Shown piece by piece: positions 1-64,000 of a stretch of DNA of 64,000 nt; positions within the stretch are counted from its first letter, which is position 1; every line of letters begins with the position of its first letter. This DNA is from Alkalispirochaeta sp. Its GTDB lineage: Bacteria; Spirochaetota; Spirochaetia; DSM-27196; Alkalispirochaetaceae. Position numbers and translations under genes: made by a program. Location: positions 1,504,001 through 1,568,000 of the forward strand of contig OZ271854.1 of NCBI GenBank assembly GCA_965601925.1, in the 5' to 3' direction. Below the pieces are notes generated by a model. That model had not been told where the DNA came from, ran no database searches, and was given only the letters and a program-made list of their open reading frames with translations.

Positions 1-3
1 TCT

Positions 4-1221
4 TTGCCCTTCGCGCAGCGAGTCTCCGTCGCGAGCATCGACAATCTCTTTATCGCCGCCAGCGCGGTATCGACCACGGGGCTGGTTACCGTCGGCGTCT
101 CGAACAGCTACACCTTCTTCGGTCAGTTGGTCGTTCTGATTCTGATACAACTCGGTGGAATCGGATACATGACTTTCGGTTCGTTCGTGTTGCTGAGTCG
201 CCGCACCGCCCTTACAGAGACCAACATCGAGGTGGGCAAGACGGTCTTTGCGATTCCGGCCGACTTTCGTATCGACAAGTTCATCAAGAGTGTCATCGGA
301 TTCACATTGATAACCGAGACGCTGGGGGCGATTGCGTTGGTTCCCATCCTAATACGTCACGGTGTGGAAAACCCGGTGTGGAACGCCGTGTTTCATAGCA
401 TTTCCGCCTTCTGTACCGCCGGATTCAGCCTCTTCGATACCAGTTTCGAGGCCTTTGCCGGCGATTTCTGGCTCAATGCGGTGATCGGGCTGTTGAGCAT
501 AGCGGGAGCGCTCGGATTCATCGTGTACGTCGACATTTGGCGCGGATTGCGAGGTAAGCGCGAACGGGCTACCATGACGACCCACGTTATTGTCCGCGCG
601 ACGCTGTTGTTTATGGCCGTCGCGGCGGTGTTGCTCTTTGCTATCGACACCTTCGACGCGACAAGGCCGGAGGAGCGCATACTCATGAGCTTTTTTCAAT
701 CCATGACCGCCCTGACCACCGTAGGGTTCAACACCGTACCCATTGCCGAGCTCTCCGGCGCGGCGCTACTCATTGTCATCGTACTGATGTTGATCGGTGC
801 GTCACCCTCGGGGACAGGAGGCGGTATCAAGGTAACGACCGTAACCGCGCTCGTCTCCACGGCGAGGGCAACCTTGCGCAAACGTATCGAAGTGACGTGG
901 CGCGGCAATGTCATTCCGCCGCAACGGGTCCAAACCGCCTACGGAATCGTCGTGTGCTATCTGGCGGTTATGACGTTCGGAACCTTTCTCCTGTTGCTTA
1001 CCGAAGGTGGCGATTTTGTGGAAATCCTCTTTGAGGCGGCCTCGGCTCTGGGTACGGTGGGACTGAGCATGGGCATCACCGGCGATCTTACCGATCTGGG
1101 GAAACTCGTGGTCATAGCCATGATGTATCTGGGACGCGTGGGCGTGCTCACCTTTGGCATGGCGCTTTACGTACGGTCCGAGTTGATTTTCGACGACGAA
1201 AAGACCGATCTCGTTGTGTGA
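4..1221 (+). CDS. trkH: Trk/Ktr-type potassium uptake membrane subunit (TrkH/KtrB), 5'-truncated by the window edge
   Basis: Four pore-loop motifs (SAVSTTGL, SAFCTAGF, ALTTVGF, SALGTVGLSMG) plus GASPSGTGGGIK; highly hydrophobic. Confidence 0.9.
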   Translation: MPFAQRVSVASIDNLFIAASAVSTTGLVTVGVSNSYTFFGQLVVLILIQLGGIGYMTFGSFVLLSRRTALTETNIEVGKTVFAIPADFRIDKFIKSVIGFTLITETLGAIALVPILIRHGVENPVWNAVFHSISAFCTAGFSLFDTSFEAFAGDFWLNAVIGLLSIAGALGFIVYVDIWRGLRGKRERATMTTHVIVRATLLFMAVAAVLLFAIDTFDATRPEERILMSFFQSMTALTTVGFNTVPIAELSGAALLIVIVLMLIGASPSGTGGGIKVTTVTALVSTARATLRKRIEVTWRGNVIPPQRVQTAYGIVVCYLAVMTFGTFLLLLTEGGDFVEILFEAASALGTVGLSMGITGDLTDLGKLVVIAMMYLGRVGVLTFGMALYVRSELIFDDEKTDLVV

Positions 1222-1379
1222 TACGGGCGTCCGATCGGTACAAACACCGCACGAGCCGCGTCACAAACAACTCCACAAAACGGAAGAGCCGCGCTCCGGC
1301 ACATCGGATACGCACGGCTCACATCGAAGCGATCCTCGAAACGCAGAGTCGCGCTCCGGCGACCAATGAACCGTGCGCG

Positions 1380-2045
1380 CTACTGCATTCGCACGCGAAT
1401 CAGCAGTGCGACGCGCCGGTTGCGGGTGCGTCCGGCCGTCGTAGCGTTGGTGGCGATCGGTGAGCTCGCTCCACGGCCGACGGTCGTCATTGCCGAACGC
1501 GGGATGTCGAAGTTGTCCGCCAGGTGCGCCGCGGTGTTGACGGCGCGGCCGCGGGAGATTGGACCGTGGTTGGCGGGGTCCCCCACGTCGGCGACGTGAC
1601 CTTCGATTGCAATGGAGTCCACCTCGACTAAGGTCAACACTTCGCCGATGAGATCGAGATACGTTGGAAGCGCTCCGGCGACGGCGGCGTCATTAGGAGC
1701 GAACGCGCTGGTAATCACGATGTCGACTCCGCCGGAGACAACGGTTACCGTTACATCCTCATAGGCATCGAGCCGACGAACCAACTCCTCTACCTCGGCA
1801 CGAACCGCCGTTTGCGGATCAACCGGTTCGACGACCGGCTCCGGCGCCGGCTCGGGTTCCGCTTCGACGACGAGCTCAACGTCGGCTTCCGGCTCTTGCG
1901 GAGTCGCTTCGGGCTCTTCCTGGACCGCGGCCTGCGGCTCCTCGGTCGGTTCCGGCTCGCTGATCGCTTCGGGTGCGGTGGCGCACGCGACAAAAAAGAG
2001 AGTTATAAACATTATTAAAGAGAAACGATGGAAAGTATTCTGCAT
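1380..2045 (-). CDS. OmpA-family peptidoglycan-binding lipoprotein
   Basis: Lipobox FFVAC, Glu/Pro-rich linker, C-terminal IEGH..D..SRGRA..NRRV OmpA-C motifs. Confidence 0.85.
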   Translation of the reverse strand: MQNTFHRFSLIMFITLFFVACATAPEAISEPEPTEEPQAAVQEEPEATPQEPEADVELVVEAEPEPAPEPVVEPVDPQTAVRAEVEELVRRLDAYEDVTVTVVSGGVDIVITSAFAPNDAAVAGALPTYLDLIGEVLTLVEVDSIAIEGHVADVGDPANHGPISRGRAVNTAAHLADNFDIPRSAMTTVGRGASSPIATNATTAGRTRNRRVALLIRVRMQ

Positions 2046-2184
2046 GTGTGTCTCCCTTCACCCGCAATGTATCTCACTATCGCGAGATTCCACGGCCGGG
2101 AGACTCCAAGGCTTCATTATCGATACCTCCGCCTCACGCCGCCCGTTTATGCGCAACGGCGAATGGTGCGGAGACGCGGCCGTA

Positions 2185-3516
2185 TCAGAATCGTGTCCGC
2201 GCGCCCAACTCCACAACCATCCCGTCGCGTATGAGGCCGAACTCGGAATCGGCAACTCCGCGATTCCAGGTTACGGCGACCGATACATCGACGATCGGTA
2301 TGCCGAGAAACGTCACGTGATGCTCGAAGATGCCGCTCTCATCGACGAGATTGAATAGCGCGCTGTGCTCGGTACTCCACGAGTCGGTAAACCGGGCGTA
2401 TATCGTAGCCGCGGCGTAGTGGCGATCGGGCCGTGTGAATCCCCCGGCGAAATCGGAGGTTACCAGGAGGGAGGAGCTCGCGATCCCGGGATAGTGCTCC
2501 TCGAGACCGTTGTATAGGTACTCCGTCGCAATCGATACGTCGGCGCGATCGGCCGACCGCACGTACTCCGCCCCGATGCTCCCGATGATCTGGGTGTCGA
2601 GGCGCTCGCCGCGCGGATCGTAGGCCTCGACGGCAACTTCACCGTAGGCGCGAATCGGGCCGATCGGAATGCCGAGGCCCGCTCCGGGGCGAAGCATCGT
2701 GCGATCCTGATAGACAACCGAGGCGATCGTGTCCACCGACGCGACGCGGGCGGTTCCGTAGGCCGCGTATCGTACATCGTCGATGTCGCCCGTATCGACG
2801 GCGTTCTGAAGCGCGGCGGCGAGCCTGAGAGAGACGGCGGGATGAATCGTAAGACTCGCTGCAGCTCCGTCGAATCCCGGACGTTCGTCGTTATCCGAGC
2901 TTTGGGGATGCAGCGCGTCGGTAGCCGAAAAGGTCGATCCGAGCCCCCAGTCGAATCGTTGCCGCCCCAGGCGAAACTCGACGCCGGGATGCAACGGGAG
3001 CCCGACATAGGCCCTGTACAGCTCATGAGAGAGCTCGATGGTCGTCGAATCCGCGCCGCCGGTGCCCGCAGTTCCAGTTTCCAACCCGTCGCCATCGCTC
3101 GCGGTAGCATCTGTGGGCGCCGTACCGATGAGGGCGTGATCGACGAATACCCGCACCCGTTCGCCGGAAAGCAGGTGGGTGGCCTCAAACTGCGTGAGCC
3201 CCGAGACGGTCCACTCGCCGCGTTCCTCGGGATCCGCGACGACGACGCTGTCTTTGCGATAGGCGCCGACGGCGCGCAACTCCAATGCGCCGTCAAACTC
3301 GTACTCCTGGGCCGACACGGTACCGCCGGTCGCAAGAACACACAGCGCCGCTATCGCCGGTAGGATACGAGATAGGAGGGCGAGAACCGAACCGATGCGT
3401 CCGACCATGCGGGGTGCTCCTTGGTGTGGGAGTGTCACCGCGCTCCCACCGTAGATATCCCACAAAGCTGCCCGAGACCGCCCGAGGAGGTCAACTCTCC
3501 CGGAGCCGATATTCAC
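2185..3516 (-). CDS. Hypothetical exported protein, probable outer-membrane beta-barrel
   Basis: GTG at 3516 preceded by AAGGAG; signal-like hydrophobic stretch ending VSA-QE; alternating beta-strand pattern; C-terminal Phe (ARTRF). The ORF-track start at 3891 overlaps the GH2 gene. Confidence 0.6.
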   Translation of the reverse strand: MNIGSGRVDLLGRSRAALWDIYGGSAVTLPHQGAPRMVGRIGSVLALLSRILPAIAALCVLATGGTVSAQEYEFDGALELRAVGAYRKDSVVVADPEERGEWTVSGLTQFEATHLLSGERVRVFVDHALIGTAPTDATASDGDGLETGTAGTGGADSTTIELSHELYRAYVGLPLHPGVEFRLGRQRFDWGLGSTFSATDALHPQSSDNDERPGFDGAAASLTIHPAVSLRLAAALQNAVDTGDIDDVRYAAYGTARVASVDTIASVVYQDRTMLRPGAGLGIPIGPIRAYGEVAVEAYDPRGERLDTQIIGSIGAEYVRSADRADVSIATEYLYNGLEEHYPGIASSSLLVTSDFAGGFTRPDRHYAAATIYARFTDSWSTEHSALFNLVDESGIFEHHVTFLGIPIVDVSVAVTWNRGVADSEFGLIRDGMVVELGARTRF

Positions 3517-3559
3517 GTCCGCTCCTTGCCCGGTGAGGAAACTGCTCGGATTGAGACGG

Positions 3560-5356
3560 TTACGGCTCACCCACCGACTGATCATCCGCGAGATCACGAT
3601 AGAAGTTCCGGAGTACGTAATAGGCCGCCTTGCGAGTCCGCTTGTCCTCAGCCAAGAGACCCTTGCGATTGTACCCGCGCTGAAAGGCGTTCGTGCGCCG
3701 GGGACAGCGAAAGTCGAAGAGAATCCACGGCGAGACCCCCTTGAGATAGGAGATGGTCTTGAAAATCTCGACCTGACGGTCGTAGATGTAGCGCTGTCGG
3801 TCCTCGGTAAAGAACTCGTCCACCGATCCTCGATGCCCCGCCAGCGCCCCACCGCCGAACTCCGTGATAAAGACCGGCTTGTCGGGATCACTGTTTCGGA
3901 AAAATGCCGGCAGCTTGTCGTAGTCCGGGTCGTACCATCCGAAGTACTCGTTGATGCCGATAATGTCCAACTCCTCCGCGAGACGATCCTCGATGCGATT
4001 CTCCACGTGGTTTACCAGACATGCGGCGGAGACGGGCCGCGTGCCGTCGGCCACACGCGCCTTCCGCACCAGATCGGTCATGAAAGCGAGGCGCTCGTCG
4101 GTGTCCGGGTTTTCGTTCCCCACCGACCAGATAACGACGCTGGCACGGTTCCGATCGCGCGCGATAAGCTCTCCGAGTTGATTGGCCGCGTCCTTGTACG
4201 TCTCGGGATCGCGAAAGGCGATGGCCCAATAGACGGGTATCTCCGCCCAGAGCATGATTCCCATCTCATCGGCGAGCTCGGCAGTACGGCGGGAATGGGG
4301 ATAGTGGGCGAGGCGCATATAGTTGCAACCCAGCTCACGGGCGGTCTCCAAGTCGTGACGAACTTCGGTTTCGCTCAGATACTTGCCCCCCGAGAGCCCG
4401 TCCTCGTGGCACGCCACGCCGCGAAAAAAGATGCGCTCTCCGTTCAACAGTACGTCGGTGCCGTCCACACGGATCTCGCGGAATCCGATACGCTCTACGA
4501 CGCGATCCTCCCCGAGAGTGATCTCTACATTGTAAAGTTTGGGACTCTCGGGACTCCAGAGCTCGGGGTGCGCGGAGATCTCCGTCTCGCCTCTCCCGTC
4601 GACGACCGGTATCGTAGTCGCGACTCCCAGCTCCGGAATCGCGATGCGGACCTCCGACGAGTCGCCCCTACCGGCGGACTCGATCGAAACGGCTATCGTG
4701 GAAAACGTACCGTCCGGCGCGAGGTGCACGCGATAGTTTTTGATAAACTGTTGCGGTACACGCACGATCTCCACGTCGCGGTAGATACCGCCGTAGTTAA
4801 ACCAGTCGGTATTGCTCATGGGAACGTGCCGATCGTCCCGGGTGTTGTCCACGACCACGAGTATGCGGTTGTCCACGGCAAGGAGGTCGGTGACCTCAAC
4901 GCTGAAGGGCGTCGATCCGCCGAAGTGGACGCCTACGTACTCCCGGTTGAGAAAGACATAGGCGCGATACTGGACGGCGCCGAAGTTGATGAATACCCGC
5001 TCCCCGACTCTCCTCTCCATTCGAAAGGTCCGCGTAAAGGCGATATGCCCCTCGTATAGAAAGAGACGCTCGGCGACGGTGTTCCAACTTGTGGGGATCG
5101 TCATCTCCTCCCAGGCGTCAAAATCGTAGTCCGGCGGTATCGGACGCCCGTCGAGCTCCTCTACCTCCTTGTACCACGCAGCGCGCAAGCTCGTGGCGTA
5201 CTGATCTACGGCATAGCGCCACACGCCGTTGAGACTCTCGGTGCGGCGACCGCCCGACGCGACGTATCCCTCCGCGGTGAAGCGCACGGCGTGATAGGCC
5301 TCATGCCAGTCGTAGTTGTGAATGTGCTCGATGTAATTCTTCGGCTCTCCGGCCAT
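3560..5356 (-). CDS. Glycoside hydrolase family 2 (beta-glucuronidase/beta-galactosidase-like)
   Basis: WFNYGGIYRDV, RLAHYPH, WSVGNE (acid/base) and ITEFG (nucleophile) motifs; YNRKG near the C-terminus. Confidence 0.92.
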   Translation of the reverse strand: MAGEPKNYIEHIHNYDWHEAYHAVRFTAEGYVASGGRRTESLNGVWRYAVDQYATSLRAAWYKEVEELDGRPIPPDYDFDAWEEMTIPTSWNTVAERLFLYEGHIAFTRTFRMERRVGERVFINFGAVQYRAYVFLNREYVGVHFGGSTPFSVEVTDLLAVDNRILVVVDNTRDDRHVPMSNTDWFNYGGIYRDVEIVRVPQQFIKNYRVHLAPDGTFSTIAVSIESAGRGDSSEVRIAIPELGVATTIPVVDGRGETEISAHPELWSPESPKLYNVEITLGEDRVVERIGFREIRVDGTDVLLNGERIFFRGVACHEDGLSGGKYLSETEVRHDLETARELGCNYMRLAHYPHSRRTAELADEMGIMLWAEIPVYWAIAFRDPETYKDAANQLGELIARDRNRASVVIWSVGNENPDTDERLAFMTDLVRKARVADGTRPVSAACLVNHVENRIEDRLAEELDIIGINEYFGWYDPDYDKLPAFFRNSDPDKPVFITEFGGGALAGHRGSVDEFFTEDRQRYIYDRQVEIFKTISYLKGVSPWILFDFRCPRRTNAFQRGYNRKGLLAEDKRTRKAAYYVLRNFYRDLADDQSVGEP

Positions 5357-5373
5357 CGTAGTCCTCCCTTCGA

Positions 5374-6204
5374 TTATCCCTTGAGTCCGGTCGTCACCAT
5401 ACCGTGGATGAAGTGACGCTGCGCCGCAAAGAAGACGACCATGACCGGAATGATCGATATGAGCGACGCCGCCATCTGTGGGCCGTACTCTATGTTGTAC
5501 TGGGTTACGAAATCGGCCATACCAAGGGGGAGCGTCTTGAGCCGCGGACTAATGAGATAGATGAGGGGGGTGAAGAAGTCGTTCCAAAAGAAGCGAAATG
5601 AGAAGATCACCACCGTGGCCAACACCGGCTTGGAGAGGGGAAGCATGATCCGCGCGAAGAGCGTGTACTCCGACGCACCGTCGATCCTCGCCGCCTCCAA
5701 CAGCGAGTCGGGAATGGTCATGAAAAACTGTCGCACCATGAAGGTGCCGAACGCGGTAAAGGCGGAGACGAGAATCACCGCCGCGTGAGAGTCGAAGAGG
5801 CCTAAGGTCCGCACGACGACGAACTGGGGAATGATGATCGCGTGGCCGGGAATCATGAACGTTGCAACGTAGGTGAGAAAGAGTGCCGTCCTCCCTCGCC
5901 AGTGAAGCTTAGAAAAGGCGTAGGCGGCGGTCGTGGCGGTCAGAAGCTGCAGTACGACGATGATACCGGTCACCCGAAATGAGTTGTAGATGTAACGCGG
6001 AAAGTTGGCCCGGAGGTCGACAAAGTTCTCCAGAGTCGGGGTTTCGGGAACGATCGTCATCGGAAAGCGTACGATCTCGCTCTCGGTCTTGAACGCCGAG
6101 GTGGCGATCACCACCAGAGGAAAGAGCACCACGAGGGCGACGAGGATGAGCAGTGCATAGTAGCCGACCAACGCGGGGGTAGAGAGTGTGTTACGCGATG
6201 TCAT
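5374..6204 (-). CDS. Carbohydrate ABC transporter permease (MalG-like)
   Basis: EAA loop LLEAARIDGAS; six TM segments; WNDFFTPL. Confidence 0.93.
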   Translation of the reverse strand: MTSRNTLSTPALVGYYALLILVALVVLFPLVVIATSAFKTESEIVRFPMTIVPETPTLENFVDLRANFPRYIYNSFRVTGIIVVLQLLTATTAAYAFSKLHWRGRTALFLTYVATFMIPGHAIIIPQFVVVRTLGLFDSHAAVILVSAFTAFGTFMVRQFFMTIPDSLLEAARIDGASEYTLFARIMLPLSKPVLATVVIFSFRFFWNDFFTPLIYLISPRLKTLPLGMADFVTQYNIEYGPQMAASLISIIPVMVVFFAAQRHFIHGMVTTGLKG

Positions 6205-7090
6205 AGCTTACCCACTTCGATTGACGGATGTATTGAACCACGGTGATCGCAAGGACGAAGAGCAACAGAATCGTCGCCTGGGCGGAGGCGTATCCCATAC
6301 GAAAATGGGTAAAGGCGTTCTGGTAGATGCGAAGGACCAGCACGGATGTCGATCCTTGCGGGCCGCCGCCGAACTGTCCCCCGGTGAGAATGAAGACTTG
6401 ATCGAAGACCTGAAAGCCTCTGATGACGGCTATCACGGTCGCAAAAAAGGTCGTCGGCGAGAGCATGGGCAAGGTGATGCTCCACAACTTCTGTCTATAC
6501 TTGGCGCCGTCCAGATCGGCATTCTCATAGAGGCTCGGGTTGATCGTCTGGAGCCCCGCGAGAAAGACGACCATGAAGTAACCGAACTGCTGCCACACCG
6601 TCACGAAAATGATCGTTCCCAGCGCCGTATCGGGGCTCGTCAGAAACGGAAAAGCCTCGAGCCCGAGCGTCCCGAGGAACTGGTTGATCGGTCCCCGCCT
6701 CACGTCGAAGATAAGTCCGAATCCCATAGAAACCGCGATATTGGAGAGCACCACGGGGATGAAGAAGAGTCCGCGGAAGAAGTTCTTACCCCGCCGGTCG
6801 GCGTTCAGCATCAGCGCAAAGGTGATGGCGAACAGCAGCTGCAGAGTGACCGATATCACGACGAACCGAACGGTCACCCAGAGACTCCGCAGGAAATCGG
6901 GCGTCTGAAAGGCGCGTACGTAGTTCTCGAATGCTACGAACGAGATGTCGCGCCCGCCGCGAAAGTCGGTAAACGAGAGCCCTACGGTAGCGACCATAGG
7001 AATGAAGATAAACGTGACAAATCCGACGAGGCTCGGGAGAAGGAAGGTGAGAATCACCAGTCGGTCGGTGAGGGTACTCTTGCGCGCCAT
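6191..7090 (-). CDS. Carbohydrate ABC transporter permease (MalF/UgpA-like)
   Basis: LAGLQTINPSLYENADLDGA, ITLPMLSP and MGYASA motifs. Confidence 0.93.
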   Translation of the reverse strand: MARKSTLTDRLVILTFLLPSLVGFVTFIFIPMVATVGLSFTDFRGGRDISFVAFENYVRAFQTPDFLRSLWVTVRFVVISVTLQLLFAITFALMLNADRRGKNFFRGLFFIPVVLSNIAVSMGFGLIFDVRRGPINQFLGTLGLEAFPFLTSPDTALGTIIFVTVWQQFGYFMVVFLAGLQTINPSLYENADLDGAKYRQKLWSITLPMLSPTTFFATVIAVIRGFQVFDQVFILTGGQFGGGPQGSTSVLVLRIYQNAFTHFRMGYASAQATILLLFVLAITVVQYIRQSKWVSYDIA

Positions 7091-7150
7091 GGAACTCCCG
7101 CGGGCGCCGCACGACGCCCCGCGTCGGGGGCGCCGAGACGCGGCGTCTTC

Positions 7151-8449
7151 TTAGTTGGTGGTCTCGATGATCTCCTGAAGGCGGTCGCTTACGAGGGTAA
7201 TAAACGCTCGATCGCTGTAATCCTCCAGAAGGTACTCCTGCATGAGTTCGGCGAGGAGAATATCGATCCTGCTGCCGTACTTAGTGTAGAACGGCGGCTG
7301 AACCGGAGGGCTCTCGACGAAGTATTCGAACGAGGTATCGTCCGGGATTGCGGTACGTAGTTGTTCGCGCACCCCGTCGGTGATGACCGGCGGGAGAAAA
7401 CCGTACTGCGCGACGACCTCCGCCCCTTCGGCGCTGCCCATCCAAGAGATGAAGGTAAACGTCGCCTCTTTCTTGTCCGAACCGGAGTGCACGTGGTTGA
7501 AGGTCGGGGCACCCATGGAGCGGTACGCCTCCGGCGGTGCGTCGCTCGGCAGCCGCGTAATACCCCACTCTTCCCAGTCGAAGGTGAGCCTATCGTCCCT
7601 CCGAGCGTCGAGCATCATGCCGGGAAACCACTCGCCGATGAGCATCATGGCCGCCTGACCGTCGAAAAAGATCGTCGAGTAGTGCGTACGTGTCGCCAAC
7701 AGATCGACCAACGGAGAAATGGCCCCGGCCTCTTCGAGCTCCTTGCGCATACCGAAGCTTTGGAGGAGCGTCGCCTCATCGATATCGATCGCTCCGTCCT
7801 GGGAGATGAAATCGGTGCCCCCTTGGATGGCCGGTATCGCCTGCAAGAGTCCCCAGACGTGAAGATGCGCGCCGAAATGGTCGTCCCCGGTCATCTGCTG
7901 CGCCACCCGAACGAAGGTGTCCCACGTCCACTCGCCGCGTTCGACGAACTCGGTGGGATAGGGTACGCCGGCCTCGTCGAAAAGCGCCTTGTTGAAGTAC
8001 GTGTAGTACGTCGCACCTCGAAAGGGGATTGCGACCGTCTCGCCGTCGATCGTGATGGCGTCCGCATAGGCGCTCACCGCGTCGAGGTCGTAGTCGTACT
8101 CCCGTATGAGTTCGTCCAACGGTTCGATGTGTCCCGCGGCGTGGTGTCCGAACATGTCGACCTGCCGCTTCTGCATAAAGGCGTCCATCTGTGCTCCGCC
8201 CGCGAGGAGCGTGGTGAGCCGCGTTTCGTAGTCCGCCGACGGAATGATCTGGGCGTCGACGAAGACTTCGTCCTGGCTCTCGTTGAAAGCGTTTACGATA
8301 TCGACGTATGTGGGATCCTCCCACATATAGAAGACGATCCTGACCGGTCCGTCTTCCTCGACACCTTCGGTTTGTCCACCGGCAAAGAGTGAGGCGGCGA
8401 CGCAAAGACTCGCCGCAGCGATAAACAGACGTGTATTCGACATTCCCAT
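7151..8449 (-). CDS. Sugar ABC transporter substrate-binding protein
   Basis: ATG at 8449 after GGAGG; signal ending LFAGGQ; YFNKALFDEAGVPYP..WTWDTF typical of SBP_bac_1/8. Confidence 0.9.
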   Translation of the reverse strand: MGMSNTRLFIAAASLCVAASLFAGGQTEGVEEDGPVRIVFYMWEDPTYVDIVNAFNESQDEVFVDAQIIPSADYETRLTTLLAGGAQMDAFMQKRQVDMFGHHAAGHIEPLDELIREYDYDLDAVSAYADAITIDGETVAIPFRGATYYTYFNKALFDEAGVPYPTEFVERGEWTWDTFVRVAQQMTGDDHFGAHLHVWGLLQAIPAIQGGTDFISQDGAIDIDEATLLQSFGMRKELEEAGAISPLVDLLATRTHYSTIFFDGQAAMMLIGEWFPGMMLDARRDDRLTFDWEEWGITRLPSDAPPEAYRSMGAPTFNHVHSGSDKKEATFTFISWMGSAEGAEVVAQYGFLPPVITDGVREQLRTAIPDDTSFEYFVESPPVQPPFYTKYGSRIDILLAELMQEYLLEDYSDRAFITLVSDRLQEIIETTN

Positions 8450-8558
8450 ACCTCCTTCGTAGAAGAACGTTACCGCCATTCTGACTACGGAAATCGCTTC
8501 GGCGATACTAAGAACTGCTGCGCATGATCAGGATTCCAGGGAAAACCACTTCCGAATA

Positions 8559-10847
8559 TCAGGATATACTCAGGTTTTCGGCACCGCGGTGAGTCCGGCG
8601 ATATTCAATCGGAGTCATGCCGGTATGCTTCTTAAAGGTCTCGAAAAAGTAATTGTAGCTCGCGAATCCGACTCGCCTACATAACTCTTTGACGGGGACA
8701 TCATGCACGAGGATACTTCGCTTGCACTCTTCCATGCGTACTCTGGTGATGTAATCCGATAGGGAAACGCCCATCTCCGCCTTGAACACCCGACGTACGT
8801 AGTTCGTGGACAGGCTTACTCGTGCGGCGATGCTCTTGGGACTGAGATTGCAATCGGTGAACTCCCGGTCGACGGTCTCGAGCACCCGCTCCACGACGTG
8901 CGACCGTTTGGACGGTCGCGCCGCCCGGCGCTCCTCGACGTAGCGGCGAAAGATAGCGGCGAGACATGAGCGGAGGGCATGAAGATCGACGAGCCAATGG
9001 GTCGAGGAGCGCAACTCGGTGATCTCCACCGGTATCCCGCTCTCCGGCCCTCCGCAGCAGGAGAGATGGCGCTGCGACTCGTAGAGGAGATACTGGGCAA
9101 GGAAGGTGAAATCGTCGTATCGGTGGTGCCGCACCTCATCGAGGAGCGTCTCGAGAATTTGCAAGGCTCGATCGGGGGCTCCCCCTTTCACCTCCCGCAG
9201 CAGGCGCTCGATCTCGCCTTCCGGCAGGCGGTACGGTTCGGTCTCGTCGTGCGCCTCTTTGTAGAAAAAGAGTCGCGTGCCGTCTCCTCTGAAGCGCTCG
9301 TTGGTCGCACTCAAAGCCTCTTGGTACAACAGGGCGATGGAACGATCCCGGTCGGTAGACGAGGAGATGCCCACGACCGCGTCGGGAGGAACTGCAACAC
9401 CCTCCTCTCGAAGGGCGGCGCGTATTCCATCGGCGACCTCTCTCCTTCCGAGGGCGCCGGGAGAAAACGCCGCGCGCGACACGATGATGGCGCCGCGATC
9501 ACCGGCGGTGTGCACCGGCTCGGACGAGACGGCGAAAGCGACGCGGCAGCGTCGCAGGAGGGCGTCGAGTTCATCTTCGCCGTACGGCGCGACGCGAACC
9601 ACGACGACCAACCGCTCCCGATCCGGAGCGATCGGTCGAAGGTCCTCCTCCTCCCAGTTGACGGTCGTCTCCTCGACCTCACCGGCGAGAAGGGCGTGAA
9701 GGAGTTCCCGGCGATGAACCTCCCGATGCAGGTGATAATACTTGCTCAAGGTGTTCATCCTGGTATCGACGCGTTCCAGCGTTCTATCGATGGACTCGAG
9801 ACCGACCTCGCCGTCTCCGTCGATGCCGTCGATCAGGTATTGATCGTGCAGCCCACGGACGCGATCCGACAACTTCTGGACCGGCTTCGCCAACCTCCTC
9901 GAGGCGAGAAGCGTCGCACCGAGGGCGACTACGAACACGCCGCCCAGAATCAACAGGGTTGCGTTACGGGCGCGATGAAGCTCCGAAAAGACGCGCTCGG
10001 TCGGAATCGTCTGAAGGAAGTGCCACCCCATGGCAGGATGGGTGGTATACGTGACGACCGACGATTCGCCGTCGATCTCGGTTACGAAGACACCCTGCGG
10101 CTCATCCGCACCCAACACGCGTTCGATATGCGGCGTCGTACGTACGTCGAGGCCGAACTCCTCGACACGGGGGTGAGAGAGCACCGTACCGTTCCGGTCG
10201 ACGATAACCGTCTCGCCCAACTCCTCGGAGAGTCCGCCCTCGAACAGGCCGCGCAGTAATCGCTCATCGATGTTCGCAACCACCGCCCCGCGCATGATCC
10301 GTCCGTCGGTAGGAAGATTACCGACGATGAGCGTAAAGACGTTCTTCCCCCCTACGCGCCGCGGTATGTAACGGTACGCGCCGTAGTGTGAAATATCGTG
10401 GAGCATATCCACGAGCGCGGCGTCCTCGTAACGCGATACCGACACGGGCCCTCCCTGCGACGGATAGATCATATCGGCCCGATAGTTGTACACCGCAATC
10501 GAATCGATAATCGGATTCGAAAGGCGTGCGTGGCGCAACAGCTCAATCCGGTCCAAAAGCGGACGCCCCTCGTTTCTCATCCCGTACATGAGGCGCTGTA
10601 TCTCTTTCTGTTCGAACAGCTGAACGGTGGCCGGAATCGTGGAGAAGTGAAGGGTCGTCATCGCGGAGCTCGCCTGTTCCAATCGCTCCAATGACGTCGC
10701 GTAGAGTTGACGGATCAGCACCGTCTCGACGGTTCGATAGGTCAGAAGAATTGAAGGCAGGGCGACGAGAACACTTACCGCAAAGATAAAGACGAAGTAG
10801 CGGACCGTTACGTTTCGGTTCCGTCGCCGAACATACTCGCTGTGCAC
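8559..10847 (-). CDS. Membrane-anchored AraC-family regulator with extracytoplasmic Cache domain (YesS-like)
   Basis: GTG at 10847 after AAGGAG; two TM segments flanking a Cache-like region (IVDRNGTVLSHP); C-terminal double HTH (VGFASYNYFFETFKKHTGMTPIEYR). Confidence 0.85.
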   Translation of the reverse strand: MHSEYVRRRNRNVTVRYFVFIFAVSVLVALPSILLTYRTVETVLIRQLYATSLERLEQASSAMTTLHFSTIPATVQLFEQKEIQRLMYGMRNEGRPLLDRIELLRHARLSNPIIDSIAVYNYRADMIYPSQGGPVSVSRYEDAALVDMLHDISHYGAYRYIPRRVGGKNVFTLIVGNLPTDGRIMRGAVVANIDERLLRGLFEGGLSEELGETVIVDRNGTVLSHPRVEEFGLDVRTTPHIERVLGADEPQGVFVTEIDGESSVVTYTTHPAMGWHFLQTIPTERVFSELHRARNATLLILGGVFVVALGATLLASRRLAKPVQKLSDRVRGLHDQYLIDGIDGDGEVGLESIDRTLERVDTRMNTLSKYYHLHREVHRRELLHALLAGEVEETTVNWEEEDLRPIAPDRERLVVVVRVAPYGEDELDALLRRCRVAFAVSSEPVHTAGDRGAIIVSRAAFSPGALGRREVADGIRAALREEGVAVPPDAVVGISSSTDRDRSIALLYQEALSATNERFRGDGTRLFFYKEAHDETEPYRLPEGEIERLLREVKGGAPDRALQILETLLDEVRHHRYDDFTFLAQYLLYESQRHLSCCGGPESGIPVEITELRSSTHWLVDLHALRSCLAAIFRRYVEERRAARPSKRSHVVERVLETVDREFTDCNLSPKSIAARVSLSTNYVRRVFKAEMGVSLSDYITRVRMEECKRSILVHDVPVKELCRRVGFASYNYFFETFKKHTGMTPIEYRRTHRGAENLSIS

Positions 10848-10956
10848 CGCAGGGCTCCTTGCACGCACCGTTTGTGCAAGTATACCAGCGCTCCGCTCAT
10901 CCCGGGACTGCGAGTTGCCGGGCGTCCGGGCCCGGTGATGGACCCCTATTGACTCC

Positions 10957-11352
10957 TTACGCCTCGATATCGGGCCAGTGGGCCGTGGCCTGTGCGGCGA
11001 AGTGTCTGAAGTCGTCGAGTCGCGACAGGAGCGGCGTAAGCCTCCGTAGGTCGATCTCGTCATACTCGTGGACGAGAAGATTGCGTAACCCGACCATCGA
11101 TGCAGTATTCGCGGCGACGTCGGGACGCAAAATACCGTGCCGCTCCAAGAGAACGATACACTCGCGATACGACTTCGGGGTGCCCAAGTTTCGAAGCGCC
11201 ACAAGCTCGCAGGCGACGTCGATAACGATCTGAATGGACTCGAGCAGGCCGTATCTAAGCGCCCATTCGTCCCGGCGATCGCGGGGCGGCGCCGAACGGA
11301 ACTCTTCGAGTATTCGTAGATTCTCGTCCAGTGTGCTCAAACGATCAGACAT
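10957..11352 (-). CDS. hepT: HEPN/DUF86 ribonuclease toxin (HepT)
   Basis: RNLLVHEY matches the RX4HXY HEPN motif; 131 aa; overlaps the upstream nucleotidyltransferase gene. Confidence 0.9.
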   Translation of the reverse strand: MSDRLSTLDENLRILEEFRSAPPRDRRDEWALRYGLLESIQIVIDVACELVALRNLGTPKSYRECIVLLERHGILRPDVAANTASMVGLRNLLVHEYDEIDLRRLTPLLSRLDDFRHFAAQATAHWPDIEA

Positions 11353-11788
11353 AATTCCGATATCCGAGTTTGCCTGCGCGAATGCGCCGTTCGAGCGCCC
11401 GGTGCGACAAAGAGCGAAGATAGGCGGTGTCTAAATAGGTGAGGATCGTACGTTTACGATACGTCGCAAGGGCGGTCGGTGATGTACACGTGATAATCTG
11501 CATTTCCGAAGCGATTCGGTGCGCAAAGGCCGGGTCGCGGTTCCACAAGCCGCACAACTCAACGACGTCCACGCGCGAGCCGCCCTCGTCCTCCAGGCGT
11601 CCAACAAGCGTTCCCAACTCGAAAAGATCCAAGGGTGTATCGCAGTAGAGCCCTACATCGAGGTCGCTGAGCGGACCGGCGACGCGCCTCGCGTGAGATC
11701 CGAAGAGAACGGAGAAGGAGATATCTACGGAGAGAGGCGCCGTTGCGAGAACTTCCCGTATCCGGTCCATCAACTCATCGCGTTCCAT
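11345..11788 (-). CDS. mntA: Minimal nucleotidyltransferase antitoxin (MntA)
   Basis: LFGSHARRVAGPLSDLDVG matches GSX10DXD; VDVV; paired with HepT. Confidence 0.9.
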   Translation of the reverse strand: MERDELMDRIREVLATAPLSVDISFSVLFGSHARRVAGPLSDLDVGLYCDTPLDLFELGTLVGRLEDEGGSRVDVVELCGLWNRDPAFAHRIASEMQIITCTSPTALATYRKRTILTYLDTAYLRSLSHRALERRIRAGKLGYRNYV

Positions 11789-11879
11789 AACGTGCAGTCA
11801 GTGTAGCGGAGTGCATATGCATTGACAATGCAGCGCAATCCGGCACGGCGTCCACTCTCCGAGAGGCGCGACCGGCGCC

Positions 11880-12938
11880 TTACAGCGAGGCGAAGTATCG
11901 GTCGAAGGGCAGACTCACCACGCGGTTTTCCACCACCGCTTCTATTAGCGTCTCCAACAGCGGAAGCTCCTCGTCACGAAGAGCGCGATTCGCCTTGAGG
12001 GCCGGATAGGCGCGGCTCATCGCCCGGACGACGGCGACGCTCTCCAACGTTTCGCCGGCCATGACCTCCCGCACTTCGCCGTAGGTGTGGCCCTTTCCGA
12101 GCAGCGTTCCGACGCGTAGCGACCGTCCACCCATGGCGGTCACGTACTGGTCGCCGGCGCCGGGGAGGCTGTGGGCGTATCGAGCGCTTCCCCGGAGCGC
12201 CGTAAGAAGCTGCTCCATCTCGTACAAACCCTGAGAAAAGGTTGCCGCGGCGGGATTATGCATCGCCGCACCGGCGACATCCACACCTCCGGCCGTCTCC
12301 AGCATACCGTGGGCCATGCCGACACCGATGACATAAGCATTTTTGAGGGCCACGGCGAGCTCCAGGCCCCACAAATCGTCGGAGGGCCAAATGTGGTAGT
12401 AGTCGGTACGAAAGAGCTGCGCCGCCCGCTCCGCCCGCTCCTTCTCCTCGGCGGCGAACACGACGCAGCTCTGACGCCGCGCTGCGAGCTCACCGGCGAT
12501 GCACGGGCCGCCGATCGCCATGAAGGAGCTGTGACGCCGAAGCTCCTCCGGGAAATGGTCGGCGATGACGGTGGGAAAAATTTCTACGGTACCGTCCCTA
12601 TCGGTACGAAATCCCTTGGTAACGGCAACGATGTCCCGTCCCCGACGCAATGCGGAGGCGAGGGTCTCGCCGATCCAGTCGACGCCCCACGAGCTGACCC
12701 CGGAGACGATGAGGTCGGCGTTATCAACCGCCATGGCAATATCTTCGATATGGAACGCCTCGACCGCCGCCGGAAGTTCGCGATTGAGCCTCGGGTGTCT
12801 ATTGTTGACCTGAGCCTCATCTATGATCTCGCGGTCCAAATGGGTGCCGACCAAGGCCACAGAGTGACCATTGTCAGAAAGTGGCCATGCGAGCGCGCTC
12901 CCCATGACTCCGGCGCCGACGACTGCAATGTGTGCCAT
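11880..12938 (-). CDS. NAD(P)-dependent glycerol-3-phosphate dehydrogenase-like protein (GpsA family)
   Basis: GAGVMG Rossmann motif, TKG, GGPCIAGEL, ALKN, GDQYVT, ES motifs. Confidence 0.8.
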   Translation of the reverse strand: MAHIAVVGAGVMGSALAWPLSDNGHSVALVGTHLDREIIDEAQVNNRHPRLNRELPAAVEAFHIEDIAMAVDNADLIVSGVSSWGVDWIGETLASALRRGRDIVAVTKGFRTDRDGTVEIFPTVIADHFPEELRRHSSFMAIGGPCIAGELAARRQSCVVFAAEEKERAERAAQLFRTDYYHIWPSDDLWGLELAVALKNAYVIGVGMAHGMLETAGGVDVAGAAMHNPAAATFSQGLYEMEQLLTALRGSARYAHSLPGAGDQYVTAMGGRSLRVGTLLGKGHTYGEVREVMAGETLESVAVVRAMSRAYPALKANRALRDEELPLLETLIEAVVENRVVSLPFDRYFASL

Positions 12939-13111
12939 ACGTTCTCCTGTTGATATCGAAATTACGGCGCTATTCTATCGTATCTGAGCCATTTGTTTCG
13001 GACACGAAAAAGACGATATGGCCTCGTCGTTCGTCGTCGCCCGCTCCGTCTCCGAAGGACCTGCGGAGCCGTTGGATCGGTAACGACAACTCTCGTCCCT
13101 TTTGCGAGCTT

Positions 13112-14593
13112 CTACTCCGCAAAGGTAGACGAACGGCAGGCCGCGGTGCCGTAGCCCGTACGCCGCCGAGCGTCCGCAGGGGTGATACGGGCGCGCACCG
13201 TGCCGCCGTCGTTGTATAGGCCGATCGTCCAGCCGTGTTTTTCCACAACTGCCTTGGCGATTGAGAGGCCCAAACCGTGACCTTCGCTGGAGCGATCCCG
13301 GGCGATACGATAGAGACGATCGAACAGGTAGGGCAGCTCTTCTTCCGGAATGGCGCCGTCGTTGGAGATCTCGATTGAACGATCGGAGAGTCGGCACTCG
13401 ACGGGGCCGGTGCCGTGACGCAAAGCGTTTTCCACGAGGTTGAACAGGGCTCTCAGAAGATACTCGGCGTCGCAGCACACCGTCTTGTCGCTCGCCGTCA
13501 CGTGGAAGGCACGCCCCAGAGCCGCCGCGCGCTCGGCAAAGCGCTCCCGGATTGCCGTTGCGAGCTCTCCCACGGGTATCTCCTCCATGCGAAGCGTGAG
13601 TTCCGGAGACTCGACGCGGCTCAGGAGCAGCAGGTCTCCGCTCAGCGTCTCCATATGTGCCAAACCGGAAAGAAGTAGTTGAACGCGCCGTTTGTCCGGT
13701 TGCAATACGCCGTCGGCGATGCCTTCGAGTTGGGCGCGTAGGTCGGCGATCGGCGTCCTAAGGTCGTGTGCGATATCCATAGTCCATTGACGCCTGAGGC
13801 GCTCTTCGGCGGTGAGTTGCGCCTGCAGACGCGCGCCGCTCTCGCAGATGCTTTTGAGCTCCTTGATGCGCGTCATCGGGAACGCCTCTCCCCGACCGCC
13901 GGTCGCTACACGTCCGATGGCCGCGGTAATGGTGCGAATGTCCTCGTCCACGGAGCGACTCCACCACAGCGTCACGAGCACGCCGACGACGAGCGCAGCG
14001 ATCACACCCACGGCGACGGCGACCAACAACGAGTCGATGAGGCGTTTATTGGTACGATTGACGGTGAATCCGGTGCTTCCGGCGGCAAAGTATCCCACCT
14101 GCCTATCGTCGACCTCGATCGGTATCAGCCTCTCGTCGGCGTCGAGACCGGCGAAGAGTTGCGGGTCGCGATGCGGCGCGGTGGGGGCGAGACGGGGAAA
14201 GAGGCGGGAGTCGCCGATGCGCGTAATGAGATCCGCTTCGGCACGGGCGTTACGCAGGCGGTCGGTGATCTCGCCCTCGCGGTACCACGAGTCGCCGTGC
14301 CAGTACCAGAATAACAACTCGCGCCGGATGTCGAAGACAAAAAGGTAGAGCGTCGGATCGAGATAGGGGCGCAGATACTCGTCGATCGTTTCACCCTCGC
14401 GATGGCCCTCCCGGCGATAGGCCGCCCCCAGCTCGGCGTGCACAAAATCGTGAAAGGAGATGCCTTGCTCCTCCTGCCACGACTCGAGGCTTCTACTCAA
14501 CCCGATACCGACGGCCAAGACCATCACGACGATGAACGTTACGGTAAGCAGTACGACGAGGCTGATCTGTCTCGACAGAAACGATGTAACCAT
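13112..14593 (-). CDS. Sensor histidine kinase (BaeS-like)
   Basis: Two TM segments, H-box IAHDLRTP, N-box NLVENALRH, G-boxes, LFDRLYR, GHGLGLSI. Confidence 0.92.
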   Translation of the reverse strand: MVTSFLSRQISLVVLLTVTFIVVMVLAVGIGLSRSLESWQEEQGISFHDFVHAELGAAYRREGHREGETIDEYLRPYLDPTLYLFVFDIRRELLFWYWHGDSWYREGEITDRLRNARAEADLITRIGDSRLFPRLAPTAPHRDPQLFAGLDADERLIPIEVDDRQVGYFAAGSTGFTVNRTNKRLIDSLLVAVAVGVIAALVVGVLVTLWWSRSVDEDIRTITAAIGRVATGGRGEAFPMTRIKELKSICESGARLQAQLTAEERLRRQWTMDIAHDLRTPIADLRAQLEGIADGVLQPDKRRVQLLLSGLAHMETLSGDLLLLSRVESPELTLRMEEIPVGELATAIRERFAERAAALGRAFHVTASDKTVCCDAEYLLRALFNLVENALRHGTGPVECRLSDRSIEISNDGAIPEEELPYLFDRLYRIARDRSSEGHGLGLSIAKAVVEKHGWTIGLYNDGGTVRARITPADARRRTGYGTAACRSSTFAE

Positions 14594-14596
14594 CTC

Positions 14597-15295
14597 CTAC
14601 CCCACCACCTCACCCATGAAACGGTAACCGACGCCGCGCACCGTCCGAATCCACTCTCCCGTCCCGAGTTTCCCACGAAGATTCTTCAGATGCGTATCCA
14701 ACGTCCTGCTCTCCGTTCCGGCGCCGTAGGCGAAGACGGTGTCTAAAAGCGTCTGTCGCTCCACGACCGTGCCGGGTTCCTGGGTAAGCATCGTCAGGAT
14801 GTCCCACTCCGTCTTGGTGAAGGAGATCGCCGCGCCGTTTACCGTCGACATCCGTGCATCAACATCGATCACCAACTGGTCCGAGTCGACACGATAGGTG
14901 ACGACCTTCAGAGACTCCTCAACGTGCGGCTCCGAGGAGGCGCGGCGGAGAATCGCTCGAACACGCATCACGAGCTCACGGGGAGAGAAGGGCTTGACCA
15001 CATAGTCGTCGCCGCCCGCCTCGAATCCCGCGATGCGGGAGCGCTCGTCGTCTCGGGCCGTTATGAAGATAAAGGGAATGTCGGAAAACTGACGAATCTC
15101 CCGTCCGATGAAAAGCCCCGAGCGGCCGGGAAGCATAATGTCGAGAATGCACAGGTCGGGATGCTCGACGCGCACCGCCGCAACGACGTCGTGCCCCGTT
15201 TCGAAGACACGTACCTCATTGCCGTCCCGTCTGAGATACTCGGCGGTCGCCTCTCGCAACCCTTCGCTGTCTTCTACCAGAAAAATCCGTGCCAT
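14597..15295 (-). CDS. OmpR/PhoB-family response regulator
   Basis: LVED..LDIMLPG..DDYVVKPF receiver; winged helix RTLDTHLKNLRGKL..TVRGVGYRF; likely start MARIF at 15295. Confidence 0.93.
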   Translation of the reverse strand: MARIFLVEDSEGLREATAEYLRRDGNEVRVFETGHDVVAAVRVEHPDLCILDIMLPGRSGLFIGREIRQFSDIPFIFITARDDERSRIAGFEAGGDDYVVKPFSPRELVMRVRAILRRASSEPHVEESLKVVTYRVDSDQLVIDVDARMSTVNGAAISFTKTEWDILTMLTQEPGTVVERQTLLDTVFAYGAGTESRTLDTHLKNLRGKLGTGEWIRTVRGVGYRFMGEVVG

Positions 15296-15745
15296 GCGGT
15301 TTACCGTATCACAGCCTCGGTCGTTCGACCGAATAGAATGTACTAAAAAGCCCGCGGGGTGGCCGTCTCGCCGGCAGCCGAATATCGAGTCCACGGGTGA
15401 AGCGCGCGCCCACGCCTCATACGACGCACGATGTTTTCATTCGATGTCCGGATGCGTCGCATAGAACTCACGGGAATGTGGAGGGCAAGTGCGGAAAAGA
15501 ACCGTGAATCGTGTGGAGTTATCTGTACTCTCTGCGCGCTCTGTGAGGAATTGTCCGTGGCAACTGCGAGACGGACGCTATCGATATCCGGTATGTCTTG
15601 CTAAAAGCAAGCGCCCCCGATCCCTCGAGGGCATCGGAGGCGATCCATACCGCTACCGAAGCGCGGCCGGTCGCAAACCATCGGACTGCCGCGCCCCGGC
15701 CGCATCGGACGCCCGGCGAACGGGCGCCGATAGGAACTCATCGGC

Positions 15746-17119
15746 TCAGTCGAGTTCGGCTTCACTCGCGGTAAGCACGCCGGTGGCCACATCGAAGGAA
15801 CCTTCGACGTAAACCGTCGCTCCGGAAAACAACGCGTCGACAAAGGCGTCGCGTGACAGGATTCGGTCATCGTCGTCCTCGAACCTCACATCGCCGGAGA
15901 TATCGATCGTCACACCCGCTACGGTCAGCGACTGACCGGAGAAGCCGGCGCCCACGGGACCCTGAATAGAGACGGTACCGGATTCTTCCGGAGATATCGC
16001 GACCGCCTCGATGGACCCGTCGCCGTTTAGGAATCCATATATCAAGATCGATTGCCCAGCGGTGATTTGGTCCTCACTTCCGAGTGTGCCTTCCTCCCAC
16101 CAGTCCGTCAATGCCGAGACGTTCACCGTAAAACCGAGCACGTCTGCGCGACCGTTCGTATCGGCGGGTGCTACGATTTCAATGTTGTCCTCGAAGTGGA
16201 GGTCGTCCACCACCAATACGTCGCCGATGTAGCGTCCCTCAACCTCTACCAAGACACCGTTGCCGAGGCTCTCGGCCCTGCCGCCGTAGAAGTCGGTGCT
16301 CCCGTTGGTCTGCACCATAATCTCTCCGACGGAGAAGGTGCCGGGATGGGCGGTAAACCCGTCGACGTAGCCCTCGATCTCGATATCATCGTCAATGCGA
16401 AACGCCGCGTCCTCGACGCTCTCCAACTCGATGCGGGTCGCCCGAAAGGCGGTTCCGGCGTTTTCAAGCTCCGCCTCGATCAGGGTGCCTACGTCAAAGG
16501 AGATTCCATGGGGAAACTCCGTTTGGTCGTCGTAGTTGATCGGGTCCGATCCACCAATTCGAACGGTGCCCGAGGTAGTACCGCTCTTCTCGGTGACCAC
16601 GCCGCGAATCTCGAGATACGTGTCCGAGGGGGCGTATTCCTCTACGCGAGTGGCGCGGATCGTACCGGCGCCGTTGTAGAACCCGTGGACCTCTACGGTG
16701 TCGTTATTCTCTAAGGTACCGATGAAATCGCGGACGGTACTGTACGTCATCACCACCGTCACGCCGAAGACGGTGAAGGTACTCGCGTTGACGTCCAAGT
16801 CCGCCAACGGACCGTGCAGAGCGTTTTCTACCTCGACGCTCGTGGCGTCGCCGCTGGTACCGTTGCCCTCGACGTTCCCCAAGAGCTTAATCATCATCCC
16901 GTCTTGCAGGTAGTTGTAGCTTGTCTCCACCTCGTCGGACGTGACGGTGACGCCCGCTTCGTCAAAACGGATGTCTCCTACCACGATACTTCCCCGGCGC
17001 ATCGCACCGGAGACCGACACCGGCGACGAGCCGTCGGATCCGTTGACGTTACAACCGGCGAGGATCGTCAATACTACAAGCCCGCCTATTCCCAGAAGCA
17101 TGCGTGTCGCTTTTTTCAT
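15746..17119 (-). CDS. DUF5666-like repeat lipoprotein
   Basis: ATG at 17119 after GGAGG; lipobox LAGC; several ~60-aa repeats of the type G..VEVEG....A..IE.E. Confidence 0.7.
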   Translation of the reverse strand: MKKATRMLLGIGGLVVLTILAGCNVNGSDGSSPVSVSGAMRRGSIVVGDIRFDEAGVTVTSDEVETSYNYLQDGMMIKLLGNVEGNGTSGDATSVEVENALHGPLADLDVNASTFTVFGVTVVMTYSTVRDFIGTLENNDTVEVHGFYNGAGTIRATRVEEYAPSDTYLEIRGVVTEKSGTTSGTVRIGGSDPINYDDQTEFPHGISFDVGTLIEAELENAGTAFRATRIELESVEDAAFRIDDDIEIEGYVDGFTAHPGTFSVGEIMVQTNGSTDFYGGRAESLGNGVLVEVEGRYIGDVLVVDDLHFEDNIEIVAPADTNGRADVLGFTVNVSALTDWWEEGTLGSEDQITAGQSILIYGFLNGDGSIEAVAISPEESGTVSIQGPVGAGFSGQSLTVAGVTIDISGDVRFEDDDDRILSRDAFVDALFSGATVYVEGSFDVATGVLTASEAELD

Positions 17120-17206
17120 ATCATTCCTCCTGTGGAAGCGTATGACGCCTCCAAAGTATGTAACGGAGACGTTATCGCCCGCTTTGGCGGCCAACAGGGC
17201 TGGAAT

Positions 17207-17224
17207 GTGAAGATTATGTGAAGA
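17207..17224. promoter_or_regulatory. Tandem TGTGAAGA direct repeat, candidate OmpR-family binding site
   Basis: TGTGAAGAttaTGTGAAGA (11-bp period) upstream of the lipoprotein gene; related half-sites at about 18514-18575. Confidence 0.45.
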
Positions 17225-17421
17225 AAAGGACCGCACTCGGTACCCGGAGCGCCGTGTCGAACCCTTAAATAGGTGGATTTTTTCATATCTAACTTCCAAT
17301 AATTACATAAATGCTGAAAGGATAACCGGCGGGATTACGCGGGAACCGGGGGAGCGTTTTCTTACGCAGTCGGTGTGTAGGATTGTTGCGCGGCGGCGAT
17401 GCGCCGCCCGCAGTATGTGCG

Positions 17422-17997
17422 TTATTGGAAACGCAGCCCCAGATTGAGGCCCAGGCGCGGAGCGGCTATCGCATCCACGGTGAGACGTGACTCCAGCGTC
17501 ACTCGATTACCGAACGGCCACGATCCGGTGACATAGACTCCGGCTGTGGGATACGGCTCGACGCTCTCGTCGATCGAGGTGCCGCCGCCCGGTTCACGCA
17601 CTTCGGTGCGGTCGACTTCGACGTAGACGCCGCCGCGAGCGCCGGCTCGTACCTCCACACGCTCCGGAAGCTCCAAGAAGCGGCGGACCGACCAATCGAG
17701 TCCCACCTGCCCGGCAAAGGCAAGGTTCGCCTCGTCGAGGGGATCGCCGGAAAGCTCGTATAGCGCTTCGGCGTCGACCCCCCACGCGCCGTCGGCGGTC
17801 CCGAAAGGAAGCCGAAAGCTCGCGTACGGACCGGTCGCTACGTCACCGTCCACAAAGGCAAAAATTCCGCCGACGCTGACGCCGCCATACTCCCGAGGCG
17901 CCTCATCCGCCTCTTGACCGAAGAGCGCCGCCGGAGCTACCAGCAGCACCAAGACCGCAGTGATCCGCGCCACCATTTGTCGCATGTTCGTTACCAT
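17422..17997 (-). CDS. Hypothetical exported protein, probable small beta-barrel
   Basis: Signal peptide (ALFG-QE), amphipathic strands, C-terminal LGLRFQ. Confidence 0.6.
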   Translation of the reverse strand: MVTNMRQMVARITAVLVLLVAPAALFGQEADEAPREYGGVSVGGIFAFVDGDVATGPYASFRLPFGTADGAWGVDAEALYELSGDPLDEANLAFAGQVGLDWSVRRFLELPERVEVRAGARGGVYVEVDRTEVREPGGGTSIDESVEPYPTAGVYVTGSWPFGNRVTLESRLTVDAIAAPRLGLNLGLRFQ

Positions 17998-18383
17998 TGG
18001 TTGTTACTCCTTCCTGCTAACTCGATGATGGTGCCGTCGTCGCGAACGATCTGCGTCGCGTAAATCTCACGTCGAATGTCGATGATATCGTCGTCGACCC
18101 ATCCGGTTATCGTCACCGTTTCGCCTACTTCTACCGGCGGGGAAAAAACGCCACTACCCAAAAAAACCTCGATGCGTCCGCTCGCGTCACGGACGAGTAT
18201 CTCGTCGTGGTCGCGATAGCGAACTACTTCCGCCTGTATGGTGGCAAAGCTGCCGCGACGGAGGCTTTGGATCGATTGAACGGCCGGTGCGTCGTCGCCA
18301 CTTTGCGCACCCTCGGCACTTTGCGCACTCACCGCGCCGGCGACAACGGCGAATGCGATCGCCGTCATAGATATGAACTTCAT
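17991..18383 (-). CDS. Periplasmic bacterial OB-fold (YgiW/YdeI-like) protein
   Basis: ATG at 18383 after AAGGAG; signal peptide; RDASGRIEV..VGETVTITGWVD BOF pattern. Confidence 0.7.
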   Translation of the reverse strand: MKFISMTAIAFAVVAGAVSAQSAEGAQSGDDAPAVQSIQSLRRGSFATIQAEVVRYRDHDEILVRDASGRIEVFLGSGVFSPPVEVGETVTITGWVDDDIIDIRREIYATQIVRDDGTIIELAGRSNNQW

Positions 18384-18583
18384 GCTATTCTCCTTGAGCA
18401 TTTTGAGTGTCGGGATCGATCACGCCGATCCCGCGCACCGGAGAAAACCGATCCATCTCCGCGTGCGTTGCTCGGGAAAGTACTACGTGGAGCCGCCGCC
18501 ACGGATACGTTTGTGTGAAGATTGATAAAACAAAACTTCACAGAGCCGCCGAAGTGTCTTCATATCTCACAATGGAATGAGCG

Positions 18584-19227
18584 TGTCGCACGGCGCGGCC
18601 GCCTGAGCCCGGCGGCCTCTTCAACCCCGATGCGTACCGCAGGCAGAGCCGAGGAACGCATCGTTCCTCACTCCCGTCGTTACCGCATCCCTCGAAAACC
18701 CAGCCCGGCGGCCTCTTCTACCCCGATGCGTACCGCAGGAACGAGGAACGCATCGTTCCCCATTCCCGTCGCTACCGCATCCCTCGAAAACCCAGCCCGG
18801 TGGCTTCCTCAACCCCGATGCGTACCGCAGGTACGAGGAACGCATCGCCCCCCAACACGCTTCGTTGTCGCACGGCGTGGCCGCCTGAGCCCGGCGGCTT
18901 CCTCAACCCCGATGCGTACCGCAGGTACGAGGAACGCATCGTTCCCCACCTTACGTCGTTGTCGCTTAGTGTCATCGACCTTAGCTCGGCCGCTTACTTC
19001 AACCCCGATGCGTACCGCAGGTACGAGGAACGCATCGTTCCCCACTCCCGTCGTTACCGCATCCCTCGGAAACTCAGCCCGGCGGTCTCTTCAACCCCGA
19101 TGCGTACCGCAGGCAGAGCCGAGGAACGCATCGTTCCCCAACACGTTTCGTTGTCGCACGGCGTGGCCGCCTGAGCCCGGCCGCTTCCTCAACCCCGATG
19201 CGTACCGCAGGAACGAGAAACGCATCG
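18584..19227. repeat. Tandem array 1: seven ~92-98-bp units with a palindromic core (REP/BIME-like)
   Basis: ACCCCGATGCGTACCGCAGG...GAGGAACGCATCG at 18624, 18720, 18812, 18906, 19002, 19094 and 19192, separated by linkers of three recurring types. Confidence 0.95.
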
Positions 19228-19265
19228 GTCCACCGCGCGAGGTGTGTCCGCGGTCCTTCCTCGTG

Positions 19266-20486
19266 TTACGCCGGACTCAGGGTTTTCACGTCGAGATCGG
19301 AGAGCGGGAAGGTCACGCACGGATGGACGAAGCCGCTCATCCGGTCGGTCCGGCGGCGCCCGTCGCTTTTCGGCGACACCCATACATCCCCGGAGGTAAT
19401 GCGAATCCGGCACATCTGGCATTCTCCCGATCGACACACGGCGGGGGGCGCCACCTTCGCCCTCTCCAGCGCGGTGAGGATCGATTCCTCCCCCGTCGCC
19501 GGTACCGAGATGGCGCCGTTCTCCCGCTGCACGGTGATCGTATAACGGCGTCCAAACGCCTCACTCGGATAGTCTTCAAAACGTCGCGGATCGCGGATCT
19601 CACCGTACGCCTCCATTCGAATCCGCTTTCGCGGAATCGATAACGACTCCAGCTGCAGTCCAATGTAGTCGTACATCGCAGGGGGGCCGCAGACGAAGTA
19701 GCTATCGGCAGAAGGTGCACTATGTGCCGCGATCACCGCTTCGGTGATGAATCCCGACTCGAACGTTCCGGGTGTGCCCTCAGACACGGCTCCATCGGCG
19801 ATCACATACACGACATTAAAGCGGTCGCCGAGGGTGCGCGACAAATCGTCGAACTCCGCCTTGAACGCGATCTCGTCGTCGGTGTTACAGCCGTACAGCA
19901 GCGTGAGACGGATGTCGAGCGCACCGGCGGCGATTTCCCTCGCGATCGAACGGAAGGGGGTAACCCCGGAACCACCGGCGATTCCGACTACCGTAGAGGA
20001 GTCGCGGATCGGCTCGTGATACATGAATCCGAACGGTCCGGTCGTGGTCACCGGCGTTCCGACCTCCCACTCGTTCCACATGTGCGTGGTGAGAAATCCG
20101 CCCTCGGACCGTTTTACGGTAATGTCGTAGAAGCCGTTGCGCGCATCGGTGGGCGAGGAGGCTATCGAATAGGCGCGAGCGATTGGGTACCCGTCGACGA
20201 TCTCCTTGATCGCCACGTACTGTCCGGCCCGAAAGGACGCCGGTTCTGAGCTTCCTTCCGCGGAATCGGGAACGAGTCGGTAGGTCTTCATCTCCGCCGT
20301 CTCATCGACGATATTGTCGATCACGAAGTGTTGCTCCCGTGGATGGAGCTTATCGCTCAGCACGTTAATGTACGGAGTCTCGAGATCTCGCACCGGCGTC
20401 CGTCGAAGCACCCGCCGGCGTCGCGGCACGAGACGCAGAAACGCGATCAAGTCAACGATGGTTCCCTTCACGTGAAACGATTTCAT
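19266..20486 (-). CDS. FNR-type FAD/NAD(P) oxidoreductase with C-terminal 2Fe-2S ferredoxin
   Basis: RAYSIAS, GPFG, AGGSGVTPF, VCGP; CRSGECQMC...C plant-type 2Fe-2S. Confidence 0.9.
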   Translation of the reverse strand: MKSFHVKGTIVDLIAFLRLVPRRRRVLRRTPVRDLETPYINVLSDKLHPREQHFVIDNIVDETAEMKTYRLVPDSAEGSSEPASFRAGQYVAIKEIVDGYPIARAYSIASSPTDARNGFYDITVKRSEGGFLTTHMWNEWEVGTPVTTTGPFGFMYHEPIRDSSTVVGIAGGSGVTPFRSIAREIAAGALDIRLTLLYGCNTDDEIAFKAEFDDLSRTLGDRFNVVYVIADGAVSEGTPGTFESGFITEAVIAAHSAPSADSYFVCGPPAMYDYIGLQLESLSIPRKRIRMEAYGEIRDPRRFEDYPSEAFGRRYTITVQRENGAISVPATGEESILTALERAKVAPPAVCRSGECQMCRIRITSGDVWVSPKSDGRRRTDRMSGFVHPCVTFPLSDLDVKTLSPA

Positions 20487-22054
20487 TGAGCCGTCACCTC
20501 CGCCCGACTTCCCAGTTCTTCCAGTGCGTAGAGCGCCATGGTCCTACCGTTCAACATCGCGCTGCTGTAACCGAGTGAACGGGAGCCGTACGCACTCGCG
20601 ATACGCAATCCTCTGATCAGCTGCTCCTCGTCCATCATCATCACTCGCGGCACGACGCCGTCCCAGCCGTAGTTCTCGAAGCCGTAGATCAGACCCTGGT
20701 ACGCGTTTGCGTAGTGTGCGTAGGTGATCGGCGTCGCGATCTCAATCTCCTCAATGTGCGGGAGCAACGAAACGCCGGTCGCGCGCTCGAACGTTTCGAT
20801 GACGTTGCGCGCCATATCGCTCTTTCTGGTGAAGTAATTCTCCACCGTGGCGTCTTTCCAGGCATCCGGTTTCGGCGTCACCGTGAACGACATCATCGAG
20901 GTCCCCGGGGGAGAACAATCGGGCAACGCCGTATTGAGACACAGCGTCGCCTGCATCGTCGGCCGGCCCGGTTTGCTCAAGTCCCCGTACAAGACGTCGG
21001 TGTCGAGCGTGTCGTACACAAAGTAGGAGTAATCGGTGAGACCGAGATCCTCGGCGCTGCGGTTGAGCCCGATGAACACAACAAAACCGGTATTGCTCGG
21101 CCGGCGAGCCGAAAGCTCCTGCAACGCGCGCTTGGGTACCTCAGACTTCGGCTCGACCATCTCGTTGAACAGGTGGAAGGGCGAGGCGTTGCAGATTACC
21201 TGGTTGGTCGAGATCGCCTCACCGTGGTTGGTGGTGACGCCGACGACGCGACCACCTTCCACCAGCACCCGTTCCGCGCGAGTCCGATAGCGAATCACTC
21301 CGCCGCACTCGAGAATGCGATCTTCGAAGGCGTTCACGAACTCCGTCGACCGACGGCGCGGAATAAAGGCGCCGCGCCGAATGTACTCGTAGATCACATA
21401 GCCGTAGAAGGAGAAATCCATCTTGCTGAGGGAGGCACCGAGGTAGCACCAGTAGGCGCTGAGAATGTCGCGGGCGCGTTGCGGCATGTCGAGAGCATCG
21501 AAGACGTCGGTGACCGAGTAGGCGCCCGCCTTGAGGAAGTTCGGATAACGCCCGAGCATATAGAGCTTGCTCAACGATTTGATCCGCGTCTGAAGATCCT
21601 GCACGTAGACCATCGCCTCGTTTGCCTCGCGCGCCAAATCGAAGAAGGCGCGGACCGCTGTGCGGGAGCCGGGAACGTAGCGCTCAACCGCGTCGATGTA
21701 AGCGTCGACCCCAAAGGGAAGGACCGCATCGATTCGGTCCTCCCCCTCGCCCGGGACGATCACCCGGTACGCCTCGGGGACGCGAATCCAGTCGATGTGG
21801 ATGCCCAAATCATCGAACATCCGGCGCAGAATCCCCGGATCCGACGCCGTACCGAGCTCGCACAACTCGTGAAGAGACGCCTCAAACTCGAACCGCCCGC
21901 GCACGAAGCTCGTCGAGAACCCGCCGAGGATGTTGTTTTGCTCCAATAGCAGCACGGAGTGTCCCGCTACCGCGATCTGACACGCCGCCGCCAACCCGCC
22001 GTTCCCACCGCCAATCACCACCGCGTCGAAGTGCCGTTCGGATGGTTTGCCCAT
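20483..22054 (-). CDS. CrtI/retinol-saturase-family FAD-dependent oxidoreductase
   Basis: IGGGNGG Rossmann, LEQ..GGF..SF.RGRFEFE, EIATPITYAHY..G.IYG. Confidence 0.85.
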   Translation of the reverse strand: MGKPSERHFDAVVIGGGNGGLAAACQIAVAGHSVLLLEQNNILGGFSTSFVRGRFEFEASLHELCELGTASDPGILRRMFDDLGIHIDWIRVPEAYRVIVPGEGEDRIDAVLPFGVDAYIDAVERYVPGSRTAVRAFFDLAREANEAMVYVQDLQTRIKSLSKLYMLGRYPNFLKAGAYSVTDVFDALDMPQRARDILSAYWCYLGASLSKMDFSFYGYVIYEYIRRGAFIPRRRSTEFVNAFEDRILECGGVIRYRTRAERVLVEGGRVVGVTTNHGEAISTNQVICNASPFHLFNEMVEPKSEVPKRALQELSARRPSNTGFVVFIGLNRSAEDLGLTDYSYFVYDTLDTDVLYGDLSKPGRPTMQATLCLNTALPDCSPPGTSMMSFTVTPKPDAWKDATVENYFTRKSDMARNVIETFERATGVSLLPHIEEIEIATPITYAHYANAYQGLIYGFENYGWDGVVPRVMMMDEEQLIRGLRIASAYGSRSLGYSSAMLNGRTMALYALEELGSRAEVTAQ

Positions 22055-22143
22055 CGTCTGACTCCTTTTATTGAGAACTCCCGTTGCGGAGCCCCGAAAT
22101 GCTATGCCATGGGACTACGATCAAACACGTTGTATTTCACGAT

Positions 22144-22158
22144 GTATGCACTGTAAAC
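22144..22158. promoter_or_regulatory. Imperfect palindrome, candidate TetR operator
   Basis: GTATGCACTGTAAAC in the divergent intergenic region between the oxidoreductase and TetR genes. Confidence 0.4.
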
Positions 22159-22250
22159 TTTGTACTATAAGAGTACCGCATCGAAGGTTGGAATGCAACC
22201 TTCCCACGGACTTTTGGCGGGGGGCTGAGCATGAAAAAGGGGTATTACGA

Positions 22251-22856
22251 GTGAAATCGCGCACGACGTACCATCACGGCGACCTTAAACAGGCGCTGGT
22301 CGACGAGGGCCGGCGGCTCATAGACGAGGAGGGGTACGAGAGGTTCTCCCTGCGAAAACTCGCAACGCGGATCGGCGTATCGCCCATGGCGCCGTATCGA
22401 CACTTCGAATCGAAGGAGGATCTGCTCGGAGCGATCGTCGACAACGCGTTCGAGCAATTTGCAAATGCGTTGGAGGAATCCGTTCCTCCGGAGGCGCCGT
22501 TACAAGAGCAAATGACGAGGATGTGCATCGGATATGTGCGCTTCTTCGTGGCACACCCGGACATCCTCAAGATCCTGTTCATGGAGGTCGGGACGCGTAA
22601 CAGGGCGCTGGAGTCTCAACACAACGGCGAGAACCTCACCGAGTTAATGCGAACTCAACGCTCTTTCGACATGTATCACGCCTTGGCGGAGAGGATGGCG
22701 CACCTCTATCCGGATCTCGCGGAGGGAGAGCTCATCCTTATGATCTGGGCCAGAGCGCACGGTATAGCCATCCTCCTCGCACAAGAAACGTGGTATTTCG
22801 ATCCCCGAACCTTCTCAGACGAAGCGATCGGCCGCATCATCCGTATGAAGCTCTGA
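22251..22856 (+). CDS. TetR/AcrR-family regulator (WHG-type C-terminus)
   Basis: YHHGDLK..FSLRKLATRIGVSPMAPYRHFESKEDL; WARAHG; likely GTG start at 22251. Confidence 0.9.
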   Translation: MKSRTTYHHGDLKQALVDEGRRLIDEEGYERFSLRKLATRIGVSPMAPYRHFESKEDLLGAIVDNAFEQFANALEESVPPEAPLQEQMTRMCIGYVRFFVAHPDILKILFMEVGTRNRALESQHNGENLTELMRTQRSFDMYHALAERMAHLYPDLAEGELILMIWARAHGIAILLAQETWYFDPRTFSDEAIGRIIRMKL

Positions 22857-22875
22857 TACGGCGTGACGGGACGCA

Positions 22876-24786
22876 TCACGCCGAGGGGAGCATCGCCGTC
22901 GTCTTAACCTTGCCTACCAAATCGGCGAGGGCGGTGACGTTGCGGCCGTTGTTCTCGGCGACCTCAGCGACCTGCCTGACGCGAGCGACCGCTTCTTCCG
23001 ATTCCGATTTCATCGAAGCCATGTTCTCTTGCGTCTTCGTCGACAGTATTCCGAGCTCCGAGAGTGTCTGGGTAATGACCGATATGCCGGAGTCGACGTC
23101 CGACGAAGATTGTCGTACGCGTTCGGTGGTGTCGACGAGCAGTGAGATCGATGAGTTTATCTCGTCGCTCGCCCGCGCAAGCTCCCCGGTACCGCCCTGA
23201 ATCTCGACCATGCTGCCGGTAACCGTCTCGATCAGAGAGACGATTGTCGAGAACGCCTCGTCCATTCTCGCGGTAGTATCTCGGGAAACCGCCATGAAAT
23301 CGGTCAACTCTTTGAGCGTTCCCCCGATCTGCTGAGCGTTCATGCTCGCGTCCTCAGCCAGTTTTCTGATTTCGGCGGCAACCACGGCGAACCCGCGTCC
23401 CTTGTCCCCCGCATGTGCGGCCTCGATCGCCGCGTTCATCGCCAGGAGATTGGTCTGTGCGGCGATCGAGTTGATGACGGCGATCGCCTGCAACATGACG
23501 TCGGTGGACTCCGAAATTCTCGTTGCGTTTACGAACGCCTCTTTCATCGCCTCCGAACCGCTGTCGGCGATCCGCCGTAGCTCTTCGGAGACCTCGAGCC
23601 GACTCGTGACGGTCTCAGAAATACTCCGGATCGACGACGATATTTCCGTGATCGACGCCGACGATTGCTCTATCGACGCGGCGAGCGCCGCTACGCTCTC
23701 GTCGAGTGTCCCTGCAAATCTTCGTAAACCTTCGGCCGATCTGTTAGCCGTCGAAAGATCGACGTCGAGCCGGGAAGAGCTTTCCGATACGTCGTCCATT
23801 TGCGATATGAGGCGGCCGAACGATGCCGTTACGTGGCCCGCGAGCTCATCAAGTGTCCGGCCCAACGCCGCCGATCCGTCCGATACCGAACGTATTCGGT
23901 CGATAGTATCCGATACGTAGCGGACGAACTGCTGGATCCTGCGGCTCACAACACCGAGCTCGTCCTTGTTAGGAAGCTCGACGTCCGATGTCAGGTCCGC
24001 TTCGCCCCGATCTATGTTTCGGAACATATCCTCGAAGACGGTAATCATCGCTTTGATCGGAGCACCGATCTGGCGGATGATCGTCACGAGGTTGAATCCC
24101 GAGAAGAGGACGGCAAAGGCTCCCAGAGGGACGAGCTTGCGCAAAAGTGCCGACGCCAACTCCGCCTCGCTTTCGGTGGTAGCGATCATTCCGGCGACTG
24201 CGGCGATCAGTATCAGAACCGTCCCTAATGTATTGAGCATGAACGCAACGGTGAGCTTCTCGGAAAAATGAAGATGGAAGCGGTCGTTCACGGGGATATC
24301 CTTCGCCTCCGCCTCTACGATACCGATGACGAGCATCACGAACGGGACGAAGGTGACCAACCCGTATCCCTGGCCGAAGAGAATGATTGTCGGCACATCG
24401 GCCCACGTGATCATCGGCTCGCTTGCCGCCAACCCCACACCGGGGAAGATCAGGCTTATCGAGCCGGCCAGGGGACCGAAAAAGCCCCATAACGGCACCA
24501 ACACGACGGAAAGAAAGGGGATGATCCGTATCGCGCGGCTGGCCGATTCCAGATCGCGTTCGCTTCGCGAGACTTTGTACCGTTGTATAGCGCGGATCTG
24601 TTTACGAACCAAAAAATAATGGGCGACGAAAAACACCGGAATGATGGCGACCGCCACGGACGAGAACACTTGATAGAAACCGATCATATCGATGTAACCG
24701 ATGTATACAATCGAAAACGCCCATAGAACCGCGCCGACTACGTACACACCGGTCTCGGTGAGCAACAGTTTCCTGGTGATACTCAT
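22876..24786 (-). CDS. Methyl-accepting chemotaxis protein
   Basis: [38 protein letters not shown]; multi-TM N-terminus; HAMP (DELG). Confidence 0.93.
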
Positions 24787-25014
24787 TTGCAGCCTCCATA
24801 GCCGTGTCGATAAGAAAGAACGGATGGCCACTACGCGCACTACTGAAACAGTGAGCATAATGCCGCAACTGCAATGATAGATTGCTACGTTTTCATGTCA
24901 AGCGTCGGTAGGCCGCCCGGCACGGTCAGTGTCGCGGCACCGTCACTGCGATGAATCGACGTTCAGTCGGTGTGTCGAACGAGATACCATGGAGTACGAG
25001 ACCGAACCTCGACT

Positions 25015-25490
25015 TCAGCCCGGCCGCGGCGTCGCCCCAACGTGACCCGTTGTCGCATCACGCCACCGACATCAGCCCGGCCGCTTCTTGTACACCCGAC
25101 GCGTACCGGAGGCGAAGCCGAGGAACGCATCGCTCACCACCTTATCCCGTTGTCGCATCCTGTCACCGACATCAGCCCGGCCGCTTCTTGTACACCCGAC
25201 GCGTACCGGAGGCGAAGCCGAGGAACGCATCGTCACCGACTCACATCGTTATTGCATCCCTGAGACGCCTCAGCTCGGCCGCTTTTTTCGGACCCGACGC
25301 GTACCGGAGGCAAAGCCGAGGAACGCGCCGCTCCCCCCACTTACACCGTTATCGCATCACGCCACCGACATCAGCCCGGCCGCCTTTTTCGGACCCGACG
25401 CGTACCGGAGGCGAAGCCGAGGAACGCATCGTCACCGACTCACATCGTTATTGCATCCCTAAGACGCCTCAGCTCGGCCGCTTCTTTCGA
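25015..25490. repeat. Tandem array 2: four full ~100-bp units plus partial ends, same family as array 1
   Basis: ACCCGACGCGTACCGGAGGC(G/A)AAGCCGAGGAACGC at 25094, 25194, 25292 and 25393; TCAGC(C/T)CGGCCGC precedes each core. Confidence 0.95.
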
Positions 25491-27637
25491 ACGTCAAACT
25501 CCTGTCTGTTTTCGGGCTCGGTCCCGGCCAAACGCTCGCGTGCCCGACGGTACGCTTCCGCCTGTGACCGTAACGGATCAACGTCGGCGCTCTCCGGCGC
25601 GAGGTGCCTCCACCGTCCGTCCGATTGCAGCTCGTGGGCCTTCTGATTGTCGGCGAAGTAGAGGTCCAGAACACCTCGGATGCGCCGCTGGATATCGCGA
25701 TTCTCGACGGGAAACATCAACTCGACTCGCTTCTCCAGATTGCGCGGCATCCAGTCGGCGCTGGAGAGGAACACGTCGGGGTTGCCTCCGTTCTCGAAGT
25801 AGAAGATACGACTATGCTCGAGATATCGATCGATGACGCTCACGACGCGGATATTCTCGCTTACGCCCGCTACCCCGGGAACGAGCATGCAGATGCCGCG
25901 AATGTTGAGAAGGATCTTCACACCCTTTTGCGACGCCTCATAGAGGGCATCGATCACGTCGCGGTCGGCAAGAGAGTTCATCTTGGCAACGATGAGTCCC
26001 GATCCGCCGCTCTCGGTGCGCGTCGCCTCGCGTTGAATGAGCTCCAGGATGCGCGGCTTAAGCACCGTCGGCGCCATCACGAGTTTCTTCAACCCCGGGA
26101 TAACCGAGTAACCGGTTATGGCGTTGAAGAAGAGGCCCACCTCGTAGGTAAGGCGATCGTCGTCGGTGAGCAGGCCCATGTCGGTGTAAAGTCTCGCTGT
26201 CTTGTCGTTGTAGTTACCGGTGCCGAGATGTACGTAACGTCGGATTCCGGTCTTTTCGCGCCGAACTACGAGCAACGCCTTGGCGTGCACCTTGAGACGC
26301 GCGATACCGTAGACGACGATGACGCCGGCACGCTCCAGCTGATGCGCCCAGCCGATGTTGCGTTCTTCGTCGAAGCGCGCCTTGAGTTCTACCAATACCG
26401 AAACCTGCTTGCCGTTTTGAACGGCCCTCTCCAGCGCTCTGACGATCGGCGAATTGCCGCTCGTGCGATACAGCGTCATCTTAATGGCGAGGGTCTCCGG
26501 GTCGTCGGCGGCCTCCTGCACCATCCGAACCACCGGGTCGAAACTTTCATACGGGTGGTGCAGAAGGATGTCGCGTCGACGGATGCTCTCCCAGATCGGC
26601 TCCTCCTCGTCCACCCATGGAGACTGCATCGTTTTCCACGGCTCGTCGCGTAAGTCGGCAAACCCGTCGATAAACGCGACGTCCATCAGGTTGCGCAACT
26701 CGAGCGGGTCTTGACTCTCGTAGACCTCGTCCTCGTCGAGCTCCAAGCCGCGCTTCAGAATATCGCGGAGACGGCTCGATCCGTGGTTGATGTTCAGCCT
26801 AACCGCGTCGCTGCGATCCCGGGTCTCGATCACCTGCTCCATAGCCTCTACAAAATCCTCGTCGCGCTCCTCGTCGACGCCGAAATCGGCGTCACGGGTT
26901 ACCCGAAAGAGGCACTGTTCCGTTACGGTGTAGCCCGGAAAAAGCTGGTACGCCTCCGAAAGGATAACTTGCTCGAGGAAGGTAAAGGCAACCACTCCGG
27001 AGCGATCCGTCGGAAGATAGACGAGACGCTCCAATGTCGACGGCACTTGCACCAGGGCGAGGAGCGGTGTGTCGTCGCCCGAGGCGGCCGGAAAACCACT
27101 CAATTCCACGCGTGCGGTTGATGCGCCGCCGCCGGCGGCCTCGCGATTGGGCTGCAGTAGAAAGGCGGCGTGGAGGCGAAGATTCCCCACCGCCGGCAGC
27201 GGTTCGTCAACGGCGGCCCGCACCGGCGTCAACACCGGAAAGACGCGCTCGCGAAAGAAGCGCTTGACGAATCCTCTCTGATCGCCGTCCCATTCGTCCG
27301 GACGCACACGCACCAAGCCGTGCTCGGTGAGGGCGGGAAAGATATCCTCCAGGAGCACGCGATATTTGCGCTCGTTGAGTTCGCGAACGCGCGATCGAAT
27401 TGATTCGAGCTGGGCCCTGGGACTCATGCCGGTCGGACACGATGAGGGCTTTCCGAGCGCAAGCTGGCGCTTTACCGTAGCGACCCGAACCATAAAAAAC
27501 TCATCGAAGTTGGATGAGACGATGCTCAAGAATTTCAAACGCTCCAAAAGTGGCACGGTAGGGTTCTCCGCCTCGGAGAGCACCCGGGCGTTAAACTCGA
27601 TCCAACTCAACTCGCGATTGAGGTACGGTCCGCTCAT
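25469..27637 (-). CDS. ppk1: Polyphosphate kinase 1
   Basis: NRELSWIEFNARVL, HHPYESF, KVHAK, GTGNYN, RYLEHSRI, SADWMPRN. Confidence 0.97.
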   Translation of the reverse strand: MSGPYLNRELSWIEFNARVLSEAENPTVPLLERLKFLSIVSSNFDEFFMVRVATVKRQLALGKPSSCPTGMSPRAQLESIRSRVRELNERKYRVLLEDIFPALTEHGLVRVRPDEWDGDQRGFVKRFFRERVFPVLTPVRAAVDEPLPAVGNLRLHAAFLLQPNREAAGGGASTARVELSGFPAASGDDTPLLALVQVPSTLERLVYLPTDRSGVVAFTFLEQVILSEAYQLFPGYTVTEQCLFRVTRDADFGVDEERDEDFVEAMEQVIETRDRSDAVRLNINHGSSRLRDILKRGLELDEDEVYESQDPLELRNLMDVAFIDGFADLRDEPWKTMQSPWVDEEEPIWESIRRRDILLHHPYESFDPVVRMVQEAADDPETLAIKMTLYRTSGNSPIVRALERAVQNGKQVSVLVELKARFDEERNIGWAHQLERAGVIVVYGIARLKVHAKALLVVRREKTGIRRYVHLGTGNYNDKTARLYTDMGLLTDDDRLTYEVGLFFNAITGYSVIPGLKKLVMAPTVLKPRILELIQREATRTESGGSGLIVAKMNSLADRDVIDALYEASQKGVKILLNIRGICMLVPGVAGVSENIRVVSVIDRYLEHSRIFYFENGGNPDVFLSSADWMPRNLEKRVELMFPVENRDIQRRIRGVLDLYFADNQKAHELQSDGRWRHLAPESADVDPLRSQAEAYRRARERLAGTEPENRQEFDVRKKRPS

Positions 27638-29238
27638 ACTGCGACAACTCCATATCCGAATACATCTTCAAACATTTGTCCTTTCAGACGTAACCCGTGC
27701 TGTTCCGTCGAGATATCGCCGGAGTATTCGCACAGAAGCACGACATCTTCGTCGCGCTTTTCCAGCACAAAGTCTCGAACGCGCTGGACGTGCCCGCGAT
27801 CCAGGGCGTCGGCAACGCGGAGAAGAGCGACGATTTTGAGAACCAGCATGCGCTGTTCGCGGCGAAGAGAGACAAACGAGGTGTGCGCCGAGTTGGGCAT
27901 ACCGCCGCGATGGTAGCGTACGACGTTTGCCAAAATTCTGATGTCGGAGCGCGACAATCCGAAAATCTCCGAGTTTTCCACGATATATTGCCCGTGTTTG
28001 TGGTGCCCGGCAGCGCGAACGAAGTTACCGATGTCGTGGACGATGCCGGCGACCTCCAACAAGAGCCGCGCATGAGAATCCATGGCGTGCTCCTCGGCAA
28101 ACTGATCGAACAAATTGATCGCGAGCTTCGCGACGTGTCGTCCGTGAGCCTCGTCAAAATGATATTTGCGCCCCAAACCGAGGGCCGAGTTGACGACTTG
28201 GGCGTCGAACTCCTTGCGCATCGGCCCGCCGCGTCCCACGGCGAAGTTGAGGAGCACCCCCTCGCGGATACTGACGTCCGGCACGATGAGTTGCTCCGCG
28301 GAGGTGGCGTCCATGAAGAGCTTGTACGTCAGGAGTGCCGGTAGAAGTCCCTCGACCTCGGTGTACGTCAAGTTGAGATCGCGCACGCAATCTTCCACGC
28401 TTCGATACTGGACATCGCGAATGAACCCGTCGAACGCCTCGCGATCGATGACCGAAAAGTGCTCCCCTTCCTTGGTACCCACTCGAGAAGCGGCGATCCG
28501 CGCGTCGCCGCCGACGGCGACGAAGTACTTTATTCTATCGAGGCGCAGCTCGGTATTGAGCACCTCGCGGTTGACGCGAATGTTCTCCCGCAAGTACTCC
28601 TCGACGCGATCGTTGTCCGCGAGACTGGTGTAAGCCTGTACCTGTTGCTCTACTCTCAGCGAGCCGATGCGCAGGGAGTGCGCGGCCACCATGCGCCCCC
28701 GCTGAAGGAGCATGATCTCCGTCGTGCCGCCGCCGACTTCCAGGATCATGGCGCTCGAACGGGCAAACTGGGGGCGCAAATCGTTGATGGCGTGCTGCAC
28801 GGCGATGTAGGTGAGATGATTCTCCTCGATCCCCTCCACGACGTCGATGCGAAACCCGGTACGGATTTGGACTCGGTCGAGGAAGGTGTCGCGATTCTTT
28901 GCCTCCCGAATCGCCGCGGTGCCGATGACGCGAACCGAGTCCGGCTCGATGCGCCATCCTTCCAGAAGCTCGCGGAACCCGTTCAGGATTTTTACCGCAT
29001 CGCGCATCGCATCGGTGGAAAGATACCCGGAAATGAACACGCCCCGGCCGAGGGTAAGGGGACGCGCGGCGCGATCCAACGTCACCCACTCGGAGTCGCC
29101 GCGAATCTCGGCCACCACCATACGGATCGCCGTCGAGCCGATGTCGATCACCGATACGAGACGCGGGGGCGTATCGGGAGTCGAGGACATCGGTTGTCGC
29201 TTCTTCTTTGTCTTTTCCTTCATCGTTTGACTTTTCAC
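27634..29238 (-). CDS. ppx: Exopolyphosphatase / Ppx-GppA with HD domain
   Basis: IDIGSTAIR, TAAIREA, EVGGGTTE, SIREG, HDIG, LRVADALD. Confidence 0.92.
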   Translation of the reverse strand: MKSQTMKEKTKKKRQPMSSTPDTPPRLVSVIDIGSTAIRMVVAEIRGDSEWVTLDRAARPLTLGRGVFISGYLSTDAMRDAVKILNGFRELLEGWRIEPDSVRVIGTAAIREAKNRDTFLDRVQIRTGFRIDVVEGIEENHLTYIAVQHAINDLRPQFARSSAMILEVGGGTTEIMLLQRGRMVAAHSLRIGSLRVEQQVQAYTSLADNDRVEEYLRENIRVNREVLNTELRLDRIKYFVAVGGDARIAASRVGTKEGEHFSVIDREAFDGFIRDVQYRSVEDCVRDLNLTYTEVEGLLPALLTYKLFMDATSAEQLIVPDVSIREGVLLNFAVGRGGPMRKEFDAQVVNSALGLGRKYHFDEAHGRHVAKLAINLFDQFAEEHAMDSHARLLLEVAGIVHDIGNFVRAAGHHKHGQYIVENSEIFGLSRSDIRILANVVRYHRGGMPNSAHTSFVSLRREQRMLVLKIVALLRVADALDRGHVQRVRDFVLEKRDEDVVLLCEYSGDISTEQHGLRLKGQMFEDVFGYGVVAV

Positions 29239-30179
29239 CGTCGAGTCAGGTCGGCCGCGCCGACCACCACCGCGTCGTCTCCGAGGGCCGCCGGCGCCAC
29301 CGCGACGTCGGCGACGATCCGTGGCATTGCCCGTTCCCGCATGGTACTCACGGCTATGTCAGTAATGTGTGAGCCCAACTTTTCCGCCAGTCCGCCGCCG
29401 ATCACGATCATCTCTGGATCGAAGGTGTTTACCATCGCCGCCATACCGATCCCGAGAAAACGCGCCGCCTGCTCCACCACCGCGATAACGGCCGGTTCTC
29501 CGGCTTCCAGAGCCTTGGCGATGAGACCGCTCTTGATAACGCGTATGTCCGTGGCACCGGCGTCGGCGAGCACTTTCGACTGGCCGTTCATCGCGAGAAG
29601 CGCGAGGTCTCGAGCGATCGCCGTCTTGGAGGCTACGGTCTCCAAACATCCGTGGTTGCCGCAGCCGCAGCGGCGGCCGTCGGTCTGGACGGTGATGTGG
29701 CCGATTTCGCCGGCGGCGCCGCTCTTGCCGCGGTAGAGCGCCCCGTCGAGGATGAGACCGCCGCCGATGCCGGTACCGGGAAAAATTCCCACTACGTTCC
29801 GCATTCCTTTGGCGGCGCCGGCGACAAACTCGCCCCAGAGCCCGGCGTTCACGTCGTTTTCGAGAAGGACGAAAGAACCGAGCTGTTCGTGCAGCCGGCC
29901 GGCCAGCGGAAAGTTGCTGATGCCGACGTTAGGTGTATCCAAAACGACACCGTGCTCAAGGTCGATCGGACCGGGCACCGCGATACCGACCGCCTCAAGC
30001 GCGTCGCGACCGATCTTCGCTTTCTCCAGCGCACAATCGATCGTCTCGACAATGTGACGATATACCGACTCGTTATCGCCGCCCTGGGTACGGGTCTTGC
30101 ACCGCGCGACGATCGTGCCGTCGTCATCCAACACTGCGGCGAGCATCTTGGTTCCTCCGAGATCAAATCCGATACGCAT
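29235..30179 (-). CDS. ROK-family sugar kinase (glucokinase-like)
   Basis: DLGGTK, ENDVNA, GTGIGGG, GEIGH, CGCGNHGCLE zinc motif. Confidence 0.92.
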   Translation of the reverse strand: MRIGFDLGGTKMLAAVLDDDGTIVARCKTRTQGGDNESVYRHIVETIDCALEKAKIGRDALEAVGIAVPGPIDLEHGVVLDTPNVGISNFPLAGRLHEQLGSFVLLENDVNAGLWGEFVAGAAKGMRNVVGIFPGTGIGGGLILDGALYRGKSGAAGEIGHITVQTDGRRCGCGNHGCLETVASKTAIARDLALLAMNGQSKVLADAGATDIRVIKSGLIAKALEAGEPAVIAVVEQAARFLGIGMAAMVNTFDPEMIVIGGGLAEKLGSHITDIAVSTMRERAMPRIVADVAVAPAALGDDAVVVGAADLTRR

Positions 30180-30232
30180 ATGTTCGCCTCCTTGTCGCGC
30201 CCCGTGCAAAGCCGATACTGTACCACCATACC

Positions 30233-31093
30233 ATGACCGGAGTCATTATCGGCCGATTCATGCCGCCCCATAGCGGACACCTCTATCTTATCGATTTTGC
30301 GCGCCACATGGTGGACCGCCTCTATGTCTTGGTGTGCACCCTCTCCCACGAGCCCATTCCCGGCGATGTTCGTTACGAATGGATTCGCGAGCTCGCGCCC
30401 ACGTGTAGGATCATTCACATCACCGAGGAGATTCCGGAGGCGAAACGAGGCGAGGCCGGGGCGACGGCGATTTGGGCCGGGACGGTGCGAGAAGCGGTTT
30501 CCGAGACGATCACCCACGTGTTCGCTTCGGAACAGTACGGGTGGGAGCTTGCGCGGCACCTCGATGCTCAGTATGTGCCCGTCGACCCGAGCCGAAGCAA
30601 CATCCCGGTATCGGCTACGGCGATTCGCGCCAACCCATGGGAAAAGTGGCGTTTCATTCCGTCGGTGGTGAGGCCGTGGTTCGTGCGTCACGTCGCGGTC
30701 GTCGACAACCGAGAATACGCCGAGCGGACGGCGCGGCAGATGAACACCGTGGTGGTGCATCCATATCGTGAGTTTTGGCACAAGACGTGGAACGGCTACG
30801 CGGGAGAGGATAAGCGTCATCCTCTCACGGAAGAGCAGATACGCCGCGGCGCGCTGTCCACATCCGAGGCGTTGGCCCGTCGCGCGAACCGGGTGCTCTT
30901 CCACGACGTGCGCGAGGTCCAAGACTTGTACGATCTGCCGAGAATCGACCTCATCGTGGTCGAAGACGGTCGGCTGAAAGCGGCCGATCGCGAGAAACTC
31001 GCCGCACGGACGAACCGTACCGAAACGAAGATCATGAACCCTCGCCGCGCCACCGCCGATGCAATCGAGCGCGCGCTGCTCACTCCCATTTGA
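30233..31093 (+). CDS. NadR-like NMN adenylyltransferase with degenerate kinase domain
   Basis: GRFMPPHSGH (HxGH), EPIPG..R..W, VFASEQYG, VSATAIRANP..W.FIP..VRP; no P-loop follows. Confidence 0.8.
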   Translation: MTGVIIGRFMPPHSGHLYLIDFARHMVDRLYVLVCTLSHEPIPGDVRYEWIRELAPTCRIIHITEEIPEAKRGEAGATAIWAGTVREAVSETITHVFASEQYGWELARHLDAQYVPVDPSRSNIPVSATAIRANPWEKWRFIPSVVRPWFVRHVAVVDNREYAERTARQMNTVVVHPYREFWHKTWNGYAGEDKRHPLTEEQIRRGALSTSEALARRANRVLFHDVREVQDLYDLPRIDLIVVEDGRLKAADREKLAARTNRTETKIMNPRRATADAIERALLTPI

Positions 31094-31126
31094 CGCGTAG
31101 GCCGACGCAAATCTACACTACTACTC

Positions 31127-31600
31127 GTGGATGCTACGGTATGGGCCGTTATCGGTTTCGTTCTCGTTTTGGCTGAGTTTGCCGTTCCGCAGTTCGTAGT
31201 ATTCTTCTTCGGCCTGGGCGCGTTGATAAACGCGCTGTTGGTTGCGGTGGTGCCCGGACTGTCCGGCAGGTTTCCGCTCCAGCTCGCCCTGTGGGTCGCA
31301 ACGAGTACGCTGTCCCTCGCGCTGCTGCGACGCTGGGCGGCGCGATGGTTTCGCGGTGAGAAACGCGACGCCATCGAGGAGGCAAGCCACGACGCCGGCG
31401 AGATCGCAACGGTTGTCGAGAAGATCGCGGCCGGCAAGCCGGGACGTATCCGGCACAAGGGCACGACGTGGCAGGCGATCGCCTACGACGAGACGATCGA
31501 TGTGGGCGACACGGTCACCATCCTGGAAAAACGCAATCTTACCTACGTCGTGACCGCAGGCGATCTCCTACACCAACGGGACGAAACGACGGACAAGTAG
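31127..31600 (+). CDS. nfeD: NfeD-like membrane protein
   Basis: LAEFAVP.F..FFFGLGA; C-terminal OB fold GRI..KGTTWQA; upstream of SPFH genes. Confidence 0.85.
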   Translation: MDATVWAVIGFVLVLAEFAVPQFVVFFFGLGALINALLVAVVPGLSGRFPLQLALWVATSTLSLALLRRWAARWFRGEKRDAIEEASHDAGEIATVVEKIAAGKPGRIRHKGTTWQAIAYDETIDVGDTVTILEKRNLTYVVTAGDLLHQRDETTDK

Positions 31601-31658
31601 GCCACACGAGAAAACCGTTCGTTCAACGAACATTACAATGATAGCTAAGGAGTAACGC

Positions 31659-32669
31659 ATGTCGGTTTTTGGCACGTATGTGGCGGCGATTCTGCTCTTC
31701 GCGGCAGTATTTACCGTCTTTTTCAAGCTGATCCGCATCGTCCCCGAGCGCCAGGCGTGGGTGGTGGAGCAGTTCGGGAAGTATCGCCACACGATGAACG
31801 CGGGTCTGCATATCGTCATCCCGGTGGTTCAAAAAGTGGCTTACAAACAGATCCTCAAGGAGGAGGTGATCGACGTTCCTCCTCAAATGTGTATCACCAA
31901 CGACAACGTACAGGTGAGCGTCGACGGCGTGCTTTACCTGCAGGTCGTCGACCCCGAGAAGGCGAGCTACGGCATCGACAACTACCGCTTTGCCACCTCC
32001 CAACTCGCCCAGACGACGATGCGTTCCGAGATCGGCAAGATCGAACTCGACCGCACATTCTCGGAACGCGACTCGATTAACGATGCGATCGTACGCGCCG
32101 TCGATGAGGCCTCCGATCCGTGGGGCATCAAAGTCACGCGCTACGAAATCAAGGACATCACGCCGTCGGAGGGCGTCATGACCGCGATGGAGCAACAGGT
32201 CCGAGCAGAACGGGAGAAACGCGCCGAAATTCTTTCGAGCGAAGGTATTAGGGAGGCGCGGATCAACTCGTCCAAGGGCGACCGCCAGCAGGCGATCAAT
32301 CTCTCCCAGGGCGAACGGAGGCGGCGTATTAATGAGGCGGAGGGGCGTGCCCGCGCCACCGAGATCATCGCGGAGGCGACCGCCGGCGGCGTCTCCGAGG
32401 TGTCCGCGGCCATTCGTCTACCCCATGGACGCACCGCCGTCGCAATGAGAATCTCCGAACAGTTCATCTCAGGCCTGGGTGAGATCATCAAAAAGGGCGA
32501 CACGTCCGTACTTCCGGCTGAGCTCGCCCAGCTGCGTTCGGTCATTGCGTCGTTACGCGGCGGCGCTCACCGAGACGCTGCCGAAGCCGACCCGTCTCAT
32601 CGTACGGCCGCCCCATCGTCGGCGCCGCGCGGCGAGGCGACCGATTACCGTGTAGGAGGTAACGCATGA
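31659..32669 (+). CDS. SPFH/stomatin-like protein (paraslipin)
   Basis: IVPERQAWVVEQFGKY, ITNDNV.VSVDGVLY, LAQTTMRSEIG, WGIKVTRYEI. Confidence 0.93.
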   Translation: MSVFGTYVAAILLFAAVFTVFFKLIRIVPERQAWVVEQFGKYRHTMNAGLHIVIPVVQKVAYKQILKEEVIDVPPQMCITNDNVQVSVDGVLYLQVVDPEKASYGIDNYRFATSQLAQTTMRSEIGKIELDRTFSERDSINDAIVRAVDEASDPWGIKVTRYEIKDITPSEGVMTAMEQQVRAEREKRAEILSSEGIREARINSSKGDRQQAINLSQGERRRRINEAEGRARATEIIAEATAGGVSEVSAAIRLPHGRTAVAMRISEQFISGLGEIIKKGDTSVLPAELAQLRSVIASLRGGAHRDAAEADPSHRTAAPSSAPRGEATDYRVGGNA

Positions 32670-33607
32670 ATCCTTTCCTCCCGCTACAAATCGTTCTCGG
32701 CGTCTTCGGTGTCGTGGTCGTCGTTACACTCTTCCGTAGCATCCGCATCGTTCCGGCGCGGAGCGTGTTGGTGATCGAACGCCTGGGGAAATACTCCGGC
32801 ACGCTTCAAGCCGGCTTCCACGTTCTGATTCCGTTCATCGATCGCGTGGCGTATACCCACAGCCTCAAGGAGCAGGCGGTGGACGTGCCGACCCAACCGT
32901 GCTTTACCCAAGACAACGTCAAAATCGACATAGACGGCGTGCTCTATCTTCGCGTAACGGATCCCAAGAAGGCGAGCTACGGTATCACCGATTTTCGCTA
33001 TGCCACGATTCAACTCGCCCAGACGACCATGCGCTCGGTGATCGGCAAGCTCGAACTCGACCGAACGTTCGAGGAGCGTGAGGCGATCAACGCGACGATC
33101 GTAAAAGAGGTGGACGCCGCGAGCGCCGAATGGGGGGTCGACGTCACCCGCTACGAGATTCAAAACATCGTCGTTCCCCAGGATATTCTGCAAGCGATGG
33201 AGGCGCAGCTTCGCGCCGATCGCGAGAAGCGCGCCATGGTCGCCCGTTCCCTCGGTGAGATGGAAAGCAAGATCAACTACTCCGTCGGCGAGATGGAGGA
33301 GGCGATCAACCGTTCCGAGGGCGAGAAGGAGAAGTGGATCAACGAGGCCGAGGGGAAGGCCGCCGAAATCGAGGCGCTCGCGAAGGCGACCGCCGCCTCG
33401 TTGGGCAAACTCGCCGAGGCGTTGGACGTCGAGGGGGGCAGCGAGGCACTCGCGCTGCAGCTCGCCGAGCAGTACATCGGCGAACTCCGCCATCTCGCCC
33501 AAGGCGGGACCGAGGTCGTTCTTCCGATGGATCTGACCGATCTCGACTCGATGTTGGGCAACATACGCACTATCTTGGATCGGGCCGGAGCAAAGACGTC
33601 CATATAG
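32666..33607 (+). CDS. Second SPFH/stomatin-like protein
   Basis: ERLGKY, TQDNV.IDIDGVLY, LAQTTMRSVIG, WGVDVTRYEI. Confidence 0.93.
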   Translation: MNPFLPLQIVLGVFGVVVVVTLFRSIRIVPARSVLVIERLGKYSGTLQAGFHVLIPFIDRVAYTHSLKEQAVDVPTQPCFTQDNVKIDIDGVLYLRVTDPKKASYGITDFRYATIQLAQTTMRSVIGKLELDRTFEEREAINATIVKEVDAASAEWGVDVTRYEIQNIVVPQDILQAMEAQLRADREKRAMVARSLGEMESKINYSVGEMEEAINRSEGEKEKWINEAEGKAAEIEALAKATAASLGKLAEALDVEGGSEALALQLAEQYIGELRHLAQGGTEVVLPMDLTDLDSMLGNIRTILDRAGAKTSI

Positions 33608-33627
33608 ACGGTCGATGTCGGGGGGCG

Positions 33628-33754
33628 ACTCAACGACCGCGTGGCGTGTATTGGCGCGGTTGTTGCGCACGCAAGAACCGGGACAATGGCCACGACTGGT
33701 CTATGTGCCATGTCATGTGGCGAGCGATGAACACGCCCCGCATCTGAAGCAACG
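33628..33754 (+). repeat. ~130-bp direct repeat, left copy (attC-like 5' hairpin)
   Basis: Near-identical to 36325-36460; begins ACTCAACGACCGCG...CGCGGTTGTTGCGC. Confidence 0.9.
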
Positions 33755-34065
33755 ACCCCGTTTATGCCGGCTTTATTGAATGTGAATACCAAGCTTGGCA
33801 GGTCGCCCCCCCGGTTGTGATCCCGCTCGCCTCACCTAACGATTTCCTCGCGCACGCCCCGTGGGATACGTGTGTCTGTTTCTCGGTCAAAATGCACCTA
33901 AAACTGCCGTTTCTCCCCGATTGTCGCGTCTGCACCTTCACCCGCGCAGCGAGGCCACCGGTGTTTCCGTGCGAATAGCTCTTGCCGCCCCGTTTTCGTG
34001 TAAACTCACCATCGGTGCGGTTTTGCACTTGTACTCCGAGATAACTCTTCCTCATTCTGGTTGAT

Positions 34066-35160
34066 TTATAATCGGGAACGGAAGAACTCAACTGCCTCTT
34101 GCCCCACGTTTTCATGAACAACAGCGCGTTCAATTCCTTCCGGGTCTCTGAACAACCTGCGAGCAAATATCTTGCCCCACCAGACACCTCTACTTAAAAA
34201 AGTGTAGTGAGTCACCCCCGGGAGAACCGTTATCTCGCTGTTAGGAATCGAATCAGCAAGTGGGACAGCATTCGTCGTGGGAACTCCCTGATCATCTTCA
34301 CTGCCGACGATCAATTTTACCGGAACTCGAATCGATTGAAGGCTCTCGTCGGTAATCAATGGACCGCCGACCGGTGCGATAACAAAAGCCGCTCCTATCC
34401 TTTCGTCGAGGTAGCTGTCGTTTGCTCGGGATAAGCACGAACGTACCGACTCAGTTTGGGTGTATTCCGTCACTTCGTTTGTAGCGAAGGGAGCCTCCGG
34501 CGGAAAATGGCAGATCGGATCGCTTTCATTGTCCGAGCAGTATCCTCTCCAACGTTCGACATCGAGCCGTGCTCCGACCGTAGCGAGAGCGGTGTAGCCA
34601 CCAAGTGAAAAACCCGCGACTCCAACTCTTTCCGGATCAATCCGATCGCCTATGACCGGATCTAATAGTAAATTGTCGATCAAAGCGCTGATATCCGCGG
34701 GACGTTCCCACCAACAAATAAAACCCTCGGGTAAATAGTTTCGTTCCGCACCGGTATTACCGTGGTGATTAACGGCCACAACAACATTGCCGGCGGAAGC
34801 GAGTTTTACACATAACCAAGCGATGCTCGCCGCCGAACCGCCGGTCCCGTGTGATACGACGATTAAAGGATACCGGACATCCTCCTGATTCCAATCCGAG
34901 AGAAATCTATACCGTCCAGTTTTAAAGATCGCGATTCTCTGCTTTGGGGTCCGTCGACCCGTATCAGCCGGATACCAGATCATTGTTGAAAGAGGGCGAG
35001 GCCCGTCGGAGTTCCATCGTTCCCGCGAAGGATCGGTGTACGCTCTGGTAACAGCTCCAACCGCGTTCGGGTAGGAGTCTATAGGTAGCGTTTGACAGGA
35101 AAACACGGTTACGAGGCACCCAATAACCACGAGTTTTACCAGCGACTGAACAGCCTTCAA
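34066..35160 (-). CDS. Alpha/beta-hydrolase lipoprotein (dienelactone hydrolase/PAF-AH-like)
   Basis: WYPA, SHGTGGS, GFSLGG nucleophile elbow, HYTFL; lipobox VFSC; likely TTG start at 35160 after GGAG; lower GC than its neighbours. Confidence 0.85.
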   Translation of the reverse strand: MKAVQSLVKLVVIGCLVTVFSCQTLPIDSYPNAVGAVTRAYTDPSRERWNSDGPRPLSTMIWYPADTGRRTPKQRIAIFKTGRYRFLSDWNQEDVRYPLIVVSHGTGGSAASIAWLCVKLASAGNVVVAVNHHGNTGAERNYLPEGFICWWERPADISALIDNLLLDPVIGDRIDPERVGVAGFSLGGYTALATVGARLDVERWRGYCSDNESDPICHFPPEAPFATNEVTEYTQTESVRSCLSRANDSYLDERIGAAFVIAPVGGPLITDESLQSIRVPVKLIVGSEDDQGVPTTNAVPLADSIPNSEITVLPGVTHYTFLSRGVWWGKIFARRLFRDPEGIERAVVHENVGQEAVEFFRSRL

Positions 35161-35198
35161 TGGTTTACATTCTCCCGTTCCGTTTTTTTTTGGCAAAC

Positions 35199-35331
35199 CA
35201 GGCAATTTCAAGAATCGGCGATTTTTGGAAATGCCAGGACTTCTAGAAATCATAATCATATACTGTGTATATAATTATGATTTCGACCCGATATTGAGGC
35301 TCTTGCAAAATGCAATTTAGAAAGAGCCTCA
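35199..35331. repeat. 133-bp AT-rich three-hairpin element, copy 1 (MITE/REPIN-like)
   Basis: Colinear with 61770-61902; three consecutive ~17-bp inverted repeats. Confidence 0.9.
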
Positions 35332-35346
35332 GGCGTAAAAAAGTTA

Positions 35347-35745
35347 TGTTCATTCCCGGACATGGTTTACACATCCAACGCGCTATTGTACGTCATGATG
35401 TCGTGAACATGTAGGTCCTTCATGTCGATATACCCGAGCGGCCCATGGCGATATCAGACGGCCCACACCCCATCATCCAGTTCGTCCATGCCGATATACC
35501 TTCCACCGAGGGCGGTCGAGACCATCACCTGTACATCTGATTTCCACCTGATTGATCCGTTTACGGTAACGTACCGGGTGCGGTACCCCCGGTCATACTC
35601 CCACTCTGTAATACGCCGATTGTAGGTCCTGGGCGAATGAATATGCACCGACCCTGGCGTTGCCATCGCTTCATGAGGTCTCACATCGTTGTACTCGTTT
35701 CGAAACTGATTGAACATGTTCTGTTGTGCCTTCAGGTGTTTGCCC
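35347..35745 (-). mobile_element. IS481-family remnant (transposase C-terminus plus terminal repeat)
   Basis: QQNMFNQFRNEYNDVRPHEAMATP..NGSIRWK..VSTALGGRYIGMDELDDGVWAV resembles IS481 transposase C-termini; TGTTCATTCCCGGACATGGTTTACA at 35347-35371 resembles an IS481 end. The inner boundary is approximate. Confidence 0.7.
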
Positions 35746-36236
35746 GCCGGTTCGTCGAGTTTGTCAGTTGAGTCGAGAGCTGTCTCGATCGCATCCAACT
35801 CGATCTCGTCGGTGATCGGCGTCAACACGTGTTCAAGCACACGGTACGCGGACTTCTCATGATCGAGTTCGGCGTTGATGTGCTTATCGAACTCTGAGTC
35901 TTTGAAGTGTCTCGAAGTGAACCCGATGAAATCGTAAAGCTCGAACCATTCGAAAGCGAAGAAGCGGCGTCCGATGTCGTCTTTGATCTCCCGAGCGGCC
36001 CCAAGGATAGAGTTCATCGTTTCTCGAAAGTGAACATGCCAAAGCCGTTTAACATAGTTAGTGAAGGTTTCCGCGAAAGAGTCGCTTCCGTAGCCGGTAC
36101 GGTCGTAGGTGAGTGCATTCCGAAAAAGTTTGATCGACACGATGCTCCAGAGCCCGCTTCGGGGTGGTTAATCGATTGCCTCAAACTGAACGATGGTTCT
36201 AATGGGAGTCCTGCCGATCCTTTCGGAGAACCGCAT
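35746..36236 (-). pseudogene. AbiJ-NTD4-like (HEPN-associated) gene fragment with internal stop
   Basis: MRFSERIGRTPIRTIVQFEAID*..GLWS..WFELYDFI..AYR..TPITDEIE; in-frame TAA at 36168-36170; C-terminal part replaced by IS sequence. Confidence 0.6.
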
Positions 36237-36324
36237 CCCACTACTATCAGTCTTTTGCAGGTTGTCGACAACATGATGTAGTCCTTGGTCGAACATCATC
36301 GAATCCGGAGCTCCCTTCTTCGGC

Positions 36325-36460
36325 ACTCAACGACCGCGTGACCTGCGTGGCGTGTATTGGCGCGGTTGTTGCGCACGCAAGAACCGGGACAATGGCCACG
36401 ACCGGTCTATGCGCCATGTTATGTGGCGAGCGATGAACACGCCCCGCATCTGAAACAACG
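36325..36460 (+). repeat. ~130-bp direct repeat, right copy
   Basis: Matches 33628-33754 with 9 extra nt (ACCTGCGTG) and a few substitutions. Confidence 0.9.
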
Positions 36461-36640
36461 GCGTCTTTCTTCCCGTCCTCATGTATGTGAGCAGGGCAGT
36501 TGCCCCGCCGACACCGGCAGCGAAACCGTACGTCCTTCGCGGTCGGAAGGTGCTGCATACCGGCTTCGACCGCCACTGTGCCGACGTTTGTGGCCGCTAC
36601 GACGAAACGCACACGGCCACCCACTCCCCGCTTCCTTCCA

Positions 36641-36967
36641 TCATTCGTTCTGATCGTTCGGTTCCTTCATTGCGTCGTTGGCCACGGCAGACGGCTGCCC
36701 GGCGTCGCTGGTCCACACCGCGTGGTACACCACGCCCCAACGACGAAGCGCAGCGGCTAGACGTACGCCGAGCTCGGAGCCGTGCGGCCGAATCGGAGCG
36801 GTGTCGTGGCGAATCTCCAGCAAGAAATCGCTGTCGACCGTCACGCGGCGATAGATCCGCGCCGCGTTCATCTCTGGTGTGCCGGCCAGCTCGACCAAAA
36901 GCTGCTCGACAGACGGTCCGGACCCGTAAGGGAGACGCAGCTCGAGCGTCTCGAGCCAACTCATCAC
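36641..36967 (-). CDS. Hypothetical protein, last gene of the MMPL operon
   Basis: Start overlaps the upstream stop (GTGA); normal protein composition (WLETLELR..GSELGVRLAAALRRWGVVYHAVW). Confidence 0.65.
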   Translation of the reverse strand: MMSWLETLELRLPYGSGPSVEQLLVELAGTPEMNAARIYRRVTVDSDFLLEIRHDTAPIRPHGSELGVRLAAALRRWGVVYHAVWTSDAGQPSAVANDAMKEPNDQNE

Positions 36968-37113
36968 GGTTCACCCGGCATGGCCGCGAGCTGATCGGCG
37001 AAGAACTGTTGCAGCGTGTAGCTTCCGTAGGTCGGCGCAACCATATCGCGCGCCTGTCGGGCGACGTGGCGGCCGAGGAAGCCGGTCGCTCCGGCGATCA
37101 GTACTCGTTTCAT
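36964..37113 (-). pseudogene. Internally deleted NAD(P)H-binding SDR/epimerase remnant (49-aa ORF)
   Basis: AAGGAG RBS, then MKRVLIAGATGFLGRHVARQARDMVAPTYGSYTLQQFFADQLAAMPGEP*; absent from the ORF track because it is under 60 aa. Confidence 0.75.
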
Positions 37114-37141
37114 TGCGCTCTCCTTCATTGCAAACTCGTCG

Positions 37142-38581
37142 TTAGAACGACACCTTGACCTGCGCCACGCCGCCCGGTCGCACGAGGCGCACCGTTCTGT
37201 CGTCGAACGTTCGCTCCCCGCCGAACTCGGAGGTGGAACCGCCCCAGGGAACGATTCCGGTTAGCCCGAGCGTAAGCGCGTCCGACAGCTCGTATTCGAT
37301 CGCCGGTAGCGCGACGCCGCTTGCGTCATTGAGATTGACCAGTGCCGCGGCGCTTACCTCGACGTAGTCCCAGAATGTCCGCTGAAGGAGCCCAAACCCG
37401 TAGTCGCGGGCCAGCACGCTTATGTGACCGGTAAAAAGCGGCGCGAGGTCGTAGTCGGCGGGTCTCGCGGCTCCCGCGCCGCGGCGATAATACTCAACCT
37501 TCGCTTCCACGTCCCCGGGAAACAGATACTCGAGTCCGACCGTCGATTCGAGCGCCTCATGGGCCGTCCAGCCGTCCGTGCCGTCGAACGAGTCCGTGGT
37601 TAGGATCGCCTCGGCGAACATCCCGAGATCGCCGATCGAGCCGACGAGCTCCGCGGCCGCGTGAAGGTATCGTTCGTAGCCGGTACCGTCGCGCGCGGCA
37701 ACGACCTCGTGGAGCGCCCCGGCGGCGACATCAAACGAGCCGACATACGCGCGAATGCGGGCGCCCCACGGGTAGTTCCAGACCTCGACATCCTCCGGCG
37801 CCGTACGGCCCGTGTGTAATCGATCCTCAAATGCAACATAACCCTCAAGCACCGCCTGTGCGGGCAGCGCGACCGCCGCGCCGACCGAAGCCGTTCCGGT
37901 GGTCTCCTCCTCGCCGAGCTCGGTGAGATTGCCGTCGGGATTGGTTCGTGCGGTGGGGTTGAACGCGTATCCGGTCCCCCACGCGATCGGGACGCGCCCG
38001 ATTTGGTAGTCGACGCGATCGAATCGCAGTTGGGCCCACGCCTGATCCACGAACAAGGTGGAACGGAAATCGTCCTGCGGGCTCGCGTCCTGCGCGTCGT
38101 TGACCGCGCCGCCGCCAAGACCGGTCGCTTGCGTAAACGCGAACTGGTTGGATAGGCCTGCGTCGTGCCTCGACTCGATCTCGAGATGGAAGAGAACTCG
38201 CTCGCTCGGCTCCCAATCACCTTTGAGGCGCACCCGGGTGACCGCCCCCAGCGCAGCATCGCGGCCGGCGACCGCGACACTTCCAGTTTTTCCGAAAGAC
38301 GCCTGGACCGTGCTCGACAGGTAGCCGTATAGGCTGAACGCGCCGACCCGGTCGAAGGCGTTCGTTGTGACCGGCGCGGTCGCGTCGGGCTGCCACTCGT
38401 CGCCGGGCCACACCCCATCCGTAGTTTCCGCGCCCTCCCTCGTCGCCGCAATCTCGCTGCTATCGGTGGCGTGTGACCCAGGTGGCCACGGTTCATCGCC
38501 CCACGGCGACTCTTGCGCTCCCGCAAACGCGACGGAAGACAACAGAAGGGCGGCTCCCGCCGCTACAATCGTGTTTCGCAT
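37142..38581 (-). CDS. Exported probable outer-membrane beta-barrel associated with the MMPL transporter
   Basis: Signal peptide AFAGA-QE; IGRVPIAWGTGYAFNPT; C-terminal VKVSF. Confidence 0.7.
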   Translation of the reverse strand: MRNTIVAAGAALLLSSVAFAGAQESPWGDEPWPPGSHATDSSEIAATREGAETTDGVWPGDEWQPDATAPVTTNAFDRVGAFSLYGYLSSTVQASFGKTGSVAVAGRDAALGAVTRVRLKGDWEPSERVLFHLEIESRHDAGLSNQFAFTQATGLGGGAVNDAQDASPQDDFRSTLFVDQAWAQLRFDRVDYQIGRVPIAWGTGYAFNPTARTNPDGNLTELGEEETTGTASVGAAVALPAQAVLEGYVAFEDRLHTGRTAPEDVEVWNYPWGARIRAYVGSFDVAAGALHEVVAARDGTGYERYLHAAAELVGSIGDLGMFAEAILTTDSFDGTDGWTAHEALESTVGLEYLFPGDVEAKVEYYRRGAGAARPADYDLAPLFTGHISVLARDYGFGLLQRTFWDYVEVSAAALVNLNDASGVALPAIEYELSDALTLGLTGIVPWGGSTSEFGGERTFDDRTVRLVRPGGVAQVKVSF

Positions 38582-38587
38582 GATCGC

Positions 38588-41500
38588 CTACCTGTAGAAC
38601 CGGTTGGGGTTGAAGAAACGATCGTCCATCGGCACGTCGAACGCCGCCTGATGGATCACCAGTTGCGTGCGGCGGTGACGGCGATGGTTCATCATCGTCA
38701 GCTCCGTCGCGATCAGTCGTCCCTGAATGGTCTGGAACGTCTCGGCGGTAAGCGTCTTTTCGCGGCCGTGATCCTCGGTGAAATACTCGATGCGCGTCGC
38801 AACGAGTCTTTCGCGGTCTATCGTGTAGATCAGATGGTTGTAAGAGCTGTCCGGGTCGGTCGGTATGCCGCGTATCACCCACGCGGCGGGTGTCTCGTCG
38901 ACCATCGAGAAGGTGTAGTCATCCAACAGTTCACCGCCGCCCATATCCTCGTAGCTAAAGTCACCGCCGACGCCGCCGACCGACCCGCTCTTCTGGCCGC
39001 TCGCGATACGTCGTACGCGCCCGGTACTCGGGAAGAAGACGCGGATCTCGCCGTCGAGGTCCTGCACCCGCAGCCCGGCTATGCTGCGTGGTGCGACAAA
39101 CTCCATGTAGTTCTCCGTATCGCCACGGCCGTAGCTCTCAATGAAGAGGTCGCGGCTCTCGTCCGATTCCAGCGAATCGTAGATGTGCATGCTGATCCGC
39201 ATCGCCGCGGTGTCGGCATCCTGTTCATCGCTGACGCGGCGCATGATCTCGGTCGCGTCCTGCGCGCCGGCCGTGCCGGCGGCAACGGCAAGCACGACGA
39301 TCGCGAGCGCGAGCACAGCGCCGGGCCCGGCCACGAGTCGTTCCACCGAGCATCGCACCCCGCCGACGGTTCGATTTCCGATGCGGGCGGCACCCGTGTC
39401 GGCGGTTTGCCGGCCGCGCCGACCGTTGTTGCCGCGTCCGCCGCCCACCTCGAGATCGGCTCGCGTTCGGTTGGCCCGCGGACGTTCGGCCAGCACCGCC
39501 GGCAGGAACACCAAGCTCACCACAAACGCGCTTGCGATCCCGAGGAAGAGGATCGCCCCGATCAGCGACAGCGACTTGAACTCGCCCACGAGGGCCAGAC
39601 TGCCGAAGCCGATCATCGTCGTGAACGCAGACAGGAGCACCGCTTTGCCGGTGTAGCTGTAGGTCACCCGTAGGTCGCGCTCCTCGCGATAGCGGTGCAC
39701 CAGGTGGATGCCGAAGTCGACCGCCATGCCGATGACCAACGGCACCATCGCCAGGTTGATCGGGTTGATCTTCATACCGAGTGCCGGGTACAGGCCAAGC
39801 ATCCAGACCATGCCGAACACGAGGGGGAACGCCGCGGCGGCGGCCCAGCGGATGCTGCGAAACTCGATCAGAAGTGCAGCGACAACCACGATGAGAATGA
39901 AGATCCCCGCGCGGATCGAGCTCCGGAAGCTTTCGCGGGTCCATTCCAGCCCGAGTTGGACCGAACCGGTCATCCGATCATCGATCTGCTGCATGTCTTC
40001 GGTGAAGCGCTCCATCAGGGGCAGGCTCTCGTACATGCCTTCGGCCGGGAACGCCGTCACCAGGTTGCGTTCGCCGGTGCCGGAGAGGAACCCATCGCGA
40101 TAGTTCTCGGGCAGGTCGCCGATTCCGATCGGGCGATCCACCGCCACCATGTCTCGCGCGATCGCTGAAGTTTCGGCGGCGAACGCGGTGTCGAGTTCGG
40201 ATAGGAGCGCGCCGTAGCGTTGCGGGTCGCTCTCGATAAGCGTGATGAGCGTCTGGAACACCTCGTCCCCCGCCTCGCCGACCTCCGCGCCGAAGATCTC
40301 GCGAACCATCGCATTGCGCTTCCGGAGGATACGGTTGTCCTCGCCGAGCCCCGCAACCGACAGGTCGGCGATCTCGATCAAGTTCCACTCGACGCGCTGG
40401 ATCTCGTAGAGTAGGTCCTCGAGGGTCGCCCCCCCGTAGTCCAACTCGGTTGTCCGGCCCACGGCATCGCGACTGCGTGTGACGATTTCGAGCCGCTCCC
40501 GGGCATCGCTCCGGCGCGGGATCAGGTAGGCGATCGATCGCACGTCCGCGATCAGCGGCTCTTCCTCGAGCCGGTCGGTCAGCTCGTGCGCCTGCTCAAT
40601 CGAGTCGGCGATGACCATCGTCTGGCTCGGCGTGATGCCGAGGCGCTCCGACAGGTCGTTGTAGGCCACGATCGACGGCATGTCCTGCGGCTCGAGGTTC
40701 ATGAAGTTGTACTCCACGCGCATGCCGAGCGCGGCAAACGCCAAAGCGCCGCTCATTACCGCGCCGACGACGAGCACGCCGAGGCGGTGCTTGCCGGCCC
40801 ACTCGGCAAACGAACCGAGGAAGCTGTAGTCGATCTTCGGCAGACGCGCCTCCTTGTCCGCCTGCTTGCGACCGAATAGGAGCAGCAGGCTCGGCAGGAT
40901 CGTGACCATCGCCAGAAAGCAGAGCACGATGCCGCTCGCGGCGGTGACGCCGAACTGGGCGAACGCCTTGCTCCCCGTGAGCGTCATGACGATGAACGCC
41001 ACGGCGGTCGTGAAGGCGGCGAGCAACGTGCCCATTCCGGCCTTGCGGAACGTCAGCATGATCGACTTGTTCGGGTCGTGACCGAGCTTGCGCATCGCGT
41101 TGAAGGTGGTAACGATCTGAATCCCGTAGTCGATCCCGAGACCGATCAACAGCGTGCTCATGAAGCTCGTCATCATGTTGATCTCGCGGATCGTCACACC
41201 GACGAAGCCGTAGTTGAAGATGATGCCCATCACCAAGACGATGAGCGTCATGACGATCGAGCGGATCTGATCGAACGAGAAGAGGAAGACAACCAGGATC
41301 AACAAGAGCGCCACGAGCGCCGGCACCAACATGTCGAAGCCCATCGCAAGTTGTTCGTCCGCCTGGATCGGGATGTTGCCCGTGACCTGGACGGTCACAC
41401 CGGGGACCTGTGCCTCGACGATCGCCTGAACTTCGCGCACGTTATCCATCAATGCGACGAGCTCAGCGAAGTCCATCGACGAGATGCCGGGCACGATCGT

Positions 41501-42190
41501 GAAGACGAGCATCGAGTTGTCCCACGCGTAGCTGAAGGAGTCGCCGAGCAAAAAGAGCTCGGCCAACTCGCGGCCGCGCTGGTCGGCCGGCATAGCTTCC
41601 GGATTCTCGAGGTGCTCGGTGAGGGCCGTAAAGAACGTTTCCATCTGCTGGTAGAGGACGACGGTATCGTTCTCTTGCTTGGTGTTTGAGAGCTCCTCCT
41701 CAGCGGTGTCCGAGCTGTACGTCGTCTCGAAGTTGTCGTTCAGCGAACGAATGAGCGGAAGCAGATTGGTCTCCTCGAGCATCGTCAGCGTTCGCTCGAG
41801 GTCGTCGCTCTCCTGCAGCAGCAGCCCCCAGTTCCTCACGAAATCGGTATCGGTCTCGAGATTGATCGCTGTGACGTACTGCATCGCTTCCGGTCGTGAC
41901 TCGAACTCCTCGGCGAACAGGCGTGCGCCGTCGGCCATCACATCCTTGTCGGCACCGGTGACCATCACGAAGATCGATTCGCCACCGTCAAACTCATCCA
42001 TAATTGCGTCCCAGCTGGCGATCATCGGATTGTCCTCCGGCAACAAGTCTTTGATCTGCGTCTTGACGACGATCTGGTTCGCCGCCGCCAGGGACAGCAC
42101 AACGGCAACGACACCGACGATCGGAATGACTTTCCGATAGCGGATGACAAACCGGCCGAGCCCGTCCATTAATCTGTGTTCCAGTTTCAT
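38588..42190 (-). CDS. MMPL/RND-family transporter fused to a LolA-like lipoprotein-sorting domain
   Basis: Two MMPL halves (IGLGIDYGI; IGMAVDFGIH; TTMIGFGSL), then P.S..G..L..IRVFFPSTGRVRRI..GGDFSYEDM..FFNP typical of LolA-like sorting proteins. Confidence 0.88.
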   Translation of the reverse strand: MKLEHRLMDGLGRFVIRYRKVIPIVGVVAVVLSLAAANQIVVKTQIKDLLPEDNPMIASWDAIMDEFDGGESIFVMVTGADKDVMADGARLFAEEFESRPEAMQYVTAINLETDTDFVRNWGLLLQESDDLERTLTMLEETNLLPLIRSLNDNFETTYSSDTAEEELSNTKQENDTVVLYQQMETFFTALTEHLENPEAMPADQRGRELAELFLLGDSFSYAWDNSMLVFTIVPGISSMDFAELVALMDNVREVQAIVEAQVPGVTVQVTGNIPIQADEQLAMGFDMLVPALVALLLILVVFLFSFDQIRSIVMTLIVLVMGIIFNYGFVGVTIREINMMTSFMSTLLIGLGIDYGIQIVTTFNAMRKLGHDPNKSIMLTFRKAGMGTLLAAFTTAVAFIVMTLTGSKAFAQFGVTAASGIVLCFLAMVTILPSLLLLFGRKQADKEARLPKIDYSFLGSFAEWAGKHRLGVLVVGAVMSGALAFAALGMRVEYNFMNLEPQDMPSIVAYNDLSERLGITPSQTMVIADSIEQAHELTDRLEEEPLIADVRSIAYLIPRRSDARERLEIVTRSRDAVGRTTELDYGGATLEDLLYEIQRVEWNLIEIADLSVAGLGEDNRILRKRNAMVREIFGAEVGEAGDEVFQTLITLIESDPQRYGALLSELDTAFAAETSAIARDMVAVDRPIGIGDLPENYRDGFLSGTGERNLVTAFPAEGMYESLPLMERFTEDMQQIDDRMTGSVQLGLEWTRESFRSSIRAGIFILIVVVAALLIEFRSIRWAAAAAFPLVFGMVWMLGLYPALGMKINPINLAMVPLVIGMAVDFGIHLVHRYREERDLRVTYSYTGKAVLLSAFTTMIGFGSLALVGEFKSLSLIGAILFLGIASAFVVSLVFLPAVLAERPRANRTRADLEVGGGRGNNGRRGRQTADTGAARIGNRTVGGVRCSVERLVAGPGAVLALAIVVLAVAAGTAGAQDATEIMRRVSDEQDADTAAMRISMHIYDSLESDESRDLFIESYGRGDTENYMEFVAPRSIAGLRVQDLDGEIRVFFPSTGRVRRIASGQKSGSVGGVGGDFSYEDMGGGELLDDYTFSMVDETPAAWVIRGIPTDPDSSYNHLIYTIDRERLVATRIEYFTEDHGREKTLTAETFQTIQGRLIATELTMMNHRRHRRTQLVIHQAAFDVPMDDRFFNPNRFYR

Positions 42191-42263
42191 CGTTTACTCC
42201 TTGCATTCGCCTGCGGCCACGCGCCGGTTGGCGAGCGCGCCACAGGTGATCTCACACGTATCC

Positions 42264-42279
42264 GCAAAAAACGTGCCAA
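42264..42279 (-). promoter_or_regulatory. Sigma54 (-24/-12) promoter for the MMPL operon
   Basis: Minus strand TTGGCACGTTTTTTGC matches consensus TGGCAC-N5-TTGC, about 75 bp upstream of the ATG. Confidence 0.85.
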
Positions 42280-42350
42280 GCCGAAATGGGCCCCCCGACG
42301 TGGAATCGGCAGGATTTCCGCCGGGAGCGGCGCGGCGCGCACCTCTCCGT

Positions 42351-42439
42351 CGCCATATTTGACGATTCGCCGGGGCGTCATTCGCCGTATGTGACGGATG
42401 GGTTTTACGAGCGGCGGCCACCGCTCGCCCGAATTGGCG
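42351..42439. promoter_or_regulatory. Three related CGCC-N6-GRCG motifs, candidate enhancer (UAS) sites
   Basis: CGCCATATTTGACG (42351), CGCCGTATGTGACG (42383) and CGCCCGAATTGGCG (42426), between two sigma54 promoters. Confidence 0.5.
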
Positions 42440-42534
42440 GATTCAGTCGCTACTTCATGGTTCAGGGAGCGAAACGACACCCGCTGCGGAACGGCGGACC
42501 TCGATATCTTTTAAATCCAACGTAACTTGCTCAT

Positions 42535-42551
42535 TTGGTATGGGAATTGCT
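42535..42551 (+). promoter_or_regulatory. Second, divergent sigma54 promoter
   Basis: TTGGTATGGGAATTGCT has GG-N10-GC with TTGC at -12. Confidence 0.6.
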
Positions 42552-42765
42552 TTTTTAAGATTGGACGCTGATGGCCAAAGGATATGCGCAGGTGCCGGGA
42601 CGGCTGGGTGATCCCGACGTGATCTAGGGGCGAACGCTTTGTACGACAGACGATGGGTCCGGCTTCGACACCCCCGGCGATACGTTGGTCGACGACGTCA
42701 CACACACGCCGGCCGGCAAGCGCATACCGATGCAAACAGCGCAATAAAAGCGTAAGGAGGATCGG

Positions 42766-43065
42766 ATGATCACAGAACTGATCGAGTTCAACCTCAAGGA
42801 GGGTGCCGACGAATCGGAGTTTCTGACCCTACTGAAGCGGTTCCACGAGTTCTTCAAACACAACTTCACGGGGTACGCCGGGTTGGAGTCCACCAAAGGC
42901 GAGAATCGCTGGGTCACGATTATGCACTGGGAGAGCATGAAGGACGTACACCTGGCCGGCGAAACCCTAAAAAACCGAGCACGCGAGGTCGCCGAGTACC
43001 AGTCACTGACGGACCTTTCATCGATCAGGCTGACCTTCCTCGAGCGGAAAATGGTGCTTGACTGA
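42766..43065 (+). CDS. Small ABM/Dabb-like (dimeric alpha-beta barrel) protein
   Basis: AAGGAGG RBS; F.LKEG..E.EF..W.TIMHWES pattern. Confidence 0.6.
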   Translation: MITELIEFNLKEGADESEFLTLLKRFHEFFKHNFTGYAGLESTKGENRWVTIMHWESMKDVHLAGETLKNRAREVAEYQSLTDLSSIRLTFLERKMVLD

Positions 43066-43148
43066 GTGTGAGAGCGTGCCGAACCCTCGGCGGTAACAGC
43101 GCGATTCTCATGCATCCAGCTTCGGTTTCTAAAAGAGGAGGAACGACG

Positions 43149-43883
43149 ATGAACAAACCGAACATCGGTTACTGGACGCGCAACGCGGCCAAGGTCCGTA
43201 GGATCGCGGTACGAACGCTGCCCATCTACGAGCAGTCCGCCAGCCGCTACACGGTCGTCGCGCTTCCGGGGCGCTTCCGCGCCGCCGTGATGGCGGAGCT
43301 CGACCACTACATCGGCGCCTTGCCGTACCACGCCGGCGGCAGCGGCAACTTCTTCAACGGATTGATGCCGACCCTGGCAGTGATGGCGTCGGTTCACGTG
43401 GTGCTTACCAAAGAGGGGTGGACCCCCGAACAGGTCGGCCGACTATCGTACGACACGTTCCACGCCAAGTTCCGCCGTCTGCCCGGGGTTGTCCGAACGC
43501 TGATGCGCGCGGTGATGGTGTCTCCCCTTCTGGCGCGCAAGATGCGGCCCGTGAGCGAAGCGATGCGCCGCTCCGGGCGTAGCGACACGTTCTTCATCGA
43601 CTACTCGTTCGCGCGTCGCCCGAGACGATGCTCCACGATGAACTGCACCCAGTGCGGCATGGTGGAGTTCATGCGCCGTAACGGCCTCGACGGAATGCTC
43701 ACCTACTGCAACGTGTTCGACTTTGCGCAGGCCGATGCGTGTGGGATGGGGCTCGTACAGCCGGCCTGCATCGGTACCGGCGATGCGGACTGCACCTATT
43801 TCATCACCCGTACCCCGGCCGACACCCGCTACCCCGAGCAACTCGCGCGAATACTCGGTCTCGATATGACCGCTAGCGGCTGA
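43149..43883 (+). CDS. L-2-amino-thiazoline-4-carboxylate hydrolase-like (ATC hydrolase/V4R-type) protein
   Basis: GAGGAGG RBS; TQCG..F...YC..D...G..L....IGTGDADCTYF cysteine pattern. Confidence 0.7.
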   Translation: MNKPNIGYWTRNAAKVRRIAVRTLPIYEQSASRYTVVALPGRFRAAVMAELDHYIGALPYHAGGSGNFFNGLMPTLAVMASVHVVLTKEGWTPEQVGRLSYDTFHAKFRRLPGVVRTLMRAVMVSPLLARKMRPVSEAMRRSGRSDTFFIDYSFARRPRRCSTMNCTQCGMVEFMRRNGLDGMLTYCNVFDFAQADACGMGLVQPACIGTGDADCTYFITRTPADTRYPEQLARILGLDMTASG

Positions 43884-45384
43884 TTCCGAGTTTCGCCATC
43901 TTTCCGCGTAATGTACTGGGGTTGAGACCCAACAGGTCGGCCGCTCCGCCCTCACCGTGAATGCGCCCGTCGGTGACCGAGAGCGCGAGCCGGATATGGT
44001 CCGCGACCAAAGTGTCCAGCGGTTTGAGTACGCCGTCGACCAGCGGTGCGACTGCGCGCGACGGGGTGACGTTATCGAACGTGAGCGGTCCGTACGGGTT
44101 GAGGATGATCTCGCGTTCAACCACGTTCTGGAGCTCGCGAACGTTGCCCGGCCAGTCGTACCCGACGAGGGCATCCATCGCACCCGGCGCGGTCACCGGG
44201 ATGGCCGAGAGCTTTAACTCCTTCGTCTTCAACTCGATGAAGTGTTGTACCAGGGAGGGGATATCGACACTGCGCTCTCGGAGCGGCGGTATCTCGATCG
44301 GAAACACATTGAGCCGAAACCAGAGATCCTCGCGGAAATCTCCCGCCGACACCAACGCGCTGAGGTCGCGGTTTGTCGCCGCAATCACGCGAAGGTCGAG
44401 CGCGATCGTTTCGGTCCCGCCGACGCGTTCTATCTCGTGGCTCTGCAGTACCCGCAGCAGGCGAACCTGTGCGGCGAGTGGTAGCTCGCCGACCTCGTCG
44501 AGGAAGATCGTTCCGCAGTTGGCCCGCTCAAAGCGACCACGGCGCTGCGCGAGGGCACCGGTAAACGCCCCTTTTTCGTGCCCGAACAGCTCGCTGTCTA
44601 TCAGCGATTCGGGGATCGCACCGCAATTGACGCCGACGAACGGACGATCGCTCCGAGGCGACGCCGCGTGAACTGCGTGCGCAATCACTTCCTTTCCCAC
44701 CCCGGTCTCACCGGACAGTAGCACCGGGCTGTCATAGGCCGCGACCCGACGCGCCTTTTCCATGACGTCTCGCAGACCGTGGTTGTGGCCGATCACCTCG
44801 CCTCCCACCGCTCGGCGCAGCTCGTCGTTCAGGTAGCGGACGTCGTCTGCGAGCCTGTTTTTCAGCTGCAACACGTTTGCGTGCTGCAGCGCGTTGGCCA
44901 TCGCCACTGCAAACGGCTCGCGTAACAGCGCCATGGCGCGTACGTGTTCATCGCTGAACTGCCGCGTTTCCGAGACGAGCACCACATTGCCGAGGAATCC
45001 GTGGACGGAGTCCAATGGAATGACCATCAACGACTCCGCGCGTTGATCGAAGAGCCCCAGCAGGTGGTTCGGGACCGGTTCGTTGTGTGGATTGGGGATT
45101 ACATAAGGCGGAGGAACACCGTTCGCCAAGCGGTCACGGACGTAGGCGACGTACTCCGGCTGCAGCTGCTCGATGATCTTGACGGGCCGCCCCTCGGTGG
45201 GGGTCGCGTCGACGATAAAGCGCAGCGTCCCGGCATCGGGGTCGAAATGTTCGAGGAACAGCCGCTGGGCCGGTACGTATTCGTTGACAAACGCGAGGAA
45301 CGCCGCCATCGCCTCGTGGATCGCGAGGTTGCCGCAGATGAGAACGGTTGCCTGCCGGAAGAAGACATCGTCCTTGGCGTTCAC
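43873..45384 (-). CDS. Sigma54-dependent enhancer-binding protein (GAF-AAA+-HTH, FhlA-like)
   Basis: GETGVGKE, GAFTGA, FLDEVGE, WPGNVRELQN, GAADLLGLNPSTL. Confidence 0.95.
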   Translation of the reverse strand: MNAKDDVFFRQATVLICGNLAIHEAMAAFLAFVNEYVPAQRLFLEHFDPDAGTLRFIVDATPTEGRPVKIIEQLQPEYVAYVRDRLANGVPPPYVIPNPHNEPVPNHLLGLFDQRAESLMVIPLDSVHGFLGNVVLVSETRQFSDEHVRAMALLREPFAVAMANALQHANVLQLKNRLADDVRYLNDELRRAVGGEVIGHNHGLRDVMEKARRVAAYDSPVLLSGETGVGKEVIAHAVHAASPRSDRPFVGVNCGAIPESLIDSELFGHEKGAFTGALAQRRGRFERANCGTIFLDEVGELPLAAQVRLLRVLQSHEIERVGGTETIALDLRVIAATNRDLSALVSAGDFREDLWFRLNVFPIEIPPLRERSVDIPSLVQHFIELKTKELKLSAIPVTAPGAMDALVGYDWPGNVRELQNVVEREIILNPYGPLTFDNVTPSRAVAPLVDGVLKPLDTLVADHIRLALSVTDGRIHGEGGAADLLGLNPSTLRGKMAKLGISR

Positions 45385-45577
45385 CAGTATTCATTGTGTG
45401 GCATTCCGAGTCCGGCGTCCAGCACGGGATTAGGCGACCACAGGCAGTGTCCACCCTCAAGGCGAGATCGGGGCAACGTCGGCGCATCATTTGCCGGATC
45501 CTTACGGGTAGGACGACAGTGGAGATCTCGCGATCGTTTGTCCATTGGGATTAACAATGCGCAACACAACACCGAGA

Positions 45578-46168
45578 TCACGCCGTGGCGAGGGTACTCA
45601 AGAAGATGTGCACCGTATCGCGCGCGGTCCGCACATCCTCCGGGGTTGTGATCCACAAGCTCAACTGATTCATCGCCCCCGAAAGCGCGCGCGCGGTAGC
45701 TTCGATATGGAGAGGGCGTATTCGCCCTCTCTCGGCCAGCGTGTCCAGCACCTCGACTAACGGAGTCGTGGTGTAGTGATCGTCGAGACGCTGCCACTCC
45801 CGCATCCCCAGAATGCTCGGCGCTTCGGTGAGAATGATCCGCCGGTACGCCGCATCCTGCGACTCTACGAGAAATCCCTCACATCCCAAAACGAGCGCCT
45901 CCCAAGGATCCTCCCCGGCTGAGGCTCCGCTGCGAGCGTGTCGCTGAATCGCCTCTCCCATATTCTCAAGAAGCGCTATCGCCGACGCGCGAAAAAGCAG
46001 CTCTTTATTCTTGAAATGGTGATAAATCGCTCCCCGCGTCACGCTCACCTCGGAGGCCAGCGTCTCCAAAGAAAGCTTCTCGTATCCCACAACCGAAAAA
46101 ACCTCTATCGCCTTGTTCAAAATACCCGTTCGGGTCCGTTGCGCTTCTTCGGGCGTCCTGCGAGGCAT
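45578..46168 (-). CDS. TetR/AcrR-family regulator
   Basis: MPRRT.EEA.RTR..I..VTRGAIYHHFKNKELLF. Confidence 0.92.
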   Translation of the reverse strand: MPRRTPEEAQRTRTGILNKAIEVFSVVGYEKLSLETLASEVSVTRGAIYHHFKNKELLFRASAIALLENMGEAIQRHARSGASAGEDPWEALVLGCEGFLVESQDAAYRRIILTEAPSILGMREWQRLDDHYTTTPLVEVLDTLAERGRIRPLHIEATARALSGAMNQLSLWITTPEDVRTARDTVHIFLSTLATA

Positions 46169-46190
46169 AGAACGAGTATAAAAAAAGGTT

Positions 46191-46257
46191 GACATACATA
46201 CAAGATGAATGTATATCTGTTTATACATACGTTCTGAATGTATGTATAAACAGATAT
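46191..46257. promoter_or_regulatory. TetR operator region containing a perfect 18-bp inverted repeat
   Basis: ATATCTGTTTATACATAC-N9-GTATGTATAAACAGATAT at 46213-46257; repeated TACATAC/ATGTA half-sites; TTGACA at 46189. Confidence 0.75.
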
Positions 46258-46271
46258 CGACGGAGGTTTCT

Positions 46272-46697
46272 ATGCAGATATCCAGTGTGTATCCCGTGTT
46301 TATGACGAAAGACGTCGCGGGTCTCTCCGGCTTTTATCGCACATACTTCGGCTTCGAGACGAGTTTCGAGGCCGACTGGTATGTAAGTCTCAAGACGGCC
46401 GGGGACGGACACTACTTTCAGCTCGCATTTGTCCGGGAGGGCCATCCTTCGATACCCGAGGGATTCAGCCGCCCGGCGTCGGGTCTCATTCTCAACATAG
46501 AGATCGAAGACGCCCGTTCGGAGTACGAACGTCTGGTAGTCTCGGGCCGATTGCCGGTGAAAGTCGACATCCGGGACGAACCGTGGGGTCAGCGGCACTT
46601 CATCCTCGCGGACCCGGCATCGAATCTGATCGATGTGATCCAGATCATCCCGCCGACGAGCGAGTTTCTCGCGCAGTACACCGACGGAGTTCAATAA
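46272..46697 (+). CDS. VOC/glyoxalase-bleomycin resistance family protein
   Basis: GGAGG RBS; FY..YFGF...DWYVSL; DEPWGQRHFILADP.SNLIDV. Confidence 0.9.
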   Translation: MQISSVYPVFMTKDVAGLSGFYRTYFGFETSFEADWYVSLKTAGDGHYFQLAFVREGHPSIPEGFSRPASGLILNIEIEDARSEYERLVVSGRLPVKVDIRDEPWGQRHFILADPASNLIDVIQIIPPTSEFLAQYTDGVQ

Positions 46698-46950
46698 TGG
46701 TGGAGGCCTCCTTAACTCGACGCTTCGGGACCGGTCTTCTACACGCTATCGCCTGAAGATTTGAGGTCCTTTGGTCCAACTTCGTCATGGGAGTCGGTGG
46801 TCGGGGCGGCGAACCGGATGGACTGCCTCCGATGAGGTGAGTGGTCGCCGCGCCGATAGATCTCGGAAAGACGTTGCGTAGGGGCGGTGTCACGGTCGGG
46901 ACGCTCCGGTCGAACGGTTCCGCCGGGCCGCTATCCCCGCATACTGTGAG

Positions 46951-47865
46951 ATGGTATCCTCCGGCATGCCCAAAGAACCGACGATGGTGACCCTGACGAG
47001 TCCGATCAACTTCGAGTTACGGCACCTCCGGAGTTTCTTGGTGCTCGCACGGACGCTCAGCTACGTAAGAGCGGCGGAAGCTCTTTCGATCGTGCAGCCG
47101 GCACTCACCCGGCAGATTAAGGACCTCGAGTATCATCTCGGTGTTCGCCTCTTTGAGCGCGGCACGACCGGTACGACATTGACGCCGGCGGGCAAAGAGT
47201 TGGTACCCCTCGCGAACGAGATCATGCGCTCGATCGCCGATGCGCGGACGGCGATGAGCAGGTTCGACGGTACGACGTTGCGCGCACGACTCGGCGCCTC
47301 TTCCGGCGTTGCGGTAGCGACATTGTCCTCGCTTATCGCCGAGGCGCAAGCCGAGTTTCCCGAGATTGAGATAGACGTGATCGCCGGGTATACCGAGCAG
47401 CTGGTCGAAGACGTGCGATCGCGAAGAATCGACGCCGCCCTGATCCATCCACCGGTCAACGCCCCGGACATGATTACGCGCCACATATACTCGGAACCAC
47501 TCGTCCTCGCCGGACCGAGTCCCGAGCAGGAAACGATCCAATCCGATAAACTCATCATCTTCCCCGAGGTCGCGGGACCCGCCCTGTATCACACCCTTCG
47601 GCGAATCGCCCGCGAGGTGTTCGGCGATCGCTTTATAATCAGCTTCAGCGAATCGTTTTCGGCGCGTTTGGCCATGGTCGCTGCGGGCTCGGGATGGTCC
47701 GTTTTTCCCCGGTCAATGGTCGCCGATCAACCGCTTCGGATCAGAACACACCCGGAACTCCCCGAGTTAGCGACCGCGGTGGTCTACCCCGAGACCTTGC
47801 GAGACTCGCGCGTGTCTGAGGTCTGGCAGTTCTTGCAAACGCGCGAACCCTATCATCGACCTTGA
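46951..47865 (+). CDS. LysR-family regulator
   Basis: LRHLRSF..LA..LSY.RAAEAL.I.QPALTRQIKDLE..LGVRLFER; start may be at 46984. Confidence 0.92.
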   Translation: MVSSGMPKEPTMVTLTSPINFELRHLRSFLVLARTLSYVRAAEALSIVQPALTRQIKDLEYHLGVRLFERGTTGTTLTPAGKELVPLANEIMRSIADARTAMSRFDGTTLRARLGASSGVAVATLSSLIAEAQAEFPEIEIDVIAGYTEQLVEDVRSRRIDAALIHPPVNAPDMITRHIYSEPLVLAGPSPEQETIQSDKLIIFPEVAGPALYHTLRRIAREVFGDRFIISFSESFSARLAMVAAGSGWSVFPRSMVADQPLRIRTHPELPELATAVVYPETLRDSRVSEVWQFLQTREPYHRP

Positions 47866-47941
47866 TAAGCCCATAACGAAATCCTATTAGTCCCGTCCGA
47901 CGCCTCTTTGTAACCTTCCCGCAACCAAAAAGACAAAGGAG

Positions 47942-49414
47942 GTGTGGATGAACACACCACAATGCAAACGGTTCGGTCGTCTACAGAGGTGCGGCACGCG
48001 GCTTGCCGTAGCGGTTCTCGCATGTACGCTCCCGATTACACCGGCGTTCGCCGGAGGCGCGCGCGACGGGAGCTCGGACGAGGCGTCGCAGGTGACGGCG
48101 ACGGTATTCTCGCCCGCTGAGCTTTCCGCGGTCGATCGGGACATCTACGCACCGATGGACTTCGAAGGCCGCTTTATCGTCTCGATCTCCGACGCCGACA
48201 TGCTCTCGTCCGCCTATGTGAACGGCATGCTCGGCCCGCGCGAGGGTCGCGATGCGCTCAGCGTCATTCCACTGGGTGGAGACCCGCGGGAGTGGCAAGC
48301 GTACGAGGTCGAAGCAAGCAACTCGGTCGCCGGTCCGCCCGCGGCGGTCGACATCACGCCGGACGGCCGGTTCGCGTTCGTGGTGGAGTCTTTTACGCCC
48401 CGACCCGCCGACGGAGACGGGCTGGAGCATACATTCGGCGACCTTGCATTTGGTGACAGCCTACTCGTTTTTGATCTTGCCGATCCCCGTAACCCGGTGC
48501 TTCACGAGGAAGTCCGCCTGCCGTTGCGTCCGGACGCCGTGCGAGTCAACGCGACGGGAACGATCGTAGCCGTCTCGATCAATCCGAACGGTGGGGGCAC
48601 GGAGACGCCGATTGCAGTGTTCCCGTTCGGCGATGGTCGCCTGGGAGAGCCGTCTTTTCCGTCGGTCCCCGCATGGGTTGCCGGCGACCGCCTTATCGAC
48701 CTTGACTTTCATCCTGAGACCGACGTGCTCGCACTGATAAACGAGACCGGCAAGGACTTGCGATTCGTCGAGGTTCTCGAGGCGGGCGGCGAGTTCAGCC
48801 TCGAGCTGATCGGAAATGTAGTCGAGACCGAACGGGCGCAGTATCGCGTGGAGTTCGCACCCGATGGGCGCCACGTTCTCACCAATGCTCTCTACTGGGG
48901 CGCCGACATCCAAGGAACGTGGAATGAAGCGCCACGCGGCAGCGTAATTTCGGTGCGCTATCGAGCCGAGGAGCGGGCGGACGGAACGGTGCGTCACGCT
49001 CTGGTCTCTCGCGCCATAACGGGCGTGTCACCGGAGGGTCTGGCGATAAGCCCCGACGGACGTTGGGTAGCAACGACGAATCTTGAACGGAGCTTCCTGC
49101 CGTACGACGACCCGCGCATTACCTTCTTCAGCTCGATTACGTTAATTGAGTTTGACCGGGAGACGGGAGCCCTGCGGCGCATCGGTGATTTCACGTACAG
49201 CGGGATTCTGCCGGAAGCCGTACTCTTCGACAACAGCGGAAACTACCTGGCCGTGGCCACCTATGACCACTTCGACGATCGTCGGATGGGAGGGTCCATA
49301 GATTTCTGGCGCATCGCCGGCGACGTGCAAGACCCGTTCCGGGTCGAACTCGTGAAGACGGAGTACTCGGTACCGGTCACGCGAGGTGCTCACTCGATGG
49401 CGATCAGCCGCTAA
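47942..49414 (+). CDS. Exported beta-propeller (lactonase/YncE-like) protein
   Basis: Signal ending AFAGG; repeated TPDGR/SPDGR/FAPDGR blade motifs. Confidence 0.7.
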   Translation: MWMNTPQCKRFGRLQRCGTRLAVAVLACTLPITPAFAGGARDGSSDEASQVTATVFSPAELSAVDRDIYAPMDFEGRFIVSISDADMLSSAYVNGMLGPREGRDALSVIPLGGDPREWQAYEVEASNSVAGPPAAVDITPDGRFAFVVESFTPRPADGDGLEHTFGDLAFGDSLLVFDLADPRNPVLHEEVRLPLRPDAVRVNATGTIVAVSINPNGGGTETPIAVFPFGDGRLGEPSFPSVPAWVAGDRLIDLDFHPETDVLALINETGKDLRFVEVLEAGGEFSLELIGNVVETERAQYRVEFAPDGRHVLTNALYWGADIQGTWNEAPRGSVISVRYRAEERADGTVRHALVSRAITGVSPEGLAISPDGRWVATTNLERSFLPYDDPRITFFSSITLIEFDRETGALRRIGDFTYSGILPEAVLFDNSGNYLAVATYDHFDDRRMGGSIDFWRIAGDVQDPFRVELVKTEYSVPVTRGAHSMAISR

Positions 49415-49452
49415 ACGGGATCGTTGCGCGGTTCGATCGACCGTGTCGATCG

Positions 49453-49478
49453 CCGGGCCGAACGCACGTTCGGCCCGG
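49453..49478. terminator. GC-rich hairpin between convergent genes
   Basis: CCGGGCCGAAC-GCAC-GTTCGGCCCGG perfect stem; no U-tract. Confidence 0.4.
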
Positions 49479-49608
49479 TACTCTACGGTGCTTCGCGACG
49501 TAGTGTGCGGAGATCGACAGGACGGCGGATCGAACGTCACGCCCCTCCGCCCGACGTGTTGAAGCTCGGATCGGCGGGTCGAAGGCGAAAGCCGCGCCAA
49601 GCGACTCG

Positions 49609-50343
49609 TTACACGACGATTTTACATAGCCGGGAGATGGTACGGATACTGTATGTCGGAGCAGCACCATCTTCGACGGGGATTCCGGCTCGATTGTAGT
49701 AACAGAAATCAATCCCTGCGGCGACGGCGCCTTGATAGTCGTTTCGAATCGAATCTCCGACATACAGAACCTGGTGAGGCTGGAGGTGCATCCGCTCCAG
49801 GGCGATCACAAAGATCTGCGGGTCCGGTTTCGTGTACCCGACTGCATCGGACACGAGAATCTCTTCGAAAAAGCGCTCGATCCGAGCCGCCCGAACCCGC
49901 TTCTCTTGTGCCGGTGATGTTCCGTTGGTAACGATTCCGAGTCGGAATGTTGATGATAGCGACCGAATCGTCTCCAACGCACCCGGTTCGAACGAGACCT
50001 CGGTCAAAAAGACGCGCCGGTAGACTTCGGAGAGGCATCGCGCGGGAGCGGTGTCGAGCGAGAGAGCGTCCAAGGCGTCGGAGAACGACTTTTCGACCAT
50101 ATCGTGCGGATTGAACTCGGAGCGCCGCCTCCAGTACTCGGCGTTTGCCGACTCGTATGCCTCAAGAAAGGAGGCCAGTGTATGGTTTTCAATGGGCAGA
50201 TCGCAGAACGTCACAGCCTTTAGGATGGCGTTCCGTTCGCACCGATGGAAATCAAGGATGGTATTATCGAGATCGAAGAGGATCGCAGAGTAGGTTCCTG
50301 GGGCGTTCGATCGCGTCGCGTCGTTGATCATAGGCTCCCGCAC
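49609..50343 (-). CDS. HAD-superfamily hydrolase (YjjG-like nucleotidase)
   Basis: FDLDNTI, VTNG, KPDPQIF, VGDSIRND. Confidence 0.9.
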   Translation of the reverse strand: MREPMINDATRSNAPGTYSAILFDLDNTILDFHRCERNAILKAVTFCDLPIENHTLASFLEAYESANAEYWRRRSEFNPHDMVEKSFSDALDALSLDTAPARCLSEVYRRVFLTEVSFEPGALETIRSLSSTFRLGIVTNGTSPAQEKRVRAARIERFFEEILVSDAVGYTKPDPQIFVIALERMHLQPHQVLYVGDSIRNDYQGAVAAGIDFCYYNRAGIPVEDGAAPTYSIRTISRLCKIVV

Positions 50344-50353
50344 CGTTTCGACG

Positions 50354-51049
50354 TCACACCGAACAGTCGCACTTGATTAGTTCAATGCGTCCCGTCTCTA
50401 CGTCTGTGGTCCGTTTCAGGACGAAATCGAACCTGTCCAGCGCCATGCAGTACTCGAAATCGCTCTCCGGTGCGAACCCGTCCTTCGAGAAACCGTTCGC
50501 GCTCTTCGCCTTGAGGAGACGCTTGATATTTCCGAAATCAACTCGCTCGTTCTCAATCGTGCGTCTTAGATAATCCGCAAATAGATAGTCTTCATCGCCG
50601 AGTCTGCCGTTCTTTCGCGCCGTGCAGTATAGATGGAGCGCGCCAGGTCGCGTCCTCTCCGCGTATCGCCGAACGGCCGCCGCATTGACGAAGCTTCCGC
50701 ATACGACATCGTTGTCCGACCGTTGTCTTAAGAGTCCCTTCGTTCCGGCCGTCGTTGTATGAACGACAATCTTGTCCTCGAGATTTGAACCTCGAATTTC
50801 GGTCGGAGAGTTCCCATACTCGAATCCGTCGATCCGAACGCCTCCCCGTTCCCCGACCAAGACCGTATGCGCGGCGTGTTCGCGCCGAATCTCGAGCGCT
50901 GCCTCGATGCTATCGACGGGAATCAGTTTCTTAGGATTCTGTTCCGCAATGTAACAGTTGGTCGAGAACGCTCGAAACACGTCGATCACGACGACCAACC
51001 CTCTGACGCACTCAACGTCCGCGGTAGGCTCCCAGATCTTGATGTCCAT
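50354..51049 (-). CDS. comB: 2-phosphosulfolactate phosphatase family
   Basis: VVIDVFRAFST, GERGG..GFEYGNSP, TTTAGT, ED.LFA. Confidence 0.85.
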   Translation of the reverse strand: MDIKIWEPTADVECVRGLVVVIDVFRAFSTNCYIAEQNPKKLIPVDSIEAALEIRREHAAHTVLVGERGGVRIDGFEYGNSPTEIRGSNLEDKIVVHTTTAGTKGLLRQRSDNDVVCGSFVNAAAVRRYAERTRPGALHLYCTARKNGRLGDEDYLFADYLRRTIENERVDFGNIKRLLKAKSANGFSKDGFAPESDFEYCMALDRFDFVLKRTTDVETGRIELIKCDCSV

Positions 51050-51216
51050 CGGCCTACAGTGCCGAGAACTCGAACATTTTTCTACTGCGTCATTACACCG
51101 AGCTGCGCGACGGTGGCCGGCGGCCCGACGAAGGGTTCGGCGTGCATCATCTGCATGGAGTCATCGGCGTAGCCGTTGCTACGACGAACGCGCCGCTCCA
51201 TAATGTCTCACCGCCT

Positions 51217-51720
51217 ATGAATGGAAACGACATGACGAGCAAGAGAGAGCTCGGCGACCGAGCCGCGCCGATCGTACACCGATTCGCTCATCTCACGGAG
51301 GCTGCGATCGACGCCTCCTCCATGATCTACATGCTCAAGGCGGGTTTTCTCGGTCTGTTGGGCTCCACAATTAGCCTCAAGACGATTCCGAGCGTCTTTG
51401 ACGAGACGGGGTGGCCGTCGCTCCCGGTGATCGTCCTCGAAGAGGAGACCGACGATCGCCCCAACGACGAGAAGCTCCTCGACTTCGCGGTTCGATCGGC
51501 TCTTCCTTTCATCTCCGAAGACCGCGCGCTGCTTCTCGCCGCCGGGCGCAGCGGATTGGACTACTACAACAGCCTCATGATGCTCGCGTTCCTACGGCAT
51601 CGCGGGCGTATCGACGAGGCGTGGTACGACGAAGCGCTCGGCCGAATCCTGACGATCGGTCGGTACGACGACGACGTACTCCGACGTTTCGATGAGATTT
51701 CGAGTTCGTTGTTCCGCTGA
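51217..51720 (+). CDS. PIN-domain-like protein
   Basis: IDASSMIY..VFDE..NDEKLL..ISEDRALL acidic PIN pattern; start uncertain (51217 or 51232). Confidence 0.55.
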   Translation: MNGNDMTSKRELGDRAAPIVHRFAHLTEAAIDASSMIYMLKAGFLGLLGSTISLKTIPSVFDETGWPSLPVIVLEEETDDRPNDEKLLDFAVRSALPFISEDRALLLAAGRSGLDYYNSLMMLAFLRHRGRIDEAWYDEALGRILTIGRYDDDVLRRFDEISSSLFR

Positions 51721-51834
51721 GCCGGCGGGGATGGCGTGCGTGCGGTCGACCGACGGGTGATGTTCGACGTGGAGCCCACCACGCTTCCGTTGTGCAGCGT
51801 ACTCTCTGTTTCGCCGGCCGTCGCCGGCGCCCGC

Positions 51835-52539
51835 CTATGGCCGCGCGCCGCCTACAAACTCCATCTCCAAATCCACCGTCTCTCCGACGCTTGCGACGAT
51901 GGAGTTGCCGCCGACGTAGGGAATCGTAATATCGAAATCGTCCCAGCGGATCGTCGTCCGGACGCGGCCGGTAATCTCTTCTTCGCTGTCGAGGGCGACG
52001 GACACCGCAAATGTCACGCGGCTGGTCACGTCTCGAATCGTAAGCTCTCCCCTCACGTCGAATCGAACGACCTCTCCCACCCCAAGTGCCTCAAACCTCG
52101 TCGGGTCGCTGGTCGGTGTGAAGACGGCAAACTCATACTCGTCCCGGTTGGACTCCAGAATGAGCGTGCGAATCGTGCGATCGCGCACTTCATCGTCCGT
52201 CTCGATCGTGCGAACGTTAATGACGAACTCGCCGACCTCGACTTCCCCGGTGGCGAAGTCTACGGCAATGGAACCGTCAATCTGATTCGTCGTGCCCACG
52301 ACCGTGTTCTCTACGCCCCGGAGGACCTCCTCGATGAGAAATCGCGCCTCGGAGCGCTCCGAGACGACCTCGTACACGACCGCTTCAACGCGCTGAGGTT
52401 CCAACGATGCCGCGTCAGCCTCCGCAGACGGCTCTCCACTTCCCCCGGCAAACCAGATATAGGCGAGAAACGCCGCTCCCGCGGCGACGACAACCACGAC
52501 GACTACGAGGAGAACCCGCAGTATTCCCTTCATGTTCAT
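51835..52539 (-). CDS. YceI-family lipid/polyisoprenoid-binding protein
   Basis: N-terminal TM; SEARF..VVG..TD...RD..GELTIRDVT..VTF..DFDI. Confidence 0.85.
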   Translation of the reverse strand: MNMKGILRVLLVVVVVVVAAGAAFLAYIWFAGGSGEPSAEADAASLEPQRVEAVVYEVVSERSEARFLIEEVLRGVENTVVGTTNQIDGSIAVDFATGEVEVGEFVINVRTIETDDEVRDRTIRTLILESNRDEYEFAVFTPTSDPTRFEALGVGEVVRFDVRGELTIRDVTSRVTFAVSVALDSEEEITGRVRTTIRWDDFDITIPYVGGNSIVASVGETVDLEMEFVGGARP

Positions 52540-52675
52540 ACCCCAAACATACGGAGAAGCAGATAAGAATACAAAGGGGGTACACAACGCGCAATGCTCG
52601 CCCGGTAGTGGGTACGTTTCCCTTGTCCGCGGTCGCGACACGGGCGGGCGTCGACGCGTCGATTTCGAGGCCCCC

Positions 52676-53260
52676 TTACCGCTTCGAGAGCTGCGTGATA
52701 TGCGCCTTCACCGCCGGCCACTCGCTGTGCAGGATCGAGTAGACCGCCGTATCGCGGTAGGTCCCGTCGGCGAGGATACGATGGTTCCGTAAGATACCGT
52801 CCAGGTGCGCTCCCAGCCGCTCGATCGCGGCACGAGAACGACGATTCAACCGATGGGCACGAAACTCCACGGCGATGCACCGCAGCGTCTCAAAGGCGTG
52901 AGTGAGGAGTAGTCGCTTCGCTTCGGTATTGACCCCGGTCCGCTGTCGAGAGGCTGCGTACCACGTGTAGCCGATCTCCACACGCCGGTTCTCCTCATCG
53001 GGATTACACAGGCGCGTCGTTCCGATTGCCCGACCGGTCCGGCGATCGATCACGGCAAAGGGAAGGTCGCCCACCTCATCGCGACGAGCCATCGCCGCTC
53101 GGTACCACCCGTCGATCTCGCCGGGCTTCGGTACGGACGTGACCCAAAGACGCCACAACTCCCCGTCGTTAACCGCCGCGGCAAGATCGGAGAGGTGATC
53201 CTCGGCGAGCGGTACCAGCTCGACACCCTTCCCGACGAGCACGGTATTCGAAAGCCACAT
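52676..53260 (-). CDS. GNAT (RimJ/RimL) acetyltransferase
   Basis: EIGYTWY..QRTGVNTEAKRLLLTHAFE..SRAAIERLGA..DGILRNH. Confidence 0.92.
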   Translation of the reverse strand: MWLSNTVLVGKGVELVPLAEDHLSDLAAAVNDGELWRLWVTSVPKPGEIDGWYRAAMARRDEVGDLPFAVIDRRTGRAIGTTRLCNPDEENRRVEIGYTWYAASRQRTGVNTEAKRLLLTHAFETLRCIAVEFRAHRLNRRSRAAIERLGAHLDGILRNHRILADGTYRDTAVYSILHSEWPAVKAHITQLSKR

Positions 53261-53702
53261 CAAGAAACAAGCATATCGGCCGCCGCCCACCCCGGCAAGC
53301 GACGCTCAATGCACCGGCAAAACCCGCTCCCCACCCAACACTCCGGGCGCCACCGAGCGCTCCGAGTTCCACAAGAGCGGCCGTGAGCGCACCCTCCGGC
53401 TCCGCCGGCCGAGCGCTCGCCGCCGTCTCCGCTCACAGTCGACACGGGCACCCGGGAAACGCACCGCCCGGCTTCCCTCCCCATCCGATCCTTCAAGCGG
53501 TCCCCAAGTGCCCCGGTATCGCTGCGGAACGGCGATCGCGGCACCGTGCGACTTCGGGCCGGTTGCGTACCGCAGAACCGTTCTGCGGACGCAACCTCCC
53601 TGGCCCGCTGAGCACGGGGACGCTGCCGACGTTCCGCTCACAGTTACCACAAGCACTTCGGGAACGCGCCGGTGTACATGACGACCCGATGCGCGGTAGG
53701 TT

Positions 53703-55346
53703 ATGCCCCAGATGGATACGGTATACGTAGCAGGACATAGGAATCCCGACATGGACTGCGTGTGCGCCGCCTATTGTTACGCTGCGCTCAAGCGGAAGAT
53801 CGACCCCGATACCGACTACGTGCCGATCCGCTCGGGTCCATTGAGTGCCCAAATCAGAGATGTATTTCATCTCGCCGGGGCTGCGGTACCCGAGCACTAC
53901 GACACGATCGCACCGACGGTGGGGCTGGTAGCCAAAACGGCGCCCGCGACCCTCAAGCCGGAAGATCCGGTTCTCGAGGCGTTTCGCGAGGTAGAGCACC
54001 AGACCATCAGCGCCATTCCGATATTCAACCACGACGACGAGTTTGTCGGCGTAGTGGGTATCAACGAGATCACCTCCTATGTCTTGGCTCAGAATCGAAG
54101 TGAGCGTCCGATCTACTCGTTTCTTGTTGAGAACCTGGCGCGAGTTCTCCCCGGGACGTTGATCAAGAAGGGCGCGAGCACGAGCTTCGACGCGCCGGTC
54201 GTGAGCGGTTCCATGCCGCACGAACGTTCGATTGAGCTCATCAGCACGATCGATCCACCGCCGCTCTTGGTGGTGGGAAATCGTGAAGAGATACTCGCGC
54301 ACGCGGTCGAGGCGCAGCTGCCGGCGATCGTCGTCACCGGATTGCATGAGGGTGAGAGCCTCGCCGTCGACGTGGCGGGGTTTCGCGGTTCGGTGTACCG
54401 GTCCGCGACCGATACGGCCGAGACGATCCGGCTATTGCGGCTTAGCTCCCCGGTGCAAAAGATCATGGACGGCGACATTCCACGCCTGGACGCGCACACG
54501 CTCTTCGATCGCGTCAAAAATGACCTTCTGAACTCGAAGTATCGCGGTCTGCCGGTGTTCGAGGAGGGGCATTTTATCGGAATGGTAAGTCGCCGATCAT
54601 TTATCGAGCGCCCGCGCCGCAAACTCATCATGGTAGACCACAACGAGGTGTCGCAGGCGGTCGCCGGGGCCGAGGAGGCCGAAATTCTCGAAATTGTGGA
54701 TCATCACCGCCTTGCGCCCCCATCCACTACCCAGCCGATTGCGGTGACGACCCGCGTCGTCGGAAGCACCTGTACCCTCGTCTACGAGGAGTTCGCCAAC
54801 CGCGGGCTCGGATTGGACCGCGATGCGGCGATTCTCCTTCTTTCGGGAATCATATCCGATACGGTGAACCTCCACTCGCCGACGACCACCGAGGCCGATC
54901 GAAGAGCCGTCTATCGCTTGGAAACGATTACCGGCATTTCCGCTGCGGAACACGCAAAGCGACTCTTCGCGCAGCTCAAGGCGTTGGAGAAACGCGAGCC
55001 GCAGGAGATCGTTCTTTCGGACTTCAAGCAGTACACCCACGCCGGCGTCAGCTTCGGCATCGGTCAGGTGGAGGTCACGACACTTTCCGACTCCGACACC
55101 TATCGACCGCGGCTGGTCAGCGCACTCGATACGGTGGGACGAGACAAAGGTCTCGCGTGGACGATGATCATGGTGACCGATGTAATGAAGCGCAACAGCA
55201 TGCTGTTGACTTCGGATTACGAGGAGGCGGAGTCGTCGCTCCCCTTCGCGAAGGTCGCCGACCACACCTACGACATGCCCGGCGTCCTATCGCGGAAGAA
55301 GCAGCTCTTACCCGAAGTTATGCGTCTCCTGAGCGAATTGCGATAG
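53703..55346 (+). CDS. ppaC: Mn-dependent family II inorganic pyrophosphatase with CBS/DRTGG insert
   Basis: GHRNPDMD, VDHNE..Q, DHHR, GSTCT, IISDT, SRKKQ; CBS pair around VGNR. Confidence 0.93.
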   Translation: MPQMDTVYVAGHRNPDMDCVCAAYCYAALKRKIDPDTDYVPIRSGPLSAQIRDVFHLAGAAVPEHYDTIAPTVGLVAKTAPATLKPEDPVLEAFREVEHQTISAIPIFNHDDEFVGVVGINEITSYVLAQNRSERPIYSFLVENLARVLPGTLIKKGASTSFDAPVVSGSMPHERSIELISTIDPPPLLVVGNREEILAHAVEAQLPAIVVTGLHEGESLAVDVAGFRGSVYRSATDTAETIRLLRLSSPVQKIMDGDIPRLDAHTLFDRVKNDLLNSKYRGLPVFEEGHFIGMVSRRSFIERPRRKLIMVDHNEVSQAVAGAEEAEILEIVDHHRLAPPSTTQPIAVTTRVVGSTCTLVYEEFANRGLGLDRDAAILLLSGIISDTVNLHSPTTTEADRRAVYRLETITGISAAEHAKRLFAQLKALEKREPQEIVLSDFKQYTHAGVSFGIGQVEVTTLSDSDTYRPRLVSALDTVGRDKGLAWTMIMVTDVMKRNSMLLTSDYEEAESSLPFAKVADHTYDMPGVLSRKKQLLPEVMRLLSELR

Positions 55347-55373
55347 CCGACACGCGCTATGCGGACGGCGCGC

Positions 55374-55997
55374 TTAGTGCGGCATCATAAGCACGCCCGA
55401 CAGCGTCTCGGTCGCAAACGTCTCAACTCCGGACAGAAGCATCTGCGTCGCCATCGTAGTGAGTATCATACCCATGAGTCGCTCGAGGGCAGCCAACCCG
55501 CGGCGGCCGAGAGCACGCCGCAGCACGTCCGCCGATACCAACACCGTCGCCGCGGCCAACCATGCGGCAACGAGGGCGATCATCCAATCGCCCAACTGAT
55601 CCGGAAACTGCGTCGAAAAGAGAATGAGCGTCGCCATGGCCGACGGCCCCGCTACCAGGGGTACCGCCAACGGCACGATGAGCGGTTCCTCCCCACCCTC
55701 GTTCGTCTCTGCGGCAGCGGTGTGACGAGAGGGAAAGATCATCCGTAGTGCGATCAGAAAGAGTATTACACCACCACCGATACTCAACGCCGGTTGAGAA
55801 ATGTTCATCCCGCTGAGAATGTACTGTCCGAAAAGGAGAAACAACGAAAGTATGACGAGCGCGATGACCATCTCGCGAAAAATAATCCTCCGGCGTCGCG
55901 TAGGTTCCACGTTGTTCAGAACACTCAAAAAAATGGGAATATTGCCCAGGGGATCGAGAACCAAAAAGAGTGTAATGGCCGCGGTGTAGATGCTCAT
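55374..55997 (-). CDS. marC: MarC-family membrane protein
   Basis: LDPLGNIPIF, VPLAVPLVAGP, ERLMGMIL. Confidence 0.92.
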   Translation of the reverse strand: MSIYTAAITLFLVLDPLGNIPIFLSVLNNVEPTRRRRIIFREMVIALVILSLFLLFGQYILSGMNISQPALSIGGGVILFLIALRMIFPSRHTAAAETNEGGEEPLIVPLAVPLVAGPSAMATLILFSTQFPDQLGDWMIALVAAWLAAATVLVSADVLRRALGRRGLAALERLMGMILTTMATQMLLSGVETFATETLSGVLMMPH

Positions 55998-56236
55998 CGT
56001 CGCATTCCTTTCATGATCCTCGTGGGGCGCCGCCCGGCAACACTGACACGGTACGCCGGCGCCTCGATCGGTCTCCGTCTATCGAAGCCGACCGCTGAAA
56101 CGTACCGGCGCCTGTACTTCCGTATCGTGGGGGCGCATTCGTCGTTGTCGTACGAGGGAATCTTCGCGGTACCGTATCGCCGACACCGAGAGAGGTCAAT
56201 ATCGAAACGTCTGTTCAGCGGGGCGTCCGAACTACG

Positions 56237-57034
56237 TCACCGGCTTGTTCGGTGTTCGACCAACTGTACCATGTACTCGAGATCGTCGGAGTTGAGCTCG
56301 GACTCGATAATCGTGATACCCACATCGACCACCGTCCCGGCCGGTTGCGGCCCGCCGATGGTCGTGTCATAGCGAATCGACTCTTTCGGGTACTCGCCGC
56401 CGGCGGCTTGCATGTCGAAAAACGGTTCATCCGCCAACGTTCGATCTCTGAGCGCGTCGACCGATTCGACACCGAAAAACGAGGCGGCCTCGCGATTCGC
56501 GTCCACGAGACGCCCGGCGGCGTCATAAATCATGATCGGTATCAGCGACTGTTCGAATATCGTGCGAAAGTGACGTTCCCGCGCGCGAACGACTCGCTCC
56601 GAGCGGTGGCGCGTGATGGCGGTCTGGAGAGTGCTGTCCAATTCGGTACGCGACCATGGTTTTACCAAATAGCCGTAGGGCGAAATACTCAATGCGCGAC
56701 GAATCGTCGTACGATCGGTGTGAGCGGTAAGAAACACGACGGGAATTCCCTGATTCGAACAAATGTGCTCCGCCGTCTCAACGCCGTCCTGCGCTCCGTC
56801 GATTTTGATATCCATAAGCGCGACGTCGGGAAGATGCTCCTCGGCCAAATTCTCGGCGGTCCGTCCGTCGGCGCAACGATACACATCGCGATATCCCAAG
56901 TCCTGTAGAGTGTTCTGGAGATCCAGGGCGATCAACGCCTCATCCTCGACTACCAAAACGGATGAGGCGGAACGAAGGTCCACATTCCGGTCACGAGCGG
57001 CTCTCGCAGATAGATCAAATATTTCGGGGTTCAT
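56237..57034 (-). CDS. Receiver-PAS protein with no output domain
   Basis: VVEDEALIA..LMDI..DG..FLTA..YLVKP receiver; HFRTIFE..D..GR...N PAS. Confidence 0.8.
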   Translation of the reverse strand: MNPEIFDLSARAARDRNVDLRSASSVLVVEDEALIALDLQNTLQDLGYRDVYRCADGRTAENLAEEHLPDVALMDIKIDGAQDGVETAEHICSNQGIPVVFLTAHTDRTTIRRALSISPYGYLVKPWSRTELDSTLQTAITRHRSERVVRARERHFRTIFEQSLIPIMIYDAAGRLVDANREAASFFGVESVDALRDRTLADEPFFDMQAAGGEYPKESIRYDTTIGGPQPAGTVVDVGITIIESELNSDDLEYMVQLVEHRTSR

Positions 57035-57087
57035 GTCGGAATCTCTTACCTTGAATTGTAAATTATTACGGCTCCGATTTCTAATTT

Positions 57088-57930
57088 CTATCGAGAATAA
57101 ATGGAAACAACGACCGGCCCGGGTCGTCTGAGCGGTATCCGGCTCGGCAATACCTCGCCACCCGGGAGCTCGACGAGCGCGGAGCGTCCCCCGTCGAGGT
57201 TGAGCGCCCACGTTACTCCGGCCTCGGTCATCACGACGGCCAACTCATTCGTAGTGAGGCCGGCCCGGCCCGGTCCCGGACCGATACGGCTCCCCTCGGC
57301 GACGACGACTATCGTCTCGCGCCGATTACCGCCGACGGCGACGCGGGCTGCGCGGACCTGCCGCCCCGGATATCGGCCGGCAACATTGATCCCGTCCCGT
57401 ACCAACGGATAAAAGGCGCCCGCAGCGAGCCGGTACTCGTCCAGCGCCGCCGCCGGAAGCAAGCTCGCTTGCTCCCGCATCGACCAGCGGCATTCGGAGT
57501 CCACCACCAAAGCCCAATAGGGCGGTCGCGGCGCGCTTTCGAGCACGGCACCGTCGTAGACGATACCGACGGGCACCCGACCGTCGGCGTCATACCGCCA
57601 CGGTGTTACATTCACTGCGAGTGCCGACATGTCTCGGCGAGTATCGTCCGCCGCGCTTCGCCGAAGCTCGACACACGGCGCTTCACCGAGGCGAACAACC
57701 GTAACTCTCGCAACGTTGCTCCGGCGCACGGACCGTCGGTCGTCGATGCGTCTCCCCCCCGGGACGACGACAAAAAAAGACTCGACTGTTTGTGGTGACG
57801 GTGCGGCGTGCTTGTCCCGATACTCGACCGCCGACCGGGTAGCGCACGAGGCGCACACTAATGCGACAATCCAGAGGCTCGGAATAAGAACCGCTCGCCG
57901 CCCATTCACCGCTGACGCGGAACCGGTCAC
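57088..57930 (-). CDS. Phosphodiester glycosidase (NAGPA/DUF2233) family lipoprotein
   Basis: Lipobox CASC; ARVAVG..VAEG..GLT..ELA..ALNLDGGRS. Confidence 0.75.
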   Translation of the reverse strand: MTGSASAVNGRRAVLIPSLWIVALVCASCATRSAVEYRDKHAAPSPQTVESFFVVVPGGRRIDDRRSVRRSNVARVTVVRLGEAPCVELRRSAADDTRRDMSALAVNVTPWRYDADGRVPVGIVYDGAVLESAPRPPYWALVVDSECRWSMREQASLLPAAALDEYRLAAGAFYPLVRDGINVAGRYPGRQVRAARVAVGGNRRETIVVVAEGSRIGPGPGRAGLTTNELAVVMTEAGVTWALNLDGGRSALVELPGGEVLPSRIPLRRPGPVVVSIYSR

Positions 57931-57931
57931 A

Positions 57932-59209
57932 TCACGGCCGGACGCGCTTTCGATCCCTGGGAAAGAGAGAGGCTTCCTTCACGTTTTGGAGCCCAAGAAT
58001 CTTCTGAGTAATCCGCTCCAAGCCGATCGCAAACCCACCGTGGGGAGGGCACCCGTACTTGAAAATCGTGCAGTAATCACCCAACCCCTCTTCGGTGAGC
58101 CCGAACTTCGGGAGCGTTTCGGTAAGCATGCGATAATCGTGAATGCGCTGACCACCGGTAGTAATCTCGAGTCCGCGAAAGAGCAGATCGAAACTGCGCG
58201 TCCCCCGTCCTTCGGGATAGGTGTAGAACGGTCGCTTCTTTCGCGGGAACCCGAAGACGAATACCGCCTCGACGCCGTGCTCCTCAGCCGCCCACTCGCA
58301 GAGGACCCGCTCTCCCTCGGGATTGATCTCAAAGGCGGTCTTGCCGGTCCGCGCCCTGATGATCGTTTTGGCCTTGTCATGGTTGATTCTGGGGGTACGT
58401 GCAATCTCATCGGCGCTCGGCACGGTTGCGTCGAACTCCTTGAGAATATCGCCGTGGTCGTCGGCGACCCTGGAGAAGATGTGGCCCAATAGGCCCACTT
58501 CCAGATCCATCACATCGGATTCGCTGTCGATAAACCCCATCTCAACGTCGAGTGAGACGTACTCGTTCAGATGTCGCGGGGTATCGTGCTTCTCGGCGCG
58601 ATACGCGGCGCCGATCTCAAAGACGCGCTCCAGCCCGCTCGAGACCATCGCCTGCTTGTAGAACTGGGGGCTCTGGGCGAGATACACCCGCTCGCCGAAA
58701 TAGTCGACGGAGAACAGCCCCGTGCCCCCCTCGGTACCCGACCCGATGATCTTGGACGACTTGATCTCGGTAAATCCCTCGCTCCTCAGCCAGTCGGCGA
58801 AATAGTGCACGATCGCCGCCTGGAGTTCGAATATGCGGCGAATGTGCGGATTACGAAGGCTGACGATCCGATTGTCGAGAACTGAATCGATACCGACGTT
58901 GCCGAGATCTTGATTGACGGCGATCGGAAGATCGGGGTCGGCCTCCGCAAGAACCTCGGTCTCGGCGACGTGAAGCTCGTAGCCGCCGGGAGCCTTGTCA
59001 TTCGCACTGACCGTACCGCCGACGGTGACTACCGTTTCGTTACCGAACGTGGGCGGCGTTTGGTACACCAACTGCGCCATACCGCTGCGATCCCGCACCA
59101 TTACGAAGGTGATACCGCCGAGGTTCCGCACACGGTGGACCCATCCGGACACGGTGATATGCTCGTCGGCGTGGCGGGCTAAATCGGCCGCCAAAACTCT
59201 CTCATTCAT
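57932..59209 (-). CDS. aspS: Archaeal-type non-discriminating aspartyl-tRNA synthetase (AspRS2)
   Basis: 425 aa without the bacterial GAD insert; GWVH and KAPGG in the anticodon domain; YLAQSPQFYKQ, YRAE..RHLNE, PPHGGFAIGLER, LFPRD. Confidence 0.93.
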   Translation of the reverse strand: MNERVLAADLARHADEHITVSGWVHRVRNLGGITFVMVRDRSGMAQLVYQTPPTFGNETVVTVGGTVSANDKAPGGYELHVAETEVLAEADPDLPIAVNQDLGNVGIDSVLDNRIVSLRNPHIRRIFELQAAIVHYFADWLRSEGFTEIKSSKIIGSGTEGGTGLFSVDYFGERVYLAQSPQFYKQAMVSSGLERVFEIGAAYRAEKHDTPRHLNEYVSLDVEMGFIDSESDVMDLEVGLLGHIFSRVADDHGDILKEFDATVPSADEIARTPRINHDKAKTIIRARTGKTAFEINPEGERVLCEWAAEEHGVEAVFVFGFPRKKRPFYTYPEGRGTRSFDLLFRGLEITTGGQRIHDYRMLTETLPKFGLTEEGLGDYCTIFKYGCPPHGGFAIGLERITQKILGLQNVKEASLFPRDRKRVRP

Positions 59210-59211
59210 CG

Positions 59212-61713
59212 TCAGTCCTCCATCAGGGCAAGTACGCGTTCGGTGTAACGACGATCGGCGGAGGCGTTCAATAACGCCTCTACCGCTTCGGCATCGATAT
59301 CGTCGTAGTCTCCGGCGCCGAGCGCCGCCTCAATCTGGGCCGTTATGAGGCGTGTCCACGCCGCCTCGGTCGCGAGCCCTCCCATGGGTACCGCACCTTC
59401 GCGCCACAACTGGTGAGCGGTCACATACTCTGAGAAATCGACCGCTCCCTCCTGTTGAGAGGTGCAAAAGAACTGTACACCTTTCCCGCGGCCGTGGGAA
59501 AAGGCCTTGCGGAGCGAAAACGGCGACTCGCGAAGGTTGGCCGTGCCGGTGTCGAAGAGCTCGAGTACGAAGTAACGGACTCCCGCATCCATGAGGGCCA
59601 TCAAGGCCTCTCCGCGGAGACCAGGATAGACTTTGACGATATGGGTGCGCCCAATCGCTACTTCCAAAGCGCGCTCCAAGGTCGGCTGCGATAGGCTCCG
59701 TGCCGATCGCGCAATCGCCCGTCCTCCGCGATGGAGCCCGTCACCGTTCCAATTGCGAAACCGCCCCGCGACGGCGCCCCCGGCCTCCGGTCTGTCCGCG
59801 ACTCGTACACTTTCAAACTTGAGATTGACCGCGAAGTAATCCGTTTCGCCGTAGACGACGTGAATTCCCCTCTCCCCTCCGGCGGCGACACCGACGGCGT
59901 TTCGAAGATTTACCGCGGCCTCGCCGGTCGGTCCCTCGTCGGTAGGCGCGGTACTCGCGGTCAGTACGACGGGTATCGACGCATCGGCGAAGAACCAGTA
60001 GAGCAGACTGGCGGTGTAGGAGAGTGTATCCGTCCCGTGACCGATCACGATTCCGCGACTGCGGCTCTGGTCGAGTGAATGGGCGGTATGCGCTACGAGA
60101 GCGGCCCAATCGGAGGGAGTGATCTCCTCGCTCAGAAACTGCCCCAGCCGTATCTCCTCGAAGCGTACGTCGCCGGGAAGGTCGGGATCGTTCCGAAAGA
60201 GTGTATCGAGACTCACCAAATCGCCCGGTACTACCAAGCCGTCGTCCCGGCGTTGCCCGGCGATCGCGCCGCCGAACGAGTACACCTCGATCGTACTGAC
60301 GGCAAAGCGCTCGGCGAGGAGCTCTTGCACAACTCGAGGCTCCGCCCGGCCGCTGGTGACCTTCATGATCCGGCCGACCAAAAAGCCGATCGGCTTGGTG
60401 TCGCCGGAAGCGATCTGTTCGGCGGCTTGGGTATTTGCCGCGAGCACGTCGTCGACGATACGGCCAAGCGCATCGCGGTCGGTTATCTGCTCCCAGCCTT
60501 GTTCGCGAATAATCGTCGCCGGGTCTTTGTCCTCTTCAAACACGAGTTCCAAGACCTGCTTGGCAATTTTTCCGTGAATCGTGCCATCGGCGAGAAGGCG
60601 TAGGAGATCGGCCAATCGATTCGGCGTGAGCGCCGTCGCCTCGAGCCGTTCGGCGCGCCGATTGAGTTGCTTGCGGACGTCGCCGGCGAGCCATATCGCG
60701 ACCTGCTGGGCGTCGGCGCCCGCGGAGACCGTCGATTCAAAGAAGTCGGCGCCCTCCTTCTCGTCGCAGAGAAAATCTGCCTGTGCGGCGCCGAGCCCGT
60801 ACTCGTCGACGAACCGCGCCCGTCTGGCGGCCGGCAGCTCCACTAATCGCCCCTCGACCTCGCGGAGAAAGGCCTCACCGGTTCGAAAATGGGGCAGGTC
60901 CGGTTCGGGAAAGTAGCGATAATCGTGAGAGCTCTCTTTGGTGCGCATACTCTCGGTAAGGTCGCGATTCTCGTTCCACAGACGCGTCTGTTGGGCAACC
61001 GTCCCGCTACGCTCAAGAATCTCCCGTTGGCGTTCGATCTCGTAATTAAGCGCCTTGCGCACGAAGCGCGAGCTGTTCAAGTTCTTGATCTCGACCTTGC
61101 TTCCGAGACCCCGGCCGCGTACATTGACCGAAACGTTCGCGTCGCAGCGCATCGAACCTTCTTCCATATTGCCGTCACACACGCCGAGATAGCGCACGAT
61201 GCGGCGTAACTCCTGCAGCAGAACCTCGGCCTCTTCGCCGATTTCCAGATCGGGCTCGGTGACGATCTCCAGGAGGGGTGTGCCAGCGCGATTGTAATCC
61301 AGAAGCGACATGTCGCCGGCGTGGATCATTTTGCCCGCGTCCTCTTCCAGATGAATCTCGTGGATTCGCACGCGCTTTTTCTTTTTGTGGAACTCGAGAT
61401 CGAGGTACCCGTTGCGCCCTACCGGCTCGTGAAATTGCGATATCTGGTAATTCTTGGGAAGATCGGGATAGAAGTAGTTTTTGCGATCGAAGACGCACTC
61501 GTCATTGAGCTCGCAATTGAGTGAACGCGCGACCGTGTACGCCATGGCGATCGCCTCGCCGTTGAGCGCCGGCAACACCCCGGGGTAGCCCATGCACACG
61601 GGGCACACGTTGGTGTTGGGCTCGTCGCCGAAATTGGCGCGACAGCCGCAAAACACCTTGGTTGCCGTCAGAAGCTGGATATGAATTTCGAGCCCTACAA
61701 ACGATTGGTACAC
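59212..61713 (-). CDS. gatB: GatB fused to a C-terminal asparaginase/GatD-like domain
   Basis: GLEIH, RKNYFYPDLPKNYQISQ, HLEEDAGK, RCDANVS, EIKNLNS, DYRYFPEPDL, YqeY tail; then FGGAIAG..HGTDTLSYTAS..VVLTAS. Confidence 0.93.
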   Translation of the reverse strand: MYQSFVGLEIHIQLLTATKVFCGCRANFGDEPNTNVCPVCMGYPGVLPALNGEAIAMAYTVARSLNCELNDECVFDRKNYFYPDLPKNYQISQFHEPVGRNGYLDLEFHKKKKRVRIHEIHLEEDAGKMIHAGDMSLLDYNRAGTPLLEIVTEPDLEIGEEAEVLLQELRRIVRYLGVCDGNMEEGSMRCDANVSVNVRGRGLGSKVEIKNLNSSRFVRKALNYEIERQREILERSGTVAQQTRLWNENRDLTESMRTKESSHDYRYFPEPDLPHFRTGEAFLREVEGRLVELPAARRARFVDEYGLGAAQADFLCDEKEGADFFESTVSAGADAQQVAIWLAGDVRKQLNRRAERLEATALTPNRLADLLRLLADGTIHGKIAKQVLELVFEEDKDPATIIREQGWEQITDRDALGRIVDDVLAANTQAAEQIASGDTKPIGFLVGRIMKVTSGRAEPRVVQELLAERFAVSTIEVYSFGGAIAGQRRDDGLVVPGDLVSLDTLFRNDPDLPGDVRFEEIRLGQFLSEEITPSDWAALVAHTAHSLDQSRSRGIVIGHGTDTLSYTASLLYWFFADASIPVVLTASTAPTDEGPTGEAAVNLRNAVGVAAGGERGIHVVYGETDYFAVNLKFESVRVADRPEAGGAVAGRFRNWNGDGLHRGGRAIARSARSLSQPTLERALEVAIGRTHIVKVYPGLRGEALMALMDAGVRYFVLELFDTGTANLRESPFSLRKAFSHGRGKGVQFFCTSQQEGAVDFSEYVTAHQLWREGAVPMGGLATEAAWTRLITAQIEAALGAGDYDDIDAEAVEALLNASADRRYTERVLALMED

Positions 61714-61769
61714 GCTTTCTACACCTCCCTCCGCATCGATACGGTGCGACGCGGCCGGGTTTTATATCA

Positions 61770-61902
61770 CAGGCAATTTCAAAAATCGACGATTTTTGAA
61801 ATTGTCAGGATCTTTAGAAATCATAATTATATATCATGTATATAATTATGATTTCGACCCGATATTGAGGCTCTTGAAAAATGCAATTTTTCAAGAGCCT
61901 CA
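61770..61902. repeat. 133-bp AT-rich three-hairpin element, copy 2, between gatA and gatB
   Basis: GGCAATTTCAAAAATCG/CGATTTTTGAAATTGTC; GAAATCATAATTATATA/TATATAATTATGATTTC; TGAGGCTCTTGAAAAAT/ATTTTTCAAGAGCCTCA. Confidence 0.92.
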
Positions 61903-61940
61903 TCAGATCGTCGAACGCATCGGCGGCGTCGACGGGTCCT

Positions 61941-63347
61941 TTATCGCCAATGAGAGAAGGAGACGCTCTCGCGTGGGAACTGCATCGGCACGACCGACGC
62001 CAGCTGCCGCGCCACAGCGAATAACCGTTCCTCGCTGAATGAAGGTCCCATGAGCTGCATACCGACCGGAAGGCCGCCCTCCACGCCCGTCGGCACGGTC
62101 AAAGCCGGTGTTCCCGTCAAATTCGCCGTCCCGGTAAACCGATCGGCGACCTTCTGCTGAAACGGGTCCATCCCTTCGTCTCCGTGGAGAAAGGCCTGAG
62201 TCGGAAACGCGGGAAGCAGGAGGGCATCGACCGATCGAAATACCTCATCAAGTTCTCGTCGAATCAACGTGCGAATCTTTTGCGCCCGGGCATAGTACCG
62301 ATCCTGAAAGCCGCTGCGAAGCACGTAGGTGCCGAGGACCACGCGGAGTTTGACCTCATCGCCGAATCCTTCGCTGCGCGCCTTGCGCATGAGTTCCTCG
62401 GGATTCTCAGCATATATCGGATGGTATCCGTAGCGCACGCCGTTGTAGCGCGCCAGGTTGGCGCTCGCCTCCGCTGAGGCGATCGTGTAGTACGCCGGGA
62501 CAACGTACTCCAGCGTCGAAAGGGTGATCGTCTCCGTACGATACCCGAGCGTACCGAGCGCATCGGCGGTGTCCCGATAGTTCCGCGCCACCGCATCGTC
62601 CAGCCCGAGGTCGCCGCCGAGGATGCCGACGGTCCCGCCGGGGGCCGCCTCGGCCGGTCGTTCGGCATCGGCGGGAATCACTACCGAGCTCTGGTCCTTC
62701 TCGTCCGCACCGCGCATCGCGCGATAGGTATCGGCAAGCATATCGATATCGGCGGCGATCACTCCGACGACCTCCAGGGACGAGGCATACGCGACCAGCC
62801 CGTATCGCGAAACGGTGCCGTAGGTCGGCTTGAGGCCGTACACGCCGCAGAACGCCGCAGGCTGGCGGATCGAGCCGCCGGTGTCGCTGCCGATCGCAAC
62901 GGGAACCAGCTGTTGTGCCACCGCCGCCGCCGAACCGCCGCTCGAGCCGCCGGCAACGCGCTGCGAATCCCAGGGATTGTTCGTGACTTTGAGCGCCGAA
63001 TTGTCGGTGGAACTTCCCATGCCGAACTCATCGAGATTCGTCTTGCCGACGATCTCGGCGCCGGCGGCACGCAATCGTTCGACTGAGCGTGCATCGTAGG
63101 GACAGACGAACTCCTCGAGCATGCGTGAGCCGCATGTGAGTCTATACCCCTTGACAGCAATGTTATCCTTTACGGCGATGGGAATCCGTAACGTTACATT
63201 CGAGCTATCCGAGGACACGCCGCTCGGCGACCACTGTGCGGGGTCGCCGTACTCCAGAAACGCACCGACACGACGATCTTGTTCCTGTATGAAGCGCGCA
63301 TACGATGAACGCGACTCGGCAGAAAGAGATTTGTCCCACATCGGCAT
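61941..63347 (-). CDS. gatA: Asp/Glu-tRNA amidotransferase subunit A
   Basis: VKDNI, GKTNLDEFGMGSST, GGSSGGSAAA, GSDTGGSIRQPA amidase signature; LARYNGVRYG. Confidence 0.96.
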   Translation of the reverse strand: MPMWDKSLSAESRSSYARFIQEQDRRVGAFLEYGDPAQWSPSGVSSDSSNVTLRIPIAVKDNIAVKGYRLTCGSRMLEEFVCPYDARSVERLRAAGAEIVGKTNLDEFGMGSSTDNSALKVTNNPWDSQRVAGGSSGGSAAAVAQQLVPVAIGSDTGGSIRQPAAFCGVYGLKPTYGTVSRYGLVAYASSLEVVGVIAADIDMLADTYRAMRGADEKDQSSVVIPADAERPAEAAPGGTVGILGGDLGLDDAVARNYRDTADALGTLGYRTETITLSTLEYVVPAYYTIASAEASANLARYNGVRYGYHPIYAENPEELMRKARSEGFGDEVKLRVVLGTYVLRSGFQDRYYARAQKIRTLIRRELDEVFRSVDALLLPAFPTQAFLHGDEGMDPFQQKVADRFTGTANLTGTPALTVPTGVEGGLPVGMQLMGPSFSEERLFAVARQLASVVPMQFPRESVSFSHWR

Positions 63348-63626
63348 CTACAAGACATTGGGGATCGCGATGAGTCGATCCTCGAGATCGGGTGCATTCT
63401 CGAGTAGGCTGTCGGGATCGGTCTCGGATCGAAGCACGTCGGGCCGCACGCGATATGCGCTTTCCGATGCGTGTGTTGTCGGCGGTAGGTGGTCGACATC
63501 CACGGATGCCATGACGGCAAAATACTCGAGCATCTGCTCGACCGCGCCCTCAAAAGCTGCGATCTGTGCGTCGTCCAGCTCGAGCATCGCCATGTCGACC
63601 GTCGTTTTGAGCTCGGACGCGTCCAT
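63348..63626 (-). CDS. gatC: Asp/Glu-tRNA amidotransferase subunit C
   Basis: ~92 aa from ATG at 63626; VDVDHLPPT..R.D..LLENAP....IPNVL; abuts gatA. Confidence 0.88.
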   Translation of the reverse strand: MDASELKTTVDMAMLELDDAQIAAFEGAVEQMLEYFAVMASVDVDHLPPTTHASESAYRVRPDVLRSETDPDSLLENAPDLEDRLIAIPNVL

Positions 63627-63749
63627 GGGGGCAACTATGACAGTGAGGTATTGGCCTGTCAAGCAAGGACTTGGCGGCCATTTGACGAACCGGTCGGCAC
63701 GCGCTATGTTTGGCATCGCTCCACAGGCAAATCAATAGGTACAGCAGAC

Positions 63750-64000
63750 GTGGTAACCAAGAAAGAATTCCCCACTATTCATTTTTACGATCAAGACTTC
63801 GTAGACATCTACGAGCAAACCTGGGCGTGGATCCAGGACCACTGGCAAAAGGCGACGAGCCGCAACGGGTTTGAACCGCGGTTTTTTGTCGCTCCGGACG
63901 CGGATAGGATAAATCAGACCGACGCGATTTTCTCGTCTTTCTTTCTCGTGTACAGCAACAAGAACTATCCGGCCGCTCCTCAACTGGACAACTTTTACAA
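63750..64000 (+). CDS. Partial ORF, trehalase/MGH1-like glycoside hydrolase N-terminus (spirochaete type)
   Basis: GTG start; VTKKEFPTIHFYDQDFVDIYEQTWAWIQDHW..IFSSFFLVYSN..LDNFY, open to the window end; family call recalled from spirochaete proteins. Confidence 0.6.
   Translation, partial: MVTKKEFPTIHFYDQDFVDIYEQTWAWIQDHWQKATSRNGFEPRFFVAPDADRINQTDAIFSSFFLVYSNKNYPAAPQLDNFY

Follow-up and report, generated by a model that had tools for sequence, protein, structure and literature searches.

The gatB gene of an Alkalispirochaeta sp. encodes GatB fused in frame to an asparaginase-fold domain, and this GatB-asparaginase fusion is real, strongly conserved and present in many spirochaetes. To judge from its residues, the added domain is catalytically disarmed yet retains its amino-acid pocket. 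We give about an even chance to the explanation that it is a dimeric, asparagine-binding pseudo-enzyme, placed at the tRNA-binding tail of GatB, that would damp the indirect route to Asn-tRNA. The gene lies near one end of the window, by which we mean the whole stretch of DNA analysed (64,000 nucleotides of contig OZ271854.1), and all coordinates refer to that stretch.

The fusion gene (59212..61713, minus strand; identified by ORF translation, Pfam and NCBIfam) has a GTG start, encodes 833 amino acids and contains zero internal stops. Along the protein, and all on the minus strand, are the GatB cradle with its catalytic residues present (aa 5-282, 60868..61701; PF02934, E 7e-115), the helical/YqeY tail of GatB (aa 323-469, 60307..60747; PF02637, E 2e-44), an N-terminal asparaginase domain (aa 475-624, 59842..60291; PF00710, E 3e-24, above the cut-off) and a C-terminal asparaginase domain (aa 691-792, 59338..59643; PF17763, E 5e-7, below the cut-off). 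An earlier sequence-only reading had described GatB followed in frame by an asparaginase domain of about 360 residues, and the four Pfam families GatB_N, GatB_Yqey, Asparaginase and Asparaginase_C bear this out. The GatB identity of the fusion is further given by its match to TIGR00133 (548 bits against a cut-off of 314.8), besides the PF02934 and PF02637 matches. His11, Glu123, Glu149, Asp191 and Glu208 are all present in the cradle, with Asp191 and Glu208 forming what we take to be the second metal site of GatB. The metal ligands were mapped by motif onto GatE His15/Glu157/Glu184, as given in excerpts of PMC2330236. The source genome has a single gatB, which is also its sole PF02934 match.

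The operon order is gatC-gatA-gatB(fusion)-aspS, where aspS is of the archaeal, non-discriminating type; every gene is on the minus strand. The gatC gene (63348..63659; PF02686, with TIGR00135 above the cut-off) was given a start of our choosing, an in-frame upstream ATG at 63716 also being possible. A glycoside-hydrolase-like gene precedes it. The gatA gene (61941..63347; Pfam, NCBIfam and motif reading) encodes the ammonia supplier of GatCAB and scores 478.7 bits against TIGR00132, slightly below the cut-off of 481.1. Its amidase signature is unbroken, as had been claimed, with the motifs AVKDN, GGSSGGS and GSDTGGSIRQPA all retained. The aspartyl-tRNA synthetase gene (AspRS2, 57932..59209; TIGR00458 and NF003483 above cut-off) begins 2 nt past the gatB stop. 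Between gatA and gatB lies an AT-rich palindromic repeat of about 135 bp (61769..61901, no strand assigned) that is dispersed genome-wide and stands outside the system, with seven further copies in the genome (133-147 nt, 85-98% identity); a special regulatory element in this gap was thereby ruled out.

Residues were counted in 99 full-length fusions, with positions mapped on an alignment to E. coli AnsA and AnsB; the codons given here are all on the minus strand. The position of the nucleophile (AnsA Thr14 / AnsB Thr12) is occupied by Ala483 (60265..60267), the alanine of an FGGAI motif with a GCG codon at 60267-60265, exactly as the sequence-only reading had it. Among the fusions this position is Ala in 93, Ser in three, Thr in two and Val in one, so the survey of relatives proposed there finds the threonine in just 2/99. 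That reading missed an additional loss, that of the catalytic lysine (AnsA Lys163 / AnsB Lys162), which is replaced by Phe633 (59815..59817) in the window and is Phe in 88, Met in nine, Leu in two and Lys in none of the 99. The alignment register at this site is fixed by the nearest stand-alone enzyme, P0085, in which GTNLRK aligns with AVNLKF of the fusion. The substrate pocket has been kept. Ser528-Glu529-Glu530 (60124..60132) correspond to AnsB Ser58 and Gln59, and the HGTDT motif (aa 559-563, 60025..60039), found from His559 as reported, holds Thr561 and Asp562, which correspond to AnsB Thr89 and Asp90. Ser528 and Glu529 are each conserved in 98/99 fusions and Asp562 in 99/99; Thr561 is substituted in 12/99, with Leu in nine deep-branching rows. 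The motifs DTGTA, CTSQQE and Y..LW..GA.PMG of the C-terminal domain are also conserved. We take AnsB Ser58, Gln59 and Asp90 to be substrate-binding residues. According to excerpts of PMC8948990, the catalytic residues of asparaginase are Thr12, Thr89, Asp90 and Lys162, and excerpts of PMC2330236 assign the same residue set, a Thr nucleophile and a Thr-Lys-Asp triad, to GatD. Compared with type I/II L-asparaginases, the fused domain has the two-domain fold and the pocket residues and lacks the nucleophilic threonine and, with Thr561 and Asp562 present, the lysine of the triad.

The AlphaFold2 model of the extra domain, built from a 97-row alignment, has a pLDDT of 93.9. Foldseek searches with this model returned archaeal type I asparaginases as top matches (best E 1e-19, TM ~0.7) and the GatD of P. 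abyssi at rank 7. The assignment of the extra domain to the asparaginase fold, which the sequence-only reading had proposed to check, is thus returned by both Pfam and Foldseek. A model of the full-length fusion has a pTM of 0.68, which does not settle how the domains pack. In the model the extra domain's first strand follows without a break on the last helix of the YqeY tail, and 97/99 fusions have the same 22-residue distance from Pro459 to Gly481. About 12 residues separate the end of that last helix from the loop after Ala483, which presumably corresponds to the loop that closes over the substrate in asparaginases. In asparaginases the pocket is completed by the partner subunit and the C-terminal domain forms the dimer; in the fusions the C-terminal asparaginase domain is better conserved than the YqeY tail. 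In S. aureus GatB the tail contacts the tRNA's D-loop and is indispensable to the binding of tRNA (PMC2811023, in part).

Phylogenetic analysis separates the fused domains from archaeal GatD. In an 87-row tree they group together (SH-aLRT 99), with nine NCBIfam-verified GatD sequences falling outside the group, and a mixture model applied to 45 of the 87 rows gave the same separation. An AU test on a quick tree rejected the grouping of 10 fused and 7 GatD rows as a single clade (p-AU 0.0004). Closest to the fused domain are type I-like asparaginases that stand alone and still have both Thr and Lys. The domain scores 94 bits against the GatD model TIGR02153 (cut-off 324), with the match starting at model position 64, and no GatE partner was found in the source genome, where the lone PF02934 match is GatB and the GatE models score below cut-off. 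A GatD-derived hybrid was rejected on the AU test, the missing GatD N-terminal domain and the loss of Thr and Lys. The suggestion of a GatCAB/GatD hybrid, with the domain as a further source of ammonia, falls with the same loss of Lys and Thr and the same rejected grouping, and the 'SEE...P..W' pattern that had been read as a GatD hallmark is undercut by the presence of Ser-Glu there in most of 59 stand-alone asparaginases too. The fusion marks a GatCAB variant rather than a GatD hybrid. It shares with archaeal GatD an asparaginase fold beside a subunit of the GatB/GatE family and the Ser-Glu in the pocket, but belongs to a separate clade, is fused after the tail, has neither the N-terminal domain nor Thr/Lys, and occurs with GatA. 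With type I L-asparaginases (E. coli AnsA, Pyrococcus/Thermococcus) it shares the two-domain fold, GGxI, the pocket Ser, HGTDT and the C-terminal GT and SQ motifs, whereas it lacks Thr and Lys (TGGTI in P0085 against FGGAI in the fusion), scores only 105.6 bits against TIGR00519 (cut-off 260.5) and, wherever its gene is seen whole, is always fused to GatB.

Forty-seven of 60 relatives from the same order match the domain. The operon also occurs in Alkalispirochaeta alkalica DSM 8900, a free-living bacterium that is in culture. In all 39 translated loci it is in frame with the GatB tail, and in 37 of them also with the cradle, the other two being cut by contig ends. Of 271 candidate stretches in a scan of GTDB, 229 were confirmed; the best 80 all have Spirochaetota titles, 77 of them with the domain in frame with GatB and three beginning at a contig edge. 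These frames dispose of the stop codon or assembly artefact that the sequence-only reading had named as a risk. Even sampling yielded 16/150 across the class and 1/120 across the phylum, and among the members of a deep branch of the fusion family is a Candidatus Wallbacteria protein. A profile search of 1.84 billion representatives placed the fusion family in the top 35 positions, followed by stand-alone asparaginases, and in the ESM Atlas the three Pfam domains occur together in clusters of 70 and 65 members that go under the names GatB and Asparaginase. When shorter proteins were searched for a stand-alone whole form of the domain, 83 of 102 candidates matched; most of these matches lie on contigs of 1-3 kb and bear the label GatB. 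The six fused-type short proteins that were read start in the GatB tail or at GGAI, and about 10 of the matches lie on long contigs and may yet include such a form. AspRS2 lies directly downstream in 71 of 73 GTDB loci of the non-degenerate form, with one locus cut by a contig end and one without it. Simple counting on 12 hand-picked close pairs (dS above 1.5 in four) gave dN/dS for the domain of 0.012-0.097 in seven intact pairs and 0.018-0.057 in five pairs of the degenerate form described below; values below 0.1 in 12/12 pairs count against neutral decay.

An unrooted tree of 105 GatB rows, in which several long branches meet, shows fused and unfused operon copies interleaved, and its starred branches force at least six changes of fused state; where a locus has flanks of 1.5 kb, the tree label 'unfused without AspRS2' cannot be relied on. 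The simplest reading of this interleaving would be repeated loss of the domain.

The source genome contains AsnRS, GlnRS, GluRS and bacterial AspRS, and its tRNA(Asn) has a U1-A72 pair. We did not find asnA in this assembly, which is 96.7% complete; three AsnB-like genes, of uncertain role, score above the TIGR01536 cut-off and below that of NF006949. To place the fusion among aminoacylation genes we used a panel of 80 genomes of our choice, mostly MAGs, comprising 34 with an intact fusion, six with the degenerate form and 40 without the domain, with counts that ignore kinship. AspRS2 was present in 34/34, 5/6 and 17/40 of these groups respectively, AsnRS in 33/34, 6/6 and 39/40, GlnRS in 26/34, 5/6 and 38/40, and asnA in 17/34, 3/6 and 17/40. 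The same operon occurs without the extra domain in 17 genomes, so that the domain accompanies the operon and is not needed by it. AsnRS, found in 78/80 genomes overall, does not discriminate fusion genomes. The idea that the AspRS2-GatCAB route is kept as the only route to Asn was rejected as a general explanation, since asnA shows no association (17/34 against 17/40); with asnA in 17/34 fusion genomes, that route is not generally the sole source of Asn. A pattern caught the bacterial AspRS in 19 of 26 loci, in which the His motif was present; the Gly position, presumably a discrimination signature of this enzyme, is variable. AspRS2 and GatCAB build Asn on tRNA in Thermus and Deinococcus, as excerpts of PMC2330236 and PMC4206432 describe. 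The transamidosome of Thermus thermophilus and Deinococcus radiodurans has gatC, gatA, the GatB cradle and YqeY tail and AspRS2 in common with the system described here, and these organisms share AsnRS, GlnRS, bacterial AspRS and a U1-A72 tRNA(Asn) with the source genome. The differences are the roughly 360 asparaginase-fold residues added to GatB and the presence of asnA in half of the fusion genomes.

The first option of the sequence-only reading, a catalytically impaired module that would bind Asn or Gln and either regulate or oligomerise the amidotransferase, is compatible with this evidence. Under the explanation we prefer, the dead domain likely dimerises and likely binds free asparagine without hydrolysing it. 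The loss of Thr and Lys while Ser528, Glu529 and Asp562 were kept counts for such a sensor, as do the low dN/dS values and the presence of AspRS2 in 34/34 intact-fusion genomes against 17/40 without the domain. Laboratory asparaginase mutants with the same substitutions carry Asn-bound structure titles (PDB 7c8x, T13A; 5dnc, T19A; 5dne, K188M), which, as far as titles go, counts for Asn binding without catalysis; those are single laboratory mutants with Thr->Ala or Lys->hydrophobic, whereas the fusions carry the two changes naturally, in fixed form and under selection. The ligand would be Asn, with Gln or Asp also possible, and the change from Lys to Phe removes a positive charge near the side chain, which would favour an amide ligand rather than an acid. 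On closing, the loop that follows Ala483 would shift the adjoining YqeY tail; the constant 22-residue span, with helix running into strand, suits mechanical coupling of tail and domain. With Asn bound, the domain would then damp both the engagement of tRNA by the GatB tail and the AspRS2-GatCAB route to Asn-tRNA. Such inhibition would save ATP and Gln and limit mischarged Asp-tRNA(Asn) when AsnRS uses free Asn, and the presence of AsnRS in 33/34 fusion genomes means that free Asn can bypass the AspRS2-GatCAB route. Several observations weigh against this explanation. Half of the intact-fusion genomes have asnA, and the source genome has its three AsnB-like genes; in the 8/34 fusion genomes without a detected GlnRS, Gln-tRNA would have to come from GatCAB, and shutting the complex down wholesale with Asn would do damage; and the 17 domain-less operons together with the at least six state changes make the domain dispensable.

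A second form of the fusion, degenerate in both parts, is found in treponemes. Seven of the best 80 GTDB loci have a degenerate cradle and no neighbouring gatC, gatA or aspS. In the treponemal order this copy is full-length in 9/79 genomes and split in one; in the genome G158 the degenerate gene is spread over three frames. WP_024752636.1 is an example of this paralogue, and one family member comes from Treponema phagedenis. Five genomes with a degenerate copy also have an intact operon at another locus, in four of them without the fusion and in one with it. All 20 degenerate rows have Arg11, Arg149, Asn191, Lys208 and Arg210, at the five positions where all 78 rows with His11 have His, Glu, Asp, Glu and Lys. 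Glu9, Glu123, Glu124 and Arg189 are retained, the motifs FDRKNYFYPDLPK and YRYFPEPD are gone, and the 3-10 turn is altered. Excerpts of the literature describe the three metal ligands of GatE as essential (PMC2330236) and this turn of GatB as reading U1-A72 (PMC2811023). The degenerate clade is monophyletic (support 100 in the GatB tree), with a cradle dN/dS of 0.025-0.123. In G332 and G363, whose assemblies are 97% complete in about 120 contigs so that gaps are possible, we found the degenerate copy and asnA and did not find intact gatB, gatA or AspRS2; GlnRS was found in G332 alone. The glycoside-hydrolase-like gene found ahead of gatC in the window is often a neighbour of the degenerate gene too. 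Purifying selection on this paralogue points to a tRNA-linked function other than transamidation, and simple feedback on GatCAB cannot account for a copy in genomes without detected GatCAB. A broader proposal, possible though doubtful, would cover both forms: an amino-acid-gated tRNA switch in which free Asn chooses between the AspRS2-GatCAB and AsnRS routes, the treponemal split-off acting in trans on tRNA even without GatCAB.

Several other explanations compete with that of an asparagine sensor. The domain might serve as a scaffold only, dimerising two GatCAB around dimeric AspRS2 and so stabilising the transamidosome, with the pocket kept for the fold or the interface. We regard this as rather unlikely. 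It would agree with the AspRS2 of every intact fusion genome and its place immediately downstream in the GTDB loci, and with a C-terminal domain, dimer-forming in asparaginases, that outconserves the YqeY tail; but near-invariant Ser528, Glu529 and Asp562 beside catalytic sites with fixed substitutes suit ligand binding, and the domain is strongly selected (dN/dS 0.025 for the pair L160/L161) in two genomes in which neither AspRS2 nor gatA was detected. Another alternative is a role in tRNA quality control apart from transamidation, which we hold to be unlikely. The fusion would hold or release tRNA(Asn) or Asp-tRNA(Asn) according to pocket occupancy, cradle and tail would bind the tRNA, and the stand-alone treponemal copy would be this function separated from catalysis. 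The basic residues that replace metal ligands in all 20 degenerate rows argue for it, as do the selection on a monophyletic cradle that has lost its motifs, the full-length copies in the treponemal order and the case of G332, which has asnA and GlnRS and no GatCAB that we could find. However, the turn that reads U1-A72, on the partial text of PMC2811023, is altered in the degenerate form, the possible assembly gaps apply to both G332 and G363, of which G363 has no GlnRS match, and the explanation may fit the paralogue rather than the protein of the window.

Residual or altered catalysis, in which Thr561 and Asp562 would release ammonia from Asn or Gln, as a GatD-like donor, or act on another amide, is very improbable. 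The HGTDT motif is unbroken in the window, P. abyssi GatD is among the structural matches, and asparaginase variants called 'catalytically deficient' may retain activity (PMC8948990, in part). Against this, Lys is found in 0/99 and Thr in 2/99 fusions and Thr561 itself is substituted in 12/99; GatD, in the excerpts of PMC2330236, requires its Thr nucleophile and triad, and an origin from GatD was rejected; GatA is intact, and the domain is attached to the tail, away from the cradle. That the fusion is an assembly artefact or a neutral, decaying appendage has almost no probability: repeated loss of the domain and the three-frame degenerate gene of G158 would suit decay, but the domain keeps the GatB frame in 39/39 and 77/80 loci and dN/dS stays low in every pair.

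We found no description of a GatB-asparaginase fusion in the literature searched, which for the most part lay outside subscription journals and supplementary tables. The architecture itself is already in databases, labelled GatB, glutamyl-tRNA amidotransferase or asparaginase, and these labels are misleading, as catalytic residues are missing from the asparaginase part and, in treponemes, from the GatB part as well. The regulation of the indirect routes to Asn- and Gln-tRNA and their ties to metabolism are an open question in the excerpts of a review (PMC2330236), and the fusion is a built-in candidate regulator of the indirect Asn-tRNA route. If the switch reading is true, this would be, within the literature searched, the first described allosteric feedback on a tRNA-dependent amidotransferase.

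Besides the GatB fusion, the only PF00710 match in the genome of the window (G000) was a short asparaginase of 166 aa (L042:1498-1998; G000:C1, about position 2598265). This protein has intact TGGT and HGTDT motifs and does not have the C-terminal domain.

A deep clade of fusions (P0023, P0024, P0034, P0035, P0037, and P0158-P0162), with one member from Candidatus Wallbacteria, has HGLD and a Met at the Lys position, and all three catalytic asparaginase residues are therefore lost. The pocket residues Ser, Glu, and Asp are retained in this clade. The degenerate gatB fusion of genome G158 is split over three frames in L150 (G158:C21:38000-51000), which would reflect either a pseudogene or an assembly error. 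No match to AspRS2 or to GlnRS was found in G158.

In six Spirochaetia genomes (L199-L204), gatC-gatA-gatB is followed by a bacterial-type aspS gene instead of the archaeal type, with gatC visible in some of these stretches and not in all of them. The gatB gene is fused at none of these six loci (0/6). Two bacterial-type aspS genes were identified in G198.

A gene divergent from gatC starts on the forward strand at window positions 63753-64000 and continues past the end of the window; it was assigned by eye to a family whose L150 orthologue gives a hit to the MGH1-like glycoside hydrolase model PF22422. Members of this family were seen at 84 of 137 loci, a count to be read with the flanks of many loci being too short to reveal the gene, and they neighbour fused, unfused, and degenerate gatB genes. 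An AT-rich repeat of approximately 135 bp is present at positions 61769-61901 and 35199-35331 of the window, and the genome contains seven near-full copies other than the one at 61769-61901, along with several partial copies. The repeat contains two perfect palindromes with arms of 15 and 17 nt, and is MITE-like or REP-like.

According to a passage in PMC2811023, GatDE is found only in archaea. Neighbouring archaeal-type gatE and gatD genes, each scoring over its NCBIfam cut-off, were identified in two bacterial genomes, G123 (L148:7299-10624) and G106 (L149:6708-10021), both from the same phylum as the window and from a different class. The surrounding genes in both stretches are bacterial-looking, and in L149 a bacterial aspS gene adjoins the pair; a bacterial origin of the pair is putative. 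A 689-aa frame with a weak GatB_N match was also observed in G191.

Many Spirochaetia in our 80-genome panel have both asnA and gatB, and asnA occurs together with the fused AspRS2 operon in 17 genomes. This co-occurrence contrasts with the rule stated in a section of a 2008 review (PMC2330236), by which genomes with AsnA make Asn-tRNA via AsnRS and not via GatCAB.
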